The position numbers and the translations under genes were made by a program. From an uncultured Solirubrobacterales bacterium (GTDB taxonomy: Bacteria > Actinomycetota > Thermoleophilia > Solirubrobacterales > Solirubrobacteraceae): 64,000 nt of DNA. This document shows positions 1 through 64,000 of the stretch, one piece after another (position 1 is the first letter of the stretch; every line of letters begins with the position of its first letter). The stretch covers positions 981,484-1,045,483 of the forward strand of contig CAWJEV010000002.1 of assembly GCA_963842005.1 (NCBI GenBank), written 5' to 3'. The notes under the pieces are model-generated. The model was not told where the DNA came from. It did no database searches and saw only the letters and a list, made by a program, of their open reading frames with translations.

Positions 1-1540
1 GAGCCTGCGCTTCCTGGCACGCGCCGAGCCCCGCGGCCTGCCCCGGGTTGACCACCACACCTTCCGGGAGCGTCACCGTCGTGTCCTGGATATCGGACTC
101 CGAGTTCGCACCCGCGTTCACGAGTCCTTCCTGGCCCATCTTCACTTCGAACGTCAAACCCGCCGGAGTATCCGCACGCACAGTATCCGGCGACGCGCTG
201 ACAGCCGGCGCGAATTCCAGCAGGCTGCAACCCGTGAACGGGCCGATATTCGAGGGCACGTTCACCTCGCGGCCAGGTTCTTCCCACGAGTTCACACTGA
301 ACATGGCCTGCAACGGTTCCCCAGTGCAATCCGTCGGGCTCGTCAGATACGGCACCGCGGGGTTCGTCACTGGCTGACCCTTGGGGGCTTCTTCGAGCTT
401 GACCGGGTCGCTGATTCCCCTTGTTTCATTCACATAGAAACATTTCCCCGCTTCGGTCGTTTCGCACCGTAGTCCCCGCATCAAATCGTGCCTGGGTTCC
501 GCCGGGACACCCCACACGGTCAGTGAGATACCATCAAACGTCAGCGAACTGTCCTGGATTTTCGTGAAGTTGGCGCGTACCCCATAATCACCAGGTGTCA
601 GCGAGATCGTGCCCTGAAAACCATACCTCAAAAACGTGAAACCGAGCTTCGCGATTTCCCCCGGGTTCGTCGTCAAGTTCAACAGCGGAAGCACAAGAGC
701 ACCCCGCGAAAGACCCTCGTTATAATAAAGAGTCACCGACCCGACGATCGCGCTCAACGAGCAATGAAGCGCGCCTTCGCCCTCTTCGCTGAAACCCGCG
801 ATCGGGCACTTCGGCGTATCCGCGAGATCACCAACGAACCCCGGCGGCAGAGTCGCACCGCTTTCCCGCACATTACCCGCAAACAACCCCGGAATCACAC
901 TATCAAACTCAAACACCGTAGTCAGATCAGGATGAGCGCCAGCCTGAGTATCCGACAACGCGCTCGCCGTCGAACCAGGCGCAATACCAAACACAGCCGG
1001 AGACGAACTGATCACAACAGGCGTCTCCCGGCCCACTTCCGGCGCGCCCCCACCCGACACCGCAACCCCATTCACAACACAACCCACCGCACCCCCCGGC
1101 ACCACACACGAATCCGTAAACGGGCCACTGGAGACTTCTACGGGAATCGTCAATTCGAGCGTATTATTGACCTCGATAGGACCCGAATAAGTACACGTCA
1201 AACCCACACAACTCACTTCCTGCGCCGGGCTCACATCCGTCGATGACTCCAAATCCACCCCACCCAAATGCACCCCCGAAACAGGTTCTTCAGCCACCAC
1301 GCTCAAACCGGCCGGGAGAACATCCGTCACAACGACCGGTTCGCCATCACTCGGAGCACCACCCGTATTCTGCACACGCACCGTAAAAAAACCCATACCC
1401 CCAGGCATCAAATTCGTCGGAGTCGAAAACCCAGTCACCGTCCACTGCGGACCACCCACAACACCCAACGCACCCGCCGGCACACACAACACCACCAACA
1501 CACACAACACAACCACCAACGACACATACCGCTTACACAT
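1..1540 (-). pseudogene. Large secreted protein B, copy 1 (frameshifted; 3' part runs off the window start)
   Basis: ATG at 1540, 2 nt after the stop of the upstream protein A copy. Position 1 aligns with 11360 of intact copy 2 and similarity is clear along most of the region. No continuous minus-strand ORF, so there are several frameshifts (real or sequencing error). Confidence 0.75.
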
Positions 1541-1542
1541 AG

Positions 1543-3958
1543 CTACTTCCTCCCCCTAACCAAACGCTTAGCTCGCTTCTTGACCTTAGCTCGCTTCTTG
1601 ACCTTTACGCACCTACCATGCTTCTTGACCAACCCAGACCTGCACTTCTTCGTCTTCGGGACCGCTTCCACCGGTTTTTCCGACAGAGAGAAGTTCCCCA
1701 CACCTTCAAACGTCACACCAGCAGGCGTCGCGAACACCGGCGGCGCCGCCGGCACACCCTGACACCCCGTACCCGTACACGCAGGCGGCACAACACCCAC
1801 AAACCCACCACCGACACGCGCATCATAAACATCCGCCGCCTGATCAGTATCCGCCGCAGACAACTGAGCATGCGTCACAAAAAACACATTATTCCCATCT
1901 GCACTCGACCCAAGAAAAAACGCGCTACCCGGATCACTCGGCGACGAAATCAACGAAATCACACCACCATGCCACTCATACACATGATTCCTACCCGGCA
2001 ACGCCTGCGACACCAACACATTCGCCGATTCAAAAAACACAACACGCCCATCTTCAGACACCGGACGCGGCGGCCCAACCGCCGCAGATTCGAAGTAGTT
2101 GCGCGCGAAATACGCACCATCAACCGGATCCACCCCACCACACGACACACACACAAGACCACCCGAACCCGCATCATAACGAAACAACTCAAAACACCCT
2201 TCAGGAGCCGGCTCACCTGGGTAGTTGTTCGGGCACTTCACTCCCGGAGCACGCGTATTGTCAAACCCGGTCAACGGCAACACCGTACCAAACACCAAAA
2301 ACTGGCCATCCCCCGTCGTATACCACTCCTTTCCGAAGTCCAAGCCCTCGTGTTCCGTGCCCTCCTTGGGAAACGCTCCCCCGCCGAGTTCGTTTGCATA
2401 CCAACCGCCGGTGGCTTCAAGGAAGGTCCCCGGGTAGTCGTACTTGTTGAGCGTCGTGATGAATGTCGTTTCTCCCGTGATGGTATCATCGCGGTAGAGA
2501 TTGACGGGAGAGAAGCTTTCCCCGCCGGGCGAGTATTTCGACGCCCCAGGCGCGAGCTTGCCAAACGCGCTGAAATACACACTCGAACCATCGCTCGAGA
2601 TCGCCGTCACAGAGTCGACATCCCCTTCGACCGTGCCCGACTTCCCACCCGAGATAAGCGTCAAAGCCTTTTCCCCCACGCCGGGTTCAGTGTTGTACTC
2701 ATACAGCTCCGGAGCGTGCCCCACAGCACCCTGGGTCAGATCGGTCTTGGTCATGAAGAATACCCTCAACCCGTCGCTGGACGCCCCGACGAACACCGCC
2801 GGCATCAACGGGTTCGCCCCCGGGCCGACATCCACCCCTGCTTCATGCGGAACGGAGATCTCGACAGTCCTCGAACCATCTTCGCGCACATAGACCTCAG
2901 GCGGGTTTTCCTGCGGGCTCACCCCAGGATTCCAACAACCCACACCGCCCGCTTCCGGCTCAGGCGCCGTGAAGAAGATCCGCGACCCATCGCTCGAAAC
3001 CGCGCCATACGCGCCACCAGCGCCGAGTTCGAACCGACCCTGCCCGAGAGCTGCCCCGCACGCCATCGGCTTGCCTTCGCCGTCCACATCGACGAGCCTG
3101 CAGTTCGACGTCCCGGGAGCGCATTCCCCGCCACCGGTTCTTTCGTAGATCGCGTCGGTCCCCGTGTCCTGACCTTCCGCGCCCGCCGCCAATGAATGAT
3201 TCTCGCCCTCCAGCACCACCCGACTCAAATCTTCAGAGCCCCCAACCATCTCGACCTGGTCTTCATTGTTCAACGCGGCGTGCCCGCTGCGCGAGAACAA
3301 CGGCGCGTACGGGCCCCCCACAGGGCCAACCAGACTCCATCCGCCGAAAGGCGGATTCCTCGCCGCGCAGCAACTCGCTGAACGTCCCAACCTCATCATT
3401 GAAACCAACCGCAGAGAGATCACGAGGATCAAACAAAAATTCAGGTTCTTCTCCGACTTCCTGAGACGCCGCGATCGACTGAGCCAGAACATTCATGCCC
3501 CACCCTCCAGTCCCGCGCGAGAAAACATACGCCGACGCGCTGGCAGAAGCATCCGCCGCGAACGAACCATCCGTTTTGACCAGAATCGCATCCCCATCTT
3601 CCGCGACATACGCCTGGTTACCTGTAGCAACCAGTTGGCTTTCGCCCACGACCCTACTTCCGAAGATATCCACAGCGTCACCCTTGTCCACCGGCGTCAC
3701 CTGCTCATAGACACGACATTCAGGCAAGTCAACAGACGGACCCTGGCGCGAGGCTTCATTGGGGCACACTTCGGCAGCCTGCGCACTACCCGCAAGAACC
3801 CCTACAAACCCCACTACGAGCAACGCCGCCATCAAACCCATCAAAACCGCGAACCGCGCGAACTCCGCCCGGCGCACCCCACCCACGAACACAGAACAGA
3901 CGCCATCCAACCGCGCCCGATCGACCTCGCCTCCCCACTCCCTCATCTCATCTCCCAT
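1543..3958 (-). CDS. Secreted protein A, copy 1 (Gly/Ser-rich, probable PD40/TolB-like beta-propeller; one frameshift near 3330)
   Basis: Joins ORFs 3263..3994 and 1543..3492. Has a signal peptide ending ..GSAQA, the motif CPNEASRQGPSVDLPECRVYEQVTP, repeated SSDGSRIFF/SEDGRVVFF/SADGNNVFF blade-like motifs and a Lys/Arg-rich C-terminal tail. The fold is inferred. Confidence 0.75.
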
Positions 3959-4075
3959 CCCTAGCTCCGTTGAAGACACAAGACCAAGAACCACTCACCC
4001 GCGACATCCATACCAGTCGGAGTGAGGCCGACTCACGCCGGCCCCACCCCAATACTCAACGACAATCAAACACTG

Positions 4076-4804
4076 CTATTTGGAGACTCGAAGCGCCCGG
4101 CCGCTCGCCAGTAATATGGCGATACTCCCCGACACATTACCGGTTTCTTTCCCTGTGCCCGTACAATTCGCCTTGGGTTTATTCGGGTTAATGAAATTAG
4201 CTAATACTAATAACGCAGCGAGATTACCGGGAGTATTCTTATTTTCCAGGACCACTAACCCCGGTCCGGTACATACGTTTGTTTCGTTTTTACCGAGAAC
4301 TTTACAAGTCACTTCCCAGCCAGGTTCGCCGTTTCCGCCATTTCTGATCGTGTCGTGTATTGTGCCTTCGGTTTCCTTCAATTCCGAATTCCACGGCAGA
4401 TTTCTCGCTACGGCACCGCCTGATCCTTCGATTTTTTCGCAGTTCGTGCCTGGTTCGCATTTGTCTGTTGTAACGGTCGTGGTCTGATCTGTACCGTTAG
4501 GGCCAATCCACCCTGTGTCTAACCCTGAGCACTTGACTTCGACCTCGCCGATGATAGATTTGGCTTCTAGTTTCAGCGACCCCGCGGTTCTGGTCGCTTC
4601 CGTAGTTTTGGGTTCGCTCCATTCCCATTTACCACTTGCTTCTGCTTTGGAGCATTGTTCGCTACTCCACTTCGTAGCCGTGCTTTCTGTATGTGATGGT
4701 AAGCACACTAACCAGTGCGGTGCTGCCGAAGCGGTCCCCGCCGCGACCATGCTCATCACGAACACGGCCGCGAGGCAGAACCCCGCGATACGTATGAACC
4801 TCAT
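4076..4804 (-). CDS. Small secreted Cys-containing protein S, copy 1 (242 aa, intact)
   Basis: AAGGAG RBS upstream of the ATG at 4804. Sec signal peptide MRFIRIAGFCLAAVFVMSMVAAGTASA. Paralogous to 5745..6471 and 15367..16090. Confidence 0.85.
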   Translation of the reverse strand: MRFIRIAGFCLAAVFVMSMVAAGTASAAPHWLVCLPSHTESTATKWSSEQCSKAEASGKWEWSEPKTTEATRTAGSLKLEAKSIIGEVEVKCSGLDTGWIGPNGTDQTTTVTTDKCEPGTNCEKIEGSGGAVARNLPWNSELKETEGTIHDTIRNGGNGEPGWEVTCKVLGKNETNVCTGPGLVVLENKNTPGNLAALLVLANFINPNKPKANCTGTGKETGNVSGSIAILLASGRALRVSK

Positions 4805-4886
4805 AGTCTACAACTCCTTGTATCTCGATTTGAATGTTGGTCTGATGATTGGTTGATGTTGGTTGAGGTTTGGTCCAGATCCGACT

Positions 4887-4905
4887 TTGTAACTGACTGT
4901 CACAA
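4887..4905. promoter_or_regulatory. Imperfect palindrome TTGTAAC-N5-GTCACAA upstream of S copy 1 (candidate operator)
   Basis: The same motif sits at the same relative position upstream of all three S copies (also 6555..6573 and 16174..16192). Confidence 0.5.
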
Positions 4906-5183
4906 TCTCTTCTCGATCCATTCGAGCGCTATCGCGATCGTTGGTTCGATTCGAGTACAGCACAATTCTACGAGCTCTTCAAGGGAATTGGAAGGACTGT
5001 CTCTGACTCGCCGGACCAGCTCCACCATCGAGGCTCGATCGAAGGCTGCAGGTACAACCATACACGACCGTCCAGAGAGATGGAAGACCCAAACGTCTCG
5101 ACCGCCCAAACCGCCCTAACGGGCGAGAAAACCGCATCCGAGGAATGTTTCCGACCGGGCCACCAGAGGCGCCCGACGAACGA

Positions 5184-5562
5184 CTACGCGTGCGCCGCAG
5201 CGCGCTCCCCGCCGGCCTGCTCCACGACCTTCTGGGCCAGGTGGGCAGGGAGCTCCTCGTAGCGCAGGAGCTCCATCGTGTAGTCGCCCTGCCCGCCCGT
5301 GATCGAACGCGGGTCGGGGGCATAGCTGAGCATCTCGGACATCGGGACCTCCGCCCTGATCTCCGTCACCGCGCCGGACGGCTCCATCCCCTGGGGGCGC
5401 CCGCGGCGGCTGTTGAGATCGCCGATCACGTCTCCCACTGAGGACTCCGGGACCGAGACCGTGACCAGCATCACCGGCTCCAACAGCACCGGCTCAGCCT
5501 GCTCGAGCGCCTGGCGCATCGCCGCCGCACCCGCCAGCTTGAAGGCGATCTCCGAGGAGTCC
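5184..5562 (-). pseudogene. 5'-truncated duplicate of the EF-G-like gene 3' end
   Basis: Aligns without indels to 16471..16849 (SSEIAFKLAG...AAAHA*). Upstream sequence is unrelated to the EF-G gene. Confidence 0.9.
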
Positions 5563-5744
5563 GGCGACAGGGCGTGCAGGCCCGTCGCACCCTCGGCCTG
5601 ACGAAGCTTCTTGTGGGGTCGTTGACGATCGAGCGGGGGGATCGGATCGAATCCTCCCCAGGTTGAACGGGCCCGCCATCTCCGTACCGGTTGGTTGAGG
5701 CTCGCGCCGACCTCAACCCAACACTCAACGACGATCAAACACTG

Positions 5745-6471
5745 CTATTTGGAGACTCGAAGCGCCCGGCCGCTCGCCAGTAATATCGCTAAACTCCCCG
5801 ACACGTTACCGGTTCCACTCCCGGTTGATGTACAGTTCGCCTTGGGTTTGTTCGGGTTAATATAGTTAGCTAATACTAATAACGCAGCGAGATTACCTGG
5901 GGTATTCTTGTTTTCCAGGACCACTAATCCTGCTTCGCTGGTACATAGGTTCGTTTCGACTTTACCGAGAACCCTACAAGTTAATTCCCATCCGGGTTCG
6001 CCGTGTCCACTACTTCTGATCGCGTCGTGTATCAAGCCTTCAGTTTCCTTCAATTCCGTATTCCAGGGCAGATGCACCGCCGAGAAAGTACCTTCGATTT
6101 TTTCGCAGTTTTCACCTGGTTCGCATTTATTTGTTGTAACGGTCGTGATCTGATCTGTACCGTTAGGGCCAATCCACCCTGTCTCGGTCCCTGAGCACTT
6201 GACTACGACCTCGCCGATAATAGATTTAGCTTCCAGTTTCAGCGACCCCTGGATTCTGGTCGCTTCCGTGGTTTTGGGTTCGCTCCATTCCCATGAACCA
6301 CCCGATGATGCGGTGGTGCATTGTTCGGTACTCCACTTCGTGGTCGTAGTACCGGTATGTGATGGTAAGCACACTAACCAGTGTGGTGCTGCTGAAGCGG
6401 TCCCTGCTGCGACCATGCTCATCACGAACACGGCCGCGAGGCAGAGACCCCGCGATACGTATGGACCTCAT
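5745..6471 (-). CDS. Small secreted protein S, copy 2 (+1 frameshift in the signal peptide at 6448-6451)
   Basis: RBS and ATG at 6471 (MRSIRIAG). The protein continues in another frame as ORF 5745..6431. Paralog of 4076..4804. Confidence 0.8.
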
Positions 6472-6554
6472 TGTCTACAACTCCTTATATCTCGATTTGA
6501 TCTTGGTCTTATTGGTTGGTTGATGTTGGTTTGAGTTTGGATCCAGCTCCGACT

Positions 6555-6573
6555 TTGTAGCTGAACGTCACAA
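6555..6573. promoter_or_regulatory. Palindrome TTGTAGC-N5-GTCACAA upstream of S copy 2
   Basis: Conserved in the most diverged copy of the upstream region. Confidence 0.5.
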
Positions 6574-6821
6574 TCCCTTATCGAGCCACCGTGCTAGTCG
6601 AGGCTCGATTCGAGCTTGCAGGCACAACCGTACACGATCGTCAGGGAAATGGGAGAGGGAACCCTCTCGATCGCCCAAACCTCCCCAGACGGCCGAAGAA
6701 GGCGCTTCCTCAGAATGTCTCCAACCCGGCCACCGGCGGCGCCCAGCCGCCGCCCGCAGAGCACCCTCCGCACCCAAAAACTGGCTCCAGTATTGGCGAT
6801 GCACGACTACGCGCCCCAGTC

Positions 6822-6849
6822 AAGCAAACCCGGGCGCGTCTTGCCCGGG
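6822..6849 (-). terminator. Probable intrinsic terminator of the A-B operon
   Basis: Minus strand CCCGGGC-aagacgc-GCCCGGG followed by TTTGCTT. It lies downstream of B copy 2 once the intron is removed. Confidence 0.55.
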
Positions 6850-7008
6850 CTCCCCTTGGGCTCCTCCGCGGGTTTGCTGCGCAGGATCCCGCTCGTGTTT
6901 CCGATCCTCTCGGGCCGCTACTGCCGGGTGGCCGGAGGCATCGCAGCCTCCGGCTCCCACAGATCCGCACGTGAGCCTCTCGACTCATACGGCTCGTGTC
7001 GTCCAGCT

Positions 7009-9021
7009 TTATAGGGTTGGCGCACAGTGCCTCCAATGCACGAATAGCTCGGGTTCCCTTGTATGGACCCCTCGCAACCACGTCCGCGCTCGAGGACCAC
7101 TGCGCTCCAGTCGTTTGTACTTCCACCTCGCCCATCGCACCAGATGGCGGTCCATGCGACGGCAGAGTGGGGCGACCGCGCTCGGGTAGAACGCGGTGTA
7201 ATACGCAAGCCAACCCCCAATGACGGGGTTGACCTCCTTTGCGAGGCCATTGAGAGTCCAGGTCGTGTGCCTGTGAAGCCGCCATGACGCTGCCCGGCGG
7301 CTCATTTCGCTCAGCTTCCCCGGAGATACAGCCGGAAGGAAGCTTGTAAAGGCAACCCCCCGTCTCTTGTTCACTGCTTTCCGGGGCCTGAACGCATAAC
7401 CGCAGAACGTGAACGAGACGTGCTCGTATGTTCCCCGGCGATTGCTGTCCTTGCAATGTGAAGTAGGCGAGAGGCGCGCCACCGATATCCCACCCAGCGA
7501 TCTCAACGGCTGGGCATCCTCGGCACGACTCCTCTCACCCCTTCCCAAACCGTGCATGAGGTTTTCCCTCACACGGCTTTCCCCCAGGCAGTCGACCGAC
7601 GGCATTCCGCTTGCCACAGCGTTGGCTATCGGCCCAAGCGACCTACGAGGCTCCTCGGCTCTTACGAGCCTTGGCCGTTGCTTGATCGCGCACCTGGCTA
7701 GAGGCCCTTCGCTACGACGGGTTATGTTGTCCACGCCGATCATCGCTACTACTGCCTCCTCCGACTTCCGCTCAGCGCTCCACCACTTCCCGGTACTTCC
7801 GGTTATAGGTATCGCCACTTCCCGGAGCGCCCCAGACTGGCAACCTGGGGCCGTGAATGCCGGGGCCGAGACGGATCTCTCACGTTCCGTGCTGAACTGT
7901 GCATACGTTCCGATCCCAATACGCCGGCGGGTTCCTCGGTGCTGCAACTCCAAGGTCTTCGCACCTTCCCTGGCCTTCGCCCATCGTATAGAGGCTCGGC
8001 TCCCGCTCCTTCCCGCTCTCGCGGGGACCATATCGACGCTTACGCAGGATTCCTCATCGTACGGACCGCATGCTTGCTCGCCGCCCAAAACGGCGACTTT
8101 GTCATGGGGCTTCGACAGTCGGGTCTCCCCTTCCACCGCCCACCAACTACGCGGCTGCTTGGTCATTACCGCGACCGGCCTCTCACCGGCAAGCTCAACA
8201 TAGCTTCGTGATACACATACGATCTTGGTCTTCTCGGGATGAAGCTCCAACCCGACTTCGACCAGCCGGCGTGCGAGCGCCTCCCGCAACTCACGGGCAT
8301 GGCTCTCGCTGACACAATGGATCACCACATCGTCCGCAAAGCGCTCGAACTGTACGGCCGGGAACTCCCGCACCATCCAAGCATCGAACCCGTAATGCAG
8401 AAATAGATTGGCGATCAGCGGCGAAATCGGAGACCCCTGCGGAGTCCCCTTCTCCCTCGGCACGAGACTGCCGTCAGGCATTAACATCGGGGCTTTCAAC
8501 CAGCGCTCCACATACAACAGGACCCACTTCTGGTCCGTGTGGCGCGCCAAGGCCTTCAACGTCAAATCCCAAGGAACAGAGTCAAAGAATTTCCGGATGT
8601 CAACATCGAGCACCCAGTCCTTCCTAAAACCCCGCTCCCGGCAAACCGCGACCGCTTCGAGGGGCGAGCGTCCGGGACGATAGCCGTAGGAGTCATCGTG
8701 GAACACTTGCTCCACGCTGGGCTCCAACGCCATAGCCGCCGCCGTCTGAGCGACCCTGTCAACGATATTTGGTATGCCTAGCCGTCTCGAACCTTTCTTC
8801 TTCGGGATATCCACCGCCCGGACCGGCCCGGGGAAATACGACCCCGACGACATGCGATTCCACAGCTTGAAGAGGGTCCCCGAGAGATCCTCCTCGAACT
8901 GCTCGATCGTCACACCGTCGGCCCCAGCCGACCCGCCTTTCTCTCTCACCTTCAACCACGCATCCCACACCAGTTGCTTGGGGATGACATATGACTTTCC
9001 CTTCAGCTTTGGCTCAAGCAT
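7009..9021 (-). CDS. ltrA: Group II intron reverse transcriptase/maturase, interrupted in frame by an inner intron
   Basis: RT motifs LGIPNIVDRVAQ, GTPQGSPISPLIAN, FADD and LHPEKTKIV, plus X/thumb domain (YCKD..SFTFCGYAF..GWLAYY); no endonuclease domain seen. Removing 7458..8216 restores KTKIV-Y-CKD and a ~417-aa protein. Confidence 0.92.
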   Translation of the reverse strand: MLEPKLKGKSYVIPKQLVWDAWLKVREKGGSAGADGVTIEQFEEDLSGTLFKLWNRMSSGSYFPGPVRAVDIPKKKGSRRLGIPNIVDRVAQTAAAMALEPSVEQVFHDDSYGYRPGRSPLEAVAVCRERGFRKDWVLDVDIRKFFDSVPWDLTLKALARHTDQKWVLLYVERWLKAPMLMPDGSLVPREKGTPQGSPISPLIANLFLHYGFDAWMVREFPAVQFERFADDVVIHCVSESHARELREALARRLVEVGLELHPEKTKIVCVSRSYVELAGERPVAVMTKQPRSWWAVEGETRLSKPHDKVAVLGGEQACGPYDEESCVSVDMVPARAGRSGSRASIRWAKAREGAKTLELQHRGTRRRIGIGTYAQFSTERERSVSAPAFTAPGCQSGALREVAIPITGSTGKWWSAERKSEEAVVAMIGVDNITRRSEGPLARCAIKQRPRLVRAEEPRRSLGPIANAVASGMPSVDCLGESRVRENLMHGLGRGERSRAEDAQPLRSLGGISVARLSPTSHCKDSNRRGTYEHVSFTFCGYAFRPRKAVNKRRGVAFTSFLPAVSPGKLSEMSRRAASWRLHRHTTWTLNGLAKEVNPVIGGWLAYYTAFYPSAVAPLCRRMDRHLVRWARWKYKRLERSGPRARTWLRGVHTREPELFVHWRHCAPTL
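7458..8216 (-). ncRNA. ORF-less group II intron (inner intron of a twintron, 759 nt)
   Basis: Starts GTGTATCACG and ends CCTACTTCAC (bulged A at -7, AC end). Domain V AAGCCGTGTGAGGGAAAACCTCATGCACGGTTT at ~7547-7580. EBS1 ATACGAT (7983-7989) is the exact complement of the last 7 exon nt ATCGTAT (8217-8223). Candidate EBS2 TGGTC (8026-8030) pairs with exon GACCA. Confidence 0.9.
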
Positions 9022-9584
9022 GTGCTTCCTGCCTTGCGGTTGAGCACACACTCAAACCAGGACGACCCCGCCCCTTGGCTCCACCCCCGCTGCGATACGC
9101 GGAAGCTTCACAGCTACTACGAGCGAGTCCGCCGACGCTCCCGGCGACGGTACTCTGCTCCTCACGGATTCTGCCGCTTGGAGTCCTTCCTCTCGCCACC
9201 AAACCATCAGTGGCAGTTTCCGGGTACGTCTTCACACGTTCCATAGAAGCGCCTCGGTCGGGTTCATGCTGCCTATATGCCGGATGCCGCCTGGTCAGTA
9301 AACGGGTGACCCCCAGGCTCCTCCCAGGGCAAGAAAACGACCCTGGTTTCGACATCGTCTTAGACACTTTCGACACGTCAACGGCAGAGGACATACTGCG
9401 TCCATCGCTCATCTCCCCGACCCACACCTGCCGCGCTCTAGTCGCGACTTTTCCCACGACGCTCACCACGACGGTCTTCAGCCAACGCAGCTATGGGCGG
9501 TTTAGTACCTCCCCCCGAAGGGCGGTCCTGGAGGGCCGTACAACCTCCATCACTTCTACAGCGCCGCAATCGGCAAGACCACCA

Positions 9585-12500
9585 TCAAACATGCTTCCTC
9601 TTGCCTTTCGCGTTCGTGTTCACAATTTTCTTGTGTGCCTTGTGTGTCCGGTGGTGTGTGTGGGTGGTTTTGTGTGGGCACCCGGTGGTCGTGATGGGTG
9701 TGCTCTGGTGGATGATGCCGCCGTCCTGGGCGAGGAATTCGGTGGGCATCGCGAGCTTGGCGGTGCAGAGGTTCCCGTGGGCTGCCAGGGCGGAGTACGG
9801 GCCCTCGGGGAGCGCGAGCTCGAAGGTGTAGACCGGGACGTCGGGAACCGACTTGAACGTGCTGCTCGTGATCCCGTGCTTGCTGATGAACGTCGAGCCG
9901 ACGAGGTCGACTGTGACGCCGTAGCCCTGCAGGACGACGATCAGGCTGGGAAATGCTTCGCCGCCGTGCGATACGAAGTAGGCTGGGCCTTCCAGGGGGA
10001 CCGGCAGGATCGGCGTGACGGCCTTCGCGTGCCCGACGACCGATGCGGCGGGGCAACGGGCGGGGTTCGCTTCGAACGTCGCGGCGGCGCACGCTTTCTG
10101 CAGCGTCTTCAGGCGGGAGGGCAGCTGGCGGGGGAGTTCGACTTTGACTCTCGCGATGTTCGACTGGCTGGATGCCTGGTTGGCGCCCAGCGGGCCGGTC
10201 GGGTAGACGAGCTTCGCGTCGAGGCTCGCACCGTTCGCCCGGGAGGTCTTCCCCGACGTCGAGACTTTGAAATCGGGTTTGAACTTCAAGCTGCGACACG
10301 AACCGACCTGGAAATGACTGGAGATCTGAGCGCTCGCGCCTTCGGTGCTCGTCGCTGTGCCGCTGAAGGCCATCGTGCTGCATCTCGTCGGGTTGAACAT
10401 GAACCCGGGACGGTCGATCACCGCGTCGATCGACCGCAGATCGGAGGGGACCCCGTCGACGATCGACGGCAACGGGCTCGTCGTGACGGTCAACTGCGAG
10501 GTATAGCGGTCAACTTCGATCCTCGCGCGCGTCACAATCGTGCCAAGGTTGAACGGGCCGACGACCAGCGGCACCACGATCGACAGGCCATACGGGGCAC
10601 CCCCATAGCCCCCGGTGAGATAGATCGGCGCGGGGGGGGACCCGGGCTGCGGCACGACCAGCGGATAGGGCCCGGGGCCTGCCTCCACGACCGTGTGCCC
10701 GATCTGCGAGGCTGCGGGGCACGTCCCGTCGGCTGCCTGCGGTTCGCCGCACAACGGGACCTTGCTGATCATCCCCAACAGGCCCTCCGGGGTCTTGAAC
10801 TGCAACGTCGAGATCCGCTGCTGCCCATCACCCCGCGTCAGCAGAAGCGAGAAGTCCGTGAACCCACCCGCCTGGTCGGTCGTCGACCCCGCGTCCAGCG
10901 AGGGGGCGAACGGCGCCGGGGAGGACGGGCACGCAGACCCCCCCGGGCCTTCGCTGAGCGCGAAGCTGCTCGACGGGAACACTTCGCTCACGAACGGCGT
11001 GCTCCACGGCACAAAATCCGTGCTCGTCGTATACACCCCGCACTGCACCGGGGTCGCGAGCGCTGCCTGCGCGCCACCGCTGAAGGACAGCTTCAGGTCG
11101 CTGAACGGCAGCTGCGGTGTCCCCTTGAACGTCGTCGTGAGCCGCCCCGTCGTTTCGTTCAGGCGGACGTCCCCAACGAACTTCACGTAGATCCCGTCCT
11201 GTGGGTCTTCCGGGGCGACGAGCAGCTTCAGGTCGGGGGGGTTGGACTGCAGCACGTACACGTTGCCTTCCAGCTTGTTCTTCAGCACAGGCGTCTGGAC
11301 CGCGACCTGCCCGACCTTCGAGTCCAACGGGCACGACGGCGGGCCTTCTTCGTCCAACCGAGCTTGCGCTTCCTGGCACGCGCCGAGCCCCGCGGCCTGC
11401 CCCGGGTTGACCACCACGCCTTCCGGGAGGGTCACCGTCGTGTCCTGGATATCGGACTCCGAGTTCGCACCAGAGTTGACGAGGCCTTCCTGGCCCATCT
11501 TCACTTCGAACGTCAAGCCCGCCGGGGTATCCGCACGCACAGTATCCGGCGAGACCGCGACCGCCGGCGCGAATTCCAGCGGGCTGCAACCCGTGAACGG
11601 GCCGATACTCGAAGGCACATTGACCTCCCGGCCCGGTTCTTCCCACGAGTTCACACTGAACACGGCCTGCAACGGTTCCGCGGTGCAATCCGTCGGGCTC
11701 GTCAGATACGGCACCGCGGGATTCGTCACCGGCTGACCCTCCGGGGCTTCTTCCAGCGTAACCGGGTTCGCCTCCCCCCTCGTTTCATTCACATAAAAAC
11801 AATCTCCTGCTTCTTCGCATTTGAGTCCTCGCATCAGATCGTGCTGGGATTCCGCCGGGACACCCCACACGGTAAACGAGGTACCATCGATCGCTATCGA
11901 ACTGTCCTGGATTTTCGTGAAGTTCGTGCGCACCGCATAATCACCAGGCGTCAGCGAGATCGTGCCCTGGATGCCAAACCTTTCGATGACCGTGAAGCCA
12001 AGCTTGGCGATTTCACCAGGGTTAGTCGTCAGATTCAACAACGGCCGCACAAAAGTACCCCGCAAAGCACCAAGATTCCAATAAACAATCACCGACCCGA
12101 CGACCGCGCTCAACGAGCAGTGCAGCGCGCCGTCGCTCTCTTCGCTGAAACCCGCGATCGGGCACTTCGGGGTATCCGCGAGATCACCAACGAACCCCGG
12201 CGGCAAAGTCGCACCGGCTTCCCTCACATTACCCGAGAACAACCCTTCACTCACACTATTGAACTCGAACGTCGTCGTCAGGTCGGGGTGAGCGCCAGCC
12301 TGAGTACTCGACAACGCGCTCACCGTCGAACCAGGAGCAATACCAAACACAGCCGCAGAAGAACTGATCACAGTCGGCGTCTCCCGGCTGGCTTCCACCC
12401 CGCCCCCACCCGACACCGTCACCATATTCGTCACACTCGACCACTCCCGAACACCGCCTTCCACTTCTACAGGAACCTTCATTTCAAGAACATTACCAAC

Positions 12501-12833
12501 CCCAACAACACCCGAAAACACACACGTCAAACCCACACAGCTCATCGGCGCCGCAGTCTCAAAATACAACCCCGAAACAGGTTCAGCGCCAGCCCTCAAA
12601 CCCACCGGCAGCACATCCGACACACTCACCGCTTCACCATCACTCGGACCACCACCAGTATTCTGCACACGCACCGTATAAAAACCCGAACCCCCAGGCG
12701 CCAAATTCGTCGGAGTAGAAAACCCAGTCACCGTCCACTGCGGAACCCCCCCAACACCCAACGCACCCACCGGCACACACAACACCACCAACACACACGA
12801 CACCCCGACCAACGACACACACCGCTTACACAT
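9585..12833 (-). CDS. Large secreted protein B, copy 2 (1082 aa, uncharacterised, four internal repeats)
   Basis: Intact ORF with a Val/Cys/Gly-rich signal peptide, an N-terminal DUF11-like Ig segment (YTVRVQNTGGGPSDGEAVSVSDVLP), four LP.G...C...CP..S.VG repeats and a His/Lys-rich tail. Confidence 0.9.
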   Translation of the reverse strand: MCKRCVSLVGVSCVLVVLCVPVGALGVGGVPQWTVTGFSTPTNLAPGGSGFYTVRVQNTGGGPSDGEAVSVSDVLPVGLRAGAEPVSGLYFETAAPMSCVGLTCVFSGVVGVGNVLEMKVPVEVEGGVREWSSVTNMVTVSGGGGVEASRETPTVISSSAAVFGIAPGSTVSALSSTQAGAHPDLTTTFEFNSVSEGLFSGNVREAGATLPPGFVGDLADTPKCPIAGFSEESDGALHCSLSAVVGSVIVYWNLGALRGTFVRPLLNLTTNPGEIAKLGFTVIERFGIQGTISLTPGDYAVRTNFTKIQDSSIAIDGTSFTVWGVPAESQHDLMRGLKCEEAGDCFYVNETRGEANPVTLEEAPEGQPVTNPAVPYLTSPTDCTAEPLQAVFSVNSWEEPGREVNVPSSIGPFTGCSPLEFAPAVAVSPDTVRADTPAGLTFEVKMGQEGLVNSGANSESDIQDTTVTLPEGVVVNPGQAAGLGACQEAQARLDEEGPPSCPLDSKVGQVAVQTPVLKNKLEGNVYVLQSNPPDLKLLVAPEDPQDGIYVKFVGDVRLNETTGRLTTTFKGTPQLPFSDLKLSFSGGAQAALATPVQCGVYTTSTDFVPWSTPFVSEVFPSSSFALSEGPGGSACPSSPAPFAPSLDAGSTTDQAGGFTDFSLLLTRGDGQQRISTLQFKTPEGLLGMISKVPLCGEPQAADGTCPAASQIGHTVVEAGPGPYPLVVPQPGSPPAPIYLTGGYGGAPYGLSIVVPLVVGPFNLGTIVTRARIEVDRYTSQLTVTTSPLPSIVDGVPSDLRSIDAVIDRPGFMFNPTRCSTMAFSGTATSTEGASAQISSHFQVGSCRSLKFKPDFKVSTSGKTSRANGASLDAKLVYPTGPLGANQASSQSNIARVKVELPRQLPSRLKTLQKACAAATFEANPARCPAASVVGHAKAVTPILPVPLEGPAYFVSHGGEAFPSLIVVLQGYGVTVDLVGSTFISKHGITSSTFKSVPDVPVYTFELALPEGPYSALAAHGNLCTAKLAMPTEFLAQDGGIIHQSTPITTTGCPHKTTHTHHRTHKAHKKIVNTNAKGKRKHV

Positions 12834-12835
12834 AA

Positions 12836-15250
12836 CTACTTCCTCTCTTTAACCGAACGCTTAACACGCTTCTTGACCTTTACACACCTACCACGCCTCC
12901 TCACAAACCCCGACCTACACTTCTTCTTCGGGACCGTTTCCACCGCTGCTTCGGACGGCGAGAAGTTCCCCACACCATCAAACGTCACACTCGCAGGCGT
13001 CGCGAACACCGGTGGCGCCGCCGGCACACCCTGACACCCCGTACCCGTACACGCAGGCGGCACAACACCCACAAACCCACCACCCACACGCGCATCATAA
13101 ATATCCGCCGCCTGATCAGTATCCGCCGCAGACAACTGAGCATGCGTCACAAAAAACACATTATTCCCATCCGCACTCGAACCAAGCAAAAACGCGTCAC
13201 CCGGATCACTCGGCGAACTAATCAACGAAATCACACCACCATGCCACTCATACACATGATTCCGACCCGGCAAAGCCTGCGGCACCAACACATTCGCCGA
13301 TTCAAAAAACACCTGTTCGCCATCTTCAGACACCGGACGCGGCGGCCCAACCCCCGCAGATTCAAAGTGAGTACGCGCGAAATACGCACCATCCACCGGA
13401 TTCACCCCCCCACACGACACACACACCAAACCACCCGACGCCGCATCATAACGAAACAACTCATAACACCCTTCAGGCGCTAGTATACCAGTGTAGTTGT
13501 TCGGGCATTTCGGTCCCGGAGCGTGAGTATTGTCAAACTCGGTCAACGGAAGTGCAGTCCCAAACACCAAAAACTGCCCATCCCCCGTCGTATACCACTC
13601 CTTTACGTCGGTTACACCGTCGCCTTCGGTACCTTCGGATCCACCGAATTCAGCGGAATCCCATTCCGAAACCTGACCAAATTTTCCCGGGTAGTCGTAT
13701 TTGTTGAGTTTGGTGATGTATGTCGTTTCTCCGGTGAGGGTGTCGTAGCGGTACAGGTTGACCGGGTACTCGCCGACGAAGCTTTCCGCTTTTCCGGGCG
13801 GGTATTGCGACGCTCCGCTGGCGAGGTTGCCATACGCGCTGAAATACACCGTCGCGCCGTCGCTGGAGACTGCTGTGACGTTCTCGACGTCGCCTTCGAG
13901 CGTTTCCGACGGCCCTCCAGAGATGAGCGTCAGCGCTTTTTCCCCTTCGCGAGGTTCCATGTTGTACTCATACAACTCGGGGGTGTGCCCCACGTCGCCT
14001 TCCACGGCGCCCTTGGTCAGCTCCATCTTCGTCATGAAGAACACCTTCGACCCGTCCGCAGACGCGCCCACGAACACCGACAGCAACAGTGGGTTTTCCG
14101 TCGTGCCGACTTTCACGCCCGCTTCAGGCGCCGAGATCTCAACCGTCCTCGAGACCGTCTTCGCGCAGATACAGACTCAGGCGGGTTTTCCTGCGGGCTC
14201 CCGGGGTTCCAACAACCCACACCGCTCGCTTCCGGCTCCGGGGCCGTGAAAAAGATCCGCGAGCCATCACTCGAGACCGCGCTGTACTCTTTACCTTTAT
14301 GTCCGAAGAGGCTCCCCCCCTGTCCGAGGGTCGCACCGCAGGGCATCGCCCGGCCTTCGACGTTGACGTCGACGAGCCTGCAACTCGACGTCCCAGGAGC
14401 GCATTCCCCGCCGCCGGCCGTTTCGTAGATCGCTTCGGTCCCCGTGTCCTGACCTCCCGCGCCCGCCGCCAGCGAATGATTCTCGCCCTCCAATACCACA
14501 CGACTCAAATTTTCAGAGCTCCCAACCATTTCGACCTGTTCTTCACTGTTCATCGTGGCGGACCCGCTGAGCGAGAACAACGGCGCATACGGGCCCCCCA
14601 CAGGACCAGCCAACTCCAACTCCATCCGCCGATAGGCGGATTCCTCGCCGTTCCGCAACTCGCTGAGCGTCCCAACTTCATCATTGAAACCAACCGCGGA
14701 GAGATCCCGAGGATCAAACACAAATTCAGGTTTTTCTCCGACCTCCTGAGACGCCGCGATCGACGGCGCCAGAACATTCATACCCCACCCTCCAGACCCC
14801 GCGCGAGAAAACATACGCCGACGCGGCGGCAGAAGCATCCGCCGCGAACGAACCACTCGTTTTGACCAGAATCGCATCCCCATCTTCCGCGACATACGCC
14901 TGGTTACCCGGACCAACGGCGATCCCTTCATTGCCCCCCCCGGCTACGCGGCTGAAGATGTCGACAGCGTCGCCCTTGTCCACCGGCGTCACCTGCTCAT
15001 AGACACGACATTCAGGCAAGTTCACAGAGGGACCCTGGCGCGAGGCTTCATTGGGACACACTTCGGCAGCCCACGCACTCCCCACAGGAACCCCCACAAA
15101 CCCCACCACGAGCAACGCCGCCATCAACCCCACCAGAGCCACGAACCACGCAAACTCCACCCGGCGCACCCCACCCACAAACACAGAACAGACATCACCC
15201 AACCGCACCCGATCGACTCCGCCTCCCCACTCCCTCATCTCATCTCCCAT
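12836..15250 (-). CDS. Secreted protein A, copy 2 (at least two frameshifts, near 14800 and 14115-14190)
   Basis: Joins ORFs 14726..15346, 14113..14931 and 12836..14116. Paralog of 1543..3958. Its stop is 2 nt before the B start. Confidence 0.75.
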
Positions 15251-15366
15251 CCCTAGCTCCGTTGAAGATACAAGACCAGAACCTCTCACCGCGAACACCC
15301 ATACCAGTCGGAGTGAGGCCGACCCACGCCGGCCCCACCCCAACACTCAACGACAATCAAACACTG

Positions 15367-16090
15367 CTATTTGGAGGCTCGAAGAGCCCAACCACTCGCC
15401 AGTAATATCGCGATACTCCCCGACACATTACCGGTTTCTTTCCCGGTGCTCGTACAGTTCGCCTTAGGTTTATTCGGGTTAATGAAATTAGCTAACACTA
15501 ATAACGCAGCCAGATTACCCGGAGTATTCTTATTTTCCAGAACCACTAACCCCGGTCCGGTACATACGTTTGTTGCAACTACACCGAAGGCCCTACAAGT
15601 CACCGTATAGCCAGGTTCGCCGTTTCCGCCATTTCTGATCGTATCGTGTAGCAAACCTTCGGTTTCCTTTATTTCTGAATTCCACGGCAGATTCACTGCT
15701 GTGGCACCACTTTCGAGTTTTTCGCAGTTTTCACCTGCTTCGCATTTTTCTGTTTTAACGGTCGTGGTCTGATCTGTCCCATTAGGGCCAATCCATCCTG
15801 TGTCGGTCCCTGAGCACTTGACTACGACCTCACCGAGGGCAGTTTTGGATTCTAGTTTCAGTGACCCCTGGGTTCTGGTCGCTTCCGTCGTTTTGGGTTC
15901 ACTCCATTCCCATTTACCACCGGCTTCTGCTTTTTCGCATTGATGGTTTGACCACTTCGTAGCCGTACTGTTTTCATGAGATGGTAAACACACTAACCAG
16001 TGTGGTGCTGCCGAAGCGGTCCCCGCTGCGACCATGCTCATCACGAACACGGCCGCGAGGCAGAGACCCCGCGATACGTATGAACCTCAT
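15367..16090 (-). CDS. Small secreted protein S, copy 3 (+1 frameshift in the signal peptide at 16067-16070)
   Basis: AAGGAG RBS and ATG at 16090 (MRFIRIAG). Continues as ORF 15367..16050. Confidence 0.8.
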
Positions 16091-16173
16091 TGTCTACAAC
16101 TCCTTTGTATCTCGATTTGGATGTTCGTCTGATGATTCGTTGATGTTGGTTGAGGTTTGGTCCAGATCCGACT

Positions 16174-16192
16174 TTGTAACTGACTGTCACAA
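16174..16192. promoter_or_regulatory. Palindrome TTGTAAC-N5-GTCACAA upstream of S copy 3
   Basis: Identical to 4887..4905. Confidence 0.5.
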
Positions 16193-16470
16193 TCTCTTCT
16201 CGATCCATTCGAGCGCTATCGCGATCGTTGGTTCGATTCGAGTACAGCACAATTCTACGAGCTCTTCAAGGGAATTGGAAGGACTGTCTCTGACTCGCCG
16301 GACCAGCTCCACCATCGAGGCTCGATCGAAGGCTGCAGGTACAACCATACACGACCGTCCAGAGAGATGGAAGACCCAAACGTCTCGACCGCCCAAACCG
16401 CCCTAACGGGCGAGAAAACTGCATCCGAGGAATGTTTCCGACCGGGCCGCCGGAGGCGCCCGGCGAACGA

Positions 16471-18567
16471 CTACGCGTGCGCCGCAGCGCGCTCCCCGCC
16501 GGCCTGCTCCACGACCTTCTGGGCCAGGTGGGCAGGGAGCTCCTCGTAGCGCAGGAGCTCCATCGTGTAGTCGCCCTGGCCGCCCGTGATCGAGCGCAGG
16601 TCGGGGGCGTAGCTGAGCATCTCGGACATCGGGACCTCCGCCCTGATCTCCGTCACCGCGCCCGCCGGCTCCATCCCCTGGGGGCGCCCACGACGGCTGT
16701 TCAGGTCGCCGATCACGTCTCCCACTGAGGACTCCGGGACCGAGACCGTGACCAGCATGACCGGCTCCAACAGCACCGGGTCGGCCTGCTCGAGCGCCTG
16801 GCGCATCGCCGCCGCACCCGCCAGCTTGAAAGCGATCTCCGAAGAGTCCACCGTGTGGTAGGAGCCGTCGAAGAGCCGCACGCGCACGCCCTTCACCGGG
16901 AAGCCCGCCAGCACACCCGCGTCCATCGCCTCGCGCACCCCCTTCTCGACCGCGGGGATGAACGAGCTCGGGATCACACCGCCCTTGATCTGGTTGACGA
17001 ACTCGAACTCGGGCAGCGCGGCGTCCGGCGAGCTCGCGGCGTCCTTCAGCGGCTCGATCTCGATATGGCAGTCCCCGAACTGGCCGCGGCCACCGGACTG
17101 CTTCCTGTGGCGCCCGTGCGCCTTCGCGGTGCCGCGGATCGTCTCCCGGTAGGGCACCCGCGGCGGCTTCAGCGAGACCTCGACCCCGAAGCGCCGGCGC
17201 AGGCGGTCCACTACCACCTCGACGTGTACCTGCGAGAGGCCCGCCACGATCTGCTCTCCCGTCTGCGCGTCGCGGTGCAGGTCGATCGTGGGGTCCTCCT
17301 CCTGCAGGCGGCGCAGCGAGGCGAACACCTTCTCCTCCTCCCCCCTGCTCTGCGCCTCGATCGCGAACGCCATCACCGGCGCCGGCAGCTTCAGAGCGGG
17401 CAGCTCGACCGGCTCGTCCCGCGCGGCCAGCCAATCCCCCGAGCGGGTCTCCTTGAGCTTCGCCACCGCCCCGACGTCCCCCGGGCCGAGCTCCTCGACG
17501 TGTACGACCTCCCTGCCCGCGAACGTGAGCAGCTGGCCGATCCGCTCCCTGACGTGGGCGCGGGTGTTCACCACATGGCTGTCGTGGCGCACCGTCCCCT
17601 GGTAGACCCGCAGCAGGTTGACCCTCCCCGCGAACGGGTCCGCGCGAGTCTTGAAGACGAACGCAAACAGCTCCCGGTCCTCCAGCGGCTCGAGCTCCAC
17701 TTCCCCCGCTTTCAGCGCCCCGTGCTTGACGGGGGAGGGCAGATCCTCGACGATCGCGTCCAGCAGACGCGTCGTGCCGAGGTTCCCGGTCGCGACCCCG
17801 CACACCACCGGGAAGATGCGCCCGTGGTTGGTGCCCTCCTTCAGCGCCCCCACGATCTCCTCGTGGAAGATCTCCTCGCCCTCCAGGTAGCGCTCCATCA
17901 ACGCGTCGGAGACCTCCGCCACCTCGTCCATCAGCTTCTCGCGGTACTCCTGCGCCTGCTGCGAGTACTCCTCGGGGATCGCGACCTCCGTCCACCCCCG
18001 CCGCTGCGCGGAGTCCTGGCGGAAGGCCCGCATGTCCACCAGGTCGATCACCCCGCGCAACTCGTGCTCGGCGCCCCACGGGATCTCCGTCGCGACCACG
18101 TGCCGGCCGAAGGCCCCCTTCAACTGCTCGAGCGTCCGGAAGAAGTCGGCGCGCTCGCGGTCGAGCATGTTCACGAACACCATCCGCGCGGCGTCCTGCG
18201 CGGCCGCGCGCTCCCACAGGCGGGCGGTGGAGACCTCGACCCCCATCACCGCGTTGACCACGAACACCGCCGACTCGCAGACCCGCAGCGCCCCCACCGC
18301 GTCGGCGACGAAGCTCGGCTCCCCCGGGGTGTCCAGCAGGTTGATCTTGCGCTCGGCCCACTCGAAGGAGCTCAGCGCGGTGGAGATCGACATCTGCCGC
18401 GCCTGCTCGTCGGGGTCGGCGTCGGAGACCGTGTTGCCGTCCACGACCGACCCCAGGCGGCTCGTGACCCCCGCCTCGAACAGCAGCGCCTCGTGCAGCG
18501 ACGTCTTCCCCGCGCCGCGGTGTCCGACGAGGGCGACGTTGCGAATCCTGTCCGCCGGCGTGTGCAT
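16471..18567 (-). CDS. fusA: Elongation factor G-like GTPase (EF-G2/FusA paralog)
   Basis: RNVALVGHRGAGKTSL P-loop, NLLDTPG, domain IV GRHRKQSGGRGQFG and SEIAFKLA. The divergent G motifs suggest a paralog rather than the str-operon EF-G. Confidence 0.9.
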   Translation of the reverse strand: MHTPADRIRNVALVGHRGAGKTSLHEALLFEAGVTSRLGSVVDGNTVSDADPDEQARQMSISTALSSFEWAERKINLLDTPGEPSFVADAVGALRVCESAVFVVNAVMGVEVSTARLWERAAAQDAARMVFVNMLDRERADFFRTLEQLKGAFGRHVVATEIPWGAEHELRGVIDLVDMRAFRQDSAQRRGWTEVAIPEEYSQQAQEYREKLMDEVAEVSDALMERYLEGEEIFHEEIVGALKEGTNHGRIFPVVCGVATGNLGTTRLLDAIVEDLPSPVKHGALKAGEVELEPLEDRELFAFVFKTRADPFAGRVNLLRVYQGTVRHDSHVVNTRAHVRERIGQLLTFAGREVVHVEELGPGDVGAVAKLKETRSGDWLAARDEPVELPALKLPAPVMAFAIEAQSRGEEEKVFASLRRLQEEDPTIDLHRDAQTGEQIVAGLSQVHVEVVVDRLRRRFGVEVSLKPPRVPYRETIRGTAKAHGRHRKQSGGRGQFGDCHIEIEPLKDAASSPDAALPEFEFVNQIKGGVIPSSFIPAVEKGVREAMDAGVLAGFPVKGVRVRLFDGSYHTVDSSEIAFKLAGAAAMRQALEQADPVLLEPVMLVTVSVPESSVGDVIGDLNSRRGRPQGMEPAGAVTEIRAEVPMSEMLSYAPDLRSITGGQGDYTMELLRYEELPAHLAQKVVEQAGGERAAAHA

Positions 18568-19350
18568 CTAATCGAAAGTATCGCCCTGCATTCTCGAGCG
18601 CAAGCGCAGCACCGCCTTCGTGTGCAGCTGGGAGATGCGCGACTCCGTCACGCCCAGCACCTCACCGATCTCCCTGAGCGTGAGGTTCTCGTAGTAGTAC
18701 AGCGCGATCACCAGCTTCTCCCGCTCGGGCAGGCGCGCGATCGCGTCCGCGATGCGGTCCTTCATGTCCCCCACGTCCAGCGACCGCGCCGGGTCCGGGG
18801 CGCCCGGGTCCTCGATGGTGTCCATCAGCGACACCTGGTCGCCGCTCGAGTCCGACACGCTCCACAGCTCGTCGAGCGCCGCGATCGAGGAGTGGGAGAT
18901 CGCCAGCAGCGACTCCTGCAGTTCCTCCTCGGTGATCTGCAGCTCGCCCGCGAGCTCTGCGTCGGTTGCCGCGCGCTGCAGGCGGTGCTCGAGCTTCGCG
19001 TTGGCGCGCTCGATCTCACGCGCGCGGGCGCGCACGCTGCGGGGCACCCAGTCCATCGCGCGCAGCTCGTCGATGATCGCGCCCTTGATGCGCGTGATCG
19101 CGTACGTCTCGAACTTGATCTCGCGCGAGGGGTCGAAGCGCTCGATCGCCGAGATCAGGCCCACGAGGCCGTAGGAGATCAGGTCCGCCTCCTCCACGTG
19201 CGGGGGCAGACCGGCCGCGGTGCGGCCCGCCACGTACTTGACCAGCGGCGAGTACGCCACGACCAAGCGCTCCCGCGCCCGCCGGTCACCCTCGGACTTG
19301 TAGCGCTTCCACAGGTCGCGAAGCTCGACCGTCTTGACGTTGGTCTCCAG
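18568..19350 (-). CDS. whiG: FliA/WhiG-family RNA polymerase sigma factor (probable CTG start)
   Basis: Motifs YSPLVKYVAGR, DLISYGLVGLISAIERFD and IGEVLGVTESRISQLH. The in-frame extension CTG-ETNVKTVELRDLWKRY is bounded by an in-frame TAG two codons upstream, with GGAG 6 nt before the CTG. Confidence 0.88.
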   Translation of the reverse strand: METNVKTVELRDLWKRYKSEGDRRARERLVVAYSPLVKYVAGRTAAGLPPHVEEADLISYGLVGLISAIERFDPSREIKFETYAITRIKGAIIDELRAMDWVPRSVRARAREIERANAKLEHRLQRAATDAELAGELQITEEELQESLLAISHSSIAALDELWSVSDSSGDQVSLMDTIEDPGAPDPARSLDVGDMKDRIADAIARLPEREKLVIALYYYENLTLREIGEVLGVTESRISQLHTKAVLRLRSRMQGDTFD

Positions 19351-19364
19351 GATCTACTCCGCTT

Positions 19365-29503: not shown

Positions 29504-29751
29504 CGGCTCACGGGAGGACCGACGCTTCCGCGAGCCTCCTCCACGTCGCGCGCGAAGTCCTCATCGACGGCCGGCAGGCCCGCGATGAACGCCCGCCACG
29601 CCTCGCCGGCGAGCCTCCGTGGCCGGGGGGGCCGACGCAGCTCGGCGACCGTCGCGCCGTTGCGGACGATCTCGATCTCCTCGCCCGCGGCGACGCGGTT
29701 GATCACCGCGGAGAAGTTCCTGGACACCTCGGTGGCGGTCATGCTGGTCAC
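29488..29751 (-). CDS. Phd/YefM-type antitoxin
   Basis: MTATEVSRNFSAVINRVAAGEEIEIVRNG. Overlaps the toxin start. TACAGT -10 lies 7 nt upstream of the GTG. Confidence 0.85.
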   Translation of the reverse strand: MTSMTATEVSRNFSAVINRVAAGEEIEIVRNGATVAELRRPPRPRRLAGEAWRAFIAGLPAVDEDFARDVEEARGSVGPPVSRWLAG

Positions 29752-29758
29752 GCCGCCT

Positions 29759-29782
29759 ACTGTATCAGATAAATCAGATCAG
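29759..29782 (-). promoter_or_regulatory. Leaderless promoter with an ATCTGAT direct repeat (candidate TA autoregulatory operator)
   Basis: Minus strand ctgATCTGATttATCTGATACAGT-N7-GTG. Confidence 0.45.
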
Positions 29783-29877
29783 GGCCAGATGCCTGTGCCC
29801 GTCCCGTCACAGTCCCGCAACAGTCCTGGCACGCAAAGCGCACTCAGGACACACTGGTTGGCCTAGCCTCGCTGGTC

Positions 29878-30318
29878 ATGCACGTCGCCTCCAGCCGCCA
29901 ACCCGATCAGTCGCCCTCGGACCCCCCGCGCGAAGACCCCCGCCGCGCGCTCGGCAGGCTCGGCGAGGATCTGGCCGCGGCCCACCTGGAGCGGCTTGGC
30001 TTCGCCATCGTCGAGCGTAACGCCCGCACCCGCTACGGCGAGATCGATCTGATCGCCTTCGATGGGTCTGCGCTTGTCTTCGCCGAGGTCAAGACACGCC
30101 GTTCGCGCAGGCGCTGGCAGTTGGCCCCAGAGGAGCAGCCTCTGCTCTGGCTGCGCGCCCGCCAGCGCGCGCGCCTGCGGCGCCTCGCCGCGGCGTGGCT
30201 GCACCGCTCGCCACGCGACCGCCCCAAAGCCCACACGATCCGCTTCGACGGCATCGGCGTGATCGTCGACGAGGCCGACAGGCTCGTCTGCCTCGACCAC
30301 ATCGAGGGAGCGTGGTGA
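29878..30318 (+). CDS. yraN: YraN-family putative endonuclease (UPF0102)
   Basis: LGRLGEDLAAAHL, RNARTRYGEIDLIA, FAEVKTR and IRFDGIGV motifs. Confidence 0.88.
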   Translation: MHVASSRQPDQSPSDPPREDPRRALGRLGEDLAAAHLERLGFAIVERNARTRYGEIDLIAFDGSALVFAEVKTRRSRRRWQLAPEEQPLLWLRARQRARLRRLAAAWLHRSPRDRPKAHTIRFDGIGVIVDEADRLVCLDHIEGAW

Positions 30319-30322
30319 GTTC

Positions 30323-31117
30323 TCAGAGCGCCAGTTGCTGATACGCCAGCGACTGAAAAGAGAGCCGGTGCAACGGAGAGACGCCTTGGCGGAGGATCGC
30401 TTCGCGGTGCGCGGGGGTCGAGTACCCCACGTGCTCGGCGAAGCTCCAGCCGGGGTGAAGGTTGTCGGCGTGGCACATGTAGCGGTCGCGGGCGACCTTC
30501 GCGACGATCGACGCGGCGGCGATCGCGGCACTGGTGGCGTCGCCGTCCACGATCGCCCGCTGGGGACGCCCGAAGTCCGGCACCGAGAAGCCGTCCACGA
30601 GACACGCAACCTCGCCCTCCACGCCGGCGGTGACCCCCCGCAGCGCGTCGCGCAGCGCCGCGAGGTTCGTCTTGTGCAGGCCCCGCGAGTCGATCCCGCG
30701 CACGCAGCGGGAAACCACGGTCACGCGTGCCGCGCTGCGCAGGACGAGCGGGTAGAGCTCCTCGCGCGCCTCGGCGGTGTGCTGCTTGGAGTCGTTCAGC
30801 GCAGCGAGGGCGCGGATCTCCGCGGAGGGGAGCGTCCCGTAGTCGAACAGCACTCCGGCCGCCACCAGCGGCCCCGCCAGACAGCCGCGCCCCGCCTCGT
30901 CCGCGCCCGCCACCAGACGCACCCCCAAGCGCCTGTCGAAGGCGAACAGCCGCCGGCCGCTGGAGGCCCTCCGTGCCCGGCGGCGGGTCCGCGAGGTCCC
31001 GGTGCCCGCCCTAGAGGGTCCCGATGCGGTCGGGGGGCCAGTAGGTGAAGAGGGCTCCCCCGATGACCCACCCTGTGGGGACGGGTCCCCAGAACCTGCT
31101 GTCGTCTGACTGGCCAC
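30323..31117 (-). CDS. rnhB: Ribonuclease HII (start uncertain)
   Basis: AGADEAGRGCLAGP, LNDSKQ, LVDG, DGDATSAAIAAASIVAKVARD and HRLSF. The only in-frame start overlaps lepB by ~107 nt. Confidence 0.88.
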   Translation of the reverse strand: MASQTTAGSGDPSPQGGSSGEPSSPTGPPTASGPSRAGTGTSRTRRRARRASSGRRLFAFDRRLGVRLVAGADEAGRGCLAGPLVAAGVLFDYGTLPSAEIRALAALNDSKQHTAEAREELYPLVLRSAARVTVVSRCVRGIDSRGLHKTNLAALRDALRGVTAGVEGEVACLVDGFSVPDFGRPQRAIVDGDATSAAIAAASIVAKVARDRYMCHADNLHPGWSFAEHVGYSTPAHREAILRQGVSPLHRLSFQSLAYQQLAL

Positions 31118-31760
31118 GGTTGTCCCCCATCATGAACCAGTGACCGGGCGGAATCTTGATCGGGGTCGGGAAGCTGCACTCCTGGACCCCCCCGCACGGG
31201 TTGATGTAGGAGTCCTGCTCGCGCTTTCCGTTGCGGTACACGTGCCCTTCGCGGATCGAGACGACGTCTCCAGGCCCGGCGACGATGCGCTTGATGAAGT
31301 TCACGCTCGCCTCCACGGGGTAGGTCTGATCGCACGCCGCCCCGCCGTAGTCGGCCGGGCGAGAGGAGAAGCCGCATTTCGGCGCTTCATGCGATTCTTC
31401 CTGGTCCGCTCCCTTCGGGGGGTGGAACACCACGATCTCCCCCACGTAGGGCCCGTCGAAGCGCATCCCGATGCGGTTCACGAGGACCCGCTGGCCGACC
31501 TTGAGCGTCGGTTCCATCGAGCCGCTGGGGATCTTGTACGGCTTGACGATCAACGCCTGGATGCCCACCGCGAGCAGCACCGCGATCACGACGATCGCGG
31601 CGAGCTCGAGCAGCGAGCCGCTCGTCGTTTTTTTCGACTTCGAGCCGCCCCTGCCCAGTCCCGGGCCCGCCTGCGACGCCGGGCCGCCGGGCACGCCCGA
31701 GCCGCCGGTGGAGCCCGAGCCGCCGGTGGAGCCCAAGCCCTTTGGCGATCGCACGCTCAC
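31011..31760 (-). CDS. lepB: Signal peptidase I
   Basis: IPSGSMEPTL (Ser), FIKRIVAGPGD (Lys) and GDNRGQSDDSRFWG motifs, plus an N-terminal TM segment. Confidence 0.93.
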   Translation of the reverse strand: MSVRSPKGLGSTGGSGSTGGSGVPGGPASQAGPGLGRGGSKSKKTTSGSLLELAAIVVIAVLLAVGIQALIVKPYKIPSGSMEPTLKVGQRVLVNRIGMRFDGPYVGEIVVFHPPKGADQEESHEAPKCGFSSRPADYGGAACDQTYPVEASVNFIKRIVAGPGDVVSIREGHVYRNGKREQDSYINPCGGVQECSFPTPIKIPPGHWFMMGDNRGQSDDSRFWGPVPTGWVIGGALFTYWPPDRIGTL

Positions 31761-31782
31761 GTGACCCCTTCGGGGCGAGCGC

Positions 31783-32247
31783 TCACGCCGCCGTGTCGTC
31801 GGCGTCTTGCACGCCGGCTTCGGGGGAGGAGTCGACCTGGTCCACGGCCTCCTCCGGCTGAGGCTCGTGCAGCAGCCCCGGCTGCACAATCTCCTCCGGG
31901 CCGGTGTAGCGGCGTTCCCGCACGCGGGCCCGCTTGCCCACGCGGTCCCGCAGGTAGTAGAGCTTCGCGCGGCGCACGTCGCCGCGAGCCGCCAGCTCGA
32001 TGCGCTCGATCTTCGGGGAGTGCACCGGGAACATACGCTCCACGCCCACCCCGAAGGACTGCTTGCGCACCGTGAACGTCTCCCGCGCCCCGTGGCCCTG
32101 GCGCTTGATGACCACGCCCTCGAACACCTGGACGCGCCGGCGGGTGCCCTCGATCACCTGGAAGTGGACCTTCAGGCGATCGCCCGGCGCGAAGTCGGGG
32201 ACACGCCGCAGCTGGGCGCGTTCGAGGGTGTCGATGACGCTGCTCAT
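31783..32247 (-). CDS. rplS: 50S ribosomal protein L19
   Basis: [20 protein letters not shown] and [12 protein letters not shown] motifs. Confidence 0.96.
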
Positions 32248-32328
32248 AACAGAAGGAGGTCTCACGCCAGAGGTCTACGACCGCCCTGGCGCAGCCCGCA
32301 ATGGTAGCGGACGGGCGGCTCCCTCACG

Positions 32329-33006
32329 CTAGTCGTGCCGCGCCCGCTCGCGGCTGCGCTCCCGCCGCCAGCTTTCGATGCGCTCGTGGTGGCCGGAGAG
32401 GAGCACGTCGGGGACGCGCCACCCGCGGTACTCGGCGGGGCGCGTGTAGTGGGGGTACTCGGGGTTCCCCGCCAACGCCTCGCTGAAGGACTCCTCGAGC
32501 GCCGAGCGCTCGTGCCCGAGCGCGCCGGGGAGCTTGCGGAGCACCGCGTCGCAGACCACCATCGCCGCGAGCTCCCCGCCGGAGAGGACGTAGCGCCCGA
32601 TCGAGAGGGTCTCACCGGCGAAGTGCTCCACGATCCGCTCGTCGAAGCCCTCGTAGCGCCCGCACAGCAGTGTCAAGGCGGGCTCGGCTGCCAGCTCGCC
32701 CACGTACGCCTCGTCGAGCGCCCGCCCCGCGGGCGAGAGCGCGATCACGCGGCGGGTGCAGGGCAGCTCGGCGGGATCGACCCCGTAGCGGGCGCGCAGG
32801 GCGGCCTCCATCACGTCGACTCGCAGCACCATCCCCGCCCCACCCCCGAACGGCGTGTCGTCGACCTGGCCCCCACTCAGCGGGGTGTGCTCGCGGATGT
32901 TCACGCACTCCAACCGGCTGCCCGCCGCGAGCGCGTTGGCCACGTGGCGCTGGGTGGAGAACCACTGAAACCATTCCGGAAACAGGGTGAAGACGTCGAT
33001 CTCCAC
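32329..33006 (-). CDS. trmD: tRNA (guanine-N1)-methyltransferase
   Basis: VDDTPFGGGAGMV, LCGRYEGFDER, SIGRYVLSGGE and LLSGHHERI motifs. Confidence 0.95.
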   Translation of the reverse strand: MEIDVFTLFPEWFQWFSTQRHVANALAAGSRLECVNIREHTPLSGGQVDDTPFGGGAGMVLRVDVMEAALRARYGVDPAELPCTRRVIALSPAGRALDEAYVGELAAEPALTLLCGRYEGFDERIVEHFAGETLSIGRYVLSGGELAAMVVCDAVLRKLPGALGHERSALEESFSEALAGNPEYPHYTRPAEYRGWRVPDVLLSGHHERIESWRRERSRERARHD

Positions 33007-33007
33007 C

Positions 33008-33526
33008 TCAGCGCTCCCCGAGGAAGTCGAGGCTCACGTCGATGCGCCGCGCGGCCACGTCCACATGGCGCACGGCGTCTCCGACCATCGGCACCAGCAG
33101 CTCCCGACCGTCCTCGCAGCGCACCTCGAGCACCTCGCAGGAGGGGAGCTCGAGCAGGCCGCTGACGGTGCCCACGGGCCGCGCGCCGTCGAGCACCGCA
33201 CACCCCTGCAGCTCGTGCGCCCACCACTCTCCCTCCGCGAGCGCGGGCACGTGGGCGCTGGAGACAGTGAGCGGCTCGCCGCGCAGAGCCTCCGCGGCCG
33301 CGCGGTCCTCGACACCCCCCAGACGCACGATCGGCCGCTCCTGCACACCGGCGCGGCGCACGATCCGTCGGGTACACCCGGCGACTGTCACCTCGCTCCC
33401 CTCGGCCAGCAGCCGGGGGCTCGCCCGGGTGACGTAGAAGCTCCCGTCGAGGCCGTGCGCGCGACCTACGCGGCCGGCCTGGAGCGGCGCCGGCCCGGTC
33501 CCCCCCGCAGCCGGTTCCTCGGCCAC
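33008..33526 (-). CDS. rimM: Ribosome maturation factor RimM
   Basis: GRVGRAHGLDG, WWAHELQGC and LLVPMV motifs, in the canonical position between KH and trmD. Confidence 0.88.
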   Translation of the reverse strand: MAEEPAAGGTGPAPLQAGRVGRAHGLDGSFYVTRASPRLLAEGSEVTVAGCTRRIVRRAGVQERPIVRLGGVEDRAAAEALRGEPLTVSSAHVPALAEGEWWAHELQGCAVLDGARPVGTVSGLLELPSCEVLEVRCEDGRELLVPMVGDAVRHVDVAARRIDVSLDFLGER

Positions 33527-33536
33527 TCTGGCCGCC

Positions 33537-33785
33537 TCAGTCGACGATGTCAACGACCACACGGCGCTTTTCGCTCGCCGCAGCGGCTCTCACCACGGTC
33601 CGCAGTGCCTGGGCGGTGCGCCCGCCGCGGCCGATCACCTTGCCGTAGTCCTCCTGCGCGACGGCGAGCTCCAGCACGACGGTGCCGTCGTCCTCCTCGA
33701 ACTGCTCGACGGTGACCTCTTCGGGCTCGTCAACCAGACCCTGGGCGAGGTAGACGAGGAGCTCCTTGACCCGCTGGACCGCCAT
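33537..33785 (-). CDS. khpA: KH-domain RNA-binding protein
   Basis: DYGKVIGRGGRTAQALRTVV motif, immediately downstream of rpsP. Confidence 0.88.
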   Translation of the reverse strand: MAVQRVKELLVYLAQGLVDEPEEVTVEQFEEDDGTVVLELAVAQEDYGKVIGRGGRTAQALRTVVRAAAASEKRRVVVDIVD

Positions 33786-33795
33786 CGAGGTCGGG

Positions 33796-34041
33796 TCAGT
33801 TGGTGATGCCCTGGATGCGCAGGAGCTTGCGCACCGTGTCCGAGGGCTGGGCGCCACGCGCGAGCCAGCTGCGGGCGCGCTCCTCGTCGATTTTGATCGT
33901 GGAGGGGTTGGTCTGGGCGTTGTAGTGGCCGATCGTCTCGATCACGCGCCCGTCCCGAGGGGAGCGCTGGTCGGCGACGACCACCCGCCAGATGGGGTCC
34001 TTTCTACCGCCCACTCGCGTGAGCCTGAGCCTTACCGACAC
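33796..34041 (-). CDS. rpsP: 30S ribosomal protein S16
   Basis: VRLRLTRVGGRK, RSPRDGRVIETIGHY and GAQPSDTV motifs. Confidence 0.96.
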   Translation of the reverse strand: MSVRLRLTRVGGRKDPIWRVVVADQRSPRDGRVIETIGHYNAQTNPSTIKIDEERARSWLARGAQPSDTVRKLLRIQGITN

Positions 34042-34223
34042 GTGTTGAGCCTCTCTCTAGGACGTTCTCTCGCTCGCCAGCTTAGCCGGTTCAGCGCTAG
34101 GCGGTTGGTACCGAAGCTTGTTCCCCCTCACAAGGGCCGGCTTTGCCGGCCCGCGCTCTGGGACGTGGTGGGGGGAGGGGGTATGGCGGCCCGCCCTCCC
34201 CGGGCCTGCCCTCCCCCAGCCCT

Positions 34224-35579
<1,356 letters not shown>

Positions 35580-35587
35580 CGCGGGGG

Positions 35588-36484
35588 TCAGCCCTTCTCG
35601 CCGGAGGACCCCTCCTGGACCCGGCGCGCCAGCGTCTCGCCGATGCCCCCGAACGCCTGGGCGAACTCGGAGGGAATGACGAACACCTTGTTGGCGTCCC
35701 CTTCGGCGAGCTGCGGGAGCATCTGCAGGTATTCGTAGGAGAGCAGGTCCCGGGTGGGGCGGCCCTCGTGGATCGCTTTGAAGACGGTGTCGATCGCCTT
35801 CGCTTCGCCCTCCGCGCGCAGGATCGCGGCCTGGCGCGCGCCCTCGGCCGTGAGCACCGCCGCCTGCTTCTCGCCCTCCGCGGTGAGGATCTGGGACTGC
35901 TTCTGGCCTTCGGCGGTGAGGATCGCCGCGCGGCGGTCGCGCTCGGCGCGCATCTGCTTCTCCATCGCCGTCTTGATGTCCGACGGCGGGTCGACCGACT
36001 TGATCTCCACGCGGTTGATGCGGATGCCCCACTTCCCGGTGGCCTCGTCCAGGACCACGCGCAGCTCGGTGTTGACGTTCTCGCGGGCGGTCAACGTGGC
36101 CTCGAGCGTGAGCCCGCCGATCACGTTGCGCAGCGTGGTGACCGTCAGCTGCTCGATCGCCTGCAGCGGGTTGGCGATTTCATACGTCGCGGAGCGGGGG
36201 TCGGTGATCGTGAAGTACAGCACCGTCTCGATGCCCACGACCACGTTGTCCTCGGTGATCACCGGCTGGGGGGAGAAGTTGACCACCTGCTCGCGCAGGT
36301 CCACCAGCGGTTTGACGCGGTCGATGAACGGTGTGATGATCGTCAGTCCGGGCTCCAGCGTGCGGCTGTAGCGGCCGAGTCGCTCGACCACCCCGGCGCG
36401 CGCCTGGGGGATGACGCGAATCGTGCGCGCGGCCACGACCAGCGCGAACAGCACGACCACGGCGACGACGATGAGAGCGACCAT
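35588..36484 (-). CDS. SPFH/band-7 (stomatin-like) membrane protein
   Basis: N-terminal TM, VVERLGRY, VITEDNV, KWGIRINRVEI and AERDRRAAIL motifs. Confidence 0.92.
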   Translation of the reverse strand: MVALIVVAVVVLFALVVAARTIRVIPQARAGVVERLGRYSRTLEPGLTIITPFIDRVKPLVDLREQVVNFSPQPVITEDNVVVGIETVLYFTITDPRSATYEIANPLQAIEQLTVTTLRNVIGGLTLEATLTARENVNTELRVVLDEATGKWGIRINRVEIKSVDPPSDIKTAMEKQMRAERDRRAAILTAEGQKQSQILTAEGEKQAAVLTAEGARQAAILRAEGEAKAIDTVFKAIHEGRPTRDLLSYEYLQMLPQLAEGDANKVFVIPSEFAQAFGGIGETLARRVQEGSSGEKG

Positions 36485-36543
36485 GAGCAGAGGTTCCTTT
36501 CTAGATTACGTCTCGTACAGCCTATCTCCCTGGCGACACGCGG

Positions 36544-36649
36544 CTGAGGCGGCCGTGGGCCAAGCGAGGCGAGGACGCAAGGAGCGAAGTGTGCTTGGCA
36601 CACGAGCGACTGAGGACAAGCATACGCGCAGTGCCCACGGCCGCCTCAG
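36544..36649. repeat. REP-like hairpin element (empty copy)
   Basis: 17-bp terminal inverted repeat CTGAGGCGGCCGTGGGC/GCCCACGGCCGCCTCAG around a core that matches the rejoined flanks of IS110-2 (55304-55332 plus 56882-56955). Inner hairpin GTGTGC-N3-GCACAC. Confidence 0.85.
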
Positions 36650-37077
36650 TGCATCACAAGCGCGGTGGCGCCGCGTATCTCGACGACCTGCACGCGCTCA
36701 CCGGCGGGGATCACGTCGTCGTCCTCGTAGCTGCGCGCGGTCCACACCTCGCCGCCGATCCGCACGCAGCCGACGCCCTCCTGGTTGGCGATCCGCTCGA
36801 GCACGATCGCGTCGCTCCCCACGAGAGCCGCCGCGCCCGTGCGGATCCGGGGGGGGTGCTGCAGGTGGCGCCGGGCGACCGGACGCAGCGTGAGCAGCAC
36901 CAGCAGCGAGACGAGCAGGAAGACGACCAGCGCGAGCGGGAGACCGACGCCGGCGAGGCTGACCAGGGCCGCGACCAGCGCGCCGAGGGCGAACGGCGCG
37001 AGGAAGAACCCGCCGGTGTGCATCTCGCCCACCCCCAGCACGCACCCTGCCACGATCCAGATGATCCACGCGTCCAC
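36646..37077 (-). CDS. NfeD-family membrane protein (SPFH partner)
   Basis: Hydrophobic N-terminal half, GCVRIGGEVWTARS OB-fold motif, adjacent to the SPFH gene. Confidence 0.88.
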   Translation of the reverse strand: MDAWIIWIVAGCVLGVGEMHTGGFFLAPFALGALVAALVSLAGVGLPLALVVFLLVSLLVLLTLRPVARRHLQHPPRIRTGAAALVGSDAIVLERIANQEGVGCVRIGGEVWTARSYEDDDVIPAGERVQVVEIRGATALVMH

Positions 37078-37254
37078 GTGTCCGATTATCGCACCGCGGG
37101 CGGGGGGAACCCTGTACGCACCGCCGGGTCGGCGAACCTGACCGCAGCGTGTAGCGCACGGTTGGGAGCTTTGAGATCGTCCACGTGGCGGGCTGGGACC
37201 ATCAGGGCGCGTGCGCGCGTGGCCTCCGTGCCCCGCGACGGCGTGCGGCGCGGC

Positions 37255-38247
37255 CTACTCGGCGATCAGCGCCCGCGCGAAGTCCTCGGGGTCGAAGGGG
37301 CGCAGGTCCTCCAGCGACTCGCCCACTCCGATCAGCTTTACGGGCAGACCGAGCTCGCGGGCGATCGCGAGGGCGATCCCGCCACGGGCGGTGCCGTCGA
37401 GCTTGGTGAGCACGATCCCGCTGACCTGCGCCGCCTCCGCGAAGGTGCGCGCCTGGCGCAGGCCGTTCTGGCCGGTGGTGGCGTCGATCGTGAGCAGCGT
37501 CTCCTGCGGGGCGCCCTCGAGCTGGCGCGCGATCACGCGGCGCACCTTGGCGAGCTCGGCCATCAGGTCATTCTGGGTGTGCAAGCGCCCGGCGGTGTCC
37601 ACGATCACCACGTCGGCCCCCTCGCTGCGGGCGCGGGCCACCGCCTCGAACGCGACGGCGCCCGGGTCCGAGCCTTCGGGGCCGGTGACGATCTCGCAGC
37701 CCGCGCGCTGCGCCCACCCCTCCAGCTGCTCAGTGGCGGCCGCGCGGAAGGTGTCGGCAGCGGCGAGCAGCACGGTGCGCCCGAGCTCGCGCTGCAGGTG
37801 CCACGCGAGCTTGCCGATCGTGGTGGTCTTGCCGGTGCCGTTCACGCCCACCGCGAGGATCACGGTGGGACGGGCGCGGATGTCGATGCGCCCGTCGCCT
37901 GTGCGAGCGGTCTCGGCGAGCAGCTCAATCAGCCGCTCCGTGAGCGCCTCCCCCCCGCTCAGGCCGCCCTCCACGGCCTCCGCTTCGAGCGTCGCGACGA
38001 CCGCCGCCGTGGCGGGGGCGCCGACGTCGGCCATGATCAGCGCCTCCTCCAGTCGCTCCCACGTGTGCTCGTCGAGCGTCTGGAAGAGCGTCGCGTGGAT
38101 CTCACCGCCGAGCGCCTTGCGAGTCTTCGAGAGGTTCTCGCGCAGGCGCCGCAGGAGGCCACGGCGCTCGCCGCCCTCGCCCGAGTCCCCGGCGTCGGCG
38201 GTTCCCGGCTCGCCGGTGATGAACAGGTCGCTCCAGTCGCGCGGCAC
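37255..38247 (-). CDS. ftsY: SRP receptor FtsY
   Basis: GVNGTGKTTT, AADTFRAAA, DTAGRL and TKLDGTARGG motifs. Probable start GTG at 38247. Confidence 0.94.
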   Translation of the reverse strand: MPRDWSDLFITGEPGTADAGDSGEGGERRGLLRRLRENLSKTRKALGGEIHATLFQTLDEHTWERLEEALIMADVGAPATAAVVATLEAEAVEGGLSGGEALTERLIELLAETARTGDGRIDIRARPTVILAVGVNGTGKTTTIGKLAWHLQRELGRTVLLAAADTFRAAATEQLEGWAQRAGCEIVTGPEGSDPGAVAFEAVARARSEGADVVIVDTAGRLHTQNDLMAELAKVRRVIARQLEGAPQETLLTIDATTGQNGLRQARTFAEAAQVSGIVLTKLDGTARGGIALAIARELGLPVKLIGVGESLEDLRPFDPEDFARALIAE

Positions 38248-38354
38248 GGGGCGCGCGACGATAGCAGTGAGCGAGACCCGATGCTTCACGTCGTCCACAA
38301 CTACAAAAGAGTCGCAAGTTGCGGCAAGATGGAACCTCCTGCGAGTCCCGCTTA

Positions 38355-38384
38355 TTGACAGCCTCCCGTCGATCGAGCTAGCGT
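38355..38384 (+). promoter_or_regulatory. Sigma70-type promoter for the Rhs gene
   Basis: TTGACA-N18-TAGCGT, followed by an AAGGGAGG RBS before the ATG at 38466. Confidence 0.55.
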
Positions 38385-38465
38385 GTCTCCTCGTCCGCCG
38401 GGAGTCGGCCGACGGGCTCGACGCACATCTTTGTCCGAGTCGAATGGCCCATCAAGGGAGGCGAC

Positions 38466-41400
38466 ATGTCGCTCAACGGGCGTAGGCGTAGGAGTCGGCC
38501 GCTGGGCCGGCTGACCGTGTTCTCGTAGGCGTCGTCGTCGCGGGTCTCCTGTCTCTTGCGGTGGGGGTCGCGGTGGGTGTAGGCGCCGGCAGCGCCCATC
38601 CCGCCGGAGCTCGCGGTGCTCGTCCTGCCACGGCGTCCCGGCTGCCGGGACCCGACAGGTTGGCCGCCGCCAAGACTCGGACGCTTTTGGCGGGACTTCG
38701 CCGGTCGGCAACAGCACAGGCGACGCGCCGCCGCGATTGGCTCGAGAGTTCCCAGGCGCGCGAGCAACGGGTCGCGTCACAGATGGCGTTTCACGGCCTG
38801 CGGGCGAATGCCGCGCACACACTGCTGCTGCGCGACTACGGCAGCGTACTCGCCGCTGCGGGCGCGAACCCAGCCGCCTCGATCGCCCGTACGGGGTCGA
38901 TAGTCCGCTACGTGGGCGACTACCGCGCAGTCGTGCGCACGAAACGGGGACTGGAAGTCGAGACCTCCACGGCGCCGCTACGCGTGAACAGCGGCGGCGG
39001 CGATGGCCGCCCCGTCGATCTGGGCCTCGACGCCGGCGCGAGCGCCTTCGTCCCTGCGAACCCGCTGGTCGGTCTCTCGATCGCTCGCGATTCCGGCGGG
39101 GGCGTGGAGATCGGCTCCTACGGCCTACGCGTCGCGCTGGAGGGCGCGAGCGTTCCCGGCAGCTCGAGCGGAGGGCAGAGCGCCTTCTTCGCCGGGGTCG
39201 GCGCCGATACCGACGCGGTGGTCACGCCCACATTGCGCGGTGCGGAGCTCTTCTCGGTGCTGCGGTCGCGCCTGAGCCCTGAACAGCTGCGCTACCACGT
39301 GACGCTGCCTGCGGGCGCGAGGCTGCAGGAAACGGCGGGCGGCGCCGTGGTTTCGCGTGGAGGCGCAGTCCTGGCGCGGATATCGTCACCGAGCGCTCGG
39401 GATGCACAGGACAGCCCGGTCCCGGTTCAAATGAGGGCCGCGGGGAATGATCTGGTTTTGACGGTTGAGCATCGCGGGCGTGAGGTGGCCTACCCAGTGT
39501 TGGTCGACCCCGAAATCACAATCACGGTCACTGATAATGCCGGGGGATGGACTTTTACCCAACCAGGCGTGGGAGGACTCAAAGGCACGCCGCCGGGCGG
39601 CGGCGGGGAACTCTCGATCACGGCCCCAACGACGCAGTACCCCATCATCGTTGAAGGCCATTCCTACGAAAGCGCGGAGGGCGTCTGGAAGATGACTCCA
39701 CCTGCTAAACCGGAATTTTCGAGCGTCGAATTTGTCAACACCAAATTCTCTGGCACTTCTTATGAAACCGAAACAGAAGTACCTACCTCCGATACCCTTT
39801 GGGTGGTAGGGGCATGTGTAAGTGGCAATGGAGGGGCGATCAACTACTCACCTCCCCCTCCGTCGAGCATGGTATTTTACAACGAACCTCCGGCATTCAT
39901 TTGCAACAAGCCAATAACAGTCTTGCTCGAAGTGGGGCATTACCATACCAGCGACGGCGGTACGGTTTCCGTCGGATCCATCGTGATGAAACGGCGGCTT
40001 CTGTCGACCAAGGAATTGGCACACGAAGCCGAAGGATACGGCGAAGGAAATTCAGGAAAGCCCGAAGAAGGCAGATGCTTGAACGGGCATCCGGTGGACT
40101 GCGCAACCGGCAATCAGGTCGAGACCCAGACCGATCTCTCCGTCGGCGGGCGCGGGCTTGGCCTGACGATGACACGGACGTATAACTCGCTGTCAGCCGC
40201 CACCCAAACCGAACAGGGCGCCAAACCAGGCCCCTTCGGGTACGGCTGGACAGGGTCCTACAGCGCCCATGTCGTGTTCGCGCACTTTTGCGAAACATGC
40301 GCGGAAACGGCCTCCGTGTACCAGGACAACGGCAGCACGACGCTCTTCGAATACGTCGGCGAAAAATGGGTTCCTGTCGGACCACTGGTTCAGGCGACCT
40401 TCACCAAAGAAGGCAGCGGCTATGTCTACTCGCTGCCGAACCAGAGCAAGCTGTACTTCAACAGCACGGGTCTGCTCACGAGCGAGGCCGACCGCGACGG
40501 CAACACCACAACCATGAACCGCAACTCCGAAGGGCGGTCTCGAATCGGTCTCCGATCCATCCGGGCGCAAACTCTCGCTAGCCTATAATTCAGAAGGCCT
40601 GGTCGAAAGTGCCACCGACCCGATGGGCCATACCGTGAAATACACCTACGAAAGCGGCAATCTCGCAAGCGTGACTCAGCCCGGCGAATCGAGTCTGCGC
40701 TGGCAGTTCAAATACAACGCCTCGCACGGGCTGACTTCGGAGACCGACGGGCGCGGCCACACCGTGACCACCGAATACGACATCTTTGGTCGGGTGGTCC
40801 AGCAGACGGACGCGATGAGCCGCACGCGGACGTGGGTCTACGGAGCCACAAAATCCGGCACGGAAACGACCATCACCGAACCCAACGGCGCCGTAACCGC
40901 GGAGCAGTTCAACAGCGTGGGGCTGCCGACCAGCGTAACGCACGCTTCGGGCACGTCCATCGCGGCGACGACCACCTACGAATATAACGGCTCCGACGAG
41001 CTCATAGCCCTCACCGACCCGAATAAACACAAGGTCGAATACGGCTATGACGAAGCCGGCAACCGCACCAGCGAAAAGGACGCGGACAGCGACGAAACGA
41101 AATGGAAATACGACAGCAAGCACGACATAGAAACCGTGGCGACTCCGGATGGAGAGACCACGACCATCAAACGGGAAGCTAACGGCAATCCCGAATCGAT
41201 CTCACGCCCGGCGCCAGGCGAAAAAACCCAGACCACGAAATATAAATACGACACATCCGGCGACCTCGAAAGCGTCACCGATCCGCTGGAACGCACGTGG
41301 AAATACGAATACGACAGCCGTGGGGACAAGACGGCCGAAATCGACCCTGAAGGCAACAAGCGCACCTGGGGCTATAACGAAGACTCCCAGGAGACCTCGA

Positions 41401-44400
41401 TGGTCAGCCCGCGTGGCAACGCCAAAAGCGGGGAAGCGGCGAAGTACACCACCACGATCGAACGCGACACGCACGGTCGGCCGCTGGTCGTGACCGAACC
41501 GGGCGGCCTCGGCGGCACCGGCGCACCCACGGACAGGACGCAGGCGGCGGTCTCCGGGACAGCCCGCGAAGGACAGACCCTCACCGCCGCCACAGGTACG
41601 TGGGAAGGAGAACCGACGGTGAGCTACACCTATCAGTGGCAGCGCTGCAACGCCTCGGGCGGGAGTTGCTCCAATGTCTCTGGAGCAACCAGCTCGACGT
41701 ATGCCCTGGCCAGTGGCGATGTCGGTACCACGCTTCGGGTCGTGGTGACCGCGACCAACTCGTGGGGCTCAGCAGAAAGCAGGTCGAACACGACGGCGGT
41801 CGTCTCCAAAGCCACCGTTCTCGGCGCGGTCTACTCCACGCAGTTCTCCACGGCGTTCGGCTCGGGAGGCTCGGGCAACGGGCAGTTCGAGCAACCGCGG
41901 GATGTCGCCGTCGATTCGAACGGCGATGTCTGGGTTGCCGACACCGACAACAATCGTGTGGAGGAGTTCTCATCCACTGGTGAATACATCAAGAAGTTCG
42001 GCTCCGAAGGCACCGGCAACGGGCAGTTCAAGCAACCGGCGGGTATCGCGGTCGCAGCGAACGGAGATCTCTGGGTAACGGACTCTCTCAACGACCGCGT
42101 CGAGGAGTTCTCCCCCGCCGGTGAATACATCAAAAAGTTCGGCTCCGAAGGATCGGGCAACGGCCAGTTCTCAGAACCGAGGGGTATCGCCATCGCACCG
42201 AACGGCCACATCTGGGTCACCGACGCCCGCAATTACCGTGTGGAGGAGTTCTCCTCCACCGGAGAATACATCACAAAGGTCGGCACATCAGGTTCCGGCA
42301 ACGGACAGTTCTACCACCCAACAGGCATCGCCGCCGATTCCAACGGCGATATTTGGGTTGCCGACAGCCGCAACAACCGTGTACAAGAGCTGTCCTCCAC
42401 CGGCGAATACATCAGGCAATTCGGCTCTGAAGGTACAGGCAACGGCCAGTTCATAGAACCCGCGGGTATCACCGTCGATCCCGCAGGCGATGTGTGGGTC
42501 GCTGACACCAGGAATAACCGCATACAGGGGTTCACTTCCACGGGTGAATACATCAGGCAGTTTGGCTCCGACGGCTCAGGCAATGGACAGTTCGTAGAAC
42601 CGGAAGGCATCGCGGTCGGTCCCAACGGCAACCTATGGATCGCCGACAGGGTCAACAACCGCATACAGGAGTTCACGGTGCCGACTCCTGTTTACGGATC
42701 GAAGTTCGGTTCGGAAGGTTCGGGCAATGGGCAGTTCAAACAACCACGGGCTGTCGCCATCGATTCAAGTGGCGATGTTTGGGTTGCCGATACCAAAAAC
42801 AATCGCGTAGAGGAGTTCTCCTCAACCGGTGAATACATCAGGCAATTTGGCTCCGAAGGCACCGGCAACGGGCAGTTCAAGGAACCACGAGGTATCGCGT
42901 TCGCCGCAAACGGAGATCTATGGGTCACGGACTCCCTCAATGACCGTGTCGAGGAGTTCTCGCCTACCGGCGAATATATCACAAAGTTCGGGTCCGAAGG
43001 CAGCGGCAACGGGCAGTTCACAGAACCTGTTGGTATCGCAATCGCGCCAAACGGCCACATCTGGGTCACCGACGCCCGCTACTATCGTGTGGAGGAGTTC
43101 TCCTCCACCGGCGAATACATTACGCAGGTCGGCATATACGGCTCCGGCAACGGTCAGTTCTACCATCCGACGGGCGTAGTGGCAGACCCGAACGGCAATA
43201 TTTGGGTTGCCGATACGCGCAACAACCGTGTCCAGGAGCTGTCGTCCACTGGCGAATACATCAGGCAGTTCGGCTCTGAAGGTACAGGCAACGGCCAGTT
43301 CAAAGAACCCGCGGGCATCGCCGTCGATCTGGCAGGCGACATATGGGTCGCTGATACGCAGAACAACCGCATAGAGGGCTTCTCCTCCACAGGCGAATAT
43401 ATCACACAGGTCGGTACGAAAGGCACAGGCAGCGGACAGTTCACAGAACCAGAAGAGCTCACGGTCGATCGCAATGACAATCTCTGGGTTGCCGATAGAT
43501 CCAACAACCGCGTCGACGAGTGGCGGTCCGCTGTCGCGCCTTCCAATACGACGCCACCCAGTATTTCCGGACAGCTTCTCATCGGCCAGACGCTCAGCGC
43601 AGGTACCGGCACCTGGACAGCCGTCCCAAGCCCGACCTACACCTACCAATGGCGGCGCTGCAACAAAACGGGTGGAGAATGCAGCAATATCTCTGGCGCC
43701 ACCGGCTCCACTCACATCGTGACCGAAAGCGACGCCGAGAGCACGCTACGCGTAGTCGTGACAGCCACGAACTCTGCCGGCTCAGCCGAAGGAACATCCG
43801 CCGCGACCGAAGTCGCCGGGCAACCCCCCACCACGAAATATGCTTACGATGCGGACGGAAACCTCGAAAGCGTGATCGATCCTAACGGTAATAAGACGAA
43901 ATACACTTATGACGCGGACAACGAGCGGACCGCGGTCGAAGAACCCAAGGGGACCGTCACTGAAACCGGCTACGATGCATCTGGGCAGGTCACGAGCCAG
44001 ACCGACGGCAACAAACACACCACAAAATACGTTCGAAATCTACTCGAGGAGGTCACCGAAGTCGTCGATCCGCTCGGGCGCAAAACGACGAAGGAATACG
44101 ACCCGGCGGGCAACCTCACGAGCCTGTCCGACCCGATGAAACGGACGACCACCTACACCTACAATCTCGCAAACCGTCTCATCGAAGTCAAATACTCCGA
44201 TGGCAAAACCCCGACGGTCAAATACGAATACACCAAAGACGGCGACCGCACCGTCATGACCGACGGGACTGGAACAAGCAAATATACCTACGACCAGTTG
44301 GATCGGCTGACAGAAGCCGAAAGCGGGCACAAAGAAAAGGTCAAATACGAATACGACCTCGCGAACGAGCAGACGAAGATCACCTACCCCAGCGAAAAAA

Positions 44401-45926
44401 GCATCACCCGGGCCTGCGATAAAGACGGACGGCTGGAAAAGGTGACCGACTGGCTCGAACACATCACCAAATTCACGTATGACCCCGACTCCGATCTGGC
44501 CACCACGGTCTTCCCATCAGGGACGAGCGACGAAGACAAATACACTTACAACAATGCAGACCAGATGAGCGAAGTAAAGATGCTCAAAGGCACGGAAACG
44601 CTCGCGTCGCTCGTCTTCGCCCGGGATAACGACGAGCAGGTCAAGACGGTGATCAGCAAAGGCCTGCCGGGCGCAGAAAAACTCGCCTACGAATACGACT
44701 CGAACAGCCGCTTGACCAAAGGCGCTACCACGGCCTACGAATACGACGCGGCCAACAACCCGACCAAGATCGCTACGGGGACCTACAAATACAACGCCGG
44801 CGACGAGCTCGAAACGGGCCCGAGCCTCACGTACACCTACAACGAAGTCGGGGAGCGTACGAAAACGACTCCGAGCACCGGCCCCGCAACGACCTACGGC
44901 TACGATCAAGCCGGCAACCTGACCTCCGTCGGACGGCCGAAAGAAGGCGAAGTCTCCAAGATCGAAGACAGCTACGCCTACAACGGAGAAGGCCTGCGGA
45001 CCTCCCAGACGATCTCCGGCACGACCAGCTATCTTACATGGGACATGGCCGAAGACCTCCCACTGATCGTCAGTGACGGCACCAACAGCTACATCTACGG
45101 TCCCGGCGGTCTGCCCGTCGAGCAGATCTCCAGCGGGGGGACCGTCACCTACCTGCACCACGATCGGCAGGGTTCAACGCGCCTGCTGACCGGCTCGACA
45201 GGCACCGTCACCGGCAGCACCACGTTTGACGCGTACGGCAACAAGACAGGATCGACCGGGAGCAGCACGACCCCGCTCGGCTACGACGGACAGTACACCA
45301 GCTCGGACACCGGGCTCATCTATCTCCGAGCGCGGGTCTATGACCCGGCGACGGCACAGTTCCTCACGGTAGATCCACTTGCACCGATCACCGAAGAGCC
45401 GTACACGTATGGCGCCGATGACCCAATCAACAGCGCTGACCCAAGCGGATTGATCTTTGGCATTCCGGGCACGCCATCCTGGTCGGATGTCGGCACTCGC
45501 GTGGTCGGCTTCTTCGACGGGTTCACCAAACCTGTGTTTGGCGGGACTGCTGCTCTGCGCTTTTGGCTCGGCCTGAACGGCGGCCTTGAAACGTGCTCGA
45601 TGGAATATAAGGTGGCGAACGAAATTGGTGGCGTAGACGTGCAGATCGAGGCCGGCGCGGTCGCGGGTAATTTTGCTGAGTTTGGCTTGGAGGCCCTCGT
45701 TGGAAAACTTGGAGGCCTCAGAGCGGCGATCAAGCCTCTGCTTGGCGGCATCGCTGGGGCACTTGCTCAAAACGGCGTCGCTGGGCAAGAGCCTAGCGCG
45801 TCGACAATCGGTAAGGGTGCAGCAGGAGGTCTCGTGGGCGACCTTGCGACAGGCTTCTTTTCCAGTGGGAGCGCGGAGGGCGTGTCCGGCGGAGTGGGCG
45901 CGGTCGTAAATCTGCTAACCAATTAG
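38466..45926 (+). CDS. Rhs/YD-repeat protein (~2480 aa) with a DUF6531-like domain, two Ig-like domains and 12 NHL repeats (frameshifts near 38510 and 40538)
   Basis: Signal-peptide-like start, YPVLVDP, GHPVDCATGN..TRTYNS and YD repeats. Rhs core TFDAYG..GYDGQY..GLIYLRARVYDP..DPINSADPSG. Removing one T at ~40538 fuses ORFs 38561..40588 and 40623..45926. Confidence 0.88.
41856..43525 (+). repeat. Twelve ~141-bp NHL coding repeats (two six-bladed propellers)
   Basis: FGSEGxGNGQFxxPxGIAVxxNGxxWVxDxxNxRVxEF repeated 12 times. Repeats 1-6 match 7-12 unit by unit. Confidence 0.9.
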
Positions 45927-45935
45927 GTTAGGTTC

Positions 45936-46460
45936 GTGGGTCAACCAACACAGATCTGTTTCAATCGCCGCCTTGCGTTTGGGGCTGCGGTCTTTTTTGG
46001 TATTTTCGTTGTTGTCGGTACTAAGCGCGGCATCGAACATGGAAATGCAGTGGCTATTATGCTCACCTTGGTCGTCATGGGACCGATATTTGCGCTTTAT
46101 GCGTTTCGTGCTCTGCGACGACGTACTGCGCTAGTCCTTGACGATCGTGCGATTACAATAGCCCGCTCCCATCAGGTGATACCTTGGGACACTGTTTTTG
46201 AAGCTCACTTGATCGAGCATCAGGGAAACTTCGGCCTCTCTCACGAACTTGTGCTGATGGTTCAGTGCGACGACGGGCCGCACGATGAAAGTTCGCTCAC
46301 GGAGCTAAGAACCTCCAAAGTTGACGTGCAGAAGGCTTGGGTGTCGCTCGATCAGTTGTCGATGTCGTCGAGCGATATCGTGGCACTTGTTCAGCAGCGG
46401 CTGGGCAAAAATATTCCCGCAAGGCGTGAGGCCGGTCTTTTCAGAAAGTCAGCCGCATGA
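45936..46460 (+). CDS. Membrane protein, candidate Rhs immunity factor
   Basis: Starts 9 nt after the Rhs stop. Two N-terminal TM helices plus a soluble domain, with lower GC than the backbone. Confidence 0.6.
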   Translation: MGQPTQICFNRRLAFGAAVFFGIFVVVGTKRGIEHGNAVAIMLTLVVMGPIFALYAFRALRRRTALVLDDRAITIARSHQVIPWDTVFEAHLIEHQGNFGLSHELVLMVQCDDGPHDESSLTELRTSKVDVQKAWVSLDQLSMSSSDIVALVQQRLGKNIPARREAGLFRKSAA

Positions 46461-46537
46461 GAAGCGTGCATGATATCAAGAAACAAGAAAAGCGACACGG
46501 CTGGCGCCGACGATCATCTTATATCGGTAGACTTTGA

Positions 46538-46795
46538 ATGGTAGCCACTCTGGTCGCGGATCTGCTTACTTGGTTGATCGTAGCCGTCGTTGTGGTTGTC
46601 AGCTTTACGATCATTGTAATCGGTACCATGCGCGCATATCGCGAGATGAGAGCCATGGGTAAGAGTGAGGGGCTGTCTATTGTCCTGGCAGCCGGTGCGG
46701 CGGTCGTCTTGCTCGGTGGAGTGTGGCTACTCGTAGGGCTATACTGGTTCGGAGCCTGGCTTTGGAGAATGGGCCGCCGCGCCAGTGTTGAGTAG
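46538..46795 (+). CDS. Small two-TM membrane protein (candidate second immunity or accessory gene)
   Basis: 85-aa hydrophobic ORF co-oriented with Rhs, with lower GC. Confidence 0.5.
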   Translation: MVATLVADLLTWLIVAVVVVVSFTIIVIGTMRAYREMRAMGKSEGLSIVLAAGAAVVLLGGVWLLVGLYWFGAWLWRMGRRASVE

Positions 46796-46869
46796 CACAG
46801 ACACTCGCCAGCAGGGCTCAACACGCATGCTGACAAGTTCCACCAACCAAAGCGAGGCCCCGAGGCGCG

Positions 46870-49800
46870 CTACGCGACCTCGGCCATCTCAGGCCGGGGC
46901 AGCTCCGTGACGGAGGACTCATCGCGGCCGGTCTCCGCCGGCTCGGGCGAGGATGACTCGCGGTGGGCGGTATCCGCCGGGTCGGGAGGGGACGGCTCGC
47001 GCCGGTCGATCATCTCCGATGGACCAGACGCGGACCCGCTCCGACCGGGCTCCAATACCGGGGCGATCTCGGCGGCCGGGGGCAGCCGCCGGGAAAGGAC
47101 CTTGGAGACTCCGTTGCCGGCCATCGAGACCCCATAAAGCCAGTCGGCGGCCTCCATCGTGCGCTTCTGGTGGGTGATCACGATGAACTGGGCGCGGTCG
47201 GCGTAACGGCGCAGGAGCGAGAGGAAGCGCTCGAGGTTGAGGTCGTCCAGCGCGGCCTCGACCTCGTCGAGGATGTAGAAGGGGCAGGGGCGCGCGAGGA
47301 ACACGGCGAACAGGAAGGCGAGCGCGGTCATCGACTTCTCCCCGCCGGAGAGCAGCGAGAGTCGCTTGGTGGACTTGCCCGCGGGGGTGATCTCGATCTC
47401 GACGCCGAGCATCTCCTCCTCACCGGAGGGGGCGTCCGCGGGGTCCCTCGCGCCGCCGGGCTGGGCCTGCTCCTCGAGCTCCGCGGCGGCCTCGGCATCG
47501 CCATCCCCGTCCGCCGCCGCGCCCGCAGCGCCGTCGGGCAGCGGCTGGCCGCCGAGCACGGGCCGCGGGACGTGGGCGTCCTTGACGAGCCGCAGCCGTC
47601 CCCCACCGCCGGGGAACACGTCGCGGGCGAGCTCCTCGAAGTTGCGGGCGGCTGCCTCGAAGGTGGCGTGGAAGGTCTCGTGGATCTGACGGTCGGTGTC
47701 GCGGATCACGATGCGCAGCTCGCGCAGCGCGGTCTCCAGGTCGGTGCGCCGGGCCTCGAGCTCCTCGACGTGGGCGAGCGCCTCGGCGTACTCCTCCTGG
47801 GCGAGCGGGTTGACGGGCCCGAGCTGCTCGCGCCGGCGGCGCAGACGCTCGAGGCGTGCGGCAAGCGCCTGCACCTGCTCCTCGTCCAGCGGCTCGGGGT
47901 CCTCGTCGTCGAACGCGGCGGGCTCGTGCGAGCCGTCCTCGGTCCAGGCCTGCACGACCCCCACCGACTCGCGATCCTCGACATCGTGGGCCGCCGTGTC
48001 ATCCCACGAGGGGCTCCCCTGCACAGCATCCTCGGCGTCCTCGCCCTCCGCGGCAGCCTCCGCGTCCTCCTCGGTGGCACCCTCCGGCGCCTGACCGACC
48101 GCGCGGGCGGGCAGCTCGAGCCGCTCGCGGACGGTGCGCAGCTCAAGCTCGGCGTCCGCGGCGAGGTCGCGCAGGCGCTGGGCTGCCACCTCGGCGACGG
48201 TGACCGCCTCACCCTCCGCGCGCAGCCGGGCCTGGATGTCGGCCTCCTGAGCGGCGCAGGCGCGCAGCTCGGCGGCCATCTCCTCGCCGGCGGCGCGGTC
48301 GCGGGCGAGCTCGCCCTGGAGCTCGGCGACCCGCTCGGCGACGGCCTCCCCGAGGGAGCGCAGCGCCGCGGCGAGCCGCTCTGCCAGCGGCGCGAGCGCG
48401 GTGTCGGCGGCGAGCTGGGCGCGCAGGCGCTCCAGGCGCGCAAGGCGCTCGGCGTGTTCGCGTGCGACGCGCTCGGCCTGGCGGCGCTCCGCGGCGAGCT
48501 CGCCCTCCAGCTGGGCGCGGCGCACCGCGAGGGGACCCTGGTCGGGGGCGGCGCGGCGCTGCTCGTGCAGCCAGGCGGCGTGGCGCTCCCGCTCGAGCGC
48601 ACGGGCGTGGTCGCGCGCGGCCTCGCGCAGCCCGCCCTCGGCCTCTTCGCAGGCGGTATCGGCGTCGTGGCAGTCGGCCTGCGCGCCCTCGGCGGCGGCG
48701 CGTGCGGCGTGCTCGGCGGAGGCGGCGGTCTCGGTCGCGGCGAGTAGCTGCACACGCTCGTTGCGGCGGGCGAGCACGCGCTCGCCGCCGCCCTCGGTCA
48801 CCTGGCGCACCTCGCCGGAGGCGGTGAGCCACACACGCCCGCGGGGGGTGACGGCGAGGCCGGCGAAGTCCTCGGGGAGGTCCTCGAGGCGCTCGACGAC
48901 CCAGGCGTCGGCGAGCAGCCGCCGCGCGAGGGCGAGCACGGGAGGCGGCCCGTCCACGAACTCGAGCAGGGGGCGCGCACCGGGTGCGGGGGGCGTGAGC
49001 GTCGCCGCCGGCGGGGGATCGGACCGCAGGTCCGCGAGCAGCGCGGTGGCGCCGTCGGGCCCGGCGCGGTCCAGCAGGGCGGCCGCACGAGCGAGGTCGG
49101 GCACGAGCGCGGCATCCAGGCGCCCGCCGAGTGCGGCGGCGAGCGCGAGCTCGTAGCCGGGTTGGACGCTCAGGGCCTCGCTCAAGGTCTGGAACCGGCC
49201 CGCGCCACCCGTCCCACGCTCGCTGGCCGCGGACTCGCCGGCCATAGGATCGGCTGTTGCGGACTCACCTGCCGCGGACTCGCCCGCCGCGGCGGAGGCA
49301 AGCGACGCGTGGGGTGCGTGGTTGCGCAGGAACTGGTTGACCGCGGCGAGCTCAGAGCCCACCCGTGCAGCCTCGCGCCGGGCGGCCTCGACCGCGCGCT
49401 CGGCCTCGCGCAGCGCGGCGCGGGCATCCTCGGCGCCGGCGTCGGCCTCCTCGCGCGCCTCGCGCGCCTCGGAGAGCGCGGCGTCCAGCTCGGCGACCTC
49501 GGCGGAGGCGTCCTCGCGGGCGCGGTCGAGGGCGGCCAGCTCGCGCTCCAGCTCCTGCTCGCGCTCGCGGTCCAGCCCGGCGAGCTCGCCCTCGAGCACG
49601 CCGATGCGCTGGCCGAGCTCCGTGCGGTCCCCGTCGGTCTCGGACGGACCGCCGCCGGCAAGGGTCTCCTCGAGGATCTCCAGCTCGCGCTGCACGCGGA
49701 CGGTCCGCTCGGCGAGCGCGTCGACGGCGGCGGCGGCCTGTTCGCGGCGCAGCTCCAGGCGCTCGTGCGCGGCGCCGGCCTGCAGCGTGCTGCGGGCGAG

Positions 49801-50655
49801 CGCGTCGTGGCGCTCGGAGCGGTGGGCGAGCGCGCGCTCGGCGTCGCTGCGGCGCCGCACGACCTCCTGCAGGCCCGCTTCGACGGCCTCGCGGGCGGCG
49901 CGGGCCTCCTGCACGCCGGCCTCGGCGGCCCCGAGCTCCAGGCGGCGCGCGCGCAGCGCCTCGCGGGCTAGGGCCAGCCGCACTTCGAGCGCCTGGTGCT
50001 CCAGGCGCTCGTGGAGGTCCGCGGCTTCGGCCTGGCGCTTGAGGGGGCGCAGGCGGGTACGCGCCTCGCGCTCGACGTCCAACGCGCGGTCGAGGTTCTC
50101 CTGGGTGCGCTCCAGCTTCAGCTGGGCGCGGCGGCGGCGCTTACGGTGCTTGCCGAGACCCGCGGCCTCCTCGATCAGCAGGCGCCGGTCGCGGGGCTTG
50201 GAGAGCACGATCGACTCCACGCGCCCCTGGGAGATGACCGAGTGCGTCTCCTTGCCGAGGCCGGTGTCGGAAAGCACCTCGATCACGTCGCCGAGGCGGC
50301 AGCGCGCGCCGTTGAGGCGGTATTCGCCCTCGCCTGAGCGGTGCAGGCGGCGCAGAATCGAGATCTCGCTGAACGGCATCGCGACCGTGCCGTCGGAGTT
50401 GTCGAGCACGAGCTCGACCTCAGCCGAGGAGCGTGCCTGCACGCCGCGCCCGCCGCCGAAGATCACGTCCTGCATCGACTGTCCGCGGACCGCAAGCGGG
50501 GACTGCTCGCCCATCGCCCACAGCACCGCGTCGGTGACGTTCGACTTGCCCGACCCGTTGGGCCCCACCACGACGGACACCCCGGGGCCGAAGTCCAGGT
50601 GGGTGCGGTCGGGAAAGGACTTGAAGCCCTTCAGCGTCAGCGACTTCAAATGCAT
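46870..50655 (-). CDS. smc: Chromosome segregation protein SMC
   Basis: MHLKSLTLKGFKSF, GPNGSGKSN, long coiled coils, LSGGEKS and FYILDEVEAALDD. Confidence 0.95.
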   Translation of the reverse strand: MHLKSLTLKGFKSFPDRTHLDFGPGVSVVVGPNGSGKSNVTDAVLWAMGEQSPLAVRGQSMQDVIFGGGRGVQARSSAEVELVLDNSDGTVAMPFSEISILRRLHRSGEGEYRLNGARCRLGDVIEVLSDTGLGKETHSVISQGRVESIVLSKPRDRRLLIEEAAGLGKHRKRRRRAQLKLERTQENLDRALDVEREARTRLRPLKRQAEAADLHERLEHQALEVRLALAREALRARRLELGAAEAGVQEARAAREAVEAGLQEVVRRRSDAERALAHRSERHDALARSTLQAGAAHERLELRREQAAAAVDALAERTVRVQRELEILEETLAGGGPSETDGDRTELGQRIGVLEGELAGLDREREQELERELAALDRAREDASAEVAELDAALSEAREAREEADAGAEDARAALREAERAVEAARREAARVGSELAAVNQFLRNHAPHASLASAAAGESAAGESATADPMAGESAASERGTGGAGRFQTLSEALSVQPGYELALAAALGGRLDAALVPDLARAAALLDRAGPDGATALLADLRSDPPPAATLTPPAPGARPLLEFVDGPPPVLALARRLLADAWVVERLEDLPEDFAGLAVTPRGRVWLTASGEVRQVTEGGGERVLARRNERVQLLAATETAASAEHAARAAAEGAQADCHDADTACEEAEGGLREAARDHARALERERHAAWLHEQRRAAPDQGPLAVRRAQLEGELAAERRQAERVAREHAERLARLERLRAQLAADTALAPLAERLAAALRSLGEAVAERVAELQGELARDRAAGEEMAAELRACAAQEADIQARLRAEGEAVTVAEVAAQRLRDLAADAELELRTVRERLELPARAVGQAPEGATEEDAEAAAEGEDAEDAVQGSPSWDDTAAHDVEDRESVGVVQAWTEDGSHEPAAFDDEDPEPLDEEQVQALAARLERLRRRREQLGPVNPLAQEEYAEALAHVEELEARRTDLETALRELRIVIRDTDRQIHETFHATFEAAARNFEELARDVFPGGGGRLRLVKDAHVPRPVLGGQPLPDGAAGAAADGDGDAEAAAELEEQAQPGGARDPADAPSGEEEMLGVEIEITPAGKSTKRLSLLSGGEKSMTALAFLFAVFLARPCPFYILDEVEAALDDLNLERFLSLLRRYADRAQFIVITHQKRTMEAADWLYGVSMAGNGVSKVLSRRLPPAAEIAPVLEPGRSGSASGPSEMIDRREPSPPDPADTAHRESSSPEPAETGRDESSVTELPRPEMAEVA

Positions 50656-50659
50656 GTGC

Positions 50660-51331
50660 TCACGCCTGTAGTCGCTCCACGGCCTCGCGCGCGGCCTCCT
50701 GCTCGGCGTGCTTCTTGGAGCGCCCCGCGCCACTGCCCAGCGGCCGGCCCGCGACCTCGGCGGCCACCTCGAAGGTGCGCTCGTGTGGCGGCCCGTGCTC
50801 GGCGGTGACGGTGTAAGTGACGACCTCCCCCTGCTGGGCGAGCAGCTCTTGGAGAGTGGACTTGAAGTCCACGGGGTTCTCCAGCGCGAGCTCGATCTCC
50901 GGGGCGAACGCCTCCACGACGGCCTCCGCGGTGCGCTGGTAGCCGGCGTGCAGGTAGCACGCGCCGATCACCGCCTCGGCCACGGAGGCCAGCACGCGCT
51001 CGGTCTCGCCGAGCGCCGCCGCGCTCTCCCGGACGCTCTGCGGCGCCGCCGCACGCAGCCGCTCGGGCACCGCGAGGCGTTCGGCGACCGCCCTGCAGGA
51101 GGGGCCGGAGACCGCCTGCGCGCGGATCTTCGTGAGCCGTCCCGCGCCGAAGCGCTCCGCTTCCAAGCGGGGGTAGAGGTGGGTGGTGACCGCCAGCCCC
51201 AGCACGCTGTCGCCGAGGAACGCCAGCCGCGCGTAGGAGTCGGAGGGCCGCTCGCTCCACGAGGCGTGCGTGAAGACCTGGCGCGCCAGGTTCTCGGGAA
51301 GCTCCTCCAACAGCTCGTTCAGCAGCTGCAT
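50660..51331 (-). CDS. rnc: Ribonuclease III
   Basis: RLAFLGDSVLGL signature and a dsRBD with DFKSTLQE..GPPHERTF. Confidence 0.94.
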   Translation of the reverse strand: MQLLNELLEELPENLARQVFTHASWSERPSDSYARLAFLGDSVLGLAVTTHLYPRLEAERFGAGRLTKIRAQAVSGPSCRAVAERLAVPERLRAAAPQSVRESAAALGETERVLASVAEAVIGACYLHAGYQRTAEAVVEAFAPEIELALENPVDFKSTLQELLAQQGEVVTYTVTAEHGPPHERTFEVAAEVAGRPLGSGAGRSKKHAEQEAAREAVERLQA

Positions 51332-51340
51332 CGGGGCGCA

Positions 51341-51589
51341 TCACACCTCTGCGCCTTGTGCCAGTACGAAATCGACGGCCTGCCCGACGGTGAGGATGCC
51401 GGCGGCCTGCTCGTCGGCGATACGCACGCCGTAGGTGTCCTCGAGCTCCTGCACGAGCGTGTACAGGTCCAGCGAGTCGGCCTCGAGGTCCTCCTTGAAG
51501 CGAGTGTCCTCGCGGATCTCCTCCGGATCGAGGTCGAGCTCGTCGGAGAGGTGTTCGCGGATCAGCTCGTAAACCTGCTCGCGGGTCAT
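51341..51589 (-). CDS. acpP: Acyl carrier protein
   Basis: DLEADSLDL phosphopantetheine motif. Confidence 0.94.
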   Translation of the reverse strand: MTREQVYELIREHLSDELDLDPEEIREDTRFKEDLEADSLDLYTLVQELEDTYGVRIADEQAAGILTVGQAVDFVLAQGAEV

Positions 51590-52626
51590 CTTTTTTGGAG
51601 GCTAGCGGTCGGTGCGGATGGGCGAGTCGCACGCAGCGCCCCCGCCTGCTCCAGCGCCGCGTGGGTGTACCCCACGAGGTCCTCCTGCGCGCCGCGCGCA
51701 GCGCGCAGGACCGCCTCCGCGAAGCCGCGGCGGGTGAAGCTCCCGTGGGGCACGACCCCCAACCGCCGCAGCCCCAACAGGTAGGCGCCGCCCTGGCCCT
51801 CGGGGTCGACCTGCTCGCGGAAGGCCCGCAGCGAGGGCGCCAGCAGCAGACCCCCCAGCTTCGCCCGGGGCGAGGAGTGCGCGGCGTCGCGAACCGCCCG
51901 CAGCACAGTCTGGGAGACGCCCTCCGCCACCTTCAGCGCGACGTTGCCGGTGAACCCGTCGGTCACGACCACGTCGGCCGCGCCGCTCGTCAGGTCGCCC
52001 CCCTCGACGTTGCCCACGAGCTCGAAGGGCGCCGTCCCGCTCATCGCGGCGAGCCGCTCGGCGAGCTCGGCGCGGGCGGCCACCACCAGCGGGCTGCCCC
52101 TCCCCTGCTCCTCGCCGTTGGAGAGCAGCCCCACGCGGGGGCGCTGCACGTCGAGCACCACCCGGGCGAGCGCGGCGCCCATGAAGGCGAACTGCACGAG
52201 GTGCTCCGGGCGCGCCTGTGCGTTGGCGCCGACGTCGAGCAGCGTCACCGGCCGGCCGGGGACCGGCAGGGGGAGCGCGAGAGCGGGACGGTGGACACCG
52301 CGGGCGCGCTTGACGTTGAAGAGGCCCGCCGCCAGCGCCGCCCCGGTGCCGCCCGCACACACCAGCGCCTGCGCGCGGCCCTCCGCGACCGCGCGGGCGG
52401 CCTGCACGATCGAGGCCTCCGGGTTCGCGCGCACCGCGCGGGCGGGGTCGGGACTCTTCGCGATCGACAGCGGCGCGTCCACCACCTCAACCTCCGCGGG
52501 CACCTCGCTCAGCTCGCCGGCGGGGCCGAACAGTAGCACGCGCGCCCCCCGCTGCGCCGCGAGCGCCGCGCCCGCCGCGACCTCCACCGGTCCGAGGTCG
52601 GCGCCGTTGGCGTCGACCGCGACCAC
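51586..52626 (-). CDS. plsX: Phosphate acyltransferase PlsX
   Basis: VAVDANGAD, LLDVGANA, VGNVEG, VVTDGFTGNVALK and GGAYLLG motifs. Confidence 0.93.
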   Translation of the reverse strand: MVAVDANGADLGPVEVAAGAALAAQRGARVLLFGPAGELSEVPAEVEVVDAPLSIAKSPDPARAVRANPEASIVQAARAVAEGRAQALVCAGGTGAALAAGLFNVKRARGVHRPALALPLPVPGRPVTLLDVGANAQARPEHLVQFAFMGAALARVVLDVQRPRVGLLSNGEEQGRGSPLVVAARAELAERLAAMSGTAPFELVGNVEGGDLTSGAADVVVTDGFTGNVALKVAEGVSQTVLRAVRDAAHSSPRAKLGGLLLAPSLRAFREQVDPEGQGGAYLLGLRRLGVVPHGSFTRRGFAEAVLRAARGAQEDLVGYTHAALEQAGALRATRPSAPTASLQKR

Positions 52627-52633
52627 GACCGAC

Positions 52634-52846
52634 TCACTCGTCGTGGCTGTGCTCCTCGGCCTCGATCTGCTCCACCGGTGCCGTGACCTCGCGGCCCGCG
52701 TACGTGCCGCACACCGTGCACACCCTGTGGGGGCGGCGCGGGCTGTGGCAGCGCGGACACACGCTCAGCGCGGGCGCCGTGATCTTGTGCTGCGCGCGGC
52801 GCTTGGCGGTGCGGCTGTGCGACTGCTTCTGCTTGGGGACGGCCAC
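52634..52846 (-). CDS. rpmF: 50S ribosomal protein L32
   Basis: MAVPKQKQSHSR and CPRC..PHRVCTVCG motifs. Confidence 0.95.
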   Translation of the reverse strand: MAVPKQKQSHSRTAKRRAQHKITAPALSVCPRCHSPRRPHRVCTVCGTYAGREVTAPVEQIEAEEHSHDE

Positions 52847-52889
52847 GGGCCGGGAAGGCTAGCAGCCGCGGGTTCCCTGGGCGGCTCCA

Positions 52890-53417
52890 CTACTCCAGCT
52901 TCAGCTCCCGCAGCTTCGCCCACCGCGGGTCCGGTGCGGACTCGTGCTGGTGCTCCGGGCGGGCGGGGTCCAAATCATTGAGGTCCGCCGCGCACACCGG
53001 GCACAGGCCCGCGCAGTCGGGGCGGCACACCACCTGCGTGGGGACGCTCAGCGCGAACGCGTCGCGCGCCCACGCCCCCAGGTCGAGTGTCTCGTCCTTG
53101 ACGTACGGGCTCGACAGCTCCTCTCCCCCGCCCGGGCGGTCCACCTCGCGCGCGTCCACCTCGACCTCCGGCGCCGCCTGCGCGAGGCAGCGCATGCACG
53201 GCCCCGCCACCGCCGCCTGCAAGCGCAGCCGCAGCGCGTACCCGTGGCCGACCATCCGCGAGACGTCCAACACCACGGCCGGCCGGGACGGCTCGACCAC
53301 GTAACGCTCTCCGCCGTACATCAGCGGCTCGATCGCCACCGTCAGCTCCAGCCGCCGCCCCTCTCCGGCGCTGAGGTGCAGGCTCCCGAGGTCGAGCTTG
53401 TCGGTCAGCGCGGGCAC
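52890..53417 (-). CDS. yceD: YceD/DUF177 family protein
   Basis: CMRCL, CRPDCAGLCPVCAADLN and DPRWAKL motifs, upstream of rpmF. GTG lies 6 nt after a TACCCT -10. Confidence 0.9.
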   Translation of the reverse strand: MPALTDKLDLGSLHLSAGEGRRLELTVAIEPLMYGGERYVVEPSRPAVVLDVSRMVGHGYALRLRLQAAVAGPCMRCLAQAAPEVEVDAREVDRPGGGEELSSPYVKDETLDLGAWARDAFALSVPTQVVCRPDCAGLCPVCAADLNDLDPARPEHQHESAPDPRWAKLRELKLE

Positions 53418-53626
53418 GCTCCCAGGGTAGTGCGGCAACCCCCTGTTTCACACCGACAACGCGCCCACACGCGCGGCTCGTGCCACCCGTCGCCGCCTCG
53501 GCGCTCCCCGGCCTCCCCACCCACCGGCCCCGCGGGCCGCCCTCGAGGCGGCCTCATCCCAACTTCACCCTCCCCGTCCTCCCCCAGGGGATGCCGGGCG
53601 GCCCGTCAGGGCCGAACGGAGGGGGA

Positions 53627-55230
53627 TCAGCGGCTCAATTCGCGCTTCAGCACCTTGCCGGTCGCGTTGCGGGGGAGCTCCTCCACGAACACCACCTCGC
53701 GCGGGACCTTGTAGCGGGCGAGGTTCTGCTTGACGTACTCCTTGATCGCCTCCTCGCTCAGGCTCGCCGGCTCGCGCGGCACCACGAACGCCTTCAGCCG
53801 CTGGCCGAACTGCGTGTCCTGCACGCCGACCACCGCCGCCTCTTCGATCTGCGCGTGCTTGGCCAGCAGGTCCTCCACCTCGCGTGGGAACACGTTCTCC
53901 CCGCCCGAGACGATCATCTCGTCGTCGCGGCCGTCCACGAACAGGCGGCCCGCCGCGTCGAAGTGGCCCATGTCGCCCGTGCTCATCAGGCCCCGCACGA
54001 TCTCCTTGCCCCCCCCGCCGGTGTAGCCCTCGAAGACCATCTCGTTCGCCGCGAAGATCCGTCCCCGCTCGCCGCGCGGGACCTCGCGGCCGTCGGCGTC
54101 GAGCAGCTGCACGACCGTGCCCAGCGGGGGCGGCCCGCCGTGCCCGGCGCCGCCCGCAGGTCCTCCGGCGTGGCGATCGTCGCCCACGCGACCTCGGTGG
54201 AGCCGTACAGGTTGTAGAGCACCTCACCCAGGGCGTCCATCGCGCGGGTCGCAAGCTCCCCCGGCAGCGTCGAGCCCGACGCCGCCACCACCCGCAGCGA
54301 GCTCAGGTCGTAGCGCGCGATCGTCTCCGGTGGCAGCTCGAGTATCCGCTGCAGCATCACCGGCACCACCGCCAGCGCCGTTGCGCGGTGGCGCGCCACG
54401 TCGCTCAGCGTCTGCTCCGGATCGAAGCGCCGGCGCAGCACCAGCGTCGAGGCCAGCGGCAGCGACAGCGTGAAGTGCGCGTACCCCCACGAGTGGAACA
54501 TCGGCGCCGCGATCGCCGTCGTCTCGCGCGCCTTCAGCGGGATCTTCGAAAACAGCGCCGCCGCCGGCTCCATCGAGTCCGGCTGTTTGCGTTTCGCCCC
54601 CTTCGGGGTGCCCGTCGTGCCCGAGGTGAGGATCACCACGCGGCCTTTCTCCGCCGGCGGGCTCAGCGGCGTGCTGTCCTCCCGCGCGATCAGCTCCTCC
54701 ACCAGAGGGTCCCCCGGGCTCCCGTCCGGCTCGGACCACGACACGAAGCGGCGCAGGTCGCTCGAGCCCTCCCGCACCAGATCCGCGAACTCCTCGTCGT
54801 AGATCAGCGCCGCCGGTCCCTCGCGGCGCAGCACGTCGGCTATCTGCGGGCCCGCGAACGCCGTGTTCAGGTACAGCACGCTCGCCCCCAGCTTCGAGCA
54901 CGCCACCGTCGCCTCGATGAACCCCCGGTGGTTGCGGCACATGATCGCCACCCCCACCTGTTCGCCGATCCCCTCCGCCCGCAACGCCCGCGCGAGCGCG
55001 TTCGTGCGCGCGTCCACCTCCGCGAACGTCAGCGTTCCTCTCTCGTCCACGATCGCCACGCGCTCGGGGCAGCGGATCGCCGAGACCGTGTACGCCGCGG
55101 CCGAGCTCGACCCCCACCGGCGCAGCGTCCCCAGCGCCCGCACCGTCCTGTCCGGGCGCTCCATCCTGAGCATGCCCGTGCCCAGCAGTGTGCGGGCGAC
55201 CTCCACGCGGTGCTTGATCGGCGAGCTCAT
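53627..55230 (-). CDS. Acyl-CoA synthetase/AMP-binding enzyme (frameshift near 54130)
   Basis: LTSGTTGTPKG, YGSTE, TGDMG, GRDDEMIVSGGENVFP and PRNATGKVLK. The two ORFs join in a C-run. Confidence 0.88.
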
Positions 55231-55456
55231 CGGCGGCTCATTATCCCACTGCGCGCGCTTGCGGCCGGGTTCGCCTGTCGTCCAGCGTCACGAACAACGC
55301 TTCTAGGGTGGTCGGTGAGCAAGCGAGGCAAGACCGTATGGGTCGTGTCGACCGATACGCGCGGTAGTGATGGTCGGCACCCCGCGCATGAGTGTGCGGG
55401 GACTGGGCTGGAGGGTGGCCCTCCGGCCGACACCCTGAGTCATGGGAGGTGCCGAC

Positions 55457-56545
55457 ATGCTGAACGATAGGACGATCGTGGGTCTGGATGTGCATGGGAC
55501 GGCGACGCAGGCCGCCGTGTTGGAGATCGCGACCGGCGAGCTGACGTTCCGGCGGGTCCAGGGACCCCCGAGCGAGGTTATGGGGTATCTGCGGGGGCTC
55601 CCGGGGAGGGTGCTCGCGACCTATGAGGCGGGTCCTATGGGGTATGGGCTCGCCCGGGCAGCCGCCGAGCTGGGGCTGGATGTCCGTGTCTGCGCGCCGG
55701 GTTCGATATTGCGTCGTCCGCATGAGCGGATCAAGACCGACCGTCGCGACGCGGAGCGCCTGGCGCGACTTTTGGCCGCGGGAGAGTTGTCCTTCGTGCG
55801 GGTACCGACCGTGCAGGAAGAGAGCTTCCGTGACCTCGCGCGTTGCCGGGAGGCCGCTCGTGGTGATCTGATGCGCGCCCGTCACCGCCTCGGGAAGCTC
55901 CTGTTGCGCCGCGACGTGCGTTTCGGTGGCCCGGGGAGCAACTGGACGCTCGCGCACTGGAAGTGGCTGAACCAGCTCGAGTTCGATGACGCGCCCTCCC
56001 GCGCGGTGCTCGCCGACTACCTGACCGGCGTCCGTGCGCTCGAACAACGCCGCTCCGCGCTGGACGCGGCGATCAAGAAGACGTGGGCTGAGAGCCCGTG
56101 GGCGCAGACGATCGCCAGGTTGCGCTGCATGCGGGGGATCAACTCGACTACCGCGTTCGGCTTGTGCGCCGAGATCGGCGACTTCCACCGCTTCAAGCAC
56201 CCCACCACCCTGACGTCCTATCTCGGGATCGTGCCGAGCGAGCGCTCCTCCGGCGAGCAGACCCGCCGCGGACCGATCACCAAGGCCGGCTCCCCGCACG
56301 CCCGCAGACTGCTCGTCGAGGCAGCCCACCACTACCGCCACACCCCCGCGATCGGGATGGCACTCACACGCCGCCAAGACGGCCAGGACCCCCGCGCGTG
56401 CGAGATCGCGTGGCGCGCCCAACACCGCCTGCACCACCAGTACCGGCGGCTGCGCCTGGAGCGCGGCAAGCCAGCGAACATCGTCACGATCGCGCTCGCA
56501 CGCGAGCTCGCCGCGTTCACCTGGGAGATCGGCCAACTGACCTGA
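55457..56545 (+). CDS. IS110-family DEDD recombinase/transposase
   Basis: GLDVH, YEAGPMG, KTDRRDA and PSERSSG motifs. Confidence 0.93.
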   Translation: MLNDRTIVGLDVHGTATQAAVLEIATGELTFRRVQGPPSEVMGYLRGLPGRVLATYEAGPMGYGLARAAAELGLDVRVCAPGSILRRPHERIKTDRRDAERLARLLAAGELSFVRVPTVQEESFRDLARCREAARGDLMRARHRLGKLLLRRDVRFGGPGSNWTLAHWKWLNQLEFDDAPSRAVLADYLTGVRALEQRRSALDAAIKKTWAESPWAQTIARLRCMRGINSTTAFGLCAEIGDFHRFKHPTTLTSYLGIVPSERSSGEQTRRGPITKAGSPHARRLLVEAAHHYRHTPAIGMALTRRQDGQDPRACEIAWRAQHRLHHQYRRLRLERGKPANIVTIALARELAAFTWEIGQLT

Positions 56546-56569
56546 ACACCAACCCACAACCACACCCCC

Positions 56570-56780
56570 CGACGGCAGCGGTGCTGTCGGGGCGACACGG
56601 GAACCACCGGGACCTGGCCTGTCGCGGCTAGCGGGCCCGCGCTGCGTCCTCGGGCAACCAGCACCCACCAGGTGCCGGCCGCGCCCGCCACAAGACTGCG
56701 CGCCCCGCGACGAATCGGCGGTCATGAGGTACCCAGCCCTCGCATATGAGGCTGAAACAGCACTCGACACGCCCAGACAC
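56570..56780 (+). ncRNA. Predicted bridge/seek RNA in the 3' non-coding end of IS110-2
   Basis: TGCGTCCT (56643-56650) and CAAG (56691-56694) match the target; CGGTC (56719-56723) and CATATGAG (56743-56750) match the donor junction. Boundaries are approximate. Confidence 0.72.
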
Positions 56781-56952
56781 CGCCCGTGACGCCCCGAGAA
56801 CACCACACGCCCCACCCCCTCACCCGCCAACACGCGGGCAACCCCAGCCTGCCCACTTGACAAACCAACCCCCCATATGAGGACGCAAGGAGCGAAGTGT
56901 GCTCTGCACACGAGCGACCGAGGACGCAGCATCGCGCAGCTCAGCGGCCACC

Positions 56953-57417
56953 CTACGCGACTTCGGCGGGCTCGTCCTTGCCCTGCAGACGCTCGCGGCC
57001 TCGCTGCACTGCGGCGATGAACTTCGAGAGGTTCACCTCGAGCGTGTTGAGGATCTCGTCCGCGTAGTCCTCCGCCCCGAGGCGGATCTCGCGCTCGCGT
57101 GCGCGGGCGTCCTCGATGATGTCCTCCGCCGCGCGCTCAGCCTGCTTGGTGACCTCCTCGTCGCCCACCAGCCGCTCCTGGCGCTCGCGCGCCTCCTTGA
57201 CGATTTTCTCGGCCTCGCGCTTGGCCTCGGCCAGCATCTCCTGGCGCTCCTTGACGATCCACCGCGCCTGCTTGATCTCCTCGGGGATCGTCGCGCGCAT
57301 CTGGTCGAGGATGTCGTAGATCTCCTCCTTGTCGACCCGCACCTGGTCGGTCAGGGGCACCGGCTTGGCGTTGTGCACCAGGTCGTCGAGCTTGTCAATC
57401 AGAACTAGGACATCCAT
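56953..57417 (-). CDS. Conserved coiled-coil protein downstream of coaD (often annotated ATPase subunit-like or DivIVA-like)
   Basis: MDVLVLIDKLDDLVHNAKPVPLTDQVRVD.. with a charged coiled coil. Function unknown. Confidence 0.75.
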   Translation of the reverse strand: MDVLVLIDKLDDLVHNAKPVPLTDQVRVDKEEIYDILDQMRATIPEEIKQARWIVKERQEMLAEAKREAEKIVKEARERQERLVGDEEVTKQAERAAEDIIEDARAREREIRLGAEDYADEILNTLEVNLSKFIAAVQRGRERLQGKDEPAEVA

Positions 57418-57436
57418 GTGGCCTTCTCCAGATTCG

Positions 57437-57946
57437 TCAGCGCTGAAGCTCTTCCTGCAACCGCACCGCGACCTCGTCGGGCACCAGGTCGTCGATTCTG
57501 CCTCCGAACGTGGCGAGCTCCTTGACGCCGCTCGATGACAGGAAACTGTACTGCGAGCTCGACATCAGGTACACCGACTCGATCTCCGGGTCCTGGCGGC
57601 TGTTGAGCTGGTGCAGCTCGAGCTCGTACTCGAAGTCCGAAATCGCCCGCAGCCCCTTCACGATCGCCTTCGCCCCCACGCTGCGCGCGAACTCCACCAC
57701 CAGGTTGCTGAACGGCTCCACCCGCACCCCCTCCAGGTCGGCCGTGGCGCGTTCGATGAAGCCCACCCGCTCCTCGATCGCGAACAGCGTCTCGTTCTTG
57801 CGCACCGACCGTCTGACGACCGCCACCACCACCTGTTCGTAGAGGCCGGCCGCCCGGCGGATCACGTCGAGGTGGCCGTTTGTGACCGGGTCGTAGGAGC
57901 CCGGGCACACGGCGACCGACTTGTCGAGCTTCGTCGTCTGCGTCAT
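57437..57946 (-). CDS. coaD: Phosphopantetheine adenylyltransferase
   Basis: PGSYDPVTNGHLD, KGLRAISDFEYE and SSSGVKE motifs. Confidence 0.95.
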   Translation of the reverse strand: MTQTTKLDKSVAVCPGSYDPVTNGHLDVIRRAAGLYEQVVVAVVRRSVRKNETLFAIEERVGFIERATADLEGVRVEPFSNLVVEFARSVGAKAIVKGLRAISDFEYELELHQLNSRQDPEIESVYLMSSSQYSFLSSSGVKELATFGGRIDDLVPDEVAVRLQEELQR

Positions 57947-58494
57947 CGTCCTCGGTGGCGGTGGATCGTGATCAAGGTGTCTCCGTAGCGCCGCCGCAGC
58001 TCCACCTCCAGGGGGAGCGCCGGCGGCTCGGTGCGCCGATCGCTCTCCCACACCACGCGCGCCCCCGGCGCCAGCAGCGGTGGCAGCGCCACCTGCAGCT
58101 CGCACCCCAGCACACCCGCGTGTCGGTAGGGCGGATCGACGAAGACGAGATCGTATGTCTCCCGGCGCTCGCGTGCGTTGCGCAGTGTACCCCCCGCCTC
58201 CCCGCGGCGGACCTCCGCCTGCTCGGGCCCCACTCCCAGCTCCGCCAGGTTCGCCCGCAGGGCCGCCAGCGCGCGGGGGTCGCGCTCGACCAGCACCGCC
58301 CTCGCCGCGCCCCGCGAAAGCGCCTCGATCGCCAGCGCCCCCGTGCCCGCGAACAGGTCCAGCACCACCGCTCCCTCGAGCTCTCCCAGGGCCGAGAACA
58401 CCGCCTCCCGCACCCGCTGGGTTGTCGGGCGCGTCGCCCGCCCCTTCGGCGCGCGCAGCCGCCGGCCGCCGTACTTTCCCGCGATCACACGCAC
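57943..58494 (-). CDS. rsmD: 16S rRNA (guanine966-N2)-methyltransferase
   Basis: VRVIAGKYGGRRL, RPTTQRVREAVF, LDLFAGTGAL and FVDPPY motifs. Confidence 0.93.
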   Translation of the reverse strand: MRVIAGKYGGRRLRAPKGRATRPTTQRVREAVFSALGELEGAVVLDLFAGTGALAIEALSRGAARAVLVERDPRALAALRANLAELGVGPEQAEVRRGEAGGTLRNARERRETYDLVFVDPPYRHAGVLGCELQVALPPLLAPGARVVWESDRRTEPPALPLEVELRRRYGDTLITIHRHRGR

Positions 58495-58589
58495 CGCCGG
58501 ATCATCGCGCGCAGCTCGCCTCCGGTGCGCCGTGGGTAGTGATGCGCGGGTCCACCCCGAGCAGGGCCGCTCCCCCCGGCACTCCGCCC

Positions 58590-60859
58590 TCACGCCGGGA
58601 TCGGCTCGTGGGCCTCCTCGCCGAGCGCCCGCTCCAGCGCTTCGCCCAGCAGCGCGTGCTCGGGGGCCGTGAGCGCCGGGTCCGCGGCGAGCAGCCGCTT
58701 GGCCCACTCCCGGGCGCGCTCCAGCAGCTCCGCGTCCTGCGGCAGGCTCGCCACCCGGGGTTCGGCCTGGCCGTGCTGGCGCGTGCCCGCGATCTCGCCC
58801 TCCCCGCGCAGCTCCAGGTCGATCTCCGCCAGGCGGAAGCCGTCGCTGTGCTCGGCGAGCGCCCGCAGGCGACGGGCGTTGCGCGGCCCCAACAACAGGC
58901 ACACCGATGGGTGCTCTCCGCGCCCGATCCGCCCCCGCAGCTGGTGCAGCTGGGAGATCCCGTAACGCTCCGCGTCCTCCACCACCATCACCGTCGCGTT
59001 CGGCACGTCGATCCCCACCTCGATCACCGTCGTCGCCACCATCACGTCCGCCGCGCCCTCTCCAAACCGCGCCATCGCGCGCCGCTTCTCGCGCGCTGCG
59101 AGTTGGCCGTGCAGCAGCTCCAGGCGAAAACCGCGCAGCTCACCCGCTCGCAGGCGCTCGAACTCCGCGACCGCCGCGCGCGCCTGGAGCGCCTCGGACT
59201 CCTCGATGAGCGGGCACACCACGTACGCCTGGCGCCCCGCGCGCAGCTCCTCGCGGATGCGCTCGTACGCCCGCGCGCGCTCGGCCTCGCTGGATGCAAC
59301 GTGGGTGGCGATCGGCTTCCTTCCCTTCGGCAGCTCGCGCAGGCGCGTCACGTCGAGGTCGCCGTACGCCGTCAGGGCCAGCGTGCGCGGGATCGGGGTG
59401 GCGGTCATGTGCAGGACGTGGGGGGCGAGCCGGGCGGGGCTGGGGGCCTCCTCGCGGCCTGCCGGGCCGTTGGTGTGGTCCTCTCTTTCGGCGTCCCTTT
59501 TCGCGGGCGCGCGCGTGGGCGCGCGCGAAATAGGCGGCCCCTTGCGGTCCAACGCCGCACGCTGGCGCACCCCGAAGCGGTGCTGCTCGTCCACGACCGC
59601 CACCGCGAGGCGGTCGAACTCCACGTCGCCCTCGATCAGCGCGTGCGTACCGACCACCAGCTTCAGCTCCCCCGAGGCGAGCCTCGCGAGGTGCTCAGCC
59701 CGGCGGCGCGCAGGAGTCGAGCCGGTCAACAGCGCCGCCGGGAGCAGCGCTTCGGGGACGAGCGCCTGCAGCGTCGCGAAGTGCTGTTCGGCGAGCGTCT
59801 CCGTCGGCGCCATCAGCGCTCCCTGCATCCCGTGCTCGACCGCGCGCAGCAGCGCGTACAGCGCGATCACCGTCTTGCCCGAGCCGACCTCTCCCATCAG
59901 CAGGCGCTGCATCGGGCGCGCCTGTGCGAGGTCGGCGTCGATCGCCGCCATCGCCGCCGACTGGTCGCCGGTGAGCTGGAACGGCAGCTCCGCGAGCCAC
60001 CGCGCGCTCAGCTCCCCCCGCCGCTCGCGGCTCGGCCGGCGAGCGGCACCGCGGTTCCGCTGCCGCGCAGCGCACGGCGACGCAGCACCGCCAGCTGCAT
60101 CATCAGCAGCTCTTCGAACGCCAGGCGCCCGCGCCCCGCCTCGGCCTCCCCCTGATCGGCGGGGAAATGCACCGCTGCGAGCGCCGCCGCGCGGTCGGGC
60201 AGCCGCTCAGTCGCGCGCACCGCTGCGGGCAGTGGCTCAGGCACCTCGGCCAGCGCCCTCCGGCGCTCGCGCACCATCGTCACGATCTGTGTCGAGCTCA
60301 CGCCCTCCGTCGCCGGGTAGTGCGCAACCCCCTGGTCCTCACCCACCGCCCCGAGCTCCCCGCCGAGCGCGTGGCTCGCGACCGCGAAGCGCCCCCCTGC
60401 CTGCGCCTTCCCGTGCAGCAGCAGGCGCGTCCCCGGGCGGTAGCGCTCCACCAGCCACGGCTGGTTGAAGAACGCCGCCCCCATCGCCCCGGTGTCGTCG
60501 AACACGGTCGCCTCGACCAGCGGGCGCATCCCACGGCGACGGACCGGCCGCGCCGCGATCGAGCGCACCTCGACCGCCACCGTCGCCTGCTCGCCGGGGC
60601 TCAGCTCCCCGACCGTACGCGCCTCGCGGCGGTCGCGCGGGAGGTGCTCCAACAGCGCGCCCACCGTCTCGATGCCGAGCGTCCGCAGGCCATCCGCGAG
60701 CTTGCCGGAGGGTGTGTCGAGGCTCTTCTCCAGACGCCCTGGCCGCGGCCACCGCACCGGCGCGGCCAGCAGTTCCTCGCGCGTCAGCGGGCGCGTGGAA
60801 GCGAACGCGCATGACTCCGCGGTGCGCACGGAGAGCTCGGGTGCGACGAGGGCGGGCAT
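58590..60859 (-). CDS. recG: ATP-dependent DNA helicase RecG (frameshift near 60000)
   Basis: Wedge domain in 60008..60859. LLMGEVGSGKT, VVDEQHRFGV, MTATPIPRTL and QLHQLRGRIGRG in 58590..59951. Confidence 0.92.
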
Positions 60860-60928
60860 CTACCCCGCCATCATGAACCGTGGGCCAGTCTGAACCGTTT
60901 GGGGACTGCCCGGAGGGCCTCGGCCGCG

Positions 60929-62612
60929 CTACTCCGCCGCGAGCAGCCACCAGTAGGCGGGCTGGCCGCCGTGGCGTTGCTCGAGCTCGGCGTCGCCCAG
61001 GTCCCCGTCGAGCAGGGCCGCCACCGCGGCGGGGTCGAGCGGGGCGTCCTCGCCGGCGAGCACGCTGAGCAGCTCCGCCCCGTCGGCGAGTGCGGCGAGC
61101 ACCGCGCGCAGGGTCGCGGCGGGCTCGCCCCACGCGACCACCTCCTCGCCGAGGAAGCCCACCGCCTCGCCGGCCCGGAAGCGTCCCCGGAGGTCGTCGC
61201 GGGCGGCGGGAGCCACGGCGCCGGTGCGCACCCGCACGAGCGCCTCGTGGAGCGCCTGCGCGTTCTGCTCCAGCGGACGGTCCCCCAGCCAGCTCGACCG
61301 CGGCGGCGAGACCCGCCTGCTGGCTGAGGGCGGGCACCACGAGCACCTGCTTGTCGGAGAGCTCGGCGGCGCGCTCGGCGGCCATCACGTTGTTGGGTGA
61401 GTTGGGCAGCACGAGCACCTCCTCGGCGGGCACCTCGTGAATCGCGGCGAGCAGCTCGTAGGTGGAGGGGTTCAGCGTGGGGCCCCCGTCGAGGGTGTGG
61501 ACGCCGAGCTCGGCGAACATCGCCCTCAGCCCCTCGCCGCTGACGACCGCGACCGCGCCGCAGCGGGCGGGCGGCACGGCGTCCGAGCCGTGGTCCGGTG
61601 GGGGGCCGTCGAAAAGCCGCTGCTCGCGGTCGGCCACCTGGGCGTGCATGTCGGCGACGTCGAGGCGAGACACCTCACCTGCGCCGTCGAAGACGGCGGT
61701 CGCGTGTTCGGGCTCGTCGGTGTGGAGGTGCACCTTCACGGTCGCGGCGTCGCCGACGACGAGCACCGAGTCGCCGAGGGCCTCCAGCGGCGCGAGGAAG
61801 CGCTCCGGTTCGAGCGCGCTGCCGGTGACGGCGAAGTTGGTGCAGTAGCGGTAGGTGGAGGAGCTGTGCTCGGGGTGGTGGATGCGCGCCGGGGCGTAGT
61901 GGTCGAGCGGCGGCGGCGCGTCCCCGCGCAGCGCGGCGACCACGCCGGCGAAGAGGATCGTCAGCCCGTAGCCACCGGCGTCCACGACGCCGGCGTCGCG
62001 CAGCGCGGCCAGCAGCTCGGGGCCGCGCTTGACGGACTCCTGGCCGGCCGCCACCGCGCGCGTCAGGGTCGCGGCGATCGCGCGGTCCTGCTCCTCAGGC
62101 TCAGCGTCGGCGGGTACGCGGGTGCTCTCTGGGTCGCGCTCGAGGTCGGCCGCGAGCCGCTGGGCCATCTCGCGCGCGACGGTGAGGATCGTGCCCTCCG
62201 CGGGGTTGCGCACCGACGCGTACGCGCGGTCGGCGGCGTTCTCCAGGGCGGCGGCGATCAGCGCCGCGTCGATCAGCTCGCCGGGGCGCGAGACGAGCTC
62301 CTCGGCGGCGCCGCGGATCAGCTGGGAGAGGATCACGCCGGAGTTGCCGCGCGCGCCGAGCAGCGCGGCGCGGGCGACCGACTGCACGATCTCCTCGCGT
62401 CCGATCTCGTCGATCGTGCGCGTCTCGTCCGCCCCCTGCAGGCGGTCGAGCTCGGCGAGCACCGCGCGCAGCGTGAGCACCATGTTGTCGCCGGTGTCAC
62501 CGTCGGCGACGGGGAACACGTTGAGGTCGTTGACCTCCTGGCGGCGGGACTCCAGGTGCGCGAGCGCACCGGCGACGGCGGCGCGGAAGCGAAGCAGGTT
62601 GGTGTCGGTCAC
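60929..62612 (-). CDS. DAK2-domain fatty acid kinase subunit (FakA/YloV-like; frameshift near 61290)
   Basis: NDLNVFPVADGDTGDNM, ARGNSGVILSQ, VVDAGGYG, YCTNF and GGQPAYWWLLAAE motifs. Confidence 0.9.
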
Positions 62613-62620
62613 GGGGCCCG

Positions 62621-62812
62621 TCAGAGGGCCTTGACGACCTTGCTGGCCTTCAAGCAACGAGTGCATACGTATACGCGCCGCGGCGCCTTGCCGACCATGA
62701 TACGCACCTTCTGCAGGTTCGGATCGAACCGGCGCCTGGTGGCGACCATCGAGTGGCTGCGGCTGTTGCCGAACGCGGGGCCCTTGCCGCAGCTGTGGCA
62801 TACCTTGGCCAT
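62621..62812 (-). CDS. rpmB: 50S ribosomal protein L28
   Basis: MAKVCHSCGKGPAFGNSRSHS..TRRRFDPNLQ..CTRC. Confidence 0.96.
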   Translation of the reverse strand: MAKVCHSCGKGPAFGNSRSHSMVATRRRFDPNLQKVRIMVGKAPRRVYVCTRCLKASKVVKAL

Positions 62813-62823
62813 GGGGCGAGAGT

Positions 62824-63252
62824 CTAGCCGGTCAGAAGCTCCGTGCGCAGTGCAGCCATCCGCAGGACGGCCTCGGCGGCGTGGCGGCCCTGGTCGCGCT
62901 TTCCCCCGCCGGCGCGGGCGAGCGCCTGCTCCATCGTCTCGCAGGTGAGCACCCCGAAGGCGCAGGGTACGCCGGTGTCGAGCTGCACCCGCATGATCCC
63001 GCGCGCGGCCTCGGCGCAGACGTAGTCGTAGTGGCTCGTCTCGCCGCGAATCACCGCTCCCAGGCAGATCACACCGGCAAAACGGCCTGACTTCGCCGCG
63101 TAGCCGGCGGCGAGCGGCAGCTCGAAGGCGCCCGGCACGTCGAACACCTCCACCTGGGTGTGACCCGCCTCGGCGAGCGCCGCGCGCGCTCCCGCCTCGA
63201 GGCGCTCTGCCAGGTCCTCGTAGAAGCGACCGACGGCGAGGGCATAGGTCAT
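62824..63252 (-). CDS. ribH: 6,7-dimethyl-8-ribityllumazine synthase
   Basis: [23 protein letters not shown] and FGVLT motifs. Confidence 0.94.
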
Positions 63253-64000
63253 CGTCCCTGCTCGCGGTCGTGCTCGCGCTCGGAGTGCAGCAGCTCCGCG
63301 TCGAGGTTGAGGCCCTGGTGGTGCAGGGTGTGGCCCATGCGCCGCGCCTTGGTGCGCAGGTAGGCGGTGTTGTGCTCGTTGGGGGCCTGCTCGATCGGGA
63401 CCTGCGCGGAGACCGACAGCCCGTAGCCCTCCAGCCCGCGAATCTTCTTGGGGTTGTTGGTGAGGATGCGGATCGAGGAGAGGCCGAGGTCGGAGAGGAT
63501 CTGCGCGCCGATCCCGTAGTCGCGCAGGTCGGCGGGCAGGCCGAGGCGCTCGTTGGCTTCGACGGTGTCGAGGCCGTCCTCCTGCAGACGGTAGGCGCGC
63601 AGCTTGTTCAGCAGGCCGATCCCACGGCCCTCCTGCGACAGATAGAGCAGCACCCCCTGCCCCTCGCGCTCGATCATCGCGAGCGCCGCTTCGAGCTGCT
63701 CGCCGCAGTCGCAGCGCAGCGAGTGGAAGACGTCGCCGGTGAGGCACTCCGAATGCACCCGCACGAGCACGTCGGGGCGCCCCGCCACCTCGCCCTTGAC
63801 GAGCGCCACGTGGTGCTTCTCGTCCACGAGCGAGCGGTAGCCGACGGCCTCGAACTCCCCGAAGGCGGTCGGCAGGCGCGTCGTGACGACGCGTTCCACG
63901 AGCCGGTCGTTGCGCCGGCGGTAGGCGATCAGGTCGGCGATCGTGACCAGCTTCAGCCCGTGGCGCTCGCAGAAGCCGGCGAGGTCGGGCACGCGCGCCA
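63249..64000 (-). CDS. ribBA: Bifunctional DHBP synthase/GTP cyclohydrolase II (5' part outside the window)
   Basis: [26 protein letters not shown] and LTNNPKK, preceded by the DHBP synthase C-terminus ([15 protein letters not shown]). Confidence 0.92.

What the first reader, a model, noticed from the sequence alone, without database searches (positions are those of the whole stretch)
6923..9569. Group II twintron: an ORF-less intron nested in the RT gene of another intron
Seen: two complete sets of domain V/VI. The inner intron (8216-7458) splits the Tyr codon of KTKIV-Y-CKD between RT domain 7 and the X/thumb domain, and its EBS1 (ATACGAT) is the exact complement of the exon end (ATCGTAT), with a plausible EBS2. 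Its RNA sequence is unrelated to the outer intron, so it looks like a different class. Established: bacterial twintrons exist but are uncommon. Inference: the inner intron is adapted to this conserved RT site and must splice to yield the canonical maturase, making it either a parasite of a parasite or a splicing-dependent switch on outer-intron mobility.
Basis: partly seen in the sequence, partly recalled or inferred. Interest (0 to 1): 0.85.

Follow-up and report, generated by a model that had tools for sequence, protein, structure and literature searches.

The report
ORF-less intron nested in intron RT gene
A small self-splicing intron with no gene of its own sits exactly inside the reverse-transcriptase gene of a larger, unrelated self-splicing intron; this "parasite of a parasite" layout is real and recently mobile but of a known kind, and its one odd trait is that it can be translated straight through without meeting a stop codon.

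Summary
Rfam finds two nested group II introns on the minus strand. The outer is class D1D4-2 with D5/D6 at 6997-6923. The inner is a 759-nt ORF-less intron, 8216-7458, class D1D4-4.

Removing the inner intron joins ...HPEKTKIV-Y-CKDSNRRG... into a 417-aa protein that matches the group II RT/maturase model end to end.

Two corrections:
- The outer intron starts at 9625, not 9569.
- The insertion lies between RT motifs 6 and 7, inside the RT domain, not at the RT7/thumb border.

The genome holds three 100%-identical inner copies:
- this one;
- one at the same codon of an 84%-identical paralogous outer intron, itself split by an IS630 element;
- one ectopic copy.

Relatives in soil Actinomycetota form an exclusively ORF-less subfamily. 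It sits in other introns' RT genes, in their ribozymes and in IS transposases. EBS1/EBS2 co-vary with each target.

No RT of the inner intron's class is in this genome, so it must be mobilised in trans or self-splice. The closest precedents are the Thermosynechococcus and Methanosarcina twintrons.

One trait is unexplained: one reading frame is stop-free across most of the subfamily. No RNA data could be obtained.

The parts
6923..9625 (-). Outer group II intron (2703 nt including the inner intron; 1944 nt without it). Rfam D1-D4 class RF01999. RT-encoding and without an endonuclease domain.
   Evidence: Rfam. The 5' end is set by three-paralog alignment and EBS1/IBS1 covariation. The 3' end is set by the RF00029 alignment.
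9626..9632 (-). IBS1 of the outer intron (AAGAAAA), the last 7 nt of the 5' exon.
   Evidence: It pairs with loop UUUUCUU at 9337-9331. The paralogs co-vary: GGAAUGA/UCAUUCU and GAGGAGG/CUUCUUU.
9331..9337 (-). EBS1 loop of the outer intron (UUUUCUU).
9426..9548 (-). Outer intron domain I core (RF01999 match).
   Evidence: 94.7 bits.
8217..9021 (-). RT/maturase ORF, first part (ATG 9021; RT0-RT6; ends ...HPEKTKIV + T of the Tyr codon).
   Evidence: The RT frame has 9 stops upstream of the ATG, so the ORF is free-standing.
8226..8230 (-). IBS2 for the inner intron (GACCA).
   Evidence: It pairs with EBS2 UGGUC. Covariation in L041/L043 (GACG/CGUC), L042 (GCACUA/UAGUGC) and L044 (GGACC/GGUCC).
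8217..8223 (-). IBS1 for the inner intron (ATCGTAT).
   Evidence: Exact complement of EBS1. Covariation across 8 introns and 7 sites.
7458..8216 (-). Inner ORF-less group II intron, 759 nt, GUGUAU...CUUCAC. By intron position: D1 14-330, D2 338-454, D3 458-517, D4 520-633, D5 638-670, D6 to 759.
   Evidence: Rfam. Consensus fold of 10 relatives has 181 pairs, 68 with compensatory changes. Coordinates mapped. Three 100%-identical genomic copies.
8054..8192 (-). Inner intron domain I core (RF02003 match).
   Evidence: 95.1 bits.
8026..8030 (-). EBS2 of the inner intron (UGGUC).
7983..7989 (-). EBS1 of the inner intron (AUACGAU), in a hairpin loop.
7458..7581 (-). Inner intron domains V and VI.
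   Evidence: RF00029, 54.3 bits.
7009..7457 (-). RT/maturase ORF, second part (AT of Tyr, CKDSNRRG, RT7 FTFCGY, X/thumb = Pfam GIIM, stop TAA).
6923..6997 (-). Outer intron domains V and VI.
   Evidence: RF00029, 48.9 bits.
7009..9021 (-). Read-through ORF of the unspliced RNA: 670 aa, i.e. the RT with a 253-aa insert. The inner intron is 3x253 nt with no stop in this frame.
   Evidence: P0002.
9626..12833 (-). Host gene (about 1070-aa signal-peptide protein, no family match). The outer intron sits 4 nt before its stop. Spliced it reads ...KKK*; unspliced it reads ...KKIVNTNAKGKRKHV*.
   Evidence: reading of the sequence.

Best explanation
This is a group II twintron made by retrohoming of a non-autonomous intron. 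The outer element (9625-6923, minus strand) is an ordinary bacterial retroelement: a ribozyme plus a free-standing, endonuclease-less RT/maturase gene. It is inserted 4 nt before the stop codon of a large secreted-protein gene. A 759-nt ORF-less intron of a different RNA class then reverse-spliced into the RT coding sequence after the first base of the Tyr codon in KTKIV-Y-CKD. Its EBS1 and EBS2 loops, pairing with the 13 nt upstream of that site, guided the insertion. The canonical 417-aa RT can be made only after the inner intron is spliced out of the outer-intron RNA. The unspliced RNA instead encodes a 670-aa RT with a 253-residue insert in the RT6-RT7 hairpin. The inner intron has no protein of its own and no RT of its own class in this genome. 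Its splicing and recent mobility (three identical copies) must therefore depend on an RT supplied in trans, or on self-splicing. The best candidate for the trans RT is the intact paralogous outer-class intron at contig C2:1.7137-1.7159 Mb. The inner intron belongs to a widespread, always ORF-less subfamily of soil Actinomycetota that lives almost entirely inside other mobile elements. Shown here: the anatomy, boundaries, pairings, copy number and family habits. Inferred: splicing, the order of splicing and the identity of the helper RT.
For: Nested Rfam hits. The ORF is restored exactly and matches TIGR04416 and RVT_1 across the junction. The consensus fold gives D1-D5 with 68 compensatory pairs. 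EBS1/IBS1 and EBS2/IBS2 co-vary across 8 relatives at 7 targets, for example own AUACGAU/AUCGUAU against L043 AGACGAU/AUCGUCU. There are three 100%-identical inner copies, while the two host introns are only 84% identical. The ectopic copy keeps IBS1 (GUCGUGU, two G-U pairs) and IBS2 (GACCG). RF02003 occurs in this genome only in the three ORF-less copies, and no RT is closer than 43% to RTs of that class. An intact third outer-class RT is present, and its homologous site has a mismatch and is unoccupied. In the subfamily, every one of the 33 relatives (from 65 loci) in which D5 could be located is ORF-less (D5 at about 625-710), and the targets are RT ORFs, ribozyme cores and IS3, ISL3, DUF772 and rve transposase genes. 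The same inner-identical, outer-diverged pattern is documented for T. elongatus (PMC2882425).
Against: The inner 5' end is GUGUA rather than GUGYG, and the outer begins UUGUGAA. The second twintron's inner copy is broken by an IS630 element. No cognate-class RT is present, so activity with a heterologous RT is an assumption. The assembly is about 93% complete, so a cognate RT could lie in the missing part.
Confidence: 0.85

Rival explanations
1. Translational transparency. The inner intron, and its subfamily, is kept free of stop codons in one frame. Ribosomes that enter it from the host element therefore run on into the downstream RT coding sequence. The host RT, with an insert or an N-terminal extension, is still made from unspliced RNA. 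This would break the deadlock in which the parasite blocks the only enzyme that could splice and mobilise it. This reading adds to the main explanation and does not exclude it.
For: The own intron has 0 stops in the RT frame against 13 and 10 in the other sense frames. None of 20,000 dinucleotide shuffles gave 0 stops in that frame. Length is 3x253 nt. In 27 non-redundant relatives found by a nucleotide pattern, and so not selected for ORFs, mean stops per homologous frame are 9.96, 6.70 and 0.48. Twenty of the 27 have no stop from the 5' end to D5. Stop sites turn over freely in the other two frames (29 and 22 variable sites) but there are only 8 rare ones in this frame. At three kinds of site the frame runs on into the host RT ORF for 1.2-2.2 kb: site A (own, L041, L089), site D (L045, L092, L101) and site E (L047/L064). 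An earlier unchecked note of this scan (e1-2078248) proposed translate-through introns in another lineage.
Against: Variability shows no codon-position periodicity (0.195/0.235/0.202; permutation p = 0.75), so no protein sequence is conserved. The host ORF enters this frame at only about 4 of 8 ORF-hosted sites, near the chance rate. Many copies lie in non-coding ribozyme parts or antisense to transposase genes. Some relatives carry frameshifts or stops: L043, L042, L056, and the Streptomyces plasmid copy. A 253-aa insert in the primer-grip hairpin may well inactivate the RT. The own outer intron has no stop-free leader.
Confidence: 0.3
2. Fossil. Both introns are dead. The insertion inactivated the outer RT, the inner intron no longer splices, and the locus is decaying selfish DNA with no present activity.
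For: No cognate RT for the inner class. Non-consensus 5' ends of both introns. The sister twintron has been hit by an IS630 element. ORF-less derivatives are said not to persist long in bacteria (PMC4424553).
Against: Three copies are identical over 759 nt, including a new ectopic site. Both RT exons are intact, with no stop or frameshift over 417 codons, and score above the curated cut-off. D5, D6 and the EBS loops are intact and fit their targets. The subfamily has diversified to about 70% identity while keeping its structure.
Confidence: 0.12
3. Regulatory switch. Splicing of the inner intron is conditional (temperature, Mg2+, growth phase) and is used to gate production of the outer RT and hence outer-intron mobility.
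For: This follows from the architecture alone: the RT domain is interrupted, so RT output must depend on inner splicing.
Against: No conserved regulatory feature was found. The subfamily inserts at many unrelated sites, including non-coding ones. That fits opportunistic parasitism better than a host-selected switch.
Confidence: 0.05

Closest known systems
Thermosynechococcus elongatus twintrons: ORF-less TeI3a-e (family F3) inside the RT ORF of TeI4a-e (Mohr, Ghanem & Lambowitz 2010, PMC2882425)
   Same: An ORF-less group II intron lies inside the RT ORF of an ORF-containing one. The inner copies are identical while the outer copies have diverged. Good EBS/IBS pairing indicates retrohoming. 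An IS element sits in one copy. The family also targets IS elements. The inner intron is mobilised in trans by another intron's RT.
   Different: In T. elongatus the inner and outer introns are close relatives, and the site lies between the first two ATGs, so the RT can be made from the second ATG without splicing. Here the two RNAs belong to different Rfam D1-D4 classes. The site is in the middle of the RT domain. No RT of the inner class is in the genome.
Nested group II introns of Methanosarcina acetivorans (Dai & Zimmerly 2003, RNA 9:14; paper not held, known here only through its title and PMC4424553 and PMC2882425)
   Same: Site-specific homing of ORF-less and RT-encoding introns into the ORFs of other group II introns. 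Multi-level nests. Mobile elements serve as a perpetual homing site.
   Different: The host is an archaeon. [quoted passage not shown] There is no report, in what I could read, of a stop-free read-through frame.
Trichodesmium erythraeum group II twintron (Pfreundt & Hess 2015, PMC4649490)
   Same: A bacterial twintron; by its title it is spliced sequentially.
   Different: I read only the title and abstract of this paper, so I cannot state further differences.
Yeast mitochondrial cox1 introns aI1/aI2 (exon-fused intron ORFs; from my own knowledge)
   Same: A reading frame continuous with the upstream exon stays open through ribozyme domains I-III.
   Different: In yeast the frame leads to the intron's own RT, which is cleaved from the fusion. 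Here the intron has no protein of its own, and the frame leads back into the host's RT.

Membership tests
Group II intron (inner element 8216-7458) | Domain V catalytic hairpin followed by domain VI with a bulged A near the 3' end | tested here: met
   RF00029, 54.3 bits against a gathering score of 40, full model 1-77, ending ...CCUACUUCAC at 7458.
Group II intron (inner element 8216-7458) | Domain I-IV architecture supported by covariation | tested here: met
   RF02003, 95.1 bits. RNAalifold on 10 relatives gives 181 pairs, 68 with double-sided changes, arranged as D1-D5.
Group II intron (inner element 8216-7458) | EBS1-IBS1 and EBS2-IBS2 pairing with the 5' exon | tested here: met
   A 7-bp and a 5-bp pairing. 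Both co-vary with the target in L041-L047.
Group II intron (inner element 8216-7458) | Consensus termini 5' GUGYG and 3' AY | tested here: inconclusive
   The 5' end is GUGUA (A instead of G at position 5; relatives have GUGUA or GUGUG). The 3' end is AC.
Group II intron (inner element 8216-7458) | Splicing activity | not testable with these tools
Twintron | One complete intron lies wholly inside another, and its removal restores a functional part of the outer intron | tested here: met
   Nested Rfam order. The joined ORF scores 365.6 bits on TIGR04416, continuous over 351 of 353 profile positions.
Twintron | Sequential splicing, inner before outer function | not testable with these tools
   No RNA data.
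T. elongatus-type ORF-less/RT-ORF twintron | Inner copies identical, outer copies diverged (recent independent insertions) | tested here: met
   The inner copies are 100% identical; the outer copies are 84% and 83% identical.
T. elongatus-type ORF-less/RT-ORF twintron | The inner intron is an ORF-deleted relative of an RT-encoding intron in the same genome | tested here: not met
   RF02003 hits only the three ORF-less copies. The other introns are RF01999, RF02001 and RF02005. The best RT identity to D1D4-4-class RTs is 43% or less. There is no inner/outer similarity above shuffles.
T. elongatus-type ORF-less/RT-ORF twintron | An insertion point that leaves a usable downstream start codon for the full RT | tested here: not met
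   The site is at codon 269 of 417, inside RVT_1.
Group II intron RT/maturase (spliced ORF) | RT domain plus maturase (X/thumb) domain | tested here: met
   RVT_1 at 2.2e-37, GIIM at 4e-13, TIGR04416 above its cut-off. The active site reads FADD.

The most novel reading that the evidence does not exclude
The inner intron is one member of an undescribed, always ORF-less, SINE-like group II intron lineage of soil Actinomycetota. The lineage preys on other mobile elements and is built to be translated through. One frame is kept free of stop codons from the 5' splice site to domain V or beyond, without any conserved protein sequence. Ribosomes coming from the host element are therefore not stopped, and the host's RT, on which the parasite depends, is still produced from unspliced RNA. 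A related ORF-containing clade (RT N-terminus ...RRFHALYDRI...) shows the same stop-free leader running into its RT gene.
Probability: 0.3. Interest if true: 0.75.

Novelty: new member of a known kind. Interest (0 to 1): 0.45.

Why it matters
The arrangement itself adds another bacterial example to a known class of nested retroelements, with very clean comparative proof of its target pairings.

It matters more for two other reasons.

[quoted passage not shown] Here an exclusively ORF-less lineage has diversified to about 70% identity. It has spread over several actinobacterial orders and retargeted to more than 20 sites in other mobile elements. That is how a non-autonomous (SINE-like) retroelement behaves, and it bears on models of how introns could lose their ORFs and still proliferate.

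Second, the inner intron has no RT of its own class nearby. It therefore offers a test of how far a group II RT can serve a foreign ribozyme.

If the stop-free frame is truly selected, it would be a bacterial answer to the problem of ribosomes running into introns. That question is usually discussed only for the origin of the nucleus.

Tried and rejected
- **A real protein in the stop-free frame.** Rejected. There is no Pfam hit and no third-position excess of variability.
- **A shadow of an antisense gene.** Rejected. The 264-aa plus-strand ORF 7409-8203 is not in the register that would explain it. It has no GC3 signal. The antisense strand is simply A-poor.
- **The insertion phase always matches the open frame.** Rejected after translating the junctions: only about 4 of 8 ORF-hosted sites match. 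My first impression came from a protein search that can only find long in-frame ORFs, so I repeated the survey with nucleotide patterns.
- **All D1D4-4 introns have a stop-free leader.** Rejected. Most ORF-containing members in a 400-genome phylum sample have 2-8 stops in the RT frame. Only one clade has 0-1.
- **The inner DIV mimics the outer DIVa RT-binding site.** No similarity above shuffles.
- **Assembly artefact.** Rejected. Three copies lie on megabase contigs.
- **Ancestral-state counting of stop gains.** I did not try another way and used frame-wise site counts instead.
- **Mapping Rfam D1D4-2 and D1D4-4 to Zimmerly classes.** A literature search gave nothing.
- **Dai & Zimmerly 2003.** The paper is not held.
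Full report
**1. What is there**

On the minus strand, Rfam at its curated thresholds finds four pieces in nested order:
- an RF01999 (D1D4-2) domain-I core at 9548-9426;
- an RF02003 (D1D4-4) core at 8192-8054;
- domains V/VI at 7581-7458;
- a second domains V/VI at 6997-6923.

The sequence between the first and last piece carries a reverse-transcriptase ORF. It runs from ATG 9021 to ...AAG ATC GTA T at 8217 and resumes at 7457 with AT TGC AAG GAC. Joining the two parts gives a 417-aa protein...HPEKTKIV-Y-CKDSNRRGTYEHVSFTFCGYAFRPR....

This protein scores 365.6 bits on NCBIfam TIGR04416, group II intron RT/maturase (cut-off 300). The match is one continuous stretch over 351 of 353 profile positions. 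It also carries Pfam RVT_1 (residues 72-290) and GIIM. The junction is at residue 268/269, so the interruption lies inside the RT domain, between motif 6 (KTKIV) and motif 7 (FCGY). The motif naming rests on general knowledge of group II RTs.

**2. Boundaries and target pairings of the inner intron**

The 759-nt insert begins GUGUAUCACG and ends CCUACUUCAC. Its loop AUACGAU (7989-7983) is the exact complement of the last seven exon bases, AUCGUAU. A second loop, UGGUC (8030-8026), pairs with GACCA at exon positions -14 to -10.

These pairings are not chance, because they change with the target in relatives:

| Locus | IBS1 | EBS1 | IBS2 | EBS2 |
|---|---|---|---|---|
| L043 (same RT codon) | AUCGUCU | AGACGAU | – | – |
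| L042 (site FMHYAF\|D) | GCGUUUG | CGAACGC | GCACUA | UAGUGC |
| L044 (DUF772 transposase) | GUGAUCU | AGAUUAC | GGACC | GGUCC |
| L046 (site EPIF\|E) | AUCUUCG | CGAAGAU | – | – |

A consensus fold of ten relatives gives 181 pairs, 68 of them with compensatory double changes. The pairs arrange as D1 (intron positions 14-330), D2, D3, D4 and D5.

**3. The outer intron**

Three paralogs in the genome and three metagenomic relatives were aligned. A hairpin loop co-varies with the exon in the three genomic paralogs:
- UUUUCUU with AAGAAAA here;
- UCAUUCU with GGAAUGA in copy 2;
- CUUCUUU with GAGGAGG in the third.

This places the 5' splice site after 9626, so the intron spans 9625-6923 and begins UUGUGAAC.

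The outer intron lies 4 nt before the stop codon of a roughly 1070-aa signal-peptide protein gene. The spliced message ends ...KKK*. The unspliced one adds 13 residues (read).

The RT frame has nine stops upstream of its ATG, and an AGGAAG lies 5 nt before the ATG. The RT gene is therefore free-standing. The protein ends soon after the GIIM domain, so it has no endonuclease domain.

**4. Copies in the genome**

The inner intron occurs three times at 100% identity.
- **Copy 1** is in the window.
- **Copy 2** (C2:20514-22415) lies at the same Tyr codon of a paralogous outer intron (C2:19111-22950). That outer intron is only 84% and 83% identical to this one. Its IBS1 is AUCGUGU, with one G-U pair. 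This inner copy is itself split at the D3/D4 junction by a 1139-bp IS630-type element (DDE_3 and HTH domains, CTAG duplication).
- **Copy 3** (C5:816697-817455) is ectopic, in a non-coding stretch downstream of serS. Its IBS1 is GUCGUGU and its IBS2 is GACCG.

Identical inner copies in diverged hosts are the signature that Mohr et al. used to infer recent independent insertions in T. elongatus (PMC2882425).

**5. Which RT serves it**

The genome holds the following introns:
- a third outer-class intron with an intact RT (56% identical to this one);
- an RF02001-class intron with an RT;
- an RF02005-class intron without a detectable D5;
- a lone D5/D6.

RF02003 hits nothing but the three ORF-less copies. 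RTs of RF02003-class introns from sister species find nothing above 43% identity here. The inner and outer RNAs share no similarity above shuffles.

The inner intron therefore either self-splices or uses a heterologous RT. The intact paralog is the obvious candidate. Its own KTRIV|Y site (AUUGUCU) has a mismatch at -2 and is empty. This step is inference. The assembly is about 93% complete, so a cognate RT could have been missed.

**6. The wider family**

I first searched a protein database with the read-through ORF. I then ran two nucleotide-pattern scans that do not depend on ORFs. Together these returned 65 loci from soil metagenomes and MAGs: Solirubrobacteraceae, Acidimicrobiaceae, Mycobacteriales, Pseudonocardiaceae and Dormiibacterota.

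All members share sequence blocks that are absent from ORF-containing RF02003 introns. Every one of the 33 relatives in which D5 could be located has it at position 625-710, so these are ORF-less.

The 5' exons define more than 20 sites:
- five in RT ORFs (KT.IV|Y, FMHYAF|D, LYKIWNR|M, RFHALY|D, EPIF|E);
- several in ribozyme cores of other introns, including DIV of this outer class and D1, D2 and D5 of their own class;
- IS3 OrfA, ISL3 and DUF772 transposase genes, and the antisense strand of an rve-type integrase gene.

This is the habit described for T. elongatus and Methanosarcina, namely insertion into other mobile elements. Earlier unchecked notes of this scan report similar lineages in other genomes. 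A cultured carrier of a related nest is Streptomyces sp. NBC_01136.

**7. The stop-free frame**

The inner intron is 3x253 nt. It has no stop in the frame continuous with the RT ORF, against 13 and 10 stops in the other sense frames. None of 20,000 dinucleotide-preserving shuffles gave zero stops in that frame.

Among 27 non-redundant relatives found by nucleotide pattern:
- mean stops per homologous frame are 9.96, 6.70 and 0.48;
- 20 of the 27 have no stop from the 5' end through D5;
- variable stop sites number 29, 22 and 8, and the 8 are all rare.

The depletion is therefore sustained and is not a single ancestral accident.

It is not a protein gene. There is no Pfam hit and no codon-position periodicity in variability.

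It is also not a simple match to host reading frames. The host ORF enters this frame at about 4 of 8 ORF sites, and many copies lie in non-coding or antisense contexts.

At three kinds of site, however, the frame runs on through the 3' splice site into the host RT ORF for 1.2-2.2 kb. One clade of ORF-containing RF02003 introns has the same stop-free leader ending next to, or fused with, its RT start. Most other members of that class do not.

I therefore hold translational transparency as a real possibility, at about 0.3. The cause remains unexplained.

**8. Verdict**

The arrangement is a new member of a known kind. It differs from the T. elongatus case in three tested respects:
- the intron classes are unrelated;
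- the site is in the middle of the RT domain;
- no cognate RT is in the genome.

Splicing, the helper RT and the meaning of the open frame remain to be tested at the bench.

Noticed in passing
G000 contig C2:19111-22950 (L027), outside the window: A second twintron with three levels of nesting. A 1139-bp IS630-type element (364-aa DDE_3/HTH transposase, CTAG duplication) lies in the D3/D4 junction of the inner intron. That inner intron lies in the RT ORF of an 84%-identical outer intron. The outer intron appears to sit just after the ATG of a signal-peptide protein gene.
   Followed up: partly
G000 contig C5:816697-817455 (L028): An ectopic, 100%-identical copy of the inner intron lies in a non-coding stretch downstream of serS. 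Its IBS1 and IBS2 are still compatible through G-U pairs.
   Followed up: yes
G000 contig C2:1365514-1365615 (L025): A lone group II domain V/VI (RF00029, 50.4 bits). No D1-D4 match and no RT lie within about 3 kb upstream or 0.6 kb downstream. It is either an intron fragment or an ORF-less intron of a class that Rfam does not model.
   Followed up: no
G000 contig C2:453188-455050 (L026) and C5:948026-949960 (L023): Two further group II introns of other RNA classes. The RF02005 one has a 583-codon RT frame but no detectable D5. The RF02001 one has a 551-codon RT frame and a sub-threshold D5 (39.8 bits). The genome thus holds four RNA classes.
   Followed up: partly
window 9585-9632 and 6917-6922: The outer intron sits in phase 1, 4 nt before the stop codon of a roughly 1070-aa secreted protein gene with no family match. 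Splicing changes only the last residues (...KKK* against ...KKIVNTNAKGKRKHV*). This position does minimal harm to the host gene.
   Followed up: partly
L037, L040, L121 and the outer introns of L045, L055, L092, L101: A clade of ORF-containing RF02003 introns (RT N-terminus ...RRFHALYDRI...) keeps the RT frame free of stops through ribozyme domains I-IV. In L037 and L040 the leader ends at a TAG one codon before the RT's ATG. In L092 and L101 it is fused to the RT as one ORF of 749-796 codons. This resembles the exon-fused ORFs of yeast mitochondrial introns.
   Followed up: partly
window 7409-8203, plus strand: A 264-codon open frame lies antisense to the whole inner intron. It has no coding-like GC3 and is best explained by the A-poor composition of that strand, so it is not a gene.
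   Followed up: yes
L141 = NZ_CP108633.1:717015-723705 (Streptomyces sp. NBC_01136 plasmid): A cultured strain carries a related nest. An ORF-less subfamily member lies inside the ribozyme of an RF02003 intron. That intron's RT gene is annotated in two pieces, with an extra D5/D6 between them. None of the RNA parts is annotated in the record.
   Followed up: partly
L068 and L073 (metagenome contigs): Subfamily members are inserted into, or directly after, other members of the same ORF-less subfamily. The 5' exon ends in a D6-like ...CCCACUUCAC in one case and lies in the D2/D3 region in the other. This is self-targeting or a tandem array.
   Followed up: no

Follow-up and report, generated by a model that had tools for sequence, protein, structure and literature searches.

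A stop-free group II intron nested in frame within the reverse transcriptase gene of another group II intron

An ORF-less group II intron of 759 nt lies inside the reverse transcriptase (RT) gene of a second group II intron in the 64,000-nt stretch of Solirubrobacterales DNA analysed here (the window), and one frame runs through the entire nested ribozyme without a stop, in phase with the RT sequence on both sides. The twintron layout is already known; what is new is the stop-free, in-frame inner ribozyme, of which literature searches outside subscription papers returned no report. Sequence comparisons leave evenly balanced the proposal that the nested intron is under selection to remain translatable while unspliced, so that ribosomes reach the distal RT/maturase part.

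An ORF-less intron within an intron-encoded RT gene

The features of the locus, in window coordinates, are as follows.

6923..9553, minus strand: outer group II intron (D1D4-2 type), 3′ end from domains V/VI, 5′ end approximate
9014..9469, minus strand: upstream open frame across the 5′ ribozyme half of the outer intron, its TGA overlapping the RT start (ATGCTTGA)
8217..9021, minus strand: RT ORF exon 1, RT motifs 0-7, through KTKIV and the first base of the Tyr codon
8217..8223, minus strand: IBS1 (ATCGTAT), the final 7 nt of RT exon 1
7458..8216 (read 8216..7458), minus strand: inner ORF-less group II intron, 759 nt, 253 codons, inserted after codon position 1
8054..8192, minus strand: inner domain I segment, Rfam group-II-D1D4-4 (RF02003), 95.1 bits, E = 7.8e-20
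8164..8166, minus strand: lineage-specific AUG within a hairpin loop of domain I (GUA-AUG-ACC-AAGCAG), belonging to the open frame
7983..7989, minus strand: EBS1 (AUACGAU) of the inner intron, pairing with the final 7 nt of exon 1
7458..7581, minus strand: inner domains V and VI (RF00029, 54.3 bits; gathering score 40)
7009..7457, minus strand: RT ORF exon 2, remaining Tyr codon bases, CKD..., thumb/X maturase domain, stop
7409..8203, plus strand: antisense open frame, 264 aa, without Pfam match, judged a chance by-product

The outer intron is matched by RF01999 (D1D4-2; 9426-9548, 94.7 bits) and by RF00029 (DV/DVI; 6923-6997, 48.9 bits). A copy with 88.6% identity in its outer part is found at G000 C2:19116-22950, and the layout in which an upstream frame overlaps the RT start recurs in three other outer introns of the D1D4-2 type. 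In the inner intron the RF02003 match spans the full model length (gathering score 49), and RF00029 recovers the catalytic hairpin of domain V and, close to the 3′ end, a domain VI whose branch-point A is bulged and whose stem is enlarged by an insertion; the last nucleotides of the intron are ...CCUACUUCAC. The element aligns over its full length with 58 relatives (nhmmer). Its 5′ terminus is GUGUA, against the canonical GUGYG, and its 3′ terminus is AC; in the family, clade A begins with GUGUAYCACG and the other clades with GUGUCC or GUGCG. It has no IEP of its own, as judged from its 759 nt, a DIV stub of about 110 nt and a translation without Pfam match.

Excising exactly 759 nt yields ...HPEKTKIV|YCKDSNRRGTYEHVSFTFCGY, the same motif as in uninterrupted relatives, and the ORF without 8216..7458 encodes an RT of 417 aa that contains KTKIVYCKD and aligns collinearly with GsI-IIC RT and those relatives. 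The 7-bp EBS1-IBS1 pairing covaries, with compensatory changes in L141, L116, the HYAF-site group and G116 (at least four sub-lineages, each matching its own target), and alleles lacking exactly this segment are present in soil-metagenome DNA. The boundaries 8216..7458 follow from the restored motif, the covariation and the intron-less alleles taken together. For G116, EBS1-IBS1 pairing together with the N-terminus of the host (KVKS|FVIS) sets the intron at 755 nt and phase 1, and an alternative of 758 nt and phase 2 was discarded. On this comparative evidence the locus is a twintron: the outer intron carries an ORF-less intron within its IEP ORF and is itself restored when the latter is excised precisely.

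Three copies of the inner intron, 100% identical, are present in the genome at different sites, one of them split by an IS630 element and one (at C5) outside any sense ORF. As judged from these copies, the inner intron is recently mobile. No D1D4-4-type ORF-containing intron was found in this genome, and three other uninterrupted RT genes are present, one sharing 56% identity with the host RT and the other two 35-44% with RTs of the D1D4-4 type. These genes could act as a maturase source in trans, in which case read-through would not be strictly needed. Among metatranscriptome contigs of relatives, one RNA-run contig lies entirely inside the intron; because the joined form also exists as DNA, such contigs are uninformative on splicing and read-through.

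The open frame in the window and among relatives

A preliminary description of this DNA had claimed an inner intron of 759 nt (253 codons) without stops in the RT frame and an uninterrupted 680-aa frame across it, and both claims hold: no stop was counted, and the minus-strand ORF 7009..9051 is unbroken, giving 680 aa from GTG 9051 or 670 aa from ATG 9021. Within the intron the sense frames contain 13, 10 and 0 stops, the last being the RT frame, and the antisense frames 7, 3 and 1. Shuffling, which the same description had proposed, assigns the empty RT frame P = 1.5e-4 (mononucleotide) or about 5e-5 (dinucleotide), and the divisibility of 759 by 3 contributes a further factor of 1/3. The two predicted products are also as described, 417 aa when spliced and 670 aa when unspliced. 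In the longer one, Pfam RVT_1 covers residues 72-274 (exon 1) and GIIM residues 572-648 (exon 2). The insert, said to lie between palm and thumb, can be placed more exactly in the RT-7 hairpin loop, from KTKIV to FTFCGY, just before the thumb/X domain; the corresponding hairpin loop of GsI-IIC RT (6AR1) is variable in length.

Homologues were gathered by DNA scans with a 21-nt RNA motif, independently of ORF calls, which gave 52 distinct full-length members; relatives of the inner intron occur in many soil bacteria. A protein-database search with the insert translation returned metagenome read-through ORFs; this sample is biased towards open frames and was therefore set aside for counts, serving the family model only and being replaced by the motif scans. 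A fully open frame is found in 12 of the 52 members, at most one stop in 18 and at most two in 27, with 4-16 stops in the other frames. Mean stop numbers in the best frame are 2.9, 1.4 and 4.1 for clades A, B and C, with 8-10 in the other frames of all three. Clades A and B are nested in or near RT genes, clade C mostly outside them, and at all nine distinct RT-gene insertion sites the codon is split after position 1.

Open members differ in phase over the same RNA (444/708 nt between the window and L163, for example). Because homologous RNA is read in different phases, no peptide is conserved; from the alignments, openness itself rather than a peptide appears to have been kept across many frame-shifting indels. 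A rule that the length is always divisible by 3 fails family-wide, the lengths of fully open members being random modulo 3.

Comparison of homologues at the same site, the check that had been suggested, was made at YCKD. Three lineages there are in frame and stop-free, namely that of the window and L033 (95% identical, 759 nt), L141 (92%, 759 nt) and L105 (85%, 792 nt); the L116/L154 lineage (757 nt, 3 stops), in which read-through is lost, and L135 of the distant clade C are not. The net gain of 33 nt in L105 is the sum of several frame-shifting indels, its length remaining divisible by 3, and this member shows continuity with exon 2 only, since its 5′ flank is the 3′ end of another intron. 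Homologues at YCKD do not, then, commonly carry stops or fall out of frame. At the HYAF|DAW site the exon-1 frame continues for 410-713 nt before meeting a stop and never reaches exon 2. Exit in phase into the downstream RT ORF is seen in eight of the 13 open or nearly open introns with available flank (six reach the RT stop, two meet the contig end first), so it cannot be stated as a general rule. The earlier suggestion that an open frame may be selected is supported in part: openness recurs, but as a broader trait of the whole ORF-less lineage, whatever the frame of the host.

Selection, descent and other readings of the open frame

The reading that we favour, at even chances, can be laid out as a sequence of steps. 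The inner element would be an active, mobile ORF-less intron, with splicing predicted, whose lineage homes into other group II introns, mostly inside or just upstream of their RT genes, and selection rather than descent would keep one frame across the whole ribozyme stop-free. A ribosome on the unspliced RT mRNA of the outer intron would not be terminated, because the frame is in phase with both exons over 3 x 253 nt, and would pass domains I-VI into the thumb/maturase part. The product would be an RT of 670 aa in which 253 aa of low complexity are inserted at the RT-7 hairpin loop, and this protein may have some activity. Translation of the distal RT/maturase part and ribosome cover of the RNA would then be independent of prior splicing of the inner intron; as this intron would itself need a maturase, read-through would ease the chicken-and-egg problem of the twintron. 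Ribosomes crossing a ribozyme are expected to hinder its folding, which counts against selected read-through.

The main rival account, which we think possible but doubtful, is that there was no selection for translation: the frame of an ancestor or of an ORF-containing parent happened to be stop-free, chance did the rest, RNA-level conservation and a composition poor in T and A slow the appearance of new stops, and the 3n length and phase in the window are a 1-in-3 coincidence copied by recent retrohoming. Several observations agree with it or count against selected read-through. Decay of the open frame is seen in clade C and also, within clade A, in several members (L121, L088, L068), the fully open L144 lies out of phase within a transposase gene, lengths modulo 3 are random as noted, and the three identical genomic copies count as one event. 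ORF-containing D1D4-4 controls are already stop-poor in the same frame (stop counts of 11, 9 and 1 or 8, 10 and 1, for example), and a stop-depleted frame also runs through the 5′ half of ORF-containing introns from two classes, in some cases (L181) in a phase other than that of the RT; the signal therefore owes something to inheritance or to another cause. Neutral tree simulations with an open root, site-specific rates and no indels gave at least 11 open tips in 0/300 runs at full branch lengths and with a probability of 0.003-0.03 at half lengths. In the most conservative model (column-profile bases, half branch lengths) the mean stop number is as expected (2.77, observed 2.80) and only the excess of fully open tips is significant (P = 0.03). 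That excess, 11-12 observed against 0.3-3 expected across the simulations, speaks against mere descent, as does the survival of openness through the indels and phase changes described above. Two to three YCKD lineages have also kept the frame together with a length that is a multiple of 3, L105 through compensated shifts, and open frames coincide with a lineage-specific in-frame start codon and with nesting near RT genes. Descent moreover only pushes the question, why the frame of the parent was open, one step back.

The start codon itself suggests another reading, in our judgement improbable, according to which the frame belongs to the lineage, begins at the loop AUG/GUG (8166..8164) and exits the 3′ splice site into downstream sequence. 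Ribosomes loaded on it would enter the RT ORF of the host through fusion or termination-reinitiation, and in-frame passage out of exon 1 would be secondary. Of 40 members of clades A and B, 35 have ATG or GTG at the loop motif, and for 28 of the 35 it lies in the best frame; the motif is missing from 18 of 19 members of clade C, which lacks the open frame, and from ORF-containing controls. Composite ORFs run from the intron to the RT stop in G116 (659 aa), L096 (708 aa), L163 (749 aa) and L146 (796 aa), and gene callers begin P0010 and P0016 at MTKQP. The TAG preceding the RT ATG is GAG or GGG in twintron outer introns, and in ORF-containing introns of two classes the upstream frame ends exactly at the IEP start (TAG GGC ATG; ATGA; GTGA; ATGNNTGA). 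However, no clear Shine-Dalgarno sequence is seen upstream of the loop AUG in the window, the open frames of L160, L082, L101 and L103 leave the intron in the wrong phase and meet a stop within 34-257 nt, upstream openness varies from 66 to 513 nt in a phylum-wide sample, and stops beside RT start codons may simply reflect conserved M-x-E-P-K codons. Far less credible is a coding constraint of another kind, either a true protein domain in the 253-codon insert or a real antisense gene at 7409..8203. The 264-aa antisense ORF is present, as the preliminary description had cautioned, and among 759-nt members synonymous differences are slightly commoner in the open frame, about 29% against 18-21% in the others. 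A Pfam search nevertheless matched no family to either the inner-intron or the antisense translation. The insert peptide is rich in Arg, Gly, Ser and Glu, its conserved portion is the RNA core, and with the differing phases of open relatives a conserved protein in the insert was rejected. The antisense caveat carries little weight: mean total stops across the family are 11.4 in antisense, about half the 20.4 in sense, and the best antisense frame averages 2.0 stops, near chance for about 3.8 stops per frame (a rough estimate of chance), with sense best-frame stops far below their own expectation. The antisense ORF was accordingly rejected as the actual constraint.

Beyond nested introns, we tentatively raise the possibility, which we think unlikely, that group II ribozymes of these high-GC bacterial lineages are built for translation-through, with nested ORF-less introns stop-free and their loop start feeding the host RT, and with ORF-containing introns open up to the IEP start. 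In the latter, the frame across domains I-III that ends at the IEP start in two classes suggests translational coupling. An upstream frame open into the RT was also considered as a class-wide property; it is present in L053-like introns and in four D1D4-2 outer introns and variable among seven phylum-wide matches, and serves as a lead only. If translation-through were true, IEP synthesis would be driven by ribosomes that had just unwound the ribozyme, an unrecognised link among translation, intron folding and maturase supply.

Relation to known introns in translated sequences

Frames that cross intron RNA are known from other systems. In the yeast mitochondrial introns aI1 and aI2 a frame through domains I-III, in frame with the upstream exon, is translated; that frame is the IEP ORF of the intron itself and terminates in domain IV, unlike the IEP-less intron described here, which is open through six domains into a 3′ exon that belongs to the IEP of another intron. 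The group I td intron of phage T4 lies inside a translated ORF and is entered by ribosomes before splicing, an early in-frame stop keeping them off the catalytic core; the inner-intron lineage here shows the opposite design. Bacterial introns in translated genes are thought to shield their catalytic cores from ribosomes. Given that the inner intron interrupts the sole maturase gene of the locus, a lineage of translatable ribozymes would, if true, be a new answer to the chicken-and-egg problem. It would also be a rare case of selection on the absence of stops and not on protein sequence, and simple stop-codon mutants could then be used to test how translation, folding and splicing interact in bacteria.

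The closest layout is that of Thermosynechococcus elongatus, in which ORF-less TeI3 (F3) introns lie within the IEP ORF of TeI4 (F1) introns (Mohr, Ghanem and Lambowitz 2010, PMC2882425). In both cases homing has placed an ORF-less group II intron within the RT ORF of a second one, and identical inner copies occur in diverged outer introns, which implies recent independent insertions. The T. elongatus inner intron follows the first ATG and precedes the second, at which the IEP can be initiated (PMC2882425), so that in both systems the IEP may be expressible without inner splicing, by different routes. The inner intron here is, in contrast, deep in the ORF (RT-7 loop), of D1D4-4 type in a D1D4-2 host, stop-free and in frame; an open frame through the T. 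elongatus inner intron is not mentioned in PMC2882425. Nests, tandem copies and partial copies among the homologues (L062, L105, L118) recall the nested group II introns of Methanosarcina acetivorans (Dai and Zimmerly 2003, summarised in PMC4424553).

Gene callers applied to such loci yield chimeric 'RT' proteins of 650-800 aa (P0001, P0010, P0016), which are to be recognised as read-through artefacts or isoforms.

Layout of the twintron and copies of its inner intron

The minus strand of the window carries a group II twintron, an already known kind of element, in which a complete inner intron interrupts the outer intron ORF, a RT/maturase gene (its product is referred to as IEP). The Rfam-matched parts, in the order of transcription, are:

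9426-9548, minus strand: outer intron domains I-IV, D1D4-2 type
8054-8192, minus strand: D1D4-4 of the inner intron, a complete intron within the outer RT ORF
7458-7581, minus strand: inner intron domains V and VI (DV/DVI)
6923-6997, minus strand: outer intron domains V and VI (DV/DVI)

The ORF at 7009..9051 (minus strand) is unbroken, with 680 aa from a GTG or 670 aa from the ATG at 9021. Excision of 8216..7458 (759 nt) fuses ...HPEKTKIV with YCKDSNRRGTYEHVSFTFCGY and leaves an RT of 417 aa that aligns collinearly with group II RTs of solved structure; the insertion point falls in the length-variable RT-7 hairpin loop, ahead of the thumb/X domain. AUACGAU (EBS1, inner-intron positions 228-234) pairs with the final 7 nt of exon 1, and since EBS1 covaries with its target in relatives (AGACGAU-ATCGTCT, ACACGAU-ATCGTGT, CGAACGC-GCGTTCG, ACUUCAC-GTGAAGT), the inner-intron boundaries are secure. 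The 5′ end of the outer intron is placed approximately, because the similarity that it shares with a second copy and with a 166-nt fragment (C2:2431509-2431674 of the source genome) reaches upstream of the presumed end. The stop codon (9585-9587) of a gene for a 1082-aa secreted protein (9585..12833) precedes this presumed start (about 9553) by ~30 nt.

In the source genome (GC roughly 69%) the inner intron is present in three copies that are 100% identical. The second occupies the equivalent site of a second outer intron (exon junctions DKTRIV|YCKDSNRHG) whose outer part is just 88.6% identical; the same combination of identical inner introns with diverged outer ones has been described for T. 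elongatus twintrons. The third is ectopic and located outside the window (contig C5:816697-817455, junction GAGACCGTCGTCGTGT|CCCCAAGG), has a G·U-compatible IBS1 and lies outside any sense ORF, overlapping the 3′ end of a 225-aa ORF in antisense. No intron of the inner ribozyme type that contains an ORF was found in the source genome, which has three further uninterrupted RT genes, and the C5 copy speaks for recent retrotransposition in a genome that lacks an IEP of that type. The identical copies mark the inner intron as mobile and recent.

An IS630-family element (DDE transposase, TA target, inverted ends; C2:21032-22172, outside the window) sits at position 519 of the second twintron's inner intron, an insertion later than homing that inactivated this copy. 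RT alleles without the intron, with the joint 7457/8219, occur in sequencing runs X1, X3 and X15 (DNA metagenomes and one RNA run), and a soil metatranscriptome contig (run X9; 679 nt, 96% identical) lies wholly inside the inner intron, at window positions 7521-8199.

The open frame in the inner intron and its homologues

The three sense frames of the inner intron contain 13, 10 and 0 stops, the frame with none being that of the RT, and only 1.5e-4 of mononucleotide and 5e-5 of dinucleotide composition-preserving shuffles do as well. The stop-free RT frame noticed in the preliminary description is thereby confirmed as non-random. The open antisense frame behind its caveat about chance is real. 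Family-wide, however, sense frames carry about twice as many stops as antisense ones, and the best antisense frame is as chance predicts. Codon-position composition shows a weak, not gene-like periodicity. Our search of the accessible literature found no report of a stop-free nested ribozyme of this kind.

Searching with the insert translation as a protein query returned called metagenome ORFs that read through related introns. This sample is biased towards open frames and was therefore used just to define lineage-specific RNA motifs; homologues were then gathered by scanning genome and metagenome contigs with GGAACRKGRGAGATCCGTCTC, an ORF-blind RNA motif. Delimitation by nhmmer gave 58 complete introns of 709-854 nt that lack an ORF, of which 52 are distinct; their sources are Actinomycetota, Chloroflexota, Dormiibacterota, Desulfobacterota, Acidobacteriota, Bacillota and one archaeal bin. 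Best frames are free of stops in 12 of the 52, have at most one in 18 and at most two in 27, the remaining two frames carrying 4-16. The homologue tree has three clades: A, window-like and found at three sites in D1D4-2-type RT genes; B, nested in D1D4-4-type introns; and C, 716-724 nt long, mostly outside RT genes and frequently located within transposase genes or on the strand opposite them. Mean best-frame stops are 2.9, 1.4 and 4.1, respectively, against 8-10 in the other frames.

Conservation of length modulo 3 and absence of stops among introns at the same site had been proposed as a check on read-through, and the outcome depends on the insertion site. At the window's own site (YCKD; RT-gene sites are named by flanking residues), the homologous loci L033 (95% identical), L141 (92%) and L105 (85%, 792 nt) are stop-free and divisible by 3, but the frame is not open in the L116/L154 lineage (757 nt, 3 stops) or in L135 of clade C. 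L141 codes for an RT of 688 aa, complete and containing the insert. L105 is 33 nt longer than the window's inner intron, net of several compensated frame shifts, and its continuity is seen into exon 2 only, since the 3′ end of another intron forms its 5′ flank. At the HYAF|DAW site the exon-1 frame continues for 410-713 nt and then meets a stop. At N-terminal sites (G116, L096) and at sites upstream of the RT (L163, L146, L079) the frame begins within the intron and stays in phase to the RT end, or in L079 to the contig end, for composite products of 659-796 aa. Of 13 flanked introns that are open or almost so, eight exit in phase (4.3 expected). The interpretation given in the preliminary description is partly borne out: on paper, the window's open frame would give an in-frame 670-aa RT isoform, but read-through into exon 2 is not universal.

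The codon is split after position 1 at 9/9 distinct RT-gene sites (window, L033, L035, L037, L038, L097, L128, L135 and G116), with A usually the first exon-2 base; non-RT sites (ISL3, IS6) are in phase 0. Phase-1 splitting could reflect selection for read-in or read-out, and could equally reflect a preference for targets with non-wobble -1 and +1 bases.

Inheritance and probable maintenance of openness

Part of the window's signal is inherited, given the stop-poor equivalent frame already present in domains I-III of ORF-containing relatives and the frames upstream of RT genes. In four ORF-containing D1D4-4 introns from one bacterial family (L053, L055, L058, L059), the 5′ exon ends in an ATG in frame with stop-free domains I-III (about 480-500 nt), a stretch that ends GGTAAGCGN-TAG-GGC-ATG in the frame of the RT, 3 nt ahead of the RT start codon; GAG or GGG replaces this TAG in twintron outer introns (L163, L146, L160, L079, L082). 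The 5′ half of the window's outer intron (9469..9014, minus strand) has a 456-nt open frame whose terminal TGA overlaps the start of the RT (ATGCTTGA); the other two frames have 9 and 10 stops. Three more D1D4-2-type outer introns (L005, which is the G116 outer intron, L035 and L141) have a 300-540-nt upstream frame ending at ATGA, GTGA or ATGNNTGA, again overlapping the RT start codon. Frames ending in this way look like translational coupling into the IEP. Upstream openness is more variable in a phylum-wide sample. Clades A and B have an in-frame ATG/GTG in a domain I loop, absent from clade C and ORF-containing controls. Together these features hint at a more general pattern in which the ribozyme is translated on the way to the IEP.

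Descent from an open ancestor was weighed by neutral simulation along the homologue tree, with an open root; site-specific rates and the omission of indels make this model conservative. Under simple substitution, none of 300 runs at full branch lengths reached 11-12 open tips (P 0.003 at half lengths); a column-profile base model gave P = 0/300 at full and 0.03 at half lengths, the latter with a simulated mean stop number that agrees with the data. Observed divergence suggests that the realistic scale lies between full and half. Fully open indel-bearing members have 184-444 nt, domain V included, in another phase than the window (L141 and L144 are in phase throughout), so the frame has stayed open despite many frame-shifting indels, with no peptide conserved. 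Synonymous differences are slightly in excess (about 29% vs 18-21%), far from gene-like. That clades A and B maintain openness itself, and that it decays in clade C, is well though not conclusively supported; an open frame through the nested ribozyme is a recurrent trait and probably a selected one.

Distribution and nesting of the lineage

The ORF-less lineage (L060-L168, motif-ascertained) occurs widely in metagenomes of soil and peat and in bins labelled Anaerolineales, Desulfobulbales, Acidimicrobiales, Pseudonocardiaceae, Dormiibacterota, Geobacteraceae, Mycobacterium, Gaiella, Gemmatimonas, Bacillota and one Methanoregulaceae archaeon, nearly always in association with other group II introns or IS transposase genes (ISL3, IS6, IS3, IS5-like). 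Higher-order nests or tandems are found at L062, L118, L105, L036 and L165; in the nests, the point at which a family member splits another family-type intron is around model position 464 or right after the D1 segment, and at L105 one copy directly adjoins the 3′ end of another.

What the first reader, a model, noticed from the sequence alone, without database searches (positions are those of the whole stretch)
55304..56955. IS110-2 is inserted in the hairpin repeat, the empty target is in the same window, and the bridge RNA explains the choice
Seen: the flanks rejoin as CAAGCGAGGCA-AG-GACGCAAGG, and the empty copy reads CAAGCGAGGCG-AG-GACGCAAGG (36561-36582), fixing the core as AG with no target duplication. 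The 3' non-coding end has TGCGTCCT (perfect 8-nt complement of AGGACGCA), then a CGGGC/GCCCG stem, then CAAG (matching GCAAG of the occupied site but not GCGAG of the empty one), followed by the donor guides CGGTC and CATATGAG. Established: IS621 and some IS1111 members target REP-type repeats via RNA guides. Inference: a new IS/repeat pairing, with a one-base guide mismatch that may explain why the 36.5-kb copy is unoccupied.
Basis: partly seen in the sequence, partly recalled or inferred. Interest (0 to 1): 0.85.

Follow-up and report, generated by a model that had tools for sequence, protein, structure and literature searches.

The report
RNA-guided IS110 element in hairpin repeat
This is an ordinary but very clean example of an IS110/IS1111-type insertion sequence whose own 3' non-coding RNA carries short guides that match the 10-base site (CA-AG-GACGCA) it occupies inside a hairpin repeat; the idea that a single A/G difference explains one empty repeat copy is not needed, because most perfectly matching copies are empty too.

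Summary
A 1549-bp IS110-family element (window 55333-56881, counting one AG core) sits in a ~105-nt hairpin repeat. The flanks rejoin without duplication, and an empty copy lies at 36544-36649.

The genome has four 100%-identical copies, all at the same position of the same repeat. The 3' non-coding end carries four guides:
- TGCGTCCT, the complement of core plus right target.
- CAAG, the left target plus core.
- CGGTC, the complement of the left IS end.
- CATATGAG, the right IS end plus core.

These lie in two internal loops of a structure with compensatory changes. In about 19 related IS with other targets the same RNA positions change with the flanks (0 of 20,000 permutations reach the observed fit). 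The mechanism reading is therefore well supported, though RNA expression was not testable.

The "one-base mismatch explains the empty copy" part is weak. CA-AG-GACGCA is the majority form, and 22 of 26 perfect-match repeat copies are empty. The -1 base is nevertheless guide-read, and none of 59 xG-AG-GACGCA sites is occupied.

The closest named relatives are ISSso6 and ISEc45 (IS1111 group, bridge RNA in the right end). This is a new member of a known kind, of modest interest.

The parts
55304..55330 (+). Left part of the occupied hairpin repeat: the variable outer arm TAGGGTGGTCGGTGAGC, then CAAGCGAGGCA. The left target bases read by the guide are C55329 and A55330.
55331..55332 (+). Left copy of the AG core dinucleotide.
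   Evidence: AG is the only sequence shared by both junctions in all 4 copies and in the paralogs.
55333..56879 (+). IS body. It totals 1549 bp with one core. The left end is ACCGTATGGG and the right end is CCCCCCATATG. The short subterminal inverted repeat is TATGGG (55337-42) / CCCATA (56872-77).
   Evidence: four copies in the genome, 100% identical.
55442..56545 (+). DEDD/IS110-family RNA-guided transposase, 367 aa. The probable true start is the ATG at 55457, behind the GGGAGG ribosome-binding site. It carries the DEDD residues and the GIVPSERSSG Ser motif.
   Evidence: PF01548, PF02371; NF033542, 209 bits; 42% identical to ISSso6
56580..56804 (+). Predicted bridge/seekRNA module, enclosed by a 22-nt basal stem (56580-56601 with 56783-56804).
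   Evidence: the basal stem is present, with different sequence, in most relatives. Searches give the inner structure.
56643..56650 (+). Right target guide TGCGTCCT, on the 5' side of the target-binding internal loop. It is complementary to the top strand of AG+GACGCA.
   Evidence: 74/114 positions complementary in 19 IS versus 30 expected; 0 of 20,000 permutations reach this.
56651..56687 (+). Inner stem-loop of the target loop: CGGGC/GCCCG plus CCAGCACC/GGTGCCGG.
   Evidence: helices 2-3, with compensatory changes.
56691..56696 (+). Left target guide CAAG (same sequence as left target CA + core AG), followed by AC (the first two bases of the IS left end).
   Evidence: -1/-2 match in 26 of 26 positions; 4 of 20,000 permutations reach this. 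-3/-4 are not significant.
56719..56723 (+). Right donor guide CGGTC, complementary to GACCG of the left IS end.
   Evidence: it covaries with the left end (ACCG/ACCC/ACGG) in paralogs and relatives.
56725..56742 (+). Stem-loop of the donor loop: UGAGG/CCUCG.
   Evidence: helix 4, with A-U versus C-G covariation in 16 of 32 sequences.
56743..56751 (+). Left donor guide CATATGAG(G), the same sequence as the right IS end plus core.
   Evidence: 78/80 positions equal versus 57 expected; 0 of 20,000 permutations reach this.
56857..56862 (+). TTGACA box, conserved 13-14 nt before the right-end CCATA in all relatives. It may be the -35 of a circle-junction promoter or a recombinase site; its function is not shown.
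   Evidence: No sigma-70-type promoter is called in the linear form.
56880..56881 (+). Right copy of the AG core.
56882..56955 (+). Right part of the occupied repeat. The right target is GACGCA (56882-7). A second, unused CG-AG-GACGCA site lies at 56919-56928. The outer arm ends at CCACCCTA.
36544..36649 (+). Empty copy of the repeat in the window. Its site CG-AG-GACGCA at 36570-36579 has the minority G at -1.

Best explanation
IS110-2 is an active-looking member of the IS1111 group of the IS110 family, in the ISSso6/ISEc45 clade.

Its DEDD recombinase works with a non-coding RNA encoded in the right, 3' non-coding end. The RNA has two internal loops.
[quoted passage not shown] - Donor loop: CGGTC and CATATGAG read the abutted IS ends (..CATATG-AG-ACCG..) in the same way.

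Recombination at the AG core inserts the circular IS into CA-AG-GACGCA without duplication. That 10-nt word lies in the conserved internal loop of a REP-like hairpin repeat, so the IS accumulates there.

Shown here: the anatomy, the copies and sites, the covariation of guides with flanks, and structure covariation. Inferred from the family: RNA expression, the circle intermediate and catalysis.
For: - Family: PF01548 + PF02371; NF033542 'IS110 family RNA-guided transposase', 209 bits against a 140-bit cut-off.
- Copies: four copies 100% identical over 1549 bp, all at the same site and orientation of the same repeat.
- Relatives: orthologues at 87-92% aa in related Solirubrobacterales MAGs occupy the same site in 19 of 20 readable copies. 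One of these lies in a non-repeat CACACA-AG-GACGCA site.
- Paralogs: two paralogs in this genome (IS110-1 and 'B') and about 17 other IS found with covariance model R1 carry different guides at the same RNA columns, matching their own flanks and ends.
- Permutation tests: RTG/right target 74/114 versus 30±4.9 (0 of 20,000); LDG/right end 78/80 versus 57 (0 of 20,000); LTG -1/-2 26/26 versus 19.5 (4 of 20,000).
- Structure: 95.5% of cells paired, and 11 of 18 pairs show changes on both sides. A basal stem encloses the module in most relatives.
- Guide conservation: a 68%-identical IS in another family of the order keeps the same RTG/LTG and sits in the same repeat.
- Guide order and RNA location: top-strand match 5' of the bottom-strand match, RNA downstream of tnp. 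This is what Siddiquee et al. 2024 (PMC11187229) describe for IS1111-type IS.
- Named relatives: ISSso6 and ISEc45 are listed 'RE / IS1111' in Durrant et al. 2024, and R1 hits the ISSso6 3' end at 34.6 bits.
Against: - No expression or circle-junction evidence is available.
- Rfam has no matching family, and phmmer finds no solved structure.
- The left target guide reads only 2 bases beyond the core, and -3/-4 show no signal.
- A few single-copy relatives fit their right flank poorly (L047, L041, L032).
- The subterminal inverted repeat is only about 6 bp, shorter than the 11-13 bp typical of IS1111 members.
- The alignment used for the pair counts was fitted to the model.
Confidence: 0.9

Rival explanations
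1. One reading: the 36.5-kb copy is empty because its G at -1 (CG-AG instead of CA-AG) mismatches the CAAG guide.
For: - The -1/-2 bases of the left target always equal the guide in 13 IS species.
- All 4 copies here and 19 of 20 in relatives have CA at -2/-1.
- 0 of 59 xG-AG-GACGCA sites in the genome are occupied, including the second site in the right arm of every repeat, against 4 of 35 CA sites. Fisher-type p is about 0.017.
Against: - CA-AG-GACGCA is the majority form.
- 22 of 26 perfect-match repeat copies and 9 of 9 perfect non-repeat sites are also empty, so an empty copy is expected about 85% of the time whatever the variant.
- With only two G-variant first-site copies in the genome, occupancy cannot discriminate between the readings.
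- One degraded relative (L024) sits at CC-AG, so -1 may not be absolute.
Confidence: 0.25
2. Target choice also needs the hairpin context (structure-gated recognition, as reported for ISPpu10), and not only the 10-nt RNA match.
For: - All 4 insertions here are in repeats, while 0 of 9 perfect non-repeat sites are used.
- The site lies in the conserved, apparently unpaired internal loop of a long hairpin.
- The preprint 10.64898/2026.03.19.712850 reports a target 5' stem-loop requirement for ISPpu10.
Against: - 4 of 26 against 0 of 9 is not significant (p about 0.29).
- A relative inserted into a non-repeat site with the same 10-mer, inside what looks like another transposase gene (L005/L014).
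Confidence: 0.25
3. The guide matches are coincidental, and the transposase recognises the repeat by protein-DNA contacts alone.
For: The 4-5-nt matches (CAAG, CGGTC) are individually expected by chance.
Against: - Permutation tests across about 19 IS.
- Guides are conserved at 68% protein identity while the surrounding stems change compensatorily.
- The 8-mer is expected 0.005 times in the non-coding end.
Confidence: 0.02

Closest known systems
ISSso6 / ISEc45 clade (IS1111 group of the IS110 family; bridge RNA predicted in the right end by Durrant et al. 2024)
   Same: - Full-length transposase homology: 42% to ISSso6 and 35.5% to ISEc45.
- The long non-coding end lies downstream of tnp.
- Covariance model R1 matches the ISSso6 3' end (34.6 bits, E 4.5e-9) and weakly that of ISEc45.
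   Different: - Different phylum (Actinomycetota, Solirubrobacterales-like).
- Different guides and target.
- I did not determine the ISSso6 targets and ends.
ISPa11, ISEc11, ISKpn4, ISPst6 (IS1111 family; seekRNA shown experimentally, Siddiquee et al. 2024, PMC11187229)
   Same: - RNA encoded downstream of tnp.
- Top-strand match 5' of the bottom-strand match.
- No target duplication.
- ISPa11 targets REP repeats.
- Guides are kept between diverged transposases that share a target (ISKpn4/ISPa25; compare this IS with its 68%-identical G133 relative).
   Different: - The subterminal inverted repeat here is about 6 bp (TATGGG), against 11-13 bp.
- The spacer across the circle junction is 8 nt, against 10.
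- The transposase is 362-367 aa, against 330-350.
- No experimental data exist for this element.
IS621 (IS110 group; bridge RNA, Durrant et al. 2024, PMC11208160)
   Same: - Two internal loops: one reads the target and one reads the donor.
[quoted passage not shown] - It inserts in REP elements.
   Different: - In IS621 the RNA is in the left end, and the 5' side reads the bottom strand (LTG first). Here the RNA is in the right end, and the 5' side reads the top strand (RTG first).
- The core is CT in IS621 and AG here.
- The proteins are too distant for phmmer.
ISPpu9 / ISPpu10 of Pseudomonas putida (IS110 family in REP sequences)
   Same: Multiple copies sit at one position of a palindromic intergenic repeat, leaving many repeat copies empty.
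   Different: - ISPpu10 is reported to need a target stem-loop as well as RNA match (preprint). That requirement is not shown here, and one relative's non-repeat insertion argues against a strict need.
- ISPpu9 carries an sRNA passenger.

Membership tests
IS110 family (sensu lato) RNA-guided DEDD transposases | Transposase with an N-terminal DEDD/RuvC-like domain and the C-terminal PF02371 domain with the Ser-Gly motif | tested here: met
   - PF01548 (36 bits, cut-off 29) and PF02371 (71.9 bits, cut-off 21.3).
- NF033542, 209 bits against a 140-bit cut-off.
- D16, E62, D100 and D103 and GIVPSERSSG are read from the translation.
IS110 family (sensu lato) RNA-guided DEDD transposases | Site- and orientation-specific insertion with no target duplication beyond a shared core dinucleotide | tested here: met
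   Four copies here and about 20 in relatives sit at the same site and orientation; only AG is shared by the junctions.
IS110 family (sensu lato) RNA-guided DEDD transposases | A non-coding end encodes a structured RNA whose loops are complementary to the target and to the IS ends | tested here: met
   Guides covary with flanks and ends; structure covariation. Transcription itself was not tested.
IS110 family (sensu lato) RNA-guided DEDD transposases | Circular intermediate with abutted ends; the RNA binds the recombinase | not testable with these tools
IS1111 group | Long non-coding region / bridge RNA downstream of tnp (right end) | tested here: met
   The 5' non-coding end is about 110-125 nt and the 3' non-coding end is 335 nt; the RNA module is at 56580-56804.
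IS1111 group | In the RNA, the top-strand match precedes the bottom-strand match (Siddiquee et al. 2024) | tested here: met
   TGCGTCCT (complement of the top strand) at 56643-50 lies 5' of CAAG (same as the top strand) at 56691-4. The donor guides follow the same order.
IS1111 group | Subterminal inverted repeats, usually 11-13 bp (7-17 bp), with 6-7 bp left and 3 bp right terminal extensions | tested here: inconclusive
   - Only TATGGG/CCCATA (6 bp; 6-7 bp in the paralogs) pairs perfectly.
- A second imperfect block, TGTCGA/TTGACA, follows.
- The extensions are 4 nt (left) and 2 nt (right) plus the 2-nt core.
IS1111 group | Transposase clusters with IS1111-group members | tested here: inconclusive
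   - The best named hits, ISSso6 (42%) and ISEc45 (35.5%), are labelled IS1111 / RE in Durrant 2024 supplementary file 8.
- No tree with IS1111 and IS110 reference sets was built.

The most novel reading that the evidence does not exclude
The hairpin repeat may not be a mere REP-like landing pad. It may be a conserved structured RNA or DNA element of Solirubrobacterales.
- Its core is present at 1-3 copies in 12 genera.
- Its arms start at stop codons.
- Its helix looks rich in tandem G·A pairs.

On this reading the IS reads the element's invariant internal loop. The element has expanded to 8-35 copies only in the genomes that also host this IS. IS and repeat would then expand together: either the IS persists only where targets are many, or its recombinase helps to spread the repeat.
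Probability: 0.15. Interest if true: 0.5.

Novelty: new member of a known kind. Interest (0 to 1): 0.3.

Why it matters
It adds a well-documented natural case of RNA-guided (bridge/seekRNA) insertion from an uncultured actinobacterial lineage. About 20 related elements with differing guides give a small natural "reprogramming" series for the ISSso6-like clade:
- AG core.
- Six right-target bases read beyond the core.
- Only two left-target bases read.
- A basal stem around the RNA module.

This could help to define guide rules for IS1111-type recombinases, and it explains why this IS piles up in one repeat. It does not reveal a new mechanism.

Tried and rejected
- **Alternative boundaries.** A GA core gives a rejoined site 2 nt too long. 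A no-core junction (..GGC|AAGACC.. and ..CATAT|GAGG..) reproduces the window's G-type empty copy exactly. I rejected it because the A form, CA-AG-GACGCA, is the common empty form in the genome.
- **Rfam.** Searched at E ≤ 1 over the IS and over the empty repeat; only chance miRNA-like hits.
- **Solved structures.** phmmer against PDB sequences found no hit.
- **Promoter scan.** No sigma-70-type promoter is called in the linear IS. I could not find a convincing -10 at 16-18 nt from the conserved TTGACA across the predicted circle junction, so I make no promoter claim.
- **'Handshake' reading of the AC after CAAG.** Not testable, because the left end is nearly invariant (AGAC), and some relatives have AGAG in the RNA.
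- **Outer helix closing the donor loop (CGACG/CGUCG).** It is present in most relatives but weak in this IS. I left it out of the model.
- **Searches not spent.** I did not run the large protein searches, structure prediction or the metagenome scan, because they would not change the verdict.

Full report
**What is there**

The window is C2:981484-1045483 of a 4.46-Mb, 70% G+C genome in 6 contigs. Its closest relatives in public genomes are Solirubrobacterales MAGs.

At 55304-56955 a hairpin repeat is split by a 1549-bp element.
- The left flank ends ..CAAGCGAGGCA (55320-55330), followed by AG (55331-2). The IS then starts ACCGTATGGG.
- The IS ends ..CCCCCCATATG (to 56879), followed by AG (56880-1). 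The flank resumes GACGCAAGGAGCG...
- The single ORF (55442-56545; probable start at 55457, behind GGGAGG) hits PF01548 and PF02371.
- It also hits NCBIfam NF033542 'IS110 family RNA-guided transposase' at 209 bits.

Only AG is common to both junctions. The core is therefore AG, with no duplication.

**Copies and sites**

BLAST against the whole genome finds four copies: C2:871607, C2:1036816 (the window copy), C5:386274 and C5:519445.
- They are 100% identical over 1549 bp.
- All lie in the same orientation at the same position of the same repeat family.
- Their left flanks are GAGGCA, GATGCA, GAGGCA and CAGACA.
- Their right flanks are GACGCA + AAGG/CCGA/GTGA.

Everything upstream of CA varies among the occupied sites.

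nhmmer finds about 34 repeat copies. Most empty copies read CA-AG-GACGCA, the same word as the occupied ones. The G form of the window's empty copy is rare: two copies.

Genome-wide, all AGGACGCA sites break down as follows.

| Site | Total | Occupied | Empty, in repeats | Empty, outside repeats |
|---|---|---|---|---|
| CA-AG-GACGCA | 35 | 4 (all in repeats) | 22 | 9 |
| xG-AG-GACGCA | 59 | 0 | 23 | 36 |

The 23 xG sites inside repeats are mostly a second site in the right arm of each repeat, for example 56919-56928.

Occupancy is therefore sparse. An empty copy needs no special explanation. The absence of insertions at G(-1) sites is nevertheless consistent with -1 being read.

**Relatives**

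Orthologues at 87-92% aa occur in several Solirubrobacterales MAGs, with up to about 9 copies per genome.
- 19 of 20 readable left junctions are ..CA-AG-ACCG.
- All but one right junction are AG-GACGCA, again inside the repeat.
- The exceptions are a CC-AG junction in a degraded copy (L024) and an AG-ACCGCA right flank (L016).
- One insertion (L005/L014) lies in a non-repeat CACACA-AG-GACGCATCC, within what reads like the end of another transposase gene. The hairpin is therefore not strictly required.

**The RNA**

The 335-nt 3' non-coding end carries the following elements.

| Element | Position |
|---|---|
| TGCGTCCT | 56643-50 |
| Stem CGGGC/GCCCG | 56651-5 / 56683-7 |
| CAAG(AC) | 56691-6 |
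| Conserved GACGAA | – |
| CGGTC | 56719-23 |
| Stem UGAGG/CCUCG | 56725-42 |
| CATATGAG(G) | 56743-51 |

Two paralogs at 66-67% nt identity in the same genome have other ends and flanks, and the matching changes at the same RNA places.
- IS110-1 lies at window ~21000-22430, minus strand.
- 'B' lies at C2:88868-90215.

| Feature | This IS | IS110-1 | 'B' |
|---|---|---|---|
| RTG | TGCGTCCT | TGGCCCT | CGGACT |
| Right flank | AGGACGCA | AGGGCCc | AGTgCG |
| LTG | CAAG | TTAG | TCTAG |
| RDG | CGGTC | CGGTC | GGGTCT |
| Left end | ACCG | ACCG | ACCC |
| LDG | CATATGAG | CATAAGAG | CATATCAG |

The same holds for a 45% relative (L019) and a 40% relative in Rhizobium mongolense (L021).

I built covariance model R1 from eight sequences.
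- It found the module in 25 of 151 genomes of the order.
- It gave 11 hits in this genome, which I read as at least four distinct IS types (extra hits).

On the 33-sequence alignment, 95.5% of pair cells are standard pairs. Eleven of 18 pairs show changes on both sides, far above the shuffled and slid controls. One caveat applies: the alignment was fitted to the model.

A 22-nt basal stem (56580-601 with 56783-804) encloses the whole module. It recurs with unrelated sequence in most relatives.

**Guide-flank tests across distinct IS (permuting flanks among IS)**

| Comparison | Observed | Expected | Permutations reaching observed |
|---|---|---|---|
| RTG versus the six bases after the core | 74/114 complementary | 30±4.9 | 0 of 20,000 |
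| LDG versus the right end | 78/80 | 57 | 0 of 20,000 |
| LTG versus left target, -1/-2 | 26/26 | 19.5 | 4 of 20,000 |
| LTG versus left target, -3/-4 | 7/26 | 4.2 | not significant |

The site code of IS110-2 is therefore CA-AG-GACGCA, 10 nt.

A 68%-identical IS in another family of the order (G133, three copies) keeps TGCGTCCT and CAAG. Its stems change compensatorily, and it sits in the same repeat.

**Comparison with known systems**

- In IS621 the RNA is in the left end. [quoted passage not shown]
- Siddiquee et al. (PMC11187229) show that IS1111-type IS encode the seekRNA downstream of tnp, with the top-strand match first. That is the layout here.
- The best named protein relatives are ISSso6 (42%) and ISEc45 (35.5%).
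- Both are listed 'RE / IS1111' in Durrant's supplementary table.
- R1 matches the ISSso6 3' end.
- REP or hairpin targeting is established for IS621, ISPa11, ISPpu9 and ISPpu10.
- The subterminal inverted repeat here is short (TATGGG), so that IS1111 criterion is only weakly met.

**Verdict**

The mechanism reading is well supported by comparison: an RNA-guided IS110/IS1111-type element whose guides specify the site in the repeat.

The A/G point is mechanistically reasonable, since -1 is a guide-read base. It is not needed to explain one empty copy among 22 empty perfect ones.

This is a new member of a known kind.

Noticed in passing
window 36544-36649; about 34 copies in the genome (e.g. 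C4:148777, C2:1315914): The target repeat is a ~105-nt hairpin with a conserved core: GCAAGC-N5-CAAGGACGCA-NN-GAGCGA-A-GUGUGC-loop-GCACAC-GAGCGA-NN-GAGGACGC-N5-GCGC.
- Its 14-17-bp outer arms differ completely between copies yet stay complementary, and often start at a stop codon.
- The NN and N5 positions covary.
- GAGCGA faces GAGCGA, which could form tandem G·A pairs.
- There is no Rfam match.
- The core motif occurs in 19 of 151 genomes (12 genera) of the order, at 1-3 copies in most, but 21 in this genome and 8 in G133. Those are the two sampled genomes that also carry this IS.
   Followed up: partly
e.g. C2:762859-762959, C2:1058803-1058897; window ~22140-22235 (next to IS110-1): A second repeat family of about 95 nt (GGCCGAAACGGGGAC..GGAGACACTCGC..CCCGGCTTCGGTC) has about 30 copies. 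Copies are sometimes nested in one another and sit inside the loop or right arm of the first repeat (C5:885588, C2:1915796, C6:140543). An intact copy lies about 70 nt upstream of IS110-1.
   Followed up: no
window ~20970-22466 (minus strand): IS110-1 is a 67%-identical paralog with junctions GAAGTT-AG-ACCGTATGG and CCATAAG-AG-GGCCCACG. Its own guides are TGGCCCT, TTAG, CGGTC and CATAAGAG, at homologous RNA positions. It is single-copy and not inside a repeat.
   Followed up: partly
G000 C2:167741, C2:575937, C6:132382, C2:1224978, C2:2456151: A further IS type of the same clade has five copies. Two of them have the target-binding loop replaced by a duplicated GTAAACGATGTGCTGGCGGC segment and sit in unrelated flanks. 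This may be a natural loss or rewrite of the target guide.
   Followed up: no
L044 (G134:C6:229260-229396 and flanks): A relative's right junction reads CCATATG-GG-CGAC, while its donor guide says ATATGAG and its target guide ends GCC. This may be an insertion at a GG rather than an AG core.
   Followed up: no
L005 and L014 (MAG MFD02671.bin.3.195): An orthologue of IS110-2 is inserted in CACACA-AG-GACGCATCC, within a sequence translating to ..FYNNDRVHHGRLTQGRIPADIV... That looks like the C-terminus of another (rve-type) transposase present on two contigs. This recalls ISEc21 targeting IS3-family genes.
   Followed up: no
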